Of a stretch of 64,000 bases of DNA, positions 1 to 64,000 are shown in pieces. Each line of letters starts with the position of its first letter. Position 1 is the stretch's first letter. The DNA is from Pocillopora damicornis (taxonomy: Eukaryota): the NCBI RefSeq assembly GCF_003704095.1, contig NW_020843680.1:1-64000 (forward strand), read 5' to 3'. Both the position numbers and the translations under genes were made by a program. The notes beneath the pieces are model-generated. The model did no database searches. It was not told the DNA's origin and saw only the letters and a list, made by a program, of their open reading frames with translations.

Positions 1-13700: not shown

Positions 13701-16254
13701 TGCTTGACGAAGGACTTCATCTGTGCCGTAAATCAACTTATTACTTGCTGATCCACCTGGTACCTGAAAAATTATTACAAAATAAGAACAATAACATTAT
13801 TCTGTGCTCCATGATGCAGTGGGTAAACAATTATTAGCAACAATATCATCATGGTTCTCCCTCTTATGGTCGTAAACACAATTTACTGTGTGAAATCAAG
13901 CATTGTGCAAAATTTCAAATCATCTCTGAATTAATGTACAAAGAATGTCCAAGCTGCAATGTATGTAAGAGAAAAGAAAATAAATAGCTGGTGTACCTTT
14001 CCTCTGATGAAATGTTGTCTCTTGGTGTATTTATCATTGGATGTACTTGTTTCAAATGAAGAGGTAAGCCCTAATTCATAACCTTGGTTGTGGGCATTTT
14101 TTAGATGATAATTCTTGCTTGATGGTCTGTATGTGTCCTGCATTGCTTTAGGATTTGCCTTTTGAGGCTCTAGTGGGAAAACTGAACACAATGCAAACTA
14201 TACATTATTAAAATGAAAAACAAAAACTTGTCACCACTAACATTAAGTAATTAAATTTAGGTAAAGTTAGCTATGAGGTTTTAAAATGTGTTTATTTTCA
14301 ATAGTCTTGTCCCCTCTGTGTCATAAAAGTTTTTCAAGGATTGTATGCCTATCCACATTACAGGGTTTGATTTAAATAATTAAAAGTAGATTACCCACCA
14401 ACATACATTGAGGCTAAAAGCACTAAAAGTACTTGCACATTATTTACTATAAGTGCAGGTCAGAGTGCCTTTTGTCATCAGTGCTGGTGCAATTAAATGT
14501 AGATTACTGAATGACATACATTGAAGCTAAAAGCACTAACATTACATGTGCATTATTTATTTGAAGTGCAGGTCACAGTGCCTTTAGTCATCAGTGCACA
14601 TGCAGGAAAAATCATTTTCTCTCTTACCAGAAGAGCTACTTTTTTCTCTTTGGTCTGATCCGTACACAAGCCCTGATCCTGATGTACCACCAATTATCTT
14701 TCCATTATGAAACCACTGAGTTTTATGGTGATGATAACCCGACTCAAATGGGGCTGGCCTAACTTGATCCCTATCAATCAGTCACGTACAGATTGATTTA
14801 TTTCAAATGTAAAATATTTATAATTGCAGCTTGTTGAAGAATAAAATCTGCTCAAGTTGACTCTATCTACTGGAACTGACCAATGAATTATTATTACTAG
14901 TTATTAATACCCCAGTTTTTATCAATCAAAATGTTTAGAAGTTCAATCCAAATACATTCCAAGTTCTTCCATCTGTTACTGTGAACCACCAGGAGTAATC
15001 AGAGATATTTACACACTGATCACATAATTGAAAGGCTCTTAATTTTCAGTGGTAGTCAAAGATAGATGAAAGGAATTACTCTGATCATGAGTGACTGTTA
15101 CTTCTTTGTCAAAGAGATCAGGCTACAGTGTAAATGTTCTGATGTTTGTTACCAGAAGAGGAAAATTTCTTAAATTCCCTTTGATTGTTAAGAGGGTTCC
15201 AAGATGTATCATAAAATTATTCAATCATATGGTACATGTGAATGTAAATATATAAATTTTTATTAAATCCAAAGTTCAAAAAGCTGTGCTCTGGTGCAAA
15301 AGTATAGAGTAAATGAGTTAACTTGGGTCATTAATAAATATTGGTCTGAAGAGTTACTTTTAGTGAAGGCAGAAAGCTGCAACCGATGTAAAGAACGACT
15401 GTCACTTGAAAAAGAAAATATAGCCTCACAAGCATAATGTGTGTTGTGTAAGACTATTGATGAAATATAGCCATGCAGTTACGTGAATGGAATGTGTATA
15501 ATTTTCCCGTGGAAATGTCATTCTAACCGCTGGAAAAACAGCCTACAGCAATTGAATTTTTCAAAGCTGTTTTGGTCAACAAATTCCCGACTCGTCACTC
15601 ACAAAATTCCGATGAGGCTTATCGGATAGTAAAGAATTTTTATGAATATTAGTCTTGCAGTGTTGTTTAGAGACAGGCAGATTACAGTTAATCTTCCGTG
15701 CGCTATAAATATTTGAGTTTAAGCCGACTAGCAACATTGTGCATATTTTGGAAAGTTGAATATAGATGGTAGTCTAAGTAGAGAGGCCGTTCTCGAATCA
15801 AAGATCACACTATGAATAGAAGCTCGTGTAATATATGTCATGTATATGTCTTGAGTGAAATATGTCAATGATCCTTCATTCTTGTCACTAAAGTACATTA
15901 TAGATTAAAGAGAAAACGAACGTTTTCTTGGACGGTTAAGTTACCTAGTGAGCTCAAGCCTGATTTCACATTGGTGGTAAATAAAATAAATTTTCTGGCG
16001 CAATACTATTCGAAAAGGAACGATAACTATACTGCACCGACGCAACCCGCATTGCTGGCGTTAAACTGTACGTGACAAGAAGCTAATTTCGCGCGACCTT
16101 GAATCGATGATGCAATGCTCTTTTCAACTTCTTCGATAGGTCAAGTCGATCCACAAAGCTTAAATATCCTCTTAATAAACCATAAACTGAACAAAGACAC
16201 TTACATTAGTTGCTGTTTAGTAAAGACTTGGGGCAAATACCTCGTGCCTTACAT
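4767..16254 (-). CDS. Putative ciliary/centrosomal microtubule-binding protein with CSPP1-like PWG-x-G-G-G-A-P repeats (~23 exons, ~650 aa)
   Basis: A chain of phase-compatible GT-AG exons runs from 14770 (xDQVRPAPFESG...) to the stop at 4769-4767 (...LEFQNQHPTLTAL*). It contains YDPWGRPGGGAPI, YQPFGGRQGGGGAP, TDPFGREGAGAP, ANRPGGGAP, YDPWGRSGAGAPIKNSDGQI and RMWGRPGAGAPL, interleaved with short charged helices. The start codon is probably split by intron 1. Confidence 0.8.
6262..6510. repeat. Degenerate copy of an abundant non-autonomous interspersed repeat
   Basis: Inverted homology with the copy at ~11100-11385 (ccaatcag/ctgattgg-rich, ends ...ctcaattgaaaat). Boundaries approximate. Confidence 0.5.
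11100..11385. repeat. Degenerate copy of the same interspersed repeat family as 6262-6510
   Basis: Shares motifs (ttgagtgt...aatccagga...caaccaatcagat...ttgagttccca...ctgattggcc) in the opposite orientation. Confidence 0.5.
11962..12008. repeat. 22-bp tandem duplication
   Basis: ttccatcattgatgattttaaa repeated twice, plus a partial third copy. Confidence 0.85.
12566..12921 (-). mobile_element. Solo LTR of an LTR retrotransposon
   Basis: 356-bp segment with TGTA...TACA termini flanked by a perfect 5-bp TSD AATAT (12561-12565, 12922-12926). AATAAA lies on the minus strand near 12645. Confidence 0.8.
14386..14603. repeat. Imperfect ~113-bp tandem duplication (intronic)
   Basis: gtagattac...acatacattga.gctaaaagcactaa...aagtgcaggtca.agtgcctt..gtcatcagtgc occurs twice in tandem. 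Confidence 0.8.
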
Positions 16255-16291
16255 CTGGAATAAACACCTTTCAATGAAATCCGCCAAAGTC

Positions 16292-16305
16292 GTTGTTATG
16301 GCAAC
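16292..16305. promoter_or_regulatory. RFX X-box
   Basis: GTTGTTATGGCAAC (GTTGCCATAACAAC on the minus strand) fits the palindromic RFX X-box consensus. It lies ~40 bp upstream of the predicted first-exon donor of the repeat-protein gene. Confidence 0.7.
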
Positions 16306-18952
16306 ATTGAAGAAGCCAAATGACAAATTATTGTAAACAAGTGCGGCAACTAATTGACTTTTGAATCAAGTTCTGACACAATTCGCATAACAATGAAGAA
16401 GGTACAATGAAGAAAAACAGTCGATTGCAAAGCTAAGCGGGAACCCCAAAACAATCTGAACTTGCGCTAATAGGCAATCTTTCAAATTTTGAACCCCAAC
16501 GAGATAAGTCAAAACCGGGTGGTTTCAAAAAATTAAACGAAGAGACACTAATGATGAGCTTAAATCTGGCTAATTACTCAAACATTTGTTATCTATAAAT
16601 CTTTTTGTTTCATTAGTAGTCTATGGTATCTTAAGAAAATTGAAAGCCCTCCAGAAATATCTTCTTTTGTCACAGGCTCGAAATCGAGCATAACCCAGTT
16701 TAACACAAGTAGCCAAAGAGAGAGAGAAAATATCCGTAATTAGCTTTCTGGGGCTATCTTGAGCTTCCCAAGACCCTTACAATTCTGAGCAAGAAGAGCT
16801 TCTGTCCAAATTTTTATGTCAGAGAGTGTAAGAATATTCTTACTCAATTGTTTTACATGTACGTGGATTCTCGACCCACTCATCCATATACTTACCTTCA
16901 ATAAGTCACTTTTGCGCGAAGAAGTAACCCAATAATTTCATTACTTAAACTTGCACTATCTTACCTGCTGCCAGTAAGAAGTACAGCTTAAAACGATATA
17001 ATAATTTGTTTCAATGCAAACTAGACATTAACATACTAATGCCAGGTCAGATGTTACAAATTTTCAAACTCCCTAGGACATTGTTCGTCACCCGCCCTTT
17101 TCTAGACCTGAATAGAAATTAAACCCTACTTATATGTTTTGGTTTAGACCTTCAATGAAAACAGTTTCCCTTTCGGGAGCAGTAACCCCTTAAGCTGGCA
17201 TAAAAAGGGTTACGTCAAAATGTGTATTTTGGCCCCATACTGTGGAGTACACAAGCCGCCCCTGAATTTTTTTCTTTTGCAAATAGAGTCCGATTAAACC
17301 TAGCTTGATCCAAATCGAGTCAGAAACGGTTTGATATTAAAAATTAATGATTTAATTACCATGCACTGAGTTGACGTGGAACAGAGTCTTGCAGTCCTGT
17401 GGACTCCTCCATTGATCTCTCAATCTCGAGGATTTTACTGAACGATTTGACACAGGATAAAAAAGAGACGAACGAAGAGTTTCTCCCTGAAACAAAAAAC
17501 GAAAAACAAACAACAACGGTTCATTTTTGAAGAAGAGTGGGGCTGGGGAGAGGGTGCACTAATTGGATTTACGAAAATACTGGTTCACGATGATTACCGC
17601 TGGGAACATGGGTAAATAAACGTTCCCACAAGTAAATAGGCACTCTTCTTATAATCCAAAAATTAAGTTCAGTGACACATCAAGTTCAATTTCCTTAAGG
17701 GCTCGTCTTGTTGCATTCAAACAATCTAATGGCTTTTGTTCCATCAATTTTAGTTCATTCTAAGCTGACTTTTTCTATAGATTAATAACTCCGATGTGAT
17801 TAATTATTACTTCTCCTAAGAAAAATAGAGTCACGGGTATGAAACAACCATTGAGATCAAATCGCATCGAAAAGGTCTTCTGCTTCTCTAATTAAATTTA
17901 GAACTGTTTAGAAATGTACATACCGAACATAGCCGTCTAGGAATAGGAGGACCCCAGATGTTGTTAATGAAGACATAGTCGGGTGGAGCACTGAACGACC
18001 TCATTCAAAAACTATCCACAAAATGCCGTCCACTTTTGCTGCAATTTTCCTATCAAATTACTAAGCCCACCGTAAATTACTTATTTGATATTTGTGCTTT
18101 CTCAGCATGGATGATAAAATTTGAAAACTTATTAAAGGATACTAATTACAACGTCATGAATTCCTAATACAACTTATTAATGAAAAGGAGTATTACCTCA
18201 TAATCACAATCATGACGTCTGTAAGGAGACAACCGTCTCAAGTAATTCCATCTTTACGATGGGGATTAGAGCTTACTGGCTTGTGGGGTCGTGTTATGAT
18301 GAACATTAGTTACAAAAGTGATACTTAAAAGCCAATATATATGCCTATAAAAGTAAAAATTTTGCCGCCTATCATTTCAGTTTAGGGAACCGTGCGTTAT
18401 CATCATCATCGCCGTCGTCGCCATCATTATTTTTGAGAGAAAAGTGGCGGAAAAAAAATAATCTGCACAGACAACGACGTAGGGAAGAATGCTTATCAAA
18501 ATAACATTTCCACCCCCGGCCCCATCCAATAGAATGACAATATTCGCCCTCCCAGTGTACCAGATGACTTCATACATTGTTGAATTTCCTTTGAGTTTGG
18601 AGCAATTCTCAAATGAGTGCGTAAAGTAATCCGGACTACTTTTTTTCGTTTGTCTTTGGAAGTGCTTTTAGTTTACCTCGAGTTGGTAAGTGCGTGTACC
18701 CGCGATGGGGTCCAGACCTCTCACAGGCTGAGCCAAGAAATTCAGTAATAAACGCCAATCAAACATGATCACTGATGAGTGAAAACAATTTGGAGATCAT
18801 GTAAAGCAACCAAAGCCTCACTGTGTTCAACACATAAATTCTCCCACTTGCTGCTAAGTAAGCGTCCATTAAAGAATTCAATTGTTCTTAATTAAAACGG
18901 AACATTTAATTAACCTCAATGAAACACATCTTTAAGGAACATTTCATTCTCT

Positions 18953-19122
18953 ATATAAAACTGTTCTAATGAGGCCTTAAACTTCTGTTTAAAATATAAA
19001 ATCTAAAACCCAAGCTTTTTCCGATCAACGGCATGATGATGATGCCGTTGATCGGCGAAAGCTTGGATTTTAGATTTTATTTTTTAAACAACAGTTTAAG
19101 GTCTCATTAGAAGAGTTTCATA
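18953..19122. repeat. Long near-perfect palindrome (hairpin, ~80-bp arms, 7-nt loop)
   Basis: ...ctaatgaggccttaaac...ccaagctttttccgatcaacggcat-gatgatg-atgccgttgatcggcgaaagcttgg...gtttaaggtctcattag...; a 12-bp direct repeat atttcattctct occurs at 18941-18952 and 19161-19172. Confidence 0.85.
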
Positions 19123-20392
19123 GTTTTAATTATGCTGGTGAAGGACAACATGAACAGATTATTTCATTCTCTCTTTAATGACATCACGAATTCCAACAAT
19201 GGTGGCCTGGACATTATCATATTAATTTAAATAACAAGAAATTGAATATACTGCAGTCCAACAAAAGATAATATTCTTTTCACACTAATACTACAGAGAA
19301 AGATTTAGGATAAGCTATGATATTCAGTACACTGCATGAACACAGTTGCACAAGGACACCTAGATACCACTATCCCCAGCTTAACTATACAACTGTCAAT
19401 TAATTTCACTCATGGTATTTAGAAAGCAAAAGTTTAAAACCGCAATTATGGAATCTAATTCCCAAACAATTCCCAACCAATTGACTTATGCTTAAATTCC
19501 TGTAAAACACAGACCTGTTTATCAAACTATTTTGTATTACCAAAACTGTATAGCCTGATTTATGAGCCTGAACACAGTTGCACTCTAGTCCTTTTACTGA
19601 CAAGACAAAGGCACTTGGGAGCAGCTTATTTCTATCAGTTTGTTCATAAGTTTGAATGAGTTACAAGTATCAGTCTCTTGTCAACAAATAAGCCTTGTGC
19701 AGATCGTGATTTCCTCCACAATTTTAAAAACTAGTCCAGAAGCTCTTATCAAAGGTGATCACATAGTTTAGAAGCTTCAAAAGGCATGATTTCTTTCAGA
19801 ACACTAGATTGGAAGAAAGTGTTTGTGAAGCCTACAGAGAGTTAGTGACATATTGGTTGAGAAACTAGTAATTGTATAAACAAATATTGACTTAACTGTT
19901 ATCATCAATTAAAGCCTTTATATTTGACTGGGAAAATAGTCTTTTTCATAACAGTGCTAACCCTTTTTGACTAATACTGTTAAGTTGGCATGTTATTCCA
20001 TATAAACCAAAGTCTGTACACTGTACATGGACTGTATTATAGCATAATCATCATCCTTATAGCTGTGTTGTAATATGTTATTTCATTATTCTTTCTTCAT
20101 AAGCAACCAATGGAGTCTCCATATCAGAATATTCCAGACAAGTCCCATAAGCAACTGACTATATATAATTAATACATTGATTATTTACAGTTTTATTAAC
20201 AATTATTATTACTATTGTTAAAATCAAGATCAGGGGAAAAAGATGATCCTGAACTCTTCCTCTTTCTCAACCAGTTGTGCTCTGTTCACACAGTATCTAA
20301 ACCAAGTCTGTTTTTAACTTCAACCCTCACTGACTTAACCTCACCCAACATTATTGATTATTATTAATTACTTAGTGAATACATGGCAGATG

Positions 20393-23300
20393 TTAATAAT
20401 CAAAGCGACGTTCTCTCCCATATTCTAAACCAGGTTTTACAACATCCACATAGTCCAAGTCCAGGTCATAAAACTCACTTAAGCTGTCACCATCATCATT
20501 TCCTGCCATTTTTGTTATAGATTCCAATGGAATTATTTCATAATCCTCCAGTACAAAGTCAATTTCATCCCTTGGTGTTCCATGCCAGCTGCGGCTCAGT
20601 GGATGTTCTTCAGTTTGTCCATCTGGTTCTGTAAACGATGCACTTTCTGCACTGTCTAACCCATCCTCACTGCTACCAGGAATTGTGGGAAGGGTCAGTT
20701 GGCCACCAGGATATGCACAGCAGCTGATACTGCGACATTTCTTCATGTCTCTATTGGCTTCAAAGGGAAATTTATTGATTGTTACTTTCAGACAAGTGAA
20801 AAAAAATTTAACTTTTTAATTACATCATACATGACAGTAAATAAATATAATAACCGTTCTCTAAATAAAATAATAACCAAACAAAAATTAATGTCATTTT
20901 TCAAAATATTTTAACTTGAAATTCTTGTGGCAAGTATATTCTGGAAATGATTACATGGTACTGAACCTTTGAAGCAAAAGTTACTGAAGAGTAAACAGCA
21001 GCTTAATGGTTCAATTTTTTTTTTGCTCCTGATACAGTTTCTAGTTTTGTGTAATATTGATTGTCCACTGAAAAAATATGCAACATTTTCACTCATGTAG
21101 TTAGTGGCTATGTACAATATACCCACCTGGATGTCATGTGAACATGTTTTCTAAGTTAGATGTTAAATTTGGTGTAATGATACTCTACTGCATAATATAC
21201 AAATATTGATATCATTATTATCATTAGTAACATCACTGTTGCGATAAAAACTATAATTATTAGTATTACTATTAGTGTTATCATACAGTAAAAGGTGTTG
21301 CTAAAAAGACAAATCTGAGCCAAACAGAAAATAAAATATTAGTGCATTGGAGTTTTTAATTAGTAAAAAAATTGCCATTACAGAATAAATGAGATGTCAC
21401 TGCTAGCATTTTTGAAGCTCACCTGGAACATCAATAGCATCTTCAACAGCAGTATTAAACCCAAACAGGTTATCATTGTGAAAACTTGACCATTCCTTAC
21501 CGTAGGATTTGTATTTCAGGGTTTGGGGCCTTAAAAATTAAAGAAAAACATAACTCACTTTTCCACTGACATACATCAATCATAAAGAGAAACTACTTTG
21601 GGGAGATACACTATGCTGATGGAGTGTGTATTTACACACACACACACACAGTGCACAATAAATGGAAATGTAGGAGGATCACTGGCACTAATGGCTTCCT
21701 ATTCTTGATGAGTAAAAGTTGTTAATGTGACTTAAGGTTATTAAGTGGATGAGAGCCTTTGGTTCTACTCCAAAACATAAAAAGTAACAAGTTTCTCCTG
21801 GATGGGATGGTTTTTAATAACAAGTGACACTCTGCATTTTATCAGATTTCCCTGATAGTTTGCAGATCCCATTCAGACTTCTGCATGGAGAGAGGTACTA
21901 TGAGAGTTAATTGTTTTAACCCTTTAACTCCCAAGATCTTATTAGTAATTCTCCTTACTATCTCCCATACAGTTCTTGTGATGTTAGTTTGGAGGATTTA
22001 GAATTGGATCATCTTCGAATCCCCTCACTGATATTTTTCTTGATTCTCATAACTTGTCTGCTAACATTGCTTTGATATTGTAAGGAGAAATTCTGTCTTG
22101 GTCACTCATGGGAGTTAAAGGGTTAACCAAGAAACACAAAGGATCTTAAATACAGCTAAATCCCACAACTCCTGATAAAAAGACTGACATCCAACTATTA
22201 AGTCACCCTGTCTCTCAAAAGTTTACAATCTTGAGAGGTAAAGCCCCTCTTTTCCTTACTTTTCTGCAGATGGATACTCTGCACTGAATGTTTTTGTTCT
22301 GGGTCGTCTTTCTGAGTCGTCCCTCTTCAATTCTTTCTCATGCAGTCTATGAATAAGTGATCTGATACCTCCCGGAGTTCGTGTTTTCATGTAGTAGTCC
22401 ATTTGATGTTTACTGAGACTTGTCTGCAGAAATAGTAGCATGGCTGAATTGTTCACAAAAGAATTAATGCTTGCAAGCCTGTTGAGAAAAAAATTGTTCA
22501 GAAAAAAATATGTTAGAAGGCAATATTTCACCAATTTTCTTGTTAATACTTTGAGACTTATTGAATGTCACCAAAACACAGTCACAAATGTGACCAAGAG
22601 GAAAGGAACTTCTACCTGTAAACATAAACTCCTAAATTACCATCTGTAAAAAAATTAATCGTATTGAATAGATCAAGTTCATATTAAAGGAACTGGAAGC
22701 AATAAAAATCAATATGAAACTACAACTGGGTTTGTAGTAACTTTGTACACAGACCTATTCAGAAATCTTGATAATCCTTCTTGGCGTTTCTGTAAAAAGC
22801 TCTCCTTGAAACGTCCAACATACTGTTTTCTTGGTAGATGTGGAACTTGCCTATTCAAAATAAGTCATTTATTCTTATGTTTTAAATATGAATCAGTTCA
22901 AAAAAGGCAAAGGGATATGTATATTTATTGTACCACTATCAATTAAAAATCAATTCACAAATATCTTAAGCCCAGATTGACATCATGACCCAAAATTTAA
23001 AAACAAAGAAATCATTTTATTCAGACTTGAATATTTGTTTGAAGTTCTAATAATTGGAGAACTTTAAACCTCCAGCACACTTACACCATTACAACATCAT
23101 CAAGACCCAATCTGGTTCTCAGCCAAACAAACTCTGAATATCTTCGTCTCACTTGAGAATGGAACAATGGAAATGCAGGATGATTTGTCTACAGAAAGAT
23201 TAACAAAGGTAAGAGAGAACAATTGCGATAAAATTCATTTGAGGAATTCTTGTCTATGATTAAATTTTGAGGCATGTGATTATCATGTGCTAGTCACACC

Positions 23301-24160
23301 TCTGACATGCCCCCTGACACACCTCCAATAAGTAAATCATTATCTCTACTCACTTTGGAAAAATTTGGTTTCTTATTCCTATCTTAGAGCAAAGGCTGGT
23401 TGCAGATAAAGACATCTTATTATCGAATAAGTCACTTTAAATTTCCAAAATTGGGTTGGTGGAATAAATTCTGTTAAATATGCCACTCTTAGTGTACATC
23501 AATGTAGGGTTGATTCTACTGCAACATATTGCAGTACCCTAATTTCATAACATGATTGGCATGAGGGACGATACTCTGATTTTACTGCTTACCAGTTAGA
23601 ATTCATAACATCAGTTGTTTTCTTTGCTCATTCCTCAACAAAGATAAACACACGCCTTTCGAATGCCCCAAATTAACGACGCAATGACAAAGGAAATTTG
23701 CATGACTTTCGATATTAGCTTCGACCCACAGAACATGGTTGAAGTTTATAAACCAGGAATGCTCATTTAAAACCTTGAGAGTTACTGAATACGATAACAA
23801 TTTGTGTTGTCCTAGGTCTCAAGGTTTCCGTGGACCTTGGAATGAATTGCCGCCCCCCAAGAGACTCAAAACTAACGAAACACCGGCTTACCTTCAATTC
23901 AATTTCGTAGTCAGTATAAAGTGCCTTTTCTTTCTCAATATGGGTTCGAGGATTTTTCACTTCGATTTCCAAATACTGAAAACACAACATAGCAAAATAA
24001 ATGAAACGAAAACATCTCGCAAAGTTCAGTCAGACTTAAAAAACAATTAGAAATCGCTTTTACACACCGCGTTGCCGTACGCAGTTTCTCCCACTTGATC
24101 TCTTATCATAATCCAATCAAAATTCGGCTGAAACAGCCTGTATCCTCGTCTTCTATGCAT
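20393..24160 (-). CDS. SNX10/11-like PX-domain sorting nexin, paralog A
   Basis: Approximate exons 24160-24068, 23975-23892, 23188-23085, 22850-22755, 22478-22260, 21529-21423, 20757-20393. They encode YLEIEVKNPRTH...YTDYEIELK/TNHPAF...VRRRYSEFVWLR/VPHLPRKQYVGRFKESFLQKRQEGLSRFL/...MLLFLQTSLS (PX plus PXe region) and an acidic disordered tail. Confidence 0.88.
21634..21650. repeat. (AC)n microsatellite
   Basis: acacacacacacacaca. Confidence 0.9.
21920..22122. mobile_element. piggyBac-type MITE
   Basis: TIRs CCCTTTAACTCCCA...TGGGAGTTAAAGGG flanked by a TTAA TSD (21916-21919, 22123-22126). It appears inserted into a decayed SINE-like sequence (ggagagaggtactatgagag...ccaagaaacaca). Confidence 0.88.
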
Positions 24161-27100
24161 GTGTGACCAAGATACCTGAAAACATCAACAAACCTCCTAA
24201 GCTAAGCGGTCAAAACAAAGAAAATTACAAACAAGAGAAGCCCCTAAACCGATTGCGTACATACCAGCCATTTTGCATCCGAACCCACTCTCCCCAGGGC
24301 TTCACGAATTCAGTTACATCACCGAAAATATATAAGATTGTACTGTACAGTTGAACAGACCGCCAAAACGTTTGAGACGAAGATAGATGTTTTGTAACAT
24401 CATCTTACGATACGTGGGTTGGGATACTCGTGACTAAATTTAATAAGCTTCCCATCGTTTCGCGATGTTATGTAATAAAATTGGTGCTTCGTGGTTTGTA
24501 CGAAGTAGGTGCTCGAGAGTTCACATTGAGGTCACATCAACGTTTGACAAGACTAATGAATTTGCATTCACTGGCACCAGTGGGTAAATGAGGTACCGTG
24601 CGGTGAAAGAACAAGTTATAATCTTTAGAAGCCTTTGTTTCTCATTCAGGAGTTGTGAATGCAAAGAAACGCGGGGAGGAAAGGAGAAGTATCGGAGGGG
24701 ATCGTAAAAAGAACTGCCATATGAAGCACGTGTCCCGCGGTCCTGGGGCACTGCACGTGAGAGACGGCGTGATTGTAGATAAGTCAGATTGTTAGCTTGT
24801 TTCTTCCATAATGAACTTATAGAGGTCGATGATTCTCCTCTGAAGCGACTTAAACTTGCCTTTTAAGCAATTTTTGGGGTTTCTCTCTTTGACTCGTCCT
24901 TTAAGCGCGAGGAGATTCAAATAATGTTACATCTACATTGAAAACAGAAGCATTATTCCTATCATAAAGATTTTATTTTTCCCAGATACATGGTTCAAAC
25001 ACCTGTACACACCTTTGTGTCGAAGAAATATCCGTGATTGATTTCCGGAGGAGGTATTTCCCTGTATAAGCTACCAACCAGTACGTATCTGCCTCTCCAA
25101 AAGGCTTGGTTTTGGAGCTTTTTTGGGGGTCTAAACACAGGAACACATTTTCAGAACTATGGCCTTAAAACACGGATGATTTTCAAGGTAACCAGGAGAA
25201 CATGTAAACATATTTGTTTTTTCAACTCCACATGGACAATAGAGAAAGAGAAGGAACCAAATATATTATTCGAGCTGAGTTCAAGGTTAAATTTTACCAT
25301 TATTGACCTCTGATACTGATATGAAGATTCATTTGGCTACAAAACTAAGAACTTGTTTCAATGGCTAGGCGTTAAAACAGTCATGGATCTTGGAGCCTAC
25401 TTTTGGTAACGAGTGAGGAGAGTGACAGTTTTAGGGTCAAGAATTGGAGAACCGAGCTGCATACCCCTATCAAAAGTACCAAGGAGTTGGTGATTACAGA
25501 TACGCCGGAATTCGAGTTTTCTGTTCATTGTTCAACATCATACGTTATTCCTTGCATCCGGTTGCATTAGTACTGTTGAGGTCACATTTTAGAGTTTCCA
25601 CATTAGCCTCTCACAGACTTCGATCAAGGCGAAATAAGTCTATAAAAGTATGAAATAAACAATCTCTCTGAAAGAAATATCGCGTGTCGAAAGAGCTTAG
25701 AAAATTTTCTTTGCGTGACTGTGGTGTTATTACGTAATAATTTGATATGATTCAGCGAAGCGGCCTTACATCAAATACTAACCGTGAAATTACTAGGTTT
25801 TCGTCTTTGAATGTCAATCAAAGCTAATGTCTGATGAAGAGGAATTTCAGCACGAGGAACGAGGACTTCTTACAGCTTTATTTGTAAGAAACATTTTGCT
25901 TGCCATCGTTAAAACCGGGCCCAAGTGATTACAGACCGCCGCACGCGCTTCTACTCTTTCTTGGTCGTCTTTATCGCGTCTTCCGTAGAGAGCCTACTAC
26001 ACAGGCTAATTCCAAAATTAAAAATATTTTACGCTTCTGTAGCCGTATTTGGGTCAGGGCTATTGTAAAGTGAACGACCCATCGAAACCCAACAACAAAA
26101 ACTTACTAATACTGAGAGATAATATGTTAGTTTTTGAACGGTTCCCTATCAACATCATTGACCAGGCTTTGCTCATGAAACGAAGGCTGAATTTTTACCG
26201 CAGTATTCTGTAGCTGGTGCAGTTGGTGGTTTCCAGCAAGTTATGCAGGAGCAGAGCAAGTGTAAAAAGCGATGCTCGAGGCCGCGAAAGATATGGCTGA
26301 GATAAAGCACAGACTAAAGTCTTGGAAAAAGTTAGTCAAAGGAATGTCGCATTTACTGCTTACATGGTATTAGGTGTTACCTGTACTCACTTAGCCAACA
26401 GCTTTCACTATTTTCCGTAAACTAAGAGTCCGTTACGTCAAGAAGATCGGTTTGTACAGCTTGAAATTTGCTTACGACAGAACGGAAAACGGTGACGCCG
26501 ACAACGGAAGACGAGGTCAGAGGACATTCGCAAATTGGTTTGCGCGTCTCTTTGGGTAAGAAAATATTCAGCCTAACTCAAGAAACAGGTCAGCTTACCT
26601 CGTTTAAATAGTTGTTAGAAAAGCTGTGATTGACCAATTTTTCGGTTAACAGATAATCATGGCTTCATAACGTAACTACCGGGGCACGAGTAGAAATAAA
26701 AGTCTGGCACGTCTTCAATTTTGAGCAAGACATGCACTTCACTTTTTCATGTTTACATGTGCTGTCACTCACTTCATCCTGTGACTGACGTTTTTCAGGG
26801 TTGAACGGAACACTTGTAGCTCTAAACCGGAATTATCTTAACTCCGCACCGGAAGTAGTATTGCATAGCCTACGTTCTTGGGAAGGTGAAAAAAACGTAC
26901 CAGTCAAGAGAAGGCGAATAGTTTCTGAATTTTTCCTCCAGAAGTTTTGTTTTCGTGACTGAGTGAAAATGAGTAACTAGAAGGCCCTTTCCCCATCTTC
27001 CGACCGCCACCCACGCACTTAACTTGTCCTCAGGCCGGAAGCGTTTAATTTGATACCGTTATAATATCTCGCCTAACTCTGAAAACCAATTTGCTTTTCG

Positions 27101-27472
27101 GGTCAGACGACGAAATCGATTTTGTTATAATCAAATGAGGTCGAATTTTAGATAGTTCTAATGAAGAAAATTGACACACAAGATTATTAGAACCAGAGTA
27201 TTCATAAAATCTTAGATTTATCGTACACTATTCGATTATAGAATATTTCTACAAATGGATATCATATTAAAAAGTGACCTCATTAATGAGTCATCATAAC
27301 ATTTCACTGCCTTGTCCAAATGGCATACTTGGTTTATGAGCTGTCACGCAAATTCTTCCTCCAATAATAATCGGATATAGGTATTTGCACTCTATCCAAA
27401 GGCCAAACCTATTCTTTCATGCGCACGCGTAATATTTCACGCAACATTCCAACATTCACTTAGTCACGATAA

Positions 27473-30400
27473 TCATACAACGTTAGTGTAACGCAATTCT
27501 ATCATTTCGACTACATCGTAAGTTAAAAACACAGATGCTGACTGTAAACTGTCACATGAAGATGAAAACTCATCACGATCTTTCCAATCAAGTCCACCTA
27601 TGGAAGAATGAAGAAAACTATATTCAGAGTCACCATTGTCTCCACCTTCTTCCGAAATGGCATCTCCTTGGACACTACATTCTTTGCTGTCATAAACCAT
27701 ACTAGCCGTTGATTTGCACTTATTAATCTGACGAACACAAGGAATACTTAAAACGTCGAACTCTTTCAATCGCACTTCCCTTTGGCAAGCATCCAAAGTA
27801 TCTTCCTCATCGCTACTGTCACATCTACCAGCTGATTTATCATTCTGAGAATTTAACCAGTCTCTTACACGAATAAAAGGTTCGTCTTTAACGATTTCAT
27901 AGTCTGATAAATCAAACTCCGTTTCGTTATCCCCTTCATAAGGATTGGGGCTGCCCGATTTACCATCAGCGCTCTCACAATTGGCTTCATCAATCCTGGG
28001 GCAATTCATACCCGAGGGGGCAATCATAAGCTGTCCACCTGGTAATACTGATGCTACATTATGGGTCAGACTAAGTCTTCTGTTCAAAGGGGTTGACTGT
28101 TTCTCGAAGCAAACGGGACAGAAACCCCGAAGTTGTGAATTTGAACGTGATTTGCAAGTGGTTTGACATGTGTATCCTGAGCTCCAGCCATTTCCCATAA
28201 GGCCGCTGGGGGCGAAGTACTGTTGTGAGGCAACCCAGCTGGAAACATCTGAAAGAATACAGAAAAAGTGAAGTTGATTTTACAATATAATCTAAGTATC
28301 TTTTAGAAGGTTTTTGCTTATTATAACTTTTTGGTTAACGGAACCCAAACGGCTGGCAAGAAACCCTAACGTCCCCCCCCCCTCCTCAGAACAANNNNNN
28401 NNNNACCATAGAAGGAATTAACACTCCATAAATATATGCGAAAACAACGAGAAAGCAAACTCAAACAACACTGGGATCAAAGCAAACTTATTAAGCAGAG
28501 AGGAATTATCAAAAGGATCTTTTTGAGAGCAGGAATGACGTATTTTTCTATTCATAACAACCATTTTCTAAGCCTAGTAAATAATGGGAACTTACCATCC
28601 GATATTCCTCGACTTTCTTCATCTGGCTGAACACTACCCGAATAACCGCTGTCCACTGTTGAATGACATGTACATCTTCTGTCTTTGTATCGTTGACATT
28701 CCCCTGTAGGGTCAATGATGTCGACAAGATCTCTCTTATCTCTTCCGCTGATAAAGTTCTCCATCTCTTTTCTTGTTAAGTTACTTTGGATAAACAGATG
28801 AAATACGGAGTCCGCGAGAATTGGGGTGATTCGCGATAGACTGGAAAACAAAAACCAAAATTCAGGTCAATCTGGTTTATGCGTTCAAATTCGAGCAAAC
28901 ATGCTGGGAAAACAAATGCAAAAAACCGGTGCAACCTAATTCATCTCATATTTTCAAATTACTCTTCAACAAGGCTAATGTTTGGCACAGAAATCAAATT
29001 TACAAACTGCAAATATATCATAATATGTAACAAGGCCACCAGGTAGTAAATTTGCAAACTTCAAACTAATGAAATTTGCATCACGTTTCTGCTCTTGTGA
29101 AACATATTTACTCAGATATACACTATTTACACGTATACTTTTAATTTTCAAAATGACGTAAGAGAGGGTTAAAGGTGTGACTACGCCAAGGCAAAAAACG
29201 TTGATCTAGGAAGCGGTTTCCTTCCAGAAGCTTTAAAATACTGATTTTTCATCAAAATATGCAGAAAATACCATTAGTGAATGCAACAAAGGAAAAGCTT
29301 CTGTTCTGAGTTGTACTTTGGACTGTTTTATACAATTGCCTTCTTGTCACAAAAAGGCTCAGGATTAAAGCCGTGTTGTTCACGTGCGATTCTACTGAGT
29401 GACTTGTTTCATCATCCAAGCTGCCACAGAGAATAGTTGGTGCGAAAAGATGGCGAAATCTAAAATAAACTTGATTAGAAATGATATTTTTGTCCCGTAA
29501 TTAACTCTAACGTGAGCAAATAGATAAAAGAGGTGTTCTCATTCAACAAGTTGATCTGCTCTCTTGGATACGATCGAATATTTTCCGCAAAAAAAAGGAG
29601 GAACAAAACGAACAAAAAATAATTAAAGGATATGGCTAGATAACGTAGTACCAGGATCCAAGGGCCTATTTATATCCAACTCGGGTTCAGAGATCTCACT
29701 CAACTGAGTTGATCACAAAGCTACAAAAAAAAATTCAATTTTTTTCGTTTGGGATGGCGTGCAAACCCTTTCCGAAATGTCGATTTTTTTTTTCTCAGTA
29801 ACCAGGCTGGAAAATTACTAATGGAAAAATATCCAGCCCTGTCATCGGGGAAAAACTTCAAAAGTCGCACCGTGTTATTCTGACGCGGGACAGCGCGTGG
29901 GTTGGTCAGTTTCGAGCATTTATTAACATGAGGAACAGGACAGGGCAGGTCGGGTTAGTGATGGCAAAAGATGGACTGGATCTTACCTGGCCAAAGCCTC
30001 CTGTAGACCACTTCGACGTTCCTCTAAAAATCCTTTGCTAAATCGACCAAAGACTTTTCTCCTCGTTGGCAACGGAGGTAGTTTCCTGAAAGTAACCAAA
30101 GCATAAATCGATCTTCAATCAATCATGTATGAAACGGTACGTGGTTAAGTACATCTCAGCCACCGCCTCTAAAAATAAAGCTAAACGAATGGTCCAGCTG
30201 ATAGTGCGTGTACCTTATAGGAAGCAAGCATTGAAGGCTGAATGTTTCTTGAATGAAATTGATTTAAATGGACGGTCGTTTACAGTATGCAAATTTATTT
30301 TGATCCATGAAACAAAGGAAGGAAGGTGTCTTGGCAACCAGACAAGTCGCTATCAAGCTGATGCAATCTCCGCGGTTTGGACGCTAAATTCTTATTTCCT

Positions 30401-32500
30401 ACAGGAACTTGTTAATATTTCGGCCAACAATTCTAAAACCAGTAGGAGCAACTTAACGCACAACGCCAGCGAGTTCTATTTGTTGCTCCATTTGAGTGCT
30501 CATACAAAACTTTGAGTATCTCAAGGAGGCATGAGTGCTACTTAATGACAATAATGAAAACAATCAATGACTCTTAAATGCATGGTTGTAAAGGTTTCTA
30601 ACTTACAGTGTCAGTGAGGTATGTCTTGATAAATGTTTCCATAACCAAATAAACTCCGAGAAACGTCTTCTAACTTGAGTATTTTGCTTAGCAAAGATCA
30701 TACTGTTGGTCTGTGAATGAGCAGGTAAGTTACTACAGATCAATTATTTTTAATGTATATTCACTATTTTCGGGTCCAACCTAATCACAAGGATTCAGAA
30801 AAACACGCCCGAACATTCAAAGCAAATTAAAGAGGCGCAGGAAGGGTGGGGGAAGGGAGTTCTTGATCAAACTCTCTAACTTTTCCTCTTCTCTCTTGAT
30901 CATGCCCTTCCCCTCTGCTACCATTATAATATTTTCAAAACACTTTAAACAGGTAACGAGGAAAAACAATATGATGTTTTCATGTTTTCACTATCTCTTT
31001 GTTTACTAAGTTGGTTTGAAAACTTTGCTTGAAATTTTTAAGTAGAGTTGAGATCGAATCTTGATTTATTCCTTGCTAAAATAAGGAAGATTTCGTGATC
31101 AGTTCGTTTCATAAAGGTCGACTTATTCGGCTGCTCCCCACCCACGCCCACACGGATATGTGCCCACCAAAAGCTAAGAACCGGAATTTTACGGTAAGTT
31201 TCCAAAAATAACACTTTCACCCACCAGAACTACGATCTCGAAGTCTGTATAAACAGGCCATCTGCGCAACAAATGGGTTCGAGGATTACGAACATGGATA
31301 GAGATGAACTGAAAAAAAAGAGTGCTGTTAGCGTTATATTGCCTCTAACTGACCGCCACTCCTCCATTTGGCTAACAACCAACTTATAGGATTATAGAAA
31401 GGTCACGTTTTTAAAGCAAATTTTTTTTTGTCCAGAGGGGTTCAATGTCCTTTGATCGCTCGGTGTGGGTCGATTTGTGCCGCTTCCCGAAAGACCGCGG
31501 GCTCACCACAAGCAATATGCTTGTATCGTAGCGAAATCTTTACACTTTTTCACCATTCTGACTTTCTCTCTCTTCGAAATGTTTTCCGTAACGCTGAAAG
31601 AAAGTAAACGCCCTAAATAGAATTAGATCTCTCGTCTCATTAGTAGCATCCCCTGGTTCACGAATGTTAATCTTTGGTATACGATCACGCGTTTGGGTCC
31701 CCTCTGGGTGCCGTCACGTTCTTTTCTTCACAAACGGTAAATTTGTACCCAATTTTTTTGCAAACCGTAGTTAGAACATTTATAATGGTCCATACGCATG
31801 TGCAGTGTATAAATAAATTGAACAAACTGATTTGCTTTGAAAACATCAATTTCTCATGAAGCTTGAGATAGATTAACAGAACAAAGACGTGTCCTATCTT
31901 GCTCATTAGCGTAATCAAACATTTCTAACAGGGTCTCTGGAATTTGGAAATGACTTGTCTGAAGAGATGAATAAAGTTTTTCTCCTTTCATGCAATTAAC
32001 TCAGATAAACAATGGATCGGGGATGCAATTTCAGCCCACAGTGAATAACTTTCCTTCATATTTTATTCAAACCGTGGAATGGGCCTTATAATCTCTCGTA
32101 AACCAATTTTTTTTCTTTTGGTGAGCTCAGCCGCACATAATCGAGATAAGGGATCCATTTAAAGGGGAAGATTTTGATCTCGGGTGTTATACGGGCTGTT
32201 ATAATCCACACTGACAAGCAAGTCCCGTACGGTTAATATTCCTCAACAGGATGCCTACTCTGGTTAGTTATTGAAGGTTTTTCTATTCTATTGCATTTCA
32301 TTGACAAACGTTCGTGGAGACAGGAAAGTGGCTGTTGGCAAAGTAGCTCCCCACAGATTTTCCGTTTTAAGGCATTTGAACACATTGTGTACCTTCTTCA
32401 CGCAGTAATCGAAATACAATTCAGCATTGAGAAATGAACGGCAAAAGATTTATGCATTGTTTACCTCAAAATTCGCTGCCTGTCCGGCCAAGTTTGCCAT
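27473..32500 (-). CDS. SNX10/11-like PX-domain sorting nexin, paralog B
   Basis: Approximate exons 32500-32465 (MANLAGQAANFE), 31307-31224 (FISIHVRNPRTH...YTDFEIVVL), 30710-30607 (TNSMIF...VRRRFSEFIWL), 30085-29987 (KLPPLPTRRKVFGRFSKGFLEERRSGLQ), 28840-28596 (...FHLFIQSNLT) and 28248-27473. PX-domain intron positions and phases match paralog A. Confidence 0.88.
28395..28404. other. Assembly gap (10 N)
   Basis: Run of N inside the last intron of SNX paralog B. Confidence 0.99.
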
Positions 32501-32631
32501 TGTCGGGCTCTTCTGTGTTCAATTAACCACTCAGCGCAGACATTTAGTGTAATTTTCTTCTCGTTTGGTGAGGCGGAGAGTTATTAAACCGCTCTAATAC
32601 AGTAGATTCTGATATGTATTAAGTCGCGCCG

Positions 32632-32698
32632 TGGCATGAGCTGGAATCGAACCAGCAGAGACGGAAGTCCACAAGCGACCGTCAATCGCTAGCTTGCC
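32632..32698 (-). ncRNA. tRNA-like / Pol III type-2 element (not a canonical tRNA)
   Basis: Minus strand reads GGCAAGC TA GCGA-TTGACGG-TCGC T TGTGGACTTCCGT CTCT GCTGG-TTCGATT-CCAGC TCATGCC A. D-stem, T-arm and B-box are perfect, the acceptor stem has 5 of 7 pairs and the anticodon arm is shortened. Confidence 0.45.
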
Positions 32699-34467
32699 AG
32701 CCACTCGGTTGCTCTCAATTTTCTAAGGTTCTTGATTGCATTGGCAGAATTTTCCTGATCCTCAGAACACGAGAAGAACTTGCGAGATTGCAACACCAGG
32801 TTTGTGAAGTGTCGAAAATTATCATATATGTACACCGCTATTATTGTCTGCCAGCGTCACTGGGTGAAGCAGGAACCAATTACCTTTCGGTTTGCGCAAT
32901 AAGTTTAATAAGTTATGCAAATGATCAAGCCGTGAAAGCCGCTCTCTCTGAAATGCATATCATTACAGTAGGTGGCGTCGACTGCCTTCTTTAATTTACT
33001 TCATTACCATTTAGAACTCACAACATTCATTAAAGCTCAATCACTCTATTTAAAATCACGATTTAAATTGTTTTGCAACCAAGAAAAATCAGTTACTGGG
33101 CACTCCCAATAATTTCCTTTCATTTCAGTTATCATCACAACATGAGATAGATTAGAATTGGAATGTAGTGTTTTATTTTAAGCATAAGGAGAGTGTACCC
33201 TTTCACATTTAGAAAACATGAAATCGATACCTCAGGAAGGAACATTCCTGTAAAGAACTGGATCAAACACGCATTTATGTATTTCGGAATTCGAAGAAAT
33301 CTAAATTTCTGAGAATACAGTATGGTGTCGATTTATTTCCACCATATCCATCATTTTCTATTTCAGCACGTATCATTTCTATTCTTGAGCCACTTGGTCG
33401 AACACGAGCCACTACGGTCACGTTTTAGTGCCATTTGTCAGCCTCAAGAAGAATTTTGTATTATCCTCTGCCTGCTCTCTTGATTTTCCTCTTACAAAAG
33501 TTCATCTCAGCGATATCTTGCTAATTCTCCCTCCCCAGACTGTATCTTTGGCTTCACCAGTGAGGGAAACAACCCTATTCGACATCCTTTGGTTTATAAT
33601 CACGATCATAACCGTTATCATCTACTGTATATAAAACTGGTTGAATAATTTTAGACGGAGAACAAGTTTTGTTACGCATAAATAAATCTTGCTGACTGAT
33701 TTTTTGTTTGTTTGTTTTTTTTGACTAAAGCGCAGATGGCAACTCATTCTTTTAAAATCCAACTGAACCACTAGTAGTCTAAAACGCTTGCCTCTCGCAA
33801 GGGCCGCCATATTTTTACTCGCTCAAATTTCTTTGCAATTCTGTTTTCGTGGAAAACCAAGGCCACTTTTGTCTGTTTTCGTGTCTATCATAACGTCACA
33901 GCAAAAGTTTATGCGAGGTTTAAAATATCTCAGTTGGGTGGGCCTACTGAAAAATGTCGTGTTATTCAAATTTCATCGCAAGTTCATCAAGCAACCACGA
34001 AATCAAACGTGATATTGTCAAAGCAACGTTGTACAATTCTTTACAAATCCCGTTCGCTTCATATAGTTTTTTTTTCGACCTGTGAACTGAAGGAAAACAC
34101 TAACTTGGAAGACTCGTGACATTCAGGCTGAGTGGATGTGTGTAGAGTAATTCAGGTCACCTTCCTTCGAAGAATAAGCACTGTTTGATCTGCGCTCTTC
34201 ATGACATCCTTAAGGTTTTTAGAGAAGCCTGATTGATTTTTACGGATAAAAATTTTTGTCTTGGGGAGTGCATATTTTACCAAGTGTCCAATGTCTGGTT
34301 GCTAGCGGGTCTAACTTCCGCTTAAACCGGAAATTTGCAATGTTCGTGGAAACGAGGCTATCAAACAGGAAATGGTGCATTGACATTTGAAAAGTTTAGA
34401 GGGAGACAGTTAGATTAATGTCTGACTACAAGGATTGTTGTTATTAAAGAGGGACAAGAGAGCAAGA

Positions 34468-37400
34468 ATGGAGAGTAAAAAGGGAAGAAGAAGATTGAAG
34501 GTGTTCTAAAATAGAATTGAATTTTCTCATCTACATACCGTTTACCTCTGGATAGGCTTGTCAACACATGTATAAGCTAAACTTAAGTCGATACCTTGAG
34601 TATTTGTAGATCTTGTATAGTGATCGTTTCTCGATTAAATTACTAACACCATCAAACATATCAGAAAAGGAGAACGAGTGTGAATCTCCAAAGACAGAGG
34701 ACCAACCTCACGGAACAGGACAAAAAACAAGACCAAGAGAACATGGAAGTGGAACCATCAGTGACAAGTAAGATTAATAGACTTTTTGATGCCTTGGGTT
34801 CAGATTCATGCTTACTTTATTTTAAAAAAATTGTTATATTTTCTTCAGATGTGTCTAAACTGTCCACATATACCACACTTAAAGCAAACAACAAAGCCCT
34901 GGCGGCAGCTCTTGGTAAAGTCTTGTTGAATTTATTCTTGTCTATGAAACTTGTCAGCTATGAAGAATCAAGTTTAATTTGAGGTTTTCCTTTATCAGTA
35001 TTATCAAAGATGTTAAACTTTGTTTTCAGAGGATGCCCAGCAAGAACTTTGCCTTGTTCAGCATGAAAATGTCCAGCTTAAAAAGAAAATCTATAACAGT
35101 CATTTAGAATTTGTGGAGAAAACAAAAGCATTAGAACAACAATTGAATTCCCATGAGAAGATCTCAGAAAATGATTTTGCATCAAAAGCAGAGGTGTGGT
35201 CCATTAAAATTTTGTCTAGTCATGTGTTAACTATCAAGAAAGCATAAAACTAGTTCTTTGCTGTAGCTCTTCATTCAAGTTCATGAAGCTGATATAAGAG
35301 CTGTCAAATCCAGATTTTTTAAATTCTGGGAAAAGGGACCAGTGTGAATGGAGGGTTTGAAAACCTGAGTTAAAGTTATACTTTTTCTTGGGACATGTAA
35401 GCCCTTTTTGGTTTGAATGGTTAGGGTTCTTATGAAACTGCAGGGTGAACATTTTACAATTCCACAGTATTTCTTCTCATAGCTCACTAGTTTTACTAGC
35501 AACTAACTAGTTAAAGGGGCCCTGAGAATAATTTTTTAAATATTCATATAGATTGCTGCTATTCTTTTAAGACTAAAATGCTTAGAATTATTTCTAAAAT
35601 CTTGCAACTTTATATAGATATGTAGGTATGATCAGACTATTTACATAATAAGGTAACTTGATTGTTTATGGCTGCTCTATTTATTTTATGTAGGCTGGAA
35701 TTAAAGAAGTCCATAATCTCCTGAACCAGACATGTGGCAAGTTTGTTCAAGGTTCAAACTTTTTGTCAGAAGCCCTTCATCTTCTTAGCTCTCTCCTTGC
35801 TCCTGCTGAAGGACACAAGCATGAAACTATTCATGTAGTATCAAACAGTGTGTCTCCTTATATGGACCCTGTCTCAAACTGTGTGTGTACCACTCCTCCA
35901 CCAGATGAACCATCAGCAATGGAGATCACAGATATACAATCAACCATTATTGAGAACAATGAGGTTTTCATGAAAAACTTGGACAGAGGTAAGTTTGTGG
36001 TAAGTTATCTAAGTCTGGTGTGAGAAACAACGCTTGACCACATTCCAGATAATGGAGAAAAATATCAAAAATACCTTCAACAGTTGAATGTTTTTTACAT
36101 CTTTTTGGGGGAGTTTGGAAATCTGGTTTAACACAGTTTTGATGGAAACAGAGAAATAGACCGAATTAATTTGATATAAGGTCCTAAAATATTGAAGATT
36201 CTGACTCACACTTACAGTAAGGCTTCCTGACGGGATGAATTGTTGGTGAATTTTAGAGTAAGGTCACTAGCAGATTTAGAAATTTTTAATTTCTAGTGTC
36301 ACTCAAATAATAATATTCTGAAATGTAATTTCTGATTAATATGTATTAATATTCAAATGAAAATAAATTACTTCATTTTAAGGACATGTTTTGAAAATGC
36401 TCTGCCCATTTATTTGGAAAAAGGAATTCTGAGTAACATGGTGGACCAAAATGAAACAAGGAAGGAATCCAGCCAGCCTCAGCCTGCTAGATGCCACATG
36501 AAGAGAAAAAGTACCACAGGTGTCAGTTATGTAGAGCCAGGACTTCGCAGGTATTAAATGTACAACCTTAATAACTCTCTATAATGGGGGAGTGGTAAAG
36601 CCATACTCTAAGGTGCCTTTGGCAATGGAAAGCAAATTACTAAGCACAGGGAATGTTGGCCTCTTAGGTTAGGTTGTAAAAGACATTACTTCTTCCATGT
36701 CTTGTTTCCTATGCATGTGTATGCTTGTTCTTCATGTAATTTTGAACTCTACAGTATGGTCATTTTAAATGATGTCTTTGTCATGTTAGGGAGTCCTGTA
36801 AAAATTTTATCATTCAGAGTCATGTTTGTAGGTTGATTTACCAGGATTTGATTGACAAGACATGGTATGCAGTGTTGAACTGACTTCTGTTTACGAGAGA
36901 TGTCTCTTTGAATTTTTCTTTGGTTTTATGTCAACAGCAAATTGCGTAGAGGAGACCCTTTTACTGACAGCAGATTGTTTGGTGATGCAATCCAAATAAA
37001 CACAACACGAAAAAGTAAGTTAGGAAGTTTTTTTGTTCCAACAAGTACTTCGATCTACTATCAAGCATTGCAGCCTAAAAAATAAACCACCAGAAAATGA
37101 TGATTAAATCCATCTCATCAAATCTTTTATTTTTCTATGTCCCCGATCTGTTTGGTCAAAGTTAAATTTAAGTTGGTTGAACCAAAATGAATCTATATTT
37201 TTTGCTTGCACTGTGCTGAATATATCTTTTGACTAGTTTTGCAGCACATTTCAAAGTGAATCAAGTAGCATTTATTTATTTAATTCAGCTAGAATGTACA
37301 CATACATATTAAAGCTTACAAAAATAAATACATGAAATTGAGACTATCCTATTGGACAAGTAAGGAACATGCTGAGTACACAGATAGTAAGTGAAGTCTC

Positions 37401-37621
37401 TTCTTGTAGAAAAGAGAAGTTTGACAAAAGGAACCACGACTCTACCTATCATGGGAAAAACAGTAAGTGCACATGTTAGATTTTCATATTTGCTTGAGAT
37501 GAGAATGTTTTATTCTCAGTGAGCTTGTTTGGCTTTAAGTATCTACAAAAATTCTTCTTTTCCTCAGAAAAAACGTGCTCCCTTGGCAAATCTAACAAAC
37601 ATTATCGTTGAAGAAATCTGA
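34468..37621 (+). CDS. SGO1: Shugoshin
   Basis: Exons 34468-34500, 34665-34767, 34849-34914, 35030-35193, 35694-35988, ~36424-36550 (acceptor uncertain), 36938-37014, 37410-37462, 37568-37621. N-terminal coiled coil LKANNKALAAALEDAQQE and basic SGO motif [27 protein letters not shown]. SGO1 versus SGO2 orthology cannot be resolved. Confidence 0.9.
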
Positions 37622-38618
37622 AAAAATCCCGAGAACTTCCCATGCATGAACTCATTGGAGTCAAAGGAATCTGGCTGGCCATGAAGAAACGAAAAACAAT
37701 GTACCCACAATTGAGTTATTACTTAGAGTATCTATTTACAAGTGGATAAAGTCTTGTACGTAGAGGAGGTTTTTGTTGTGAAATATCGACCTTTTCGATG
37801 TGTTTGTCGATTAAATTTATTTATTTACGAAGTAGTTGTATTTTTCCAAGGAACATCTCTTTTCCTTTTTTTCAACCGTCTGTGAACTCTTGCCAAATCA
37901 ATCATACGATTCTGTAAAAGAAAATCTGGTATTTCTCCAATTTTGAATCAGAGGAGTTTTCAAAAGGTCTGCTGTTTGAAAACGCGCGAAAAGGAAACGC
38001 TTTTCACCATTACTCCAGCAGCACGTATAAGAAATGAGATGGTATGTCCTTCGCCTCGACTCGCCTGCCACAACCAATCTCTTTTCCAACGTCTGAGAGG
38101 GGAATAATTGTTTTATTTAATAACACAACCAAAGAAATGTCTAAGATCTGCGAAAGACCGCACGAAATAGCAATTTATTCCACGAGAAAGATTTTTTAAT
38201 ACGAACTCGTATAACCTGGCCTGTAAACCAATCAAAGCTCAGGAATTGAAATAAAAAAATGGTTAATTTTAACAAAGAGATAGCTCAAATAAGTACATGA
38301 GCTACGTTACAAAATACATTACTCGGTTTACACAATATTGCAGCATCGTTCCCAGTGTAGAGAACGACACCCTTAAAGACAGCTTAGTCCTACTGCTCTC
38401 CCTCTTCGATTCCTAACACAAACACTGAAACAAAGACCCTATATTTTATCCACCTCCATTGGTTACAAGGAGACTTTGATCCCCCTATCTGTCTTTGCGA
38501 TCCTTTCTCTGTATGTGAAACATTAAATTAGACGTAAGTAAGAGAGAACATAAGGAAGGGCACTGACAGCTCCTTGAAATCTGAACGATTTATGTTCTAT
38601 TTCTTGGCCTCAGTCTCC

Positions 38619-41534
38619 TCAAAGCTTTTTTTCTCCGGGATGGAATGGGTTTGGTGCACATAGCGGCAAGGAACTAAGAGTATGATTGACAACTCGGTGA
38701 TGAGCTTCGTCAGCTCGAATGGCCAAAATGACGTCACGCATCCTTGAACCCTCCTATGAATAACAAAAACAAGAAGGAGAAAGAAAAGATGGATATAAAA
38801 CCTTTATCATTTCAGGTTGAAAAATATTTTGTTCTAACTTGCGGAAAACTCTTACCGGTAATTTCCAGTAATTAACAGCAATCTTGGGAGCCAAAAGATT
38901 TTCCCACAGAGGCAACTTACCGCTGTCGATACACTACAAACATAGATGAATGAGTCAAGATAAGATGAAGTCTGGGGAATATTTAGAAGACATACGAATT
39001 ACAACCCGGCTAAGCCAACTAGAAAAGACGGTAATCTCAATCTTCAGGGTGCTCTGATACCTCAATACAATGAGTATACGTTTTAACAGCTTCCTCCTCC
39101 AGGTAACCAACAAATCTGTGGCAAAACTTGGGGCTTATCAGGTAGGCCAAGAAAAACAGGTTTACAAACGTTCCTGAAGAAAATAAAGCCATGGAAATGT
39201 TCAGAAACGCGCTTAAAAAAAAAAAAAACGATTCTGAAGGAGAAACAAGTTATTCTTATCCTTAGTATAACTGTACATAAGCACTTCCTGGTCCCTTCAC
39301 ATACGGGACATTGAGGCTTAAGCCACCTACCTTCAAGATTGGAAAGCTTTCTATTCTCCTAAATGAACCCTCTGCATCCTCTTGTTGATAGTATCTTGAA
39401 TTATTCACGTAATGATTATTCCATCTTCGTCACTTTTGATTCTTGTATTTATATACTTCATTTGATGGTATAAAAATTAAAAAGTCTTTATTCTCCTTTG
39501 ATATTTGTTCGAAAGTATTATAAGCAAGTTGGGTGAATTTCTGGACTGATCATTCTTGAGAGCCAATGAGTACAGTAACAATCTTGTACCGGCAGTACGC
39601 TCAAAGTATCATGACATAACGAATCCAAAATTGGCTGTGAAAATGATTCACGTAGAGTATAAATAAATAGTATGAGGTACCTTGAGCTAGGAGAATTGCT
39701 CCCCGAAATAAAATCCCAGGTTGCTTCATTTCCAGGGCTGTCATCAAGTGCATTCTCTCGTTTTCAGCCTCCTCTAAAGATTAAAGAAATCAATTGACTT
39801 CGAGGTGATTCTGTTGAAAGCCACCACAGTTCAATTTACAATCAGCGCACCCTTAATTCAAGTTCGCTTACCCAGAAGTGTGTGTATCCATCCATTATCT
39901 CTCTGGAGCCTCCTAAGCGCGTGGAAGTGTCTTGTCATGCCAGCAATCATTCCAGGAACTCCTGCTATTGTCTCTAACATAATGATCCGACTGTTGATTT
40001 AATTAAGCAGATATGTTGTGTAAACGGTACCACAAAAAAAAAATCCAGCTTCAAAAGAAGCTAGTCAAAAAAGTCTTAGCCACGCTGATTTCCTCCGTGT
40101 ACAACGATGTATTTTTCCAATTAGAGACAAATTACAAAAATTACGCCACCTTTAATTGCGGCCAGCTTTGGAATCAAGACGTGGCCCAGGTCAGTTTACT
40201 GGTTGTACAGACCGAAGTGGGGGGGCTAAAGTGTCGGAAAACCAGCTCAAACTTACTTGAGCCAGCGGTTTTCGTCGAGCTCCATGAAGCGATACAATGA
40301 TATGATGTCGAATGCTGCTCTCAAGGCCTGAACACTTTTGTATGCAAGCTGTAGGTTAAGAGAAAGAATGAAATGGAATTATCACTCAACTGACTACAAA
40401 ATACAGATACAAAATTACACACGAACGATTTCCAGTAAATTTCTCCACCACAGTACCATCTAACCAATAACTTAGTAAAAATTAAACGAACGTAACCTGG
40501 GATGTGTAGGGATTATGTAGACATATTATAAAAAGCTCTGAAGCACCGTGGCAGGTAAGCCATATTTTGCTGCATGGCATGACGTTCAATTTATAACCTT
40601 TCAGTCTCGAAACTTACAAGAACATATGACTTCTGATCGCTAGGAACAAAAACAATACCTCATCCACAAACTTTTGTGGTTTTTGGTGAGTAATTTTCAC
40701 GCTGCGGACATCCTCTGCCGTCCTAAATGAAAACAAAAAACAGCTAGTTTAAAAAGCTTGAATTTGTAAGTGAAGTCTTTAATTTCTCACGTAGTTTTAT
40801 GAACTCTGAATGATATATCAATAGATGTAATAGATAGTATCGTGAGATTACGTTGTCTAGAGGCTCGTACCAGACTGGGTGTGGCATTCTGTAGGCTTCA
40901 TCCCCAGTTGTGCTTCCATTTTTACCAAAATGACTGATGGCTGTTTCCTTGGATGGAGTGGTTACCACTGGCGTTGGTTGTTGGACTTCTGATGTACTTT
41001 GATTTAGAATGGCATTTGTGGAAAACAAGGAAGTCTGCAAGTAACAAAAGTTCCTACTAATGGTAATAATAATAATAATACTTAATATGATAATAGTAAT
41101 AATAATAATAATTGTAAAAATCATCATGGTAATCATAATATAACGGCTGTTTACTGAGAACGAAGAAACGAAATCATTTCCCCGGCGGAGGAAAATATTA
41201 CTTTCGCGAGTATGTGCTCCTTTCGTGACATACTCCTTTCGTTAATTTTTCCTTGCGTAATGTATGTGAACCCAATATCCCTTATATTTTTGCTTTATTT
41301 CGTCATATTTTACTCGCAGAACCCCTGGATAACTATGATTTATTTTCTCACCTTAATCGCTATCCCTTATAACACTGTAAGTAGTCTATAACTTACCCCT
41401 GTTCGCCGTGGCTGTGCAATTCCGCACAAAAAACCTCTCAAGAAATCGACCTCAGAAATCGGTTTGACGAAAGTAAAACAATTTTCAATTCCTCTCATTG
41501 AAAGAGGAACCCGCTGGAGTCCAGTTGTGGCCAT
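38619..41534 (-). CDS. AOX: Alternative oxidase, paralog A (9 exons, 331 aa, complete)
   Basis: Exons 41534-41397, 41034-40871, 40722-40659, 40348-40257, 39990-39872, 39773-39681, 39173-39061, 38933-38856, 38753-38619. All diiron motifs are present ([39 protein letters not shown]), plus the animal-type C-terminal NPFHPGE. Confidence 0.95.
41062..41142. repeat. Degenerate (TAA)n microsatellite in AOX-A intron 1
   Basis: gtaataataataataata...gtaataataataata... Confidence 0.85.
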
Positions 41535-42064
41535 TTTGAACATTAGAACGATCAAAGAAATACAGTCTGATGCTTATTCCCTTTCTTCTGTCAGCTGTCG
41601 CTTTTTAAAATCAATTTTTGTTTGTAGGATAACGCAATTTGTCGTCGCGATTGCAGTATTCTTCTGACGTAATTGAGAGCTTCCTTTGCAATTACCCCTT
41701 GAATTATATTTAATCCGTTTTGCTCCGGCCGGTATTGATGAGTCATAGTCGGACCAAACACTTCAAATTTTAATGTTTTACAATTTTTTATATATAACCA
41801 AGCAGCTAATGAGATGTTTCGCTCACTAGAATATACCAAGTGGACTATCACATTTTCTTTTCTTTGGCCCTGGATCCACTGAAATAGAGAAAAAAAAGTT
41901 TCGTTTCTTTTATAGAGTCGAATACGTATTAGCTGTATAGAATAATTTAAAGATAACTGAGGTACACCAAAGGACGACTTAATCGACAGAATGACACAGA
42001 ATAACACAGAGTGACCCAGAATAAAACGCGCGCAAAAAAAACTACGAGCTTACGATGTACAAGC

Positions 42065-45000
42065 ATGGAGAAGTTTAATCATGGTATTTGCAAATTTCAA
42101 ATTCTTCCCTCAGGTGAAATGCTCGATTTAAGTAATCAATTCATCTACTTCGCTTAATCGAGAACAAGGAGGAAAGTCTCACTGAATTTTCGTAACATTT
42201 TCATGGTTTCGTATCGTGGAAGTAAATCCAAAAGTTTCTCCATGACGGTCGCGAGAAATTATTAGATTAGGAAGGAACTTTTTTCAGGTTGGCGCAGTGA
42301 ATTCCCGAATTTCAATCGTCTTGATTTCTTTCCGTAGAATAATTCAGCAAGAAAATAATTATATTTCGTCATAAAAGGAACTAAAAAGAAATGAACGTCA
42401 ATAAATCCTTTCATATCTGTAACTAATGATGCAATAATTTCACTGAGCTCTCCCAAGGTCAACTAAGAATAGATTATTGGTCGCGGGGGCATGGATCTAA
42501 CAACGATTTGTACGCCATTATTTTCGCTGAGGGTGATGTGGGCCAAACTCAAGCAGTTGAGGCTTAAATGTAAGTACGTAAATAAGGAAGTCTTATAGTT
42601 TTTTTTTCTACGTACATGTGATTTTGAGATATAATATTCTAGAAGCAGTGATGTAATTTGCATTTACCTGAACTTCAATGAGCTTCAAAATCTCTTCAGA
42701 GTGGTTAAAGTACAATTTTCTATTGACCTTTTCTGGTTATGATCAAATTATTTCAACTAAATTTGGAATATATAAGCGCAAAAATTTGCCACGGACTATG
42801 AAAAATGATCGGGTACGTAAGTTTCAACGCAGTCAACGAAGAGGTCTTTTAGTCAGATAAACTGCTTTGAAGTTCTTTCATAACCATAAGTCTTGAGTTC
42901 AGCCTCTACTCCAAATTAGATAGCTTGGCAAACAGCAAGGGTTAAGTGATCTTTTAGTGTGAAACAATCTGCTATTTATCTAAAACACCATTGTGAAATA
43001 TAAGACTAACATTTTACAACATCCAAAGTCTTTTGCTTCTTTAATATCAAATAAATGTTATCTACACAGGCATAGAAGAAGAGCTTTACAAGAGGATTAC
43101 TAATTTAAACGGCAGGTCAGATGTCATGTTGTACAATATATTATGAGGGTTTTGTATACTCCTTCAACAGTTAACTCTCATCAGCCTCTCACAGTTCTTC
43201 TCTCTATCTGGGCACCTCTGAATAAGCACTTATCGATTGTTAGCTAAAACTCATCACTACAATGCAGCAAGAGTACACTTCCAAGACACTAGGTTTTTAC
43301 TCTTAACTTAATTTATGTCCCATGATCAAGAAAATGAGATAAGTTTACTGTGTGTGAACTGTAACCCTAACTTTACCATGGAGAAAACAAATTTCTTGGA
43401 CTACCCCTGAAATGATCATGAAACTATGAATTCATATTTGAAATAACAATTTAAAATTGTATTGGAGTTAAGTGATTGCAGATTCCTTAGAAACATGAAC
43501 ATGTATTTTGCCTCACTAAGAAAAAGCAAGCTGTCTGAAATTACATTCATTTAGCATACAACTAGTAATTAACTAGCTAAGCACAGTTTTGTTACACTAT
43601 GACAGAAATTTGTCAACAAACAATACAAAGGAAGCACTTACAGAACTGTATAAAATTTCTCCTGCTGGCCATGTTCCTCTGCACATTACACGTCCACCTT
43701 ATGCTGACACTGGTACAGTGCCAGACCCACCTTACTCCACTGAAATTAAAACAGAGAAGCAGATTGCTCTCATGAGAACAGCATGCAGAACAGCCAGGAA
43801 AGTTCTCAATGTGGCCAGAGATAGTATCAAGGTGAGAATATTTTTTTGCTACTTTTATCTGATGTATTTCAATTTTTCCTTCATCTTTTCATCCAAGTGC
43901 TCAGGCAGTTCAAAAAGATTGGTGAATTATTCTTAATTGCCAGAAGGGAATTAATTTTTCAGTGGAACATTGACACAACATGTATACAATAAAATGGGTG
44001 TTAGTTGGTAACGTTTATTTTAAGACATTGCGATCATGTGTGATACTGAAGTCACTTCAGTCACCGAACTGTAGGATTTTGATAGAATTGACCTACACAC
44101 TTGAATTCCATAGATGAATTATGAGTTCATGAAGACTTAAAAGAGTAACATGCAATGATGCACATAATAATCTTGTACATTATATTTAGCTCCTTGAGCT
44201 AAGTCAGTTTGATCTCATTTTTTCTTCTTTTAAGGTAGGTGTTACAACACAAGATATTGACCAGATTGTACACCAAGCTGCAATTTCATTTGGAGCCTAC
44301 CCCTCTCCTCTGAACTACAAAAAGTTTCCCAAGTCTGTGTGTACATCTGTTAATAATGTGGCTGTACATGGTATACCAGACAGGTAATCTGCTTCTACAC
44401 AAGGAATAATTAATTTTTGTGGTACGGTTTAGTGGTAATTTTTATATGGCATGATTTATATAGTGGTGAAGTACTTAGTACCTCTAGGATTGCAAAATTT
44501 TGTTCAATGTAGTCTAGGGAAGATCTGATCTACCGATCGTTATTTGAAAGAATTGCTGTAGGGCTAAATAAGACTAGGATTAGTGTAATTTAATTACTCA
44601 TTGGTTACACAACTGATTTGTTGGAACCAAATTTGGTAAAAACTCTACTCATTACAGCTGTTAGGATATTTTGTTTATTTCATTGCAGTCGATCTTTACA
44701 AGATGGTGACATTATAAGTGTGGATGTTTCTGTAAGTGTGACATGATATATACGGTTGGAGTAATTATTTGATTAAGAACATTGTGCACTACTTTTTATG
44801 GTTTAAAAGATGAATTCTTGTAGTTAGTTATTTTTTGCACCTGTGAGCAGAATTATGTTTGGATCAGTAGTATGACAACTTACAATGATGCAGTATGATG
44901 CTTGTGTGTGGTTATATGTTATATAATTATTTAACTTGAGAACATTGTCTCAGAGGAAATGTTACTATTTCTTTGCAAAAGTCAATCATGTTAATATTTA

Positions 45001-48000
45001 GCCTTTTTATAAATGACAGCAATACTCCAAATTCTCTCGCATTCAAGCAAAAGACCAGTTTATCACAGTGACTGTTATTGATTTGTGAATGTAATAATCA
45101 ATACACAGAGGCTTAAATCATGTCTTATAGGAAAGTTTCAATACAAAACTTCCTTTTTTTATTTTCCTGTATGATATGTAACACTCCTGTGTTCCTTTTT
45201 TTGTAATTGTTTTCTTCAGGTCTTCATTGGTGGTATGCATGGTGACTTGTGCGCAACATATGTAGTTGGTTCTGTTGACAAACAGGGTCAGAGATTACTA
45301 GAAAGCTGTCAGCGTAGTCTTGATGCTGCAATCAATATCTGTAAACCTGGAGTACGGTTTTCGTTGATTGGAAACACAATTGAGTAAGTAGAACAACTAA
45401 ATTTGGCTATTTTTGGAGAATGTTGCCATACATTTTCATCTCTAATGTTGGTAATGTTTGTGTCTGGTAATAGTTTTTGTTTGTTAGGGCTCTTTCATCA
45501 GGAAAGTTTGATTTGCTTCTAGATCTGTGGCTGGGAAGGATGGATTCACAGTTTGTCCCAATTTAGCAGGTCATGGTATTGGATCATACTTTCATGGACC
45601 TCCAGAAATTTTGCATACAGGTTTGCAGTACTTGTAAGCATGCACAACTCCAAAGTTATGATTCCGGTTATTTTTATTTACCTTCCTCTTCAAAATGAGA
45701 TCCCCATAGGTTTTCACACAGGAACTGAAAAAAATTGTTGATTCATATTTTTCCTAGATCATTTGATAAAACCAACAATCTTAAAGCTTTATTGTTCTTG
45801 GCTCAGCCTCCAGGCAGTATGCACTATTACCAATGGAAAACTGGATGCCACTTGGATATCAATTTTTTTTTAAAGGAATCCAGTAAGCTAGATAGGCAGT
45901 ACAACGTGTCTTTTATTGCAGTTTCATCAAATTTTACTCCTCCCCCAGGAATCTCATTTAAAAGGTTAAAATTTTGTATGAAATGTAAGGCTTTAATTTC
46001 TCATATTCTTCTCTTCCTCTTCTTTTCACAATAGCAAATTATAAACCTGGGAAAATGGGACCAGGCATGACATTTACTATTGGTAAATATCTTGACTATC
46101 AAACAGCTATTTTATGAATAGGTATAATATTACCTGGCAAGAACCTCATTAAGGTAGACCTTGTTAAGCCCAAACTGACAGTTGGCATGGTTACCTGTTA
46201 CTTGCCTTTTCTAAAGCACTACTATTCAAGTATTGATTTCTTAGCTCAAGTATCCCTGGTGCTCTCAGACTTTCTCATGGTGCAGATCAAAGCATAATAG
46301 CTTGAGCTGACCACTTAACAAGAATGATTATGCACGAAGAAAAGGTGTAGGTGAGAGTTTTTGCTAGTGGGACTTTGTTAAGGCAGCCACAAGAGAAATG
46401 TTTTCATTAGCATGCTGCCTAATTATAAAGGTCGTATATGTGAAAATGTATCTTTCATTTCATTAAATTTAGCAACTTTGTTAATATTTAATAGTGTAGT
46501 TTGATCGTTCGGGTGAGTGTAGTGCTGAGAAGGATTGTTGTCGGTAGTGGTGACTGACGTGTCGACAACCTCAGCGGAAGTCATCATCAGAGTCAAGTGA
46601 ATAGATGTTGTTAGTCGAATGTTCTTAGTCCGGTTTGCATAAACTGATTGTTCAGTTTTGCCGTGATTTTATTGGCTGCAAAACTCGAGTGGCGTAGGTC
46701 GTTCGTGATTGGTCGGTCTCGATCTGTTAGTGAAGTTGGATCGTTCTATTCGGTTCGTCTGTAATGTAAATGTCATGAATGAGTCGTTTGTATGATGCCG
46801 GTAGTGGTTGACACCTGTTGAGGGGAATCTGTTCCAAGTGAGTCGACCAGCTTTATAGGGTCAGTAGTTAAAAGTAGTTGGTGCTGTAGGTTACGCATTG
46901 CACAGAGTCCCAGTCAATAGTGTGGTTCGTAAGTTGGTGATGTTCAGCAATGTGATTGTTGACATCGCCTTTCCTCGTCGCTCGTTTGTGTTTAGTTAGT
47001 CTAGTTGTAAGGTTTCTACCAGTCTCACCGATGTAAGAGGCGTGGTAGTCGGAGCAATTGATCTTATACACTGCAATTACTGCTCCCTGTCTGTTCCTCG
47101 GTTCGTCTTTGTCTTTGACGTTAGTCAATAACTGACGTAGTGTGGTAATAGGTTTTGTGAGCGACGCGGATATTGAATGGTTGTAGGATGAGCGAGATGT
47201 TCTCAGATATGCCCTTTATGTACGGTATGATTACTGTAATTGTAAGAGTTGCGTTGTTGTTAGCGGTGGTAGTAGTAGTAGGTCGGTGAGTGTCACGTTG
47301 GATGAAGTCTTCGTTGTAGTTGTTCTTTGAAAAAACGCGGTCAAGGTACTTGTTCTCGTCGGATAAGCTGTCCGTCGTGTTGCATACTAGTTGCGCTCGT
47401 CGCGTAAAAGTCCTGATAGTTGTGGCTTTGCGTGATGTCGGGTTGTAGGACAACTCGTCCAGTAATTTGTCGGTATGTGTCGGTTTCTTGTAAACTGTTG
47501 TCCATAGTGAGTTATCGTCACGGCTTACCAGGTAGTAAACTGTATGTCAGTGTTTAGTCCGTTAAGGACTATCGACAACAGTCCTTCTCAGGACTACACT
47601 CACCCAGACGACCCAAACTACACTATTAAATGTTACCCCCGGGTTCAAACCACTTGCTGTATTTGTTAATATTCAGAACCTGTCCTTTGTGAGGGATCTC
47701 CAAAAATAGCTATCCTAGGAGATGGTTGGACTGTTGTCACAAAGGATGGTAAAAGGTTGAGTACACCAGTTTTTATTCAATCAGGCGTAATAGTTAGTGA
47801 TATATGAATACAATTCAGTTACATTTGTCCTCATGTGGCGCGCTGCAGAAGAATAACTATTAGCTGAAAATTGTGCTACTTCAAGTTTGAAGGCTCAGGA
47901 GCTTAAGGGGCTTGAGGAACCATTCTAGGCCAGTATAAGTCAGGATCAAGGGTTTGCTTGTGGGGAATTTTTACCAAATTCAAGAAATGAAAAGGTCAAA

Positions 48001-48348
48001 AATGTACCATGGCAAAGCATCATTTCAATTCTTACTTAAGATTAATGCAACTGGTTGGAAAAGATGAAGGACTACAAACAACAACTTTATGCCTTAAAAT
48101 ATGTCCTGCGAATACTGATGAGGGAAAGCTACTCTAACATCCTTGTTGTTTCTTCAGTGGATGTTGAGACGAGTGTTATCTGTTAGCTCATTCCAATGCA
48201 GACAGACAGTATTGTCATTTTTAAACTTCTCATTTTTCATGTATAATTTTTTTCCGTCTCTTTCTCTCTCAGGACGGCACAGTTCGAACACACTGTTTTG
48301 ATAACAGATTCTGGTGTTGAAGTACTTACTGCTGATACCAAAGATTGA
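42065..48348 (+). CDS. METAP1D: Methionine aminopeptidase 1D (mitochondrial type); first exon uncertain
   Basis: Approximate exons 43070-43115, 43605-43831, 44235-44382, 44689-44731, 45220-45383, 45523-45620, 46035-46082, 47677-47755, 48273-48348. Motifs: [94 protein letters not shown]. Phase-compatible start exons exist at 42065-42113 and at ~42798-42816. Confidence 0.92.
46489..47661 (-). mobile_element. 5'-truncated Penelope-like retroelement (RT C-terminus plus GIY-YIG endonuclease, frameshifted) with inverted terminal PLTR copy
   Basis: Minus-strand ORF remnants YKKPTHT..., IPYIKGISE and [25 protein letters not shown] (GIY-YIG). There is a ~68-bp inverted repeat (46482-46549 vs 47568-47635) and a 12-bp TSD tttgttaatatt at 46477-46488 and 47662-47673. 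Confidence 0.9.
46551..46595 (-). ncRNA. Degenerate minimal type I hammerhead ribozyme in the Penelope LTR
   Basis: TGACT-CTGATGA-TGACTTCCGCTGAGGTTGTC-GACA-CG-TC-AGTCA: stem I, CUGAUGA core, stem II and a palindromic stem III are present. The GAAA core is mutated to GACA. Confidence 0.7.
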
Positions 48349-49653
48349 CATTGAAAAAAACTAAGGAAGAAGAGTTTTATTTTATTTTGTGTTTTGTGAA
48401 GAACATCACAGATAAACAATTAATGAAACAAATTCTGCCTCCTCTGTGGTAATTTCAAAATATTTTTGTCTTTTTGCAACGTTTTGTGAATCAAAACTTA
48501 CAAGGTCATATTATTCCAAGTTGTGTTAAAAGATTAAAGATGTGTTTTCTTAACTTACTCTTTCTACATTTTCTTTGTGAAACGGAATCCTACTTTTTGT
48601 TTGAGGTTGTTTGACTTGGATATTTTTTCTTGGTTTAAAATTTTTTCAAGAGATTTTGATTTTTACTGTCCTTTGCTTCAGATTCATAGTAATGAATAAA
48701 AGAGGTTGGAAAATAAAAATGAAACTGCTTCAAAAATAAAAAGATAAAATGTTAGAAGAAAAAACGATACTCTTCAGTCTAGTCAGGATGGCTTCCCATT
48801 GATCAGGATCCCTTCCCGTTTAAACAATTGGGTCAAAAACAGGGAAATCATTTAATCTTACAGTAAGATTGATGCTCCAACTTTTTTGGTGAGTCTAACT
48901 GTTTTATTTCAGACTCAACATTTCTGACTTATCTTTTAAGGCTCAGGGAAAGAGAAGGGAGGAAAGTCTGAAACTTGATTGCTGGCTCGTCAAAATTATT
49001 TTATCCTGCATAGGGTTTTTCAGTTCATGAATACACCTCACCTATTTTCGATTCGGTTTTGTTCTTGTGTTTACTCAGAAACAATTTTGCTCTTCTTTGG
49101 AATTCCTATAGACCTTATAGCATCTTGTGCATCAGATCTGGAGCCACACAATATGCACAGTGTTCTTTAAAAGTACCAGCGGACAGTGTTTTCACCAGCT
49201 ACTTGTTTCTGAAACACTTGCAACATAAGCAGTAAAACACCTGTGCGGATGTGAAACACATTTGGCAGACGTTCTCTTATGACTGGCCTTAAAGAGTCGT
49301 GAGAGTATAGTATGTACCAATACTTCACAATAACCAAGAAAGTTTTCCCTGTGGTAAAGTACGTTGTGTTGCTTGCACACACTGCATGCCTATGTGTTAG
49401 CTGTAAGTCCATCATGCAGTGCGAAACTAATCTCGCACCAGTGGCACACATTTTTGTCGTTTCGGTGTTGCGCCATTCCTTGATTATTAGGAGATAAATT
49501 CCTCTTCCTAAACGATTTGTTCACGGTTTGGCTCTAGCTAAGGTCGAATTTTCTGGTTTTATCGATTACTTTACGAGAATGCATCTGAAGAGTTCTGCTG
49601 GACGTCCAAAAGGGAAGTGTAAAGGAGTAGTTGCTTTGACCAAGAAAGACAAC

Positions 49654-49758
49654 ATGGCGGCTGAAGTTCCCCTCACCAACCGCCACGTGGAAAAGCCGGT
49701 TACTAGCGGCTATACTTTCTGTGCGTCGCCTCTGTACGAATCCAAGCCTCGTCTTTGA
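49654..49758 (+). CDS. ORF1/uORF of the bZIP gene (34 aa, ends CTT-TGA-C)
   Basis: aacATGGcggc has a strong Kozak context. It encodes MAAEVPLTNRHVEKPVTSGYTFCASPLYESKPRL*, and the stop lies 5 nt before the donor CTG|GTAAGA at 49763. Confidence 0.65.
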   Translation: MAAEVPLTNRHVEKPVTSGYTFCASPLYESKPRL

Positions 49759-50754
49759 CACTGGTAAGATTTAATTATACGTAAACGGCCACTTTTCCTT
49801 TGTTGTCTCTGGACTTTGCATGCTTTCCGAAGAAGTGAACTACAGGAACACTAGATCAATCTCTTGATAACATCGCAAAAATTGTTTACAGGAAATGCTC
49901 TGAAGTTTGAAGTTTCACCTGTTAGATTTTTAACTAAGTCTTTTGAAAGGACTTTTGATGTTGATAGTGGCACACATTTTGACGATCGATCTGAACGAAA
50001 GTCCTATTTCTCGGCCCAATCGGTGTTTTACAACTAACTCGGGAAACAACCAACTCATCATCTTGAAATACGGCGAACTTCTCTGATATACCCCCTCTTA
50101 AGTGCTATTTTCAAACTTTTAACTGATTAATTAGATCGTTTCGTGTCTTTCAGCAATAGTTAGTTAATTTTCCCCATTTATTACTTAAACTTTCATCGCT
50201 ATTTGTTCTTCCGAGAACTTTGCTCTCCTATTGTGACACCTACCTTTTAACCTGAGATACACGGACAAAGGACATATTCATAAATGGCATCTGTAAATCT
50301 CTCAACCAGAATAGATATGGACTTTTTTGCAAGTTATTGGATACTTTTAAATCGAACATTAAGACCTTTCCTTTTAAACGTTTCTATATTTGATATGTTA
50401 TATAATTATTTTGTTGTTTATATTGTTTGAAACTTTGTTGCTTAAGAACTTTCTTCTATAAAAGTTTTGTGTTGATATTATGTTACTTACTTATTTAAAA
50501 CACTGTTTGGTACTCTGTAGAAAGAAAACCATACAAGTCATATATTTTATTATTGTTATCATTATTTAATTCTTAACTGTATATCAGTTCATTTTTTCTG
50601 TTTTTGTAAAGAGTGAAATACCATTTTAACCCAAAAGTGTTTTAAATAGAAATTGGGCCAAGTTAGGGGTTAATGAGGACCAGTGAATACCTTATCTCAA
50701 GGAAGTTGTGTTATTAACAGTTCAAAGCGGTAACATATCTTTACCTTTCTGTAG

Positions 50755-51446
50755 GGGTTTATGACCTTGCTTCCCCAAAAACTGAAGGTGATCTTCCCAA
50801 GACTTCAGTTCCAGATGAAGGTGACAGCCTTTGGTCTGTTGATTCTGTTCCAGATTGGAACAAGGCAAATCCCGGAGAACTTTTTTTTGACCAAGTGGCT
50901 GAACTTGAGAAGCTCATACCAGGGGAGAGAAGCAAGGGACACTGTTTGGAGGAGTCTTGGATGGCAGATGTGGAGTTGCTTAAGAGTGAAGAGACCATCA
51001 ACAACTGGACTGGTCCAGAAGAAAAATTTGGTGGAATTGACCAACCTGATAACATTTATGTCGGAGCACAGAATGTTGGCTTGGATATTTGTGGCAAAAG
51101 GGAGGTGGAAAGCAAAGCTTTCATTATGATTGAGCAACAAACACTTAAGCATTCAGATGTGCTGAATGGGGAGGCAGCAGGAGCACTATTTGATGTCTCC
51201 CAAGATTCTCCTTCATCAGTTGGAAGTTCTTGCAGTGATGAAGTTTCAGACAAGAGAATAAGGAACAACCAGGCTTCAAGAAAGTTTCGTCGTGCAAGGA
51301 AAGAAAGAAATAATTCATTGTTTGTGAGAGCATCAAAGTTAGAGCAGGAAAACCAGGCCTTGAAGCTTCAAGTTAATCAGATGCTTCAGGAAGTAATTTC
51401 TTTGAGGTCTATGCTCTCAAATAATACTTTTCCCAGTCAATTTTGA
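50755..51446 (+). CDS. bZIP transcription factor (ATF4/ATF5- or PAR-like), main exon
   Basis: The frame is open from the acceptor at 50755 (GVYDLASPKTE...LEESWMADVELL...) to the basic/zipper region KRIRNNQASRKFRRARKERNNSLFVRASKLEQENQALKLQVNQMLQEVISLRSML. The first in-frame ATG is only at 50961. Confidence 0.88.
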
Positions 51447-52609
51447 CTTTTTTCAATCAAGATTTGGTTTCTTATTTTGTTTAAGTATACCAACAATTGT
51501 GTGAGAAAAGTTTCAAAGTTGATCACTTCATAGTAGTCTTATTTAATTACTGTCCCAAGAAATTTACATTTAAAGCATGTTATGACCACTAGTGTTAGAC
51601 TGAAAGAGTTCTTTTCAAAAATCAACATGCAGCTTTTAACAAAGTTCACTGTTGTAATCTCAAGACTTAATAGATTGTGTGTTTGATTACTTTTTTATGT
51701 CATCTGTGCTGCTTAAAAAATCTAGAAGTAGTACAATTCTCTGGTGTTGGGTTAAAATACCCACTTTAGAACTCGCACACTATTCCAAAGTATATTCTCA
51801 ATTAGATAATTTTTTTGTAAGAGTTAGCATGTAACATTTATGCTGTTGTTGTGCAATGTTTTTGTAGTTTCCATAATTAGTTCAACTAGTTGAAGTGTAA
51901 TTTTGAAGGAGTCATAGGACTGATTCTGATTAAAAAGTGTAAATTTGGTGTTCCAATGACTATGTAATATGATTTAGACTTAATGATTATTCTTATGTGA
52001 TAGGATTTCTTTTGTCTATTAAAATGTTTAGTCATGTCAGTAAAGGTGCTTACCATATTTCTTTTGTGTGGTCATCAGATTTCTACCAACCAAGCTAAAT
52101 TATTGGTAGTCCATATTTGACAAATTAAAGCCCTGGGTGGAAACAAATGTAATTTGAAGTGGCTGGCTAAAGATAACATGGAGAGTCAGTGGATTTCAAC
52201 TTAATCATTTCCCTTTTTGCTCTTGTTCCTTTGTCACTTTAGTACTCCAGACTGATCCTAAATAACTCTTCACACTTTCTCAAGTGGCCATAAAACAAGT
52301 CACAAACCTTAAAAAAGTTGTGGTGGACGGATTAGTGTTACCACTGTACCAGATAATATTTCGTACTACATCCTTGATGTGTGCTTAGTGGAAAGTAAAA
52401 TGAAATTTGAACCAAGGATAAGGAACCCAGCGGACAATGGTAATGAAATTTAATAATCGCGTGTTAAACAGTTTCCTTTAGCGTGACGTCCTCTGGATTA
52501 GAGAAGCCTAGGAACTAGTCAATGCAGTTACGCAGTACCCGATGGTGGCGATGTTAAATTCGAGTTTCTCTCTCGCTGACTAATCGTTGTCCCCACTGTG
52601 CGCGGTGGA

Positions 52610-55600
52610 ATGCTTCCCACGAAGACCCGACAGTTTTTCTCTCCGACCATCCTGTTCGCTCTCAAGTCGTCCTTGAATCGGCGTATTTTGCCAGGGTTTA
52701 GGGCGCTTCAAGATGGCGGACTGTTGTTGGAAACTCCATTGTCCAACTCATGCACTGTAAGCTCTACAAGTTGGATAAGATAAGAACTTTATTATTGTGT
52801 CGAAATCGCTAGCATACAGTATATTAGCGAACGTTGAACTGATTATCGTCACTTAAGTGGTCGGCAACTTTTTTTGTTTTTGTTTTGGTTCTTTTTGCAT
52901 GAGCCCCATTGCAGGGCGAAATTCCCAGACATGTTTATTTGGTGTGAAATGACGAAAACATAAGCTTAATTATGATGATCATGACGCACTTTTGTTGCAA
53001 AGAGGTTGAACTGTTAAAGTGAATGGAAATATGGTTGAAGTTACTTACATTATTTGTGCATCAGCTTTTTTCGTTGTAAAAGTTATATCTACAACTTACT
53101 GCTAGGAATAATGCAGAAAGTTCACGGTTATTAAATGCCGGTAAAACAACTGCAACTGCAGTCTTTTCTACAGATATGGCCGCATAGTGGTGTTTGCCCA
53201 CAGATATCGGGTCAAATCCCTCTCAAATCCTATCCTGTTTTGTAAGGGAAACGAGAAGTTTCTTTTTATACACATTTTTTATTCATTTTTTATTTCAGGT
53301 TCGTTTACTATCGACCACTGGTGTCTCAAGACAAAAGGATTTAAAACATTTCAAAGCAGGAGCCGAGAAAAAAGACAGCGTAGATAATGATCATACAAGG
53401 GGCAACGAGATCTACAGAATGCCACATCCTATTTGGTAGGTTTATTTTGCAAAAATACATAATGGAATAATTTGGACAAGAAATCTGAGCCCCAGAGATA
53501 TTTTAGGTACAAATTAATTCATGATTGTCTTTATTTTAGTCAAAGCTTGTTCAAATTTTAGACTGATGTGTGAACCCAGGTGGTGTACACTCAGGTTACC
53601 ATATTTCCTCGAGTAAGTGTCTGAGCGCTTATGTTATATTTTGGCTAAAAGGAGAGCACTTAATCAAGGGAGGTGATTGTTAAGTTAGCCCAGCAATAGG
53701 ATATAAATTAAAAGAACAGATAACATGCATAAAGGAACTCTGCCAGCACATGGAGAAAGAAATAACTAGAGGTGACATGATGGAAAAGAAACTATTCTTC
53801 TGTACTAATCCTGCTCTAGTTTAAGCTTGAAAAGTTATATATAAAGTACCAACACATACAGGTTTTCTTTGTATCCCTACTATTAAAGAAAGCAAGGGAG
53901 GAGGGGGTAACTCATTCCAGAGAGGCACAAGTTTGACATCTCAGCCCGGGGGGTGGACTCTCATTTGGGGAGGGTGATTTTTAGAGAGTGGGTGTTTTTT
54001 GGGGAAGTATAGTGTGTTTCTCTGACAAAAGAAAATGACATGGACTTTTGATATTTAACTGAACAGAAATAAAATAGTTACATATTAACCAACTGCTAGT
54101 GCGACACTATTGGAGATGAATTGCTATTACTGAACTTGCAAAACTTTTGCAAGACACTCTTTGATTTCCCCAACTCCTGAATAATCCTTATGTTCAGACT
54201 TTAATTTTTGTCACTGTAACAAACACTAATTCTCAAGTCAACTTCCATGGTGCAGACAATTTAAATACATTGAAATAATTTATCACAATGTCAATTTTGT
54301 GCTAAGATTTCAAACTTTACAAGTCCTCGGTAATATTTTTTGTAAGGTCAGAGCAAGAAGTTAATACTGTAGAGATTACACATCAAGAGACAAAGACAAA
54401 AGTTGACAAGGTATTCTTGAATATGGAAATCAAAAAATGTTTACTGTACATCAAACATCTTTTCATTACAATTACTACAGTTTTCCTTATTAGTGAAAAT
54501 CATCAGAACCTTTGTCAGTGCAAGGGTTGGCCTGCTGGATTCCAAATTGAAATGTCTGAGTTTTGGTCCAAGTGTTGAGAAAGCATGTTATCAGACTGAA
54601 AAATTGTGAGGGGCAAAACTTAAAAAAAAACTACTAGATTAGGAATGGACTGGCATCCTATCCAGGAAGGAGTTATAATACTCCTGGTCATCTAGATTAA
54701 GCTTTCTCACAACTGTTTGGCCCAGTATGGAAAGTTTCATTCATTCATGTATTTATAGATCCATTATTTTTATTAACTGTAGGCTGACAAACAATAATCA
54801 TGAAGAACCTAAGTTGATCTCAGTACACAAAAAGTTCATATATATAGATTTATTTTCTCTTCTTTAAATTTCAGATTGCCTATGGCTGTGTGCAATTCTT
54901 GAGGATCGCATTTGATATTGTTTCTCTCTATAAAGTTGGAAAAATGACAGAGAACAAGTGGTTGAAGTAAGTTAGCATTTTAGCAATCTTTTAGTCCTTA
55001 ATTACCTGTTGTTTCAGGGAAAGGACAATATTCAATTGGTCATGGTCTCATGCCTCGGTGTCAGGATATTTGGGGACATCTTCATTGAGGCATTGGTACT
55101 CATGTCACTCAGTTTATTAAATGAGGACTGTCAGGTGACCATGGAGAAACTGTCTACCAACAAATTTATCATGGAGATCTATAATATTGCAAATTGAAGT
55201 TATATTGTCTAGGGGATGGAATTAGAAGATCCCTTCATTCATTTAGGTTATCAGGTAGTTCATAGGATCTTAACTCCTAACTAAATTTTAAAAAAGTCAT
55301 TTCCAAATGTGATGTTAAAATTTCATGTTAAAAAATGCGTTTTACAATAAGCTCTATTTCCCCTTATTAACCGCTAAATAGTTCGCCGTGTCGTTATTTC
55401 ATGCTGTTTTTTGAAAATGAAAATAAATGTTTTATATTGATGTACAAAATTAAAGCAAGTTTCTTTTTGGTAAAATGGAGCATCTTATGTCTTCACATAA
55501 AAAAATAGGAACAGTGATGTGTTTTCTATTTCCCAACAGTCGTATCATTATGTTGGAGACAGTAGCAGGAGTGCCTGGAATGATTGCGGCGATGGCTCGT

Positions 55601-58600
55601 CATTTTGATTCACTGAGGAAACTTACGAGAGATCATGGATGGATTCATACATTGTTAGGTATTGACTCTTAATATGCATTGAAGGTGCAGTGGTGAAGGT
55701 ATCACAGAGGAATAGCTAGCGTTTTCATTCAAACTGAGATGGCGGAAAAAATTATGCGCGCTGTGATAATATCCCAGTAAACGTATACACTTTCTTTAAG
55801 CTTAATAAACACTGATTTCGGATTAGCCTGCAGTGCAGGCGTCTTGTTAGTGCGAGCTAACGCTAAAAGCTCGCGATCGTTTGTTCGACCGGCCATTTTT
55901 GACCGTCGACCGCCCCCTTGGTATAAATTTTTCCTCTCCCCAGCCTTCCGCTGCCATTAAAATCAAAGATGGCGGACATAATATTCGTTATGAAATTACT
56001 TAGCATTTGCTAGCCTAAATTACGCCTGATTTGCAGGCTAATTTTGGATATGTAATTTGATTTTATAATTTGATTGAACATAATCGGAGCTTATGCTTTA
56101 ACGCCGACACGTTTTACATAATAAGTTTATTAGACGACGCGTTCTAATCAACAAGTTTCTTTTATATCGGAACGAATCGGAACGTGATCTGCACATATTG
56201 AACTAAAAAAGGGTGTCTGGGATTTGTATTTTAACGCCTCGTTATATTTTAAACATTTTTTTATATTTTTTAAATAGTATTACTTTTGAGCAAAGTTTTC
56301 AATGTAGATGCTATATCTCGAGAAATAAGGAAAAAGTAAAAAATCCGGGACATGCTCTTGGGTATCAACAATATCTCCCAATTTCACGAAAATGGACCGA
56401 ATATCAGCCATGAATGAACTCTCAAAATATCTGAACTGAACTCTCAAAAGATCAGAACTCGAGCCAAAATACTTTACCAGAAAAAGCGACTAGAAATTTT
56501 TCGGGGCGTTGCTGTTTGTTTACATAAATGCGTTCCTGCTTCACACCTGTGAAGGCTGTTATTCAACCACATTGAAGCAAGCCATTTGACACTGCTCTGC
56601 CTGTACAAGGAGAAGGAGCAGGGCAGAGGGAGGTTGGGCGATAAAACGAGCGGATCCGAGCTGGTCCGAGCAAAAAGGTGTAATGCAGTCGACTGGGACC
56701 GACTTCAAACAAACATTGGCTTTTTCTAAAGAAGATGGCGGCAAGTTCGGCAATTTTGGATAAGCTGGAAGAATTGTTTGACTGGGATCTCTAACGGATG
56801 ACCATTTCTTTTCTACCAATGTCATTATGTCGTCGCAGAAGTTTGTTATTGATAGGTTGACAGATAGAGGGGTGGATGGACGGAATGATTAAAAAGATTT
56901 AAAAGGCTTCCAGGAAAACTTTGAAACATTTGTCTTATTAGTTCCTTTCAAATTCTGACAGCTATCACTTAACAAGCGCGAAAAAAAGCCCCCTCTTTTG
57001 AATGAACAACAGTAAAACTCGGGTTAAATGAACATTCCGACGTTTTTTTTGCGAAACAGTCAGTGATCTTAAGAAAAGTATTATTCATTTCCATCGACGA
57101 TTAATGTACGAGGATTTACCTCTGCTCTGTCAGTTTTGAATGGCAAGGAAAGTCATTGTAAGTAAATTTGAAATGGATGTTTTTTGAGTATTGAGTATTA
57201 GTTCATTTGTTTGCTGCAGTGACGTGTGCAAACCTTGTCTTTCTTCCACCGAAAAGCTGAAGTCAAATGAGGCACTTTATCTCGAAACAAGGGAATGAAT
57301 GCGGCGTTTATTCGTCGATTTTATGCGGTTTCTTTGGCGGAATACGTTACAAATTACCACATTCAACGGACTAGCAAAGACGAACCGAAAGTTTATTCGT
57401 AGTAGACCTCACAACTTAGCTCAACGTTTTGCAAAGAGCAATTCAGACATTAAACGAATACACGTTACGTTGATTAATGTAATTGTAAACAAATACTTCA
57501 TGTTGCAACTTTCTTAATAAGTACTCTTTTTAAGGTAATTGACTAAATCACAAACGGTTTTTAGGGCACGTGTTATTTTTACTTGATCATCACGATCTAA
57601 TTACTTCCTTCCATTTTTTCGTTTCTCCCACGTGTTGTTTTCGAGGAGCCAAAGTTTCTGTTCTTGTTAGTCGGTAGGTTTTTTGTTGTTGTTGTTGGTG
57701 TGGACAAGCATCGCTTTGAAATGGTTTCCCCAATTCTTTTGTCACTTTGATAATGTGTTATCTCCCTCGACACATAGGCGGTAAGAACTCATATCTTTGG
57801 AAATAGCAACTAAATATAGTACATGAACATCGAGTCTGATAGCCAACAACAATAGTAAGTAATCTTCGTTCAATGATGACTTGTAGTTTGCAGATTGTGC
57901 AGATCGTAATTACCAGTACTAAATATAATTATGCTGAAGTTAAAACCTTGCCATCACGCATGTTAACTGATATAGTTTTACCATTTACTGTCTTTCATAT
58001 GACTCTCCATTCAAAGGTAGATACGCGGGGTGAGCGCTCGTGCCAATCCTACTCCGCACCACACATTGCTAGAGCGGTGTTACAGTGTTTTGGGTATCCC
58101 CTCACCAAAAACACTTAAAGGGAATTAAACAGGAGATTGGGGAAAGTAACATGGAGTCAGTCATATTTGTGGTGGAAAAAATATGATTTAATGCAGAAAA
58201 TTGTCATCCAAAGTTAATTCTCGCACCTGAGATTGTGGTTGGTGAAGAGAGAAGTGTTCATTTGTTGTCTCTAAATCGAAAGAGTGATCAGTCAGCAGTT
58301 TCAAGTGTGTTGCTTTGCAAGTAAATAGTAGTGAATAAATAAATGAATCAATAAATAAGTGCAGTTCAGCCAATCAATTTTAGACACACACGGAAGGAAG
58401 ATTTTTCCACTTGTTGGAATTTCGCGTTTGAGAAAATGACCGAAACCTTGTACTTTTCGATTGGCCCTAACCTCTGCTGACTCTGGGAGTAATCATAACT
58501 GTCTGACTTGTTGACCATGTATGCGTGTGTGTGTCTTCTTGCTTCAGTGACCTTTGCAATGTTATCAGAAATTTACTACGATTTGGGACAAGTATCTTGG

Positions 58601-59239
58601 CAGCAGTGAATCTCTGGGATATGAAACTCTTGTCGCTTTTGGACATGGTAACAGCTTAAATAAAATAAAATTTCAGAAGTTGATCGGTGAGATCTTTATA
58701 TATTTTTTTTATGATATATTAAATTTTCAGGAAATTGAAAAAAAGAATGAATTTTTTCCTTCTGTGATAACTTAATTCATGAATTTCTACAGTAATGATA
58801 ACAAATAAAGATGAATGCAATGTCAATTATTAATTACATTTATTTTTTTATCAGAAGAGGCAGAGAATGAGAGAATGCACTTAATGACAGCATTGGAGTT
58901 GAAACAACCAGGCGCTTTATTCCGAGGAGTTATATTACTTGCTCAAGGTGAGCATAAATTATGTTACTGTAAAAATAATTTGTTAGAGTTAGGCAGTTCC
59001 TGTAAGAAAAAGAGGGTTGATTGACCATTTTTCTTTATTAATATGATTAAACGTATACTGAAAAACCAAAGAAATTTCCTGCAACGTTGGTTTTCTTGAT
59101 TTCTTCCTTTTTTGCGCAAATTGTAGGTGTCTTTGTCAACTGCTTCTTTGTGGCATATATATTAAGCCCCAGGTTTTGTCACAGATTTGTGGGATATTTG
59201 GAAGAAGAGGCAGTCAAGACTTACACCTACTGTTTAAAG
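52610..59239 (+). CDS. AOX: Alternative oxidase, paralog B (exons 1-7; exons 8-9 not in window)
   Basis: Exons 52610-52756, 53299-53435, 54347-54410, 54875-54966, 55540-55658, 58855-58947, 59127-59239. Presequence-like N-terminus [27 protein letters not shown]...VRLLST; motifs [36 protein letters not shown]. Exon 3-7 lengths (64/92/119/93/113) equal those of paralog A. Confidence 0.93.
54510..54750 (+). mobile_element. Decayed SINE-like repeat
   Basis: Contains atggactggcatcctatccaggaaggagttataatactcctggtc, resembling the core of a common cnidarian SINE as I recall it. Boundaries approximate. Confidence 0.45.
55824..56040. mobile_element. MITE with ~19-bp terminal inverted repeats
   Basis: tagcctgcagtgcaggcgt ... 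acgcctgatttgcaggcta, flanked by a near-identical 9-bp repeat atttcggat/attttggat. Confidence 0.75.
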
Positions 59240-59671
59240 GTAATTTAAAATCAATAACTTAACCCTCTCAGCTTTGTTTCGTTCCTTTATTAAGTCAAAA
59301 TTACTCGCAAGAATTCAGGATCTTTTCTTCCAAACTAATGCACATTGTGACCATTGCTAAAATACATTTGATAATGGCTACTGCTTCTGGTCTTCAATAA
59401 AATGGGCAAATGATTTGACGAAAACACTTCACCATGACACGAACTTTTTTTTTTTTTGCGTTTTCTGGTTGATAGCTGTATTTAAAATTTAAATTCATCG
59501 ACCTTATCACCTGGCGAGTTGTCCTTGACCTTTCTTTTGTGCATTGAAAGTACGATTTGGCGGCCAAAAAAGTATCCCCATCTAGTGCGCGGCCAAAACG
59601 ATCATTGTTTTATAGCTGTGACTTAAAAAACTATGAAGACAAGTCGAAAACCATGGTGGGGAAAGGAGAAA

Positions 59672-59980
59672 TCAAGAAGAGAGGACCAACATGTTGCGTG
59701 TCCGGAGCGCAACATGTATATCTATTCACTTCTTTCCAAAAGATGCCACTGTATGGCCAAATGGACGCGTTTCGATAGTCGATATCGAGAAGATTTGCTC
59801 TTTGCTCTCGTCCTTGTGTTCCGTCCTGGCTTCGAAGACAGCTGTTACGCACATCACTTACCGCTGGTCAAATCAGGAGAAGATGGCCAATTAATTCAGC
59901 TAAGAAGAATGCCGATAATGGGGCCTGTTCCTACACCAAAAACGACTGTTGCACATTCTTTTCGGCTGACATTTCGTAGG
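59672..59980 (+). pseudogene. Frameshifted THAP-domain remnant (probably from a DNA transposon)
   Basis: Pieces across frames: CCVSG...IHFFPKD...KWTRF..RYRED...SSLCSV.FEDSCY...RR....GPVPT. These match the THAP C2CH/F-P/W/LCS.HF/VPT pattern. Confidence 0.65.
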
Positions 59981-60072
59981 CGAAGAATGGCGAGCTTCTT
60001 ATTGTTGTCGATAAGGTGGAATAGTTCTCCGCAAAAGATGATATTCTCTCAGTAGGGCCGTCACAACCTGAG

Positions 60073-60990
60073 GTCAGTTATAGGTCTACCGACCGGTACT
60101 GGTTTGTGTATTTTTGTGAGCGTATAGAATATTGATGTTCTAGGCGGATTGGGAGTTTGTGAAAGCCATTTCTCAGTCATGTCATCAATGTGTTTGCCCT
60201 GATGCATTTGGTCAATGACCCTTTCCCTTTCCTGCGTGTTTTTATGGCTACTGCGTCCTATGGAGGCAGTAGCCATACATTCCCTTGTTCTCTTCAATGC
60301 TATAAAAGTTGTGCGGTATCAGTAGCCATATGCAGTCATAACTGCCTAATTTTTTTACTATCGGTGCTCTGAGAGGTTTGTAGTGAACTCTATTGCCGAG
60401 GTGCACTTTAGCCTCTTCTATTTTTTTTTCTGTCTTATTTGTGATGACTGTTGTTGTACCTTTGTCTGCTTTTTTGAGGTTTAAAGCAGAGTTGTTTTTC
60501 GACTCTTTTGGAGCCGTGACCTCATTGCGTGACAAATTATTTCTTGGCTTAGTTACGGTAATCTCTGCGAGTTGTGCTTTGACAATTTCCAAGTAGCCCT
60601 CAGGGGCAATAGAAAGCTGAACCGGTGGCATCCAGTTTGATTTAACATTAAACGGATGTGGCTCTTTGTTTTGTCCGTGAAAGATGTATTGGAGGCGTAT
60701 TCGTCTTGCAAATTGTTCAAAATCTCGCTAGAGTTGTTGCCTAATTTTACATTCGTTTGTCACGAGTGCTGCGATTAATTTGAGACCCTTTGATGGTACG
60801 CTGACTTGACTGTCAGAAAGTTGACGGTTTGAGAGCTTTTTAGGAATTTTTCATTTGTCTCCCTTTCTTTGGAAGTGTTTCTACGCACTCTGCGTCTTTT
60901 GCTCTTTGTTCTGCTTCCGCTGTTGTTAAGGCTAGTCTTTTTAAAGTCAGAGAACACACTGTTATATTTTCTTTCTCTTTTATTTACAAG
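60073..60990 (-). mobile_element. Penelope-like retroelement fragment (N-terminal/RT-upstream region, degenerate)
   Basis: Minus-strand remnants LSDSQVSV.SKGLK...FARRIRLQYIF...KSNWMPP...NNLSRNE...LKKADKGTTTVI...FYTLTKIHKPVPVGRPI are typical of PLE ORFs. Stops and frameshifts are present. Confidence 0.8.
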
Positions 60991-61009
60991 TGTATAAAAA
61001 AGCTCTTTA

Positions 61010-61261
61010 TAATAAAGTTCGGATATAACGCGCGCTGTCATTGGTTGAAAGAGCGTGCTCTATGAGAGTATAGAGCATAGAACTGAGCTAAAGCTGTCAC
61101 GCCATCTGCCAAATTGTACCATGTTCGACCTTTTCCGGGACTCATTTTTAGCTTTTTTCCGATAATTGAAAGTGAAATTTCGGAACAAGCGAGCCGGCAA
61201 GTAGTAACAGAAGAACCAAAGAAAGGTTTGTAAACATACCAGGCGCCGTTATTTACGTTAT
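61010..61261. mobile_element. 252-bp insertion with a 20-bp target-site duplication
   Basis: Perfect direct repeat gtgtataaaaaagctcttta at 60990-61009 and 61262-61281. Confidence 0.7.
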
Positions 61262-64000
61262 GTGTATAAAAAAGCTCTTTAGAGTCACAACTCTCATTCC
61301 CTAATTCGGCTATTGTATCATTGTTTTTTACAATGTTCGCCGAGTGCTCCTTTGAGCGGTTGCTTATTTACATGTTTGTACGTCTTTGAACCAGTGTTGT
61401 TTGCTTGGTTGTGATTCAAACGTCTCGCTCGCCTCCAATTCCGTGCCCGGAATGATTTGTGATTTACATCACTCATTTTCGCTTAACTTTCTTGCTATAA
61501 TACTGATAGACTTTTCGATACTGAGCTGGTTGAATACGACCTTTTTCATTCGAGATGTTGCCACAGTGTCAGCGCGCTGAGCGATCACGTAACTGTGTTA
61601 TTATAGCAGGAAAATCACAATACAGCTGCCAACTTTTTTGGACGATAGTCAGCGATAATGGTGTGTTGCTGCTCAGTAACTTCGCTAGAAACTGAAAAAA
61701 CAAAACAAAAACAAACAAAAAAAATCTATTTCCATTTTAGGTTACTGTTAACATAGTCTAGTCAAAATTTTAATTTTTTTTTTTTATTTTTTAGTTCGAG
61801 TAAGCATCCAAGTTAAATTTGTCAAAAGAAAAAATATAATTTCTCCAAAGAACGCGGGAGTGTTTTAAGTCAGCTGGAACCGAATAGCGAAAGGTGTAAT
61901 AATCCAGAGTGTTGACGTTTTTTATCTTTTACGAGGCTTTTACGAAATTCGAAATATTTCAGTTTGTTCAACTTCCAATTGAAATTATTGGGAACCAAAA
62001 GGAATATCGAAAAGGCCTCACGACCTTTGTAAGCATTTTTTTTTTTTTGTCTGCTGGGTGACACTGTCACTCAGTTTGGATGTCTGCGTTAACGCGGAGG
62101 CTGTTAATTGACTTAAATTGACACCGTCAGTTTTGTCTTTAAATTGCTTGCGCGTGCTTATCAAAACAAAACTGTTCAAACTTTGTTATATTCAGAACCC
62201 ATACTTTAAAGTGATACGTAGTTCGCTATGTTGTTTTCCTTCTTTAAGTAGCGCGCATAGGACGATTTTTCTGGAAGGCATTCTATTTTGTTGTCAGTAA
62301 CCCGCTTAAGTGGTACGTTTTGGAATTGTCAAGTCGGATTCTTTAGTGAATGTTTAAAGATCAACTCTAAAATAAGTAAACTTTACCATTCAAAAAACCA
62401 AATGTGATCTTTACTGACCCTAACAAATCTTATTCTCTTGAAAAAGACGAAGAACAATATCTAGGGTACCTGCAGGCGCTGGGTGGTGTTTCATTAGTTC
62501 ATCATCATCATTAGTTTTCACACAAAGCAGTCGTGTGTGATCAGTGTCTTTTTCAGAGAAGTTGATATCACGAAGATTATGACCTGATTATGATCAGTTT
62601 GCGTACAGCGAACTTAGAGTGATTTTCGCTGATGTTTCTGAAATCGTATGAAACTTACATCAAATAAAGGCTAAGAAGAAGTAGTATATTGTGACATAAA
62701 AAGCGCGTGTAAATGCAACGAAGTTCACTGAAATGAACTTGGCGTCCTTTCTTTGGTAAAAGCACAAAGAATGTCGACGTGACCTTTAAAACGAGTTTCG
62801 TTCTTATGAGCACAATTCGTACTCAAATTTGATGAGACTTATATGATATTATATCATGAGAGCCTTGATCTTGAAGTCTATTTTTTTTGGTTTTGATGTT
62901 GTGAAATTAAGAGTGCGCTCAAAACTAACGGCGAAATTTGGCAGAAAGAAAGTTGGCGTCCTCTAGGAGTCTCTGAAGAACAAACGGATCAAACTTTGAA
63001 GTTATTGGAATAATAAGTTGTTTGTCAGCGATAATCCCTCCGACGGTCGCATTCGTTGACTTATTCCATTAATATCGTTGCAGAACGAAGTATGGTCGTT
63101 GAAGGCTCTTTCTCTGGATTTCTGAAAACTCTTTAAGACTTAAGGAGCACACCCCTAGGCAGGGTTTGAGCTAGGATTTGACTATTTAGGGTCAATTTGT
63201 ACCTTTAGGTTATTTTTGGAGGGACATTTTCCATTTCTGAGGGTCGCTTAAGCATAGGGAAAATTTCAAACTGAACTAAAATTTTAAACATTTAATGAAA
63301 TAGCAACAAGTTACATTGTAAGGTGGCATGCTTCTTTTTATCTTTCTCTGTAAACTCTTAACTGTATGATTCTCTTACAACCAGCAGCTGATCATGGCCA
63401 CTAAAATAATTAAGGAAGTGACTATTTGTAAAAGAACAAGACCAACAACTCTGTTGTGCCATTATCATTTTAACAATATCATATTTGTTCTTGCTTCCAC
63501 ATTTCATTGCAGATCCTTCTTAGTTAATTAACATCTTACATGTACATTTATAATAACAGTATTTCACGATTTCAAAATTCTCCTGTTCTTTATAGCCCAC
63601 TCTTCAAGGGCTAATGAAAAATCAAAGTCCACAGAAGGTGGCCCCTCGATGTCTATAGTCATAAGTACATCTAACCTGTTGGCTTTTAGTCTGTTTCTCA
63701 ATGCATTTTTAATCCTGTTTTGGTCACTGAAGCCTCTCTCACAACAATTTCGGGGGAAAAAGCCGCAATTTTGAACATTTTGTCAAAGTATCCAGAATTG
63801 GATGAAACACTACTAAAGTGGTTTTGGGAGAAGAAGAGTCAGGATAAGTCTAAAAGTCTTTTATTTTGAATCACAATTTTGTAGTTTAAAAAAACAACGC
63901 TTTACTCAGCCGAGTTCTGTCAGATCGTGTTGCAATGTTTACACAAGCCGTGGGAATGACTGCTTCTGATTGGTCAGTTTCCGATGTTGTCAAAATGAGA

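Follow-up and report, generated by a model that had tools for sequence, protein, structure and literature searches.

The gene described here raises the question of how a bZIP protein is made from a reading frame that has no AUG codon at its beginning. It lies in a window of 64,000 nucleotides from the coral Pocillopora damicornis (assembly GCF_003704095.1, contig NW_020843680.1, positions 1 to 64,000 of the forward strand), and a sequence-only reading of that window had proposed that a short upstream ORF (ORF1) is linked to the bZIP frame by an antizyme-like programmed +1 ribosomal frameshift at CUU-UGA-C. On comparative sequence evidence, +1 frameshifting in the style of antizyme or RF2, leading to a fusion protein of 291 amino acids, is the best explanation that we can offer, and we give it an even chance of being correct.

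A two-exon mRNA with two reading frames

Exons 1 and 2 were searched separately, and natural spliced transcript contigs were used wherever spliced sequence was needed. The splice that joins 49763 to 50755 (GT..AG) was present in RNA contigs from three of four runs, each from a different study (X7, X11 and X14), with contig depths of 86, 138 and 20 at the joint, confirming the junction that had been read from the sequence; run X1 gave an unspliced contig spanning 49464-50783. Exon 1 ends at 49763 (G/GTAAGA), the acceptor AG occupies 50753-54 and exon 2 starts at 50755 (Table 1). The position of the intron, 5 nt after the ORF1 stop codon, is conserved, and the donor TG/GT and the acceptor AG/GG are found in five other genomic loci. 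A signal scan of the 3' UTR located poly(A) signals at 51929 and 52018. This is a single-copy gene, with the remaining genomic matches restricted to the bZIP domain, and this rules out a paralogue with a fused ORF. In the RNA contigs of the four runs, which come from four studies, there was no insertion or deletion within ORF1 or the 5' portion of exon 2 (49578-49763 and 50755-51700); the sole nearby indel, a +A polymorphism behind 49577, precedes the first AUG. ORF1 and the bZIP ORF have, moreover, the same frame relation in 14 independently sequenced taxa, represented by genomes and transcriptomes. With these two results against it, an artefact in which an assembly or sequencing indel in exon 1 splits one true ORF is a possibility to which we give next to no credence.

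Table 1. Features of the bZIP gene in the window.
Feature	Coordinates	Strand	Details
5' leader	49449..49578	+	RNA contigs begin 49449-49464; ATG scan
ORF1	49579..49758	+	59 codons + TGA; MHLKSSAGRPKGKCK...NMAAEV...GYTFCASPLYESKPRL, then stop
Nucleotide-invariant block	49735..49760	+	TAC GAA TCC AAG CCT CGT CTT TGA CA; alignment
Candidate +1 shift site CUU-UGA-C	49753..49759	+	P-site Leu codon, A-site stop, C as fourth base
First bZIP-frame codons after the proposed shift, GAC ACT G	49757..49763	+	to exon 1 end
Intron	49764..50754	+	GT..AG, 991 nt, phase 1 in bZIP frame
Exon 2 coding part of bZIP ORF	50755..51447	+	GG, 229 codons, TGA
CCCCA, Ser-Pro codons of LASP	50773..50777	+	possible 3' arm of short hairpin
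bZIP domain (basic region + leucine zipper)	51234..51392	+	Pfam PF07716 bZIP_2
3' UTR	51448..52046	+	RNA contig ends 52005-52049

A scan of the leader found no ATG there, and exon 1 contains AUG codons at 49579 and 49654 only, both in the frame of ORF1. The second of these, from which the sequence-only reading had opened ORF1, does have a strong context (gacaacATGg) and does begin a run of 34 codons ending CGT CTT TGA C, with the TGA at 49756-49758, 5 nt before the donor. The conserved start is the first AUG of the mRNA, at 49579 (MHLKSS...), so ORF1 has 59 codons and the predicted fusion protein has 291 amino acids and not the 266 that had been put forward. The bZIP ORF is in the +1 frame relative to ORF1 (GAC ACT G/GG GTT TAT GAC...) and is open to 51447. 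As had been claimed, a sequence scan found no AUG for this frame in exon 1, where it has a stop codon at 49637-49639, and none in exon 2 until 50961, a position that is preceded in exon 2 of the window by two out-of-frame AUGs; the motif GELFFDQVAELEKLIPGE is located upstream of the ATG at 50961.

The encoded protein has a basic region and a leucine zipper that match the PF07716 bZIP_2 profile above its cut-off (E = 5e-10, 39.8 bits versus a cut-off of 22.3, residues 160-212). Its closest solved chain is C/EBP-beta (E = 1.4e-3), with a value of 0.22 for ATF4, in a comparison limited to solved chains. VYDLASP and ESWM, which had been said to recall N-terminal motifs of ATF4, are not conserved on alignment: LASP is preceded by variable residues, and the pair of sequences nearest to the window are the only ones with the Met of ESWM. 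Pfam gave no antizyme homology for ORF2: the matches were to bZIP_2, to bZIP_1 and, weakly and below threshold, to one unrelated family.

Conservation of the two ORFs and of the sequence at the shift site

We found 39 to 47 orthologues of the bZIP ORF. The 68 codons at its 5' end have a pN/pS of 0.49, against 1.01 and 1.19 when read in the other two frames; the remainder of the ORF has 0.54. The first value bears out the earlier impression that some 70 codons before 50961 are coding. FFDQVAELE, the most conserved motif of the protein, is invariant in all ten aligned sequences and is present also in Actinia. [quoted passage not shown] Judged by these patterns of substitution, conservation and coding constraint in the bZIP ORF extend upstream beyond any AUG.

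By the same kind of measure ORF1 is a conserved coding ORF, with a frame-0 pN/pS of 0.59, the other frames giving 0.91 and 1.08. It is conserved in 14 taxa, all of which share a TGA stop codon at the same position. The conserved N-terminus (MHLKSS.GRPKGKCK) carries synonymous changes, and this is unusual for a purely regulatory uORF. When an ORF1 profile was compared with 1.84 billion representative proteins it detected only stand-alone ORF1s of 59-65 amino acids and no species in which ORF1 and the bZIP ORF are fused in frame, an arrangement that would be the classic comparative proof of frameshifting were it found in some species. The ESM Atlas look-alikes of ORF1 all had scores below 0.9 and were not informative.

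The order ORF1, NUU-UGA-C and +1 ORF was found in 12 stony-coral sequences, in L008, which is a more distant relative, and in the sea anemone Actinia tenebrosa. CUU-UGA-C is invariant in the 12 stony-coral sequences and L008, as are the position of the stop codon 5 nt before the donor and the phase of the intron, and Actinia has AUU-UGA-C; conservation of ORF1, the site and the +1 register among orthologues was a check set out with the frameshift proposal. The block that comprises the last seven codons of ORF1, the UGA and the following CA is identical in 12 of 12 stony-coral sequences, has one change in L008 and four in Actinia, and is unique in the 234-Mb genome. Synonymous variation was seen at none of the six invariant residues of the block and at 31 of 35 invariant residues in ORF2. 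Synonymous sites are frozen for 21 nt on the 5' side of the stop codon and for approximately 5-25 nt on its 3' side; the 5' part is explicable also by dual coding, and the frozen sites include the C after UGA, where ORF1 coding has ended. The bZIP frame continues after the stop codon with a conserved D-[T/N]-G, in which third-position C and T do not vary. We considered the block as a plant-like cnidarian miRNA target and rejected this, having found no antisense genomic copy and a number of 3-mismatch matches equal to the control count.

In natural spliced transcripts the CCCCA of exon 2 is predicted to pair with a UGGGG that spans the exon junction (49762-49763 and 50755-50757) and starts 3 nt after the UGA. 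The element is invariant, and the CTT, TCC and CCA codons show little synonymous change; covariation is absent, and against shuffled sequences the z-scores of the hairpin fall short of significance. A stable 3' structure was rejected, since fold energies were within the shuffled range, although the folds of most transcripts include the UGGGG/CCCCA hairpin.

Public gene models for this locus take several forms. Those of Stylophora and Acropora millepora are truncated, those of Oculina and Porites evermanni run through an unsupported donor, and those of Acropora muricata and Actinia are read from lineage-specific AUGs.

Explanations for the expression of the bZIP frame

Under the frameshift explanation, ribosomes scanning a single two-exon mRNA would initiate at the first AUG, 49579, and translate the 59 codons of ORF1. 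Some of these ribosomes, with their P site on CUU and their A site on the poorly terminating UGA-C, would shift one base forward, slipping from CUU to UUU, and would then read GAC ACU G/GG GUU... across the exon junction. The product would consist of the ORF1 peptide, D-T-G and the 229-amino-acid bZIP part, 291 amino acids in all, with a frameshift-specific junction peptide, LDTGVYDLASPK, after ...YESKPR, and those ribosomes that terminate would release the 59-amino-acid peptide only. The invariant 21 nt before the stop codon would act as a stimulator, like the 5' modules of antizyme mRNAs, and the conserved UGGGG...CCCCA element beginning 3 nt beyond the stop might contribute as well. We infer the shift, its efficiency and any control by termination efficiency or a metabolite from an arrangement that can be observed directly: an AUG-initiated ORF1 with a conserved stop codon, a +1 ORF2 that is under selection and has no conserved start, and a conserved candidate P-site codon (CUU in 13 taxa, AUU in Actinia) followed by a stop codon in a weak termination context. 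The sporadic nature of the +1 AUGs counts for frameshifting, as do near-cognate codons that are in poor context behind two good AUGs; counting against it are the non-significant 3' hairpin and the lack of an in-frame fused relative, the latter being a supportive feature and not an obligatory one. We regard it as an evenly balanced proposition that a frameshift at NUU-UGA-C is obligatory for the production of this C/EBP-like bZIP factor and has been conserved since before the divergence of stony corals and sea anemones.

The main alternative, which we consider unlikely but well short of negligible, is that ORF1 is a translated uORF or a 59-amino-acid micropeptide and that the bZIP ORF is initiated inside it, in the +1 frame, after leaky scanning. 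In corals the start would be the ACG at 49736-38 (the T of TNPSLVFDTG) or the GUG at 49721-23, with a lineage-specific AUG taking that role in Actinia and two corals. The invariant block would then code twice, for the last part of ORF1 and for the beginning of the bZIP protein, whose N-terminus would read (M/T)NPSLVFDTGVYDLASPK if initiated at ACG. The block starts precisely at (T)ACG, and dual coding would freeze all of its positions. An ACG is present at codon -7 in 14 of 14 taxa and a GUG or CUG at codon -12 in 13 of them, and AUGs in the +1 frame occur inside ORF1 in three of the 14, at differing positions: Actinia has them at codons -32, in a strong context, and -17, while L013 and L014 have one each. 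The strong-context AUG of Actinia (L016 position 3001) is the start in NCBI's model. Each of the four differences that Actinia shows in the block changes the amino acid in frame 0 (K>R, P>R, R>C, L>I). Read in the +1 frame, two of them are silent and the other two conservative (TNPSLVFDNG to TNPGVVFDNG), and frame-0 third positions are spared by the block changes in both Actinia and L008. These substitutions look like those of a coding +1 frame and suggest that this frame is translated upstream of the stop codon, something that frameshifting at the stop does not predict; they favour initiation inside ORF1, which fits their pattern at least as well as frameshifting does. In this context it should be borne in mind that control by uORFs is common among stress-related bZIP mRNAs (ATF4, CHOP, C/EBP and the plant S1 bZIPs). 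However, the conserved near-cognate codons are in poor context (-3 mostly U or C; +4 A or C) and are located downstream of two AUGs, the second of which is optimal, and the scanning model would allow very few initiations at them. Genes known to rely on non-AUG initiation have starts in a strong context and leaders without AUGs. A single C>T change (TAC to TAT, synonymous in frame 0) would convert the ACG to an AUG and is never seen, and the +1-frame peptide upstream of TNPS is not conserved. Nucleotide constraint continues past the ORF1 stop codon (the C of GAC, the T of AAT/ACT, GGG and CCCC), where there is no overlap to explain it, and initiation within ORF1 does not account for the invariable U-UGA-C stop across all taxa. 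For the antizyme-like switch that was first proposed, comparative data support two coding ORFs and a conserved site and intron phase, while the shift itself has a competitor in +1 initiation where the Actinia block is concerned.

Two further explanations invoke conventional AUG initiation. A minor donor, T/GTGCGT at 49720/49721 (phase 1), could join codon 47 of ORF1 in frame to exon 2 (...SGYTF-W-VYDLASP...) and so yield an AUG-initiated protein (...SGYTFWVYDLASPK), in which case the abundant isoform from the 49763 donor would be non-productive or regulatory. We find this very unlikely, even though the donor is in phase, has a GT in five of the seven non-window lineages inspected and is used by the gene models of Oculina patagonica (LOC144659390; MAAEV...GYTFWVANLASP) and Porites evermanni (CAH3149992.1; ...GYTFRVFHLASP). 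The GT is missing from L012 (TTC TCT GCG) and Actinia (TAC AGC GCT), and positions +3 to +6 are variable (GCGT, GTGT, GCCG, GAAG). The 49720/50755 joint is absent from the RNA contigs of four runs, bearing in mind that contigs drop rare isoforms; the protein length expected from it is absent among the listed transcript-derived cluster members (239-244 or 265-282 amino acids), and the downstream donor is used in six of six spliced transcript contigs examined. Use of the 49720 donor would also leave unexplained both the conservation in frame 0 of CASPLYESKPRL and its fixed stop. That ORF1 is an ordinary uORF and the bZIP protein begins at the ATG at 50961 (161 amino acids), with everything upstream serving as 5' UTR, is highly improbable. 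This is the first in-frame AUG in the window, the NCBI model for Stylophora is similar, with 160 amino acids, and the NCBI models for Stylophora (XP_022803855.1) and Acropora millepora (XP_029196083.2) start from downstream Mets. The Met is confined, however, to the window and L013, with G, D, V, P, S, V, C or D in other species; the 68 codons upstream of it, which contain FFDQVAELE, experience purifying selection equal to that on the remainder of the ORF, and out-of-frame AUGs intervene between ORF1 and 50961.

Other candidate starts were rejected. A mini-exon with an ATG at 50284 spliced to an acceptor at 50721, which the sequence-only reading had named as an alternative, had no joint in the RNA contigs, and upstream of 50718 the frame is closed by a TAA at 50715-17. 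The near-cognate CUG at 49661, another alternative from that reading, is in poor context and is not conserved, being CTC in the Porites-cluster transcript L004. Conservation is lacking for an ATF4-like overlapping uORF2 that spans 122 codons in the window from the ATG at 50761: its counterpart has 17 codons in L001, which is 97% identical, and L013 lacks a corresponding ATG. In other species the frame of the 50761 ORF is opened by a different AUG, at +5, for only 9-47 codons.

Relationship to known systems and significance

To our knowledge, very few conserved programmed frameshifts occur in nuclear animal genes, with antizyme (OAZ) as the classic case. Antizyme mRNAs have conserved nucleotide modules 5' of the shift site and elements that start 3-5 nt after the stop codon. 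Like OAZ, the coral gene has a short AUG-initiated ORF1 that ends in UGA and a main +1 ORF2 without a start of its own, and the putative shift would occur at the codon before the stop, in an NUU-UGA sequence with conservation directly 5' of it and an element 3 nt after the stop (PMC1874602). Unlike OAZ, its ORF2 encodes a bZIP factor that has no sequence relationship to antizyme (Pfam bZIP_2 only). The P-site codons documented for antizyme +1 sites of the NUU-UGA type are AUU, GUU and UUU (PMC1874602), a list that the CUU of the coral gene falls outside, and the coral site is just 5 nt from an exon junction. The coral ORF1 differs in being conserved over its whole length; an effector of the polyamine type belongs to OAZ, and the coral shift is putative.

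The heptamer CUU-UGA-C is identical to that of the bacterial release factor 2 gene prfB, where termination competes with shifting at a weak stop context, as it would in the coral gene. The two genes are not homologous, and prfB requires Shine-Dalgarno-like pairing with 16S rRNA and RF2 as a sensor, neither of which applies to eukaryotic ribosomes. Yeast +1 sites are found in Ty1, ABP140 and EST3 (CUU-AGG-C, CUU-AGU-U) and in OAZ1 (GCG-UGA-C). The coral site would share with them a slippery P-site CUU that can re-pair on UUN and a slowly decoded A-site codon, together with the UGA-C context of OAZ1. Shifting at the yeast sites requires a special tRNA-Leu(UAG) and 'hungry' codons read by rare tRNAs; animal tRNA-Leu(IAG) is not known to shift. 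The mRNAs of ATF4, CHOP/DDIT3, C/EBP alpha and beta and plant S1-bZIP resemble the coral mRNA in that the first AUG opens a conserved uORF near or overlapping the start of the main ORF. The main ORFs of those mRNAs possess a conserved AUG of their own, whereas the coral bZIP ORF has no conserved AUG in its frame, and the coral ORF1 is conserved from its N-terminus on. A recent addition to the animal frameshifts is PLEKHM2 of vertebrates, whose +1 shift at UCC_UUU_CGG was first recognised by comparative genomics (PMC11451614). Like it, the coral gene would have a conserved +1 frameshift in a nuclear animal gene. PLEKHM2 shifts at a sense codon, in a minority of ribosomes, to produce an alternative C-terminus, and its main product is free of the shift; in the coral gene, on the other hand, a whole functional domain would depend on it.

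We found no description in the literature of frameshifting in a coral or cnidarian bZIP gene. If translation of the bZIP ORF were to begin inside ORF1, the gene would still be unusual, having a conserved protein made only from a non-AUG start that is buried within a conserved translated ORF. The features of its sequence suggest that the coral bZIP gene may be a rare example of programmed +1 frameshifting in animals. It would then represent a second obligatory and deeply conserved +1 site, in a new animal recoding gene distinct from antizyme, and would offer a new natural model for the study of eukaryotic +1 recoding signals. Public gene annotations, with their truncated, unsupported-donor and lineage-specific-AUG models, would be corrected. 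How much of the transcription factor is made would depend on the contest between termination and shifting, a balance that release-factor activity, tRNA supply or a small molecule could tune, and a regulator with abundant transcripts in coral RNA-seq data would be subject to a translational switch.

Anatomy and transcripts of the bZIP gene

The anatomy of the bZIP gene matches that of stop-directed +1 frameshifting, a predicted mode of expression that we consider an even prospect for this gene. The sequence-only reading had started a short upstream frame (ORF1) at the ATG at 49654 (gacaacATGg), 34 codons before an end in CGT CTT TGA C, and these coordinates are correct. ORF1 stands but that start does not: an in-frame ATG lies upstream at 49579 and gives 59 codons (MHLKSSAGRPKGKCKGVVALTKKDNMAAEV...YESKPRL*). 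As the leader has no AUG, this ATG provides the first one in the mRNA. In the +1 frame relative to ORF1 the sequence reads GAC ACT G|GG GTT TAT GAC... and stays open for 229 more codons; as already read, this bZIP frame has a stop at 49637-49639, lacks any ATG in exon 1 and reaches the first one at 50961.

Transcript evidence came from the RNA contigs of four runs, each from a separate study, mapped on 47000-52800; they are contigs rather than raw reads, and rare isoforms may escape them. The predicted joint 49763|50755 (GT..AG) was recovered in three of the four runs, with contig depths of 86, 138 and 20 at the joint. ORF1 and exon 2 carry no insertion or deletion in the contigs of the four runs, and an assembly error is essentially excluded. 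A mini-exon at 50284-50292, put forward earlier as a conventional AUG exon, has no supporting joint in these contigs. X1, a poly(A) metatranscriptome run, did not show the spliced joint and yielded an unspliced contig (49464-50783) spanning the whole intron at about one-third of the depth of its exon 2 contig, which may reflect a retained intron or carried-over DNA; another species has a comparable unspliced contig (L014).

Features of the bZIP locus and its surroundings
Feature	Position	Strand	Remarks
AOX gene 1	38673-39998	-	Pfam AOX
Breaks in RNA contigs	47568-47676
Upstream gene	joint 47753 -> 48271; end ~48650-48860	+
RNA contig starts	49449-49464
Leader	49449-49578	+	no ATG
ORF1	49579-49758	+	TGA at 49756-49758
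Palindrome	49683-49690		CCACGTGG, within ORF1
Candidate shift-site block	49735-49760	+	last seven sense codons of ORF1, stop, next two bases
Exon 1 end	49763	+	G|GTAAGA
Acceptor AG	50753-50754	+	exon 2 start 50755
bZIP frame end	51447	+
Third-frame ORF	50761-51129	+	122 codons from ATG 50761
RNA contig ends	~52005-52049
AOX gene 2	55538 to beyond 64000	+	Pfam AOX; RNA contigs from ~52527-52602

Several other features of the region were observed. The sole nearby indel in the RNA contigs is a one-base insertion polymorphism (+A) at 49577, in the A-run of the leader immediately before the first AUG; present in three of the four runs and in the relative's sequence L001, it changes position -3 of that AUG from G to A. 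The perfect E-box/G-box palindrome falls on codons CAC GTG GAA (H-V-E) and could be a DNA-level regulatory element besides coding sequence; almost every stony-coral sequence retains CACGTGGAA (the exceptions being CACGTCGAG in L005 and CATGTGGAA in L014), but it is absent from the distant relative L008 and from Actinia. The third-frame ORF resembles uORF2 of ATF4 in overlapping a downstream ATG (50961). It has just 17 codons in L001, which is 97% identical, L013 has no ATG at that site, and other species start this frame from a distinct AUG (+5) that opens 9-47 codons; it is probably a chance ORF. Many RNA contigs break at 47568-47676, with differing continuations and very high summed depth, and this segment, which adjoins an intron of the upstream gene, looks like a multi-copy repeat. 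The two alternative-oxidase genes flank the bZIP gene on both sides, and the neighbourhood is conserved, since Oculina patagonica (L011) has the bZIP gene followed on the same strand by an AOX gene from 7292.

Conservation of the two frames and of the block at the ORF1 stop

Exon 2 alone, used as query, retrieved 39 coral bZIP_2 proteins; cluster members put the window near Stylophora pistillata (83% identity), which points to a pocilloporid coral, likely Pocillopora, other clusters hold Porites evermanni and Acropora sequences, and a ten-species profile search added distant matches that include Actinia tenebrosa LOC116307396. DNA was compared among the window, six spliced transcript types (L001-L006, L012, L013, L015, L022) and unspliced or genomic contigs (L007-L011, L014, L016-L021), outgroup DNA being represented by two sequences; the spliced sequences in the searches were natural spliced transcript contigs. 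All 14 distinct taxa share one layout of AUG-initiated ORF1, stop, donor, acceptor and +1 bZIP ORF: ORF1 has 59-73 codons if counted from the earliest in-frame AUG (59-66 if counted from the conserved MH) and ends ...Y-E-S-[K/R]-[P/R]-[R/C]-[L/I]-UGA-C, the donor TG|GT lies 5 nt past the stop, and splicing to the acceptor AG|GG brings the bZIP ORF into the +1 register. A 59-aa database 'protein', P0124 (MYLKSFVGCLKGKCK...), is a pocilloporid ORF1 with systematic C-to-T changes, most likely because bisulfite-converted reads were assembled as if they were ordinary DNA.

Pooled pairwise Nei-Gojobori estimates from codon alignments of ten species gave ORF1 a pN/pS of 0.59 in its own frame (0.91 and 1.08 in the other two), the part of the bZIP ORF that precedes the first ATG of the window (68 codons in the window) 0.49 (1.01, 1.19), and the remaining bZIP ORF 0.54 (0.93, 1.03). 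These values indicate that ORF1 and the bZIP ORF both evolve as coding sequence in their respective frames. No motif of the protein is better conserved than GELFFDQVAELEKLIPGE, which is encoded upstream of 50961, and FFDQVAELE is invariant in the ten aligned sequences and also present in Actinia. The Met at 50961 occurs in two of ten species, the ten-species alignment has no conserved Met column before the zipper, and the first in-frame AUG after the ORF1 stop varies in offset from +163 to +373 nt across species, with up to eight out-of-frame AUGs in between. Thus a downstream AUG start is not the conserved mechanism, and such a start is essentially excluded.

The block around the ORF1 stop, TAC GAA TCC AAG CCT CGT CTT TGA CA, is identical in all 12 stony-coral sequences and differs once in L008 (CCT>CGT); in Actinia it reads TAC GAA TCC AGG CGT TGT ATT TGA CA. 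At invariant residues, more than one codon is in use in 31 of 35 columns of the bZIP ORF, in 6 of 8 of ORF1 outside the block, and in none of the 6 within it. Beyond ORF1, 3' of the stop, the C of GAC, the T of AAT/ACT and the junction GGG are invariant, and the LASP codons CTT, TCC and CCA scarcely vary. A UGGGG beginning 3 nt past the UGA could pair with CCCCA; the energies of the predicted folds lie inside the shuffled-sequence range, and covariation is absent. The block occurs once in the 234-Mb genome, which contains no antisense copy of it, and this leaves a miRNA explanation unsupported.

Possible routes into the bZIP frame

By frameshifting, translation would begin at ORF1, opened by the first AUG of the mRNA, and the P-site CUU would re-pair on UUU, where tRNA-Leu(IAG) forms G:U, A-U and I-U pairs. 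The A-site UGA followed by C would be a weak stop, UGA-C being the weakest termination context in eukaryotes. ORF2, the bZIP frame with no start codon of its own, would be entered by the shift, at a site flanked on both sides by nucleotide conservation, and the predicted product would have 59 + 3 + 229 = 291 aa in place of the 266 aa calculated before. ORF1 is conserved over its whole length, and this extends to its basic N-terminus, where corals have an AT-hook-like GRPKGK; such a pattern fits part of a protein better than a uORF that is purely regulatory. The same layout is documented for antizyme, with natural P-site codons that include AUU, GUU and UUU, nucleotide modules conserved directly upstream of the site and a 3' element whose spacing of 3-5 nt from the stop is crucial (PMC1874602). 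Neither antizyme nor RF2 is related to the coral bZIP protein, but the mode of working would be alike.

BZIP-frame translation might instead start at or before an ACG (49736) within ORF1; this is the main rival, which we consider clearly less likely than frameshifting but not negligible. The block would then be a dual-coding overlap. In frame 0 each of the four Actinia substitutions alters the amino acid (K>R, P>R, R>C, L>I), whereas the +1 frame shows two synonymous and two conservative changes (TNPSLVFDNG -> TNPGVVFDNG), and none of the five changes in Actinia and L008 falls at a frame-0 third position. A +1-frame coding sequence evolves in this way, so the substitutions count against a simple frameshift and suggest such an overlap. 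The ACG forms the 5' boundary of the block and occurs in every one of the 14 taxa, with a GUG or CUG five codons upstream of it in 13; Actinia also carries a pair of +1-frame AUGs, one of them strong in context, and each of two corals carries a single one. However, these AUGs are sporadic, the near-cognate codons have poor context and lie downstream of two good AUGs, and the +1-frame peptide upstream of TNPS is not conserved. An internal start also gives no account of why U-UGA-C is conserved or why constraint persists 3' of the stop. An in-phase alternative donor, T|GTGCGT at 49720|49721, is used in gene models of Oculina patagonica (NCBI) and Porites evermanni, but its GT is absent in L012 and Actinia, its remaining positions vary, no joint in the RNA contigs of the four runs uses it, and no transcript-derived cluster member has the length expected from it; we regard this route as highly improbable.

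Identity and annotation of the protein

The protein is a bZIP_2-type factor. Among solved structures its closest match is C/EBP-beta and its similarity to ATF4 is weak, which does not establish ATF4 orthology. Public annotations of the gene are mutually inconsistent (P0054, P0094, P0008, P0079, P0093, P0132). The short NCBI models of Stylophora (XP_022803855.1, 160 aa) and Acropora millepora (XP_029196083.2, 150 aa), begun at a downstream Met, are truncations; those of Oculina (LOC144659390) and Porites evermanni (CAH3149992.1) splice from an upstream donor that lacks support; and Acropora muricata XP_067022971.1 and Actinia LOC116307396 open the +1 frame from lineage-specific AUGs. Literature searches found no paper on such a gene, and the number of conserved frameshifts recognised in nuclear genes of animals is very small (PMC11451614). 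If confirmed, frameshifting here would extend a known type of recoding to a new gene family, with conservation across Hexacorallia.
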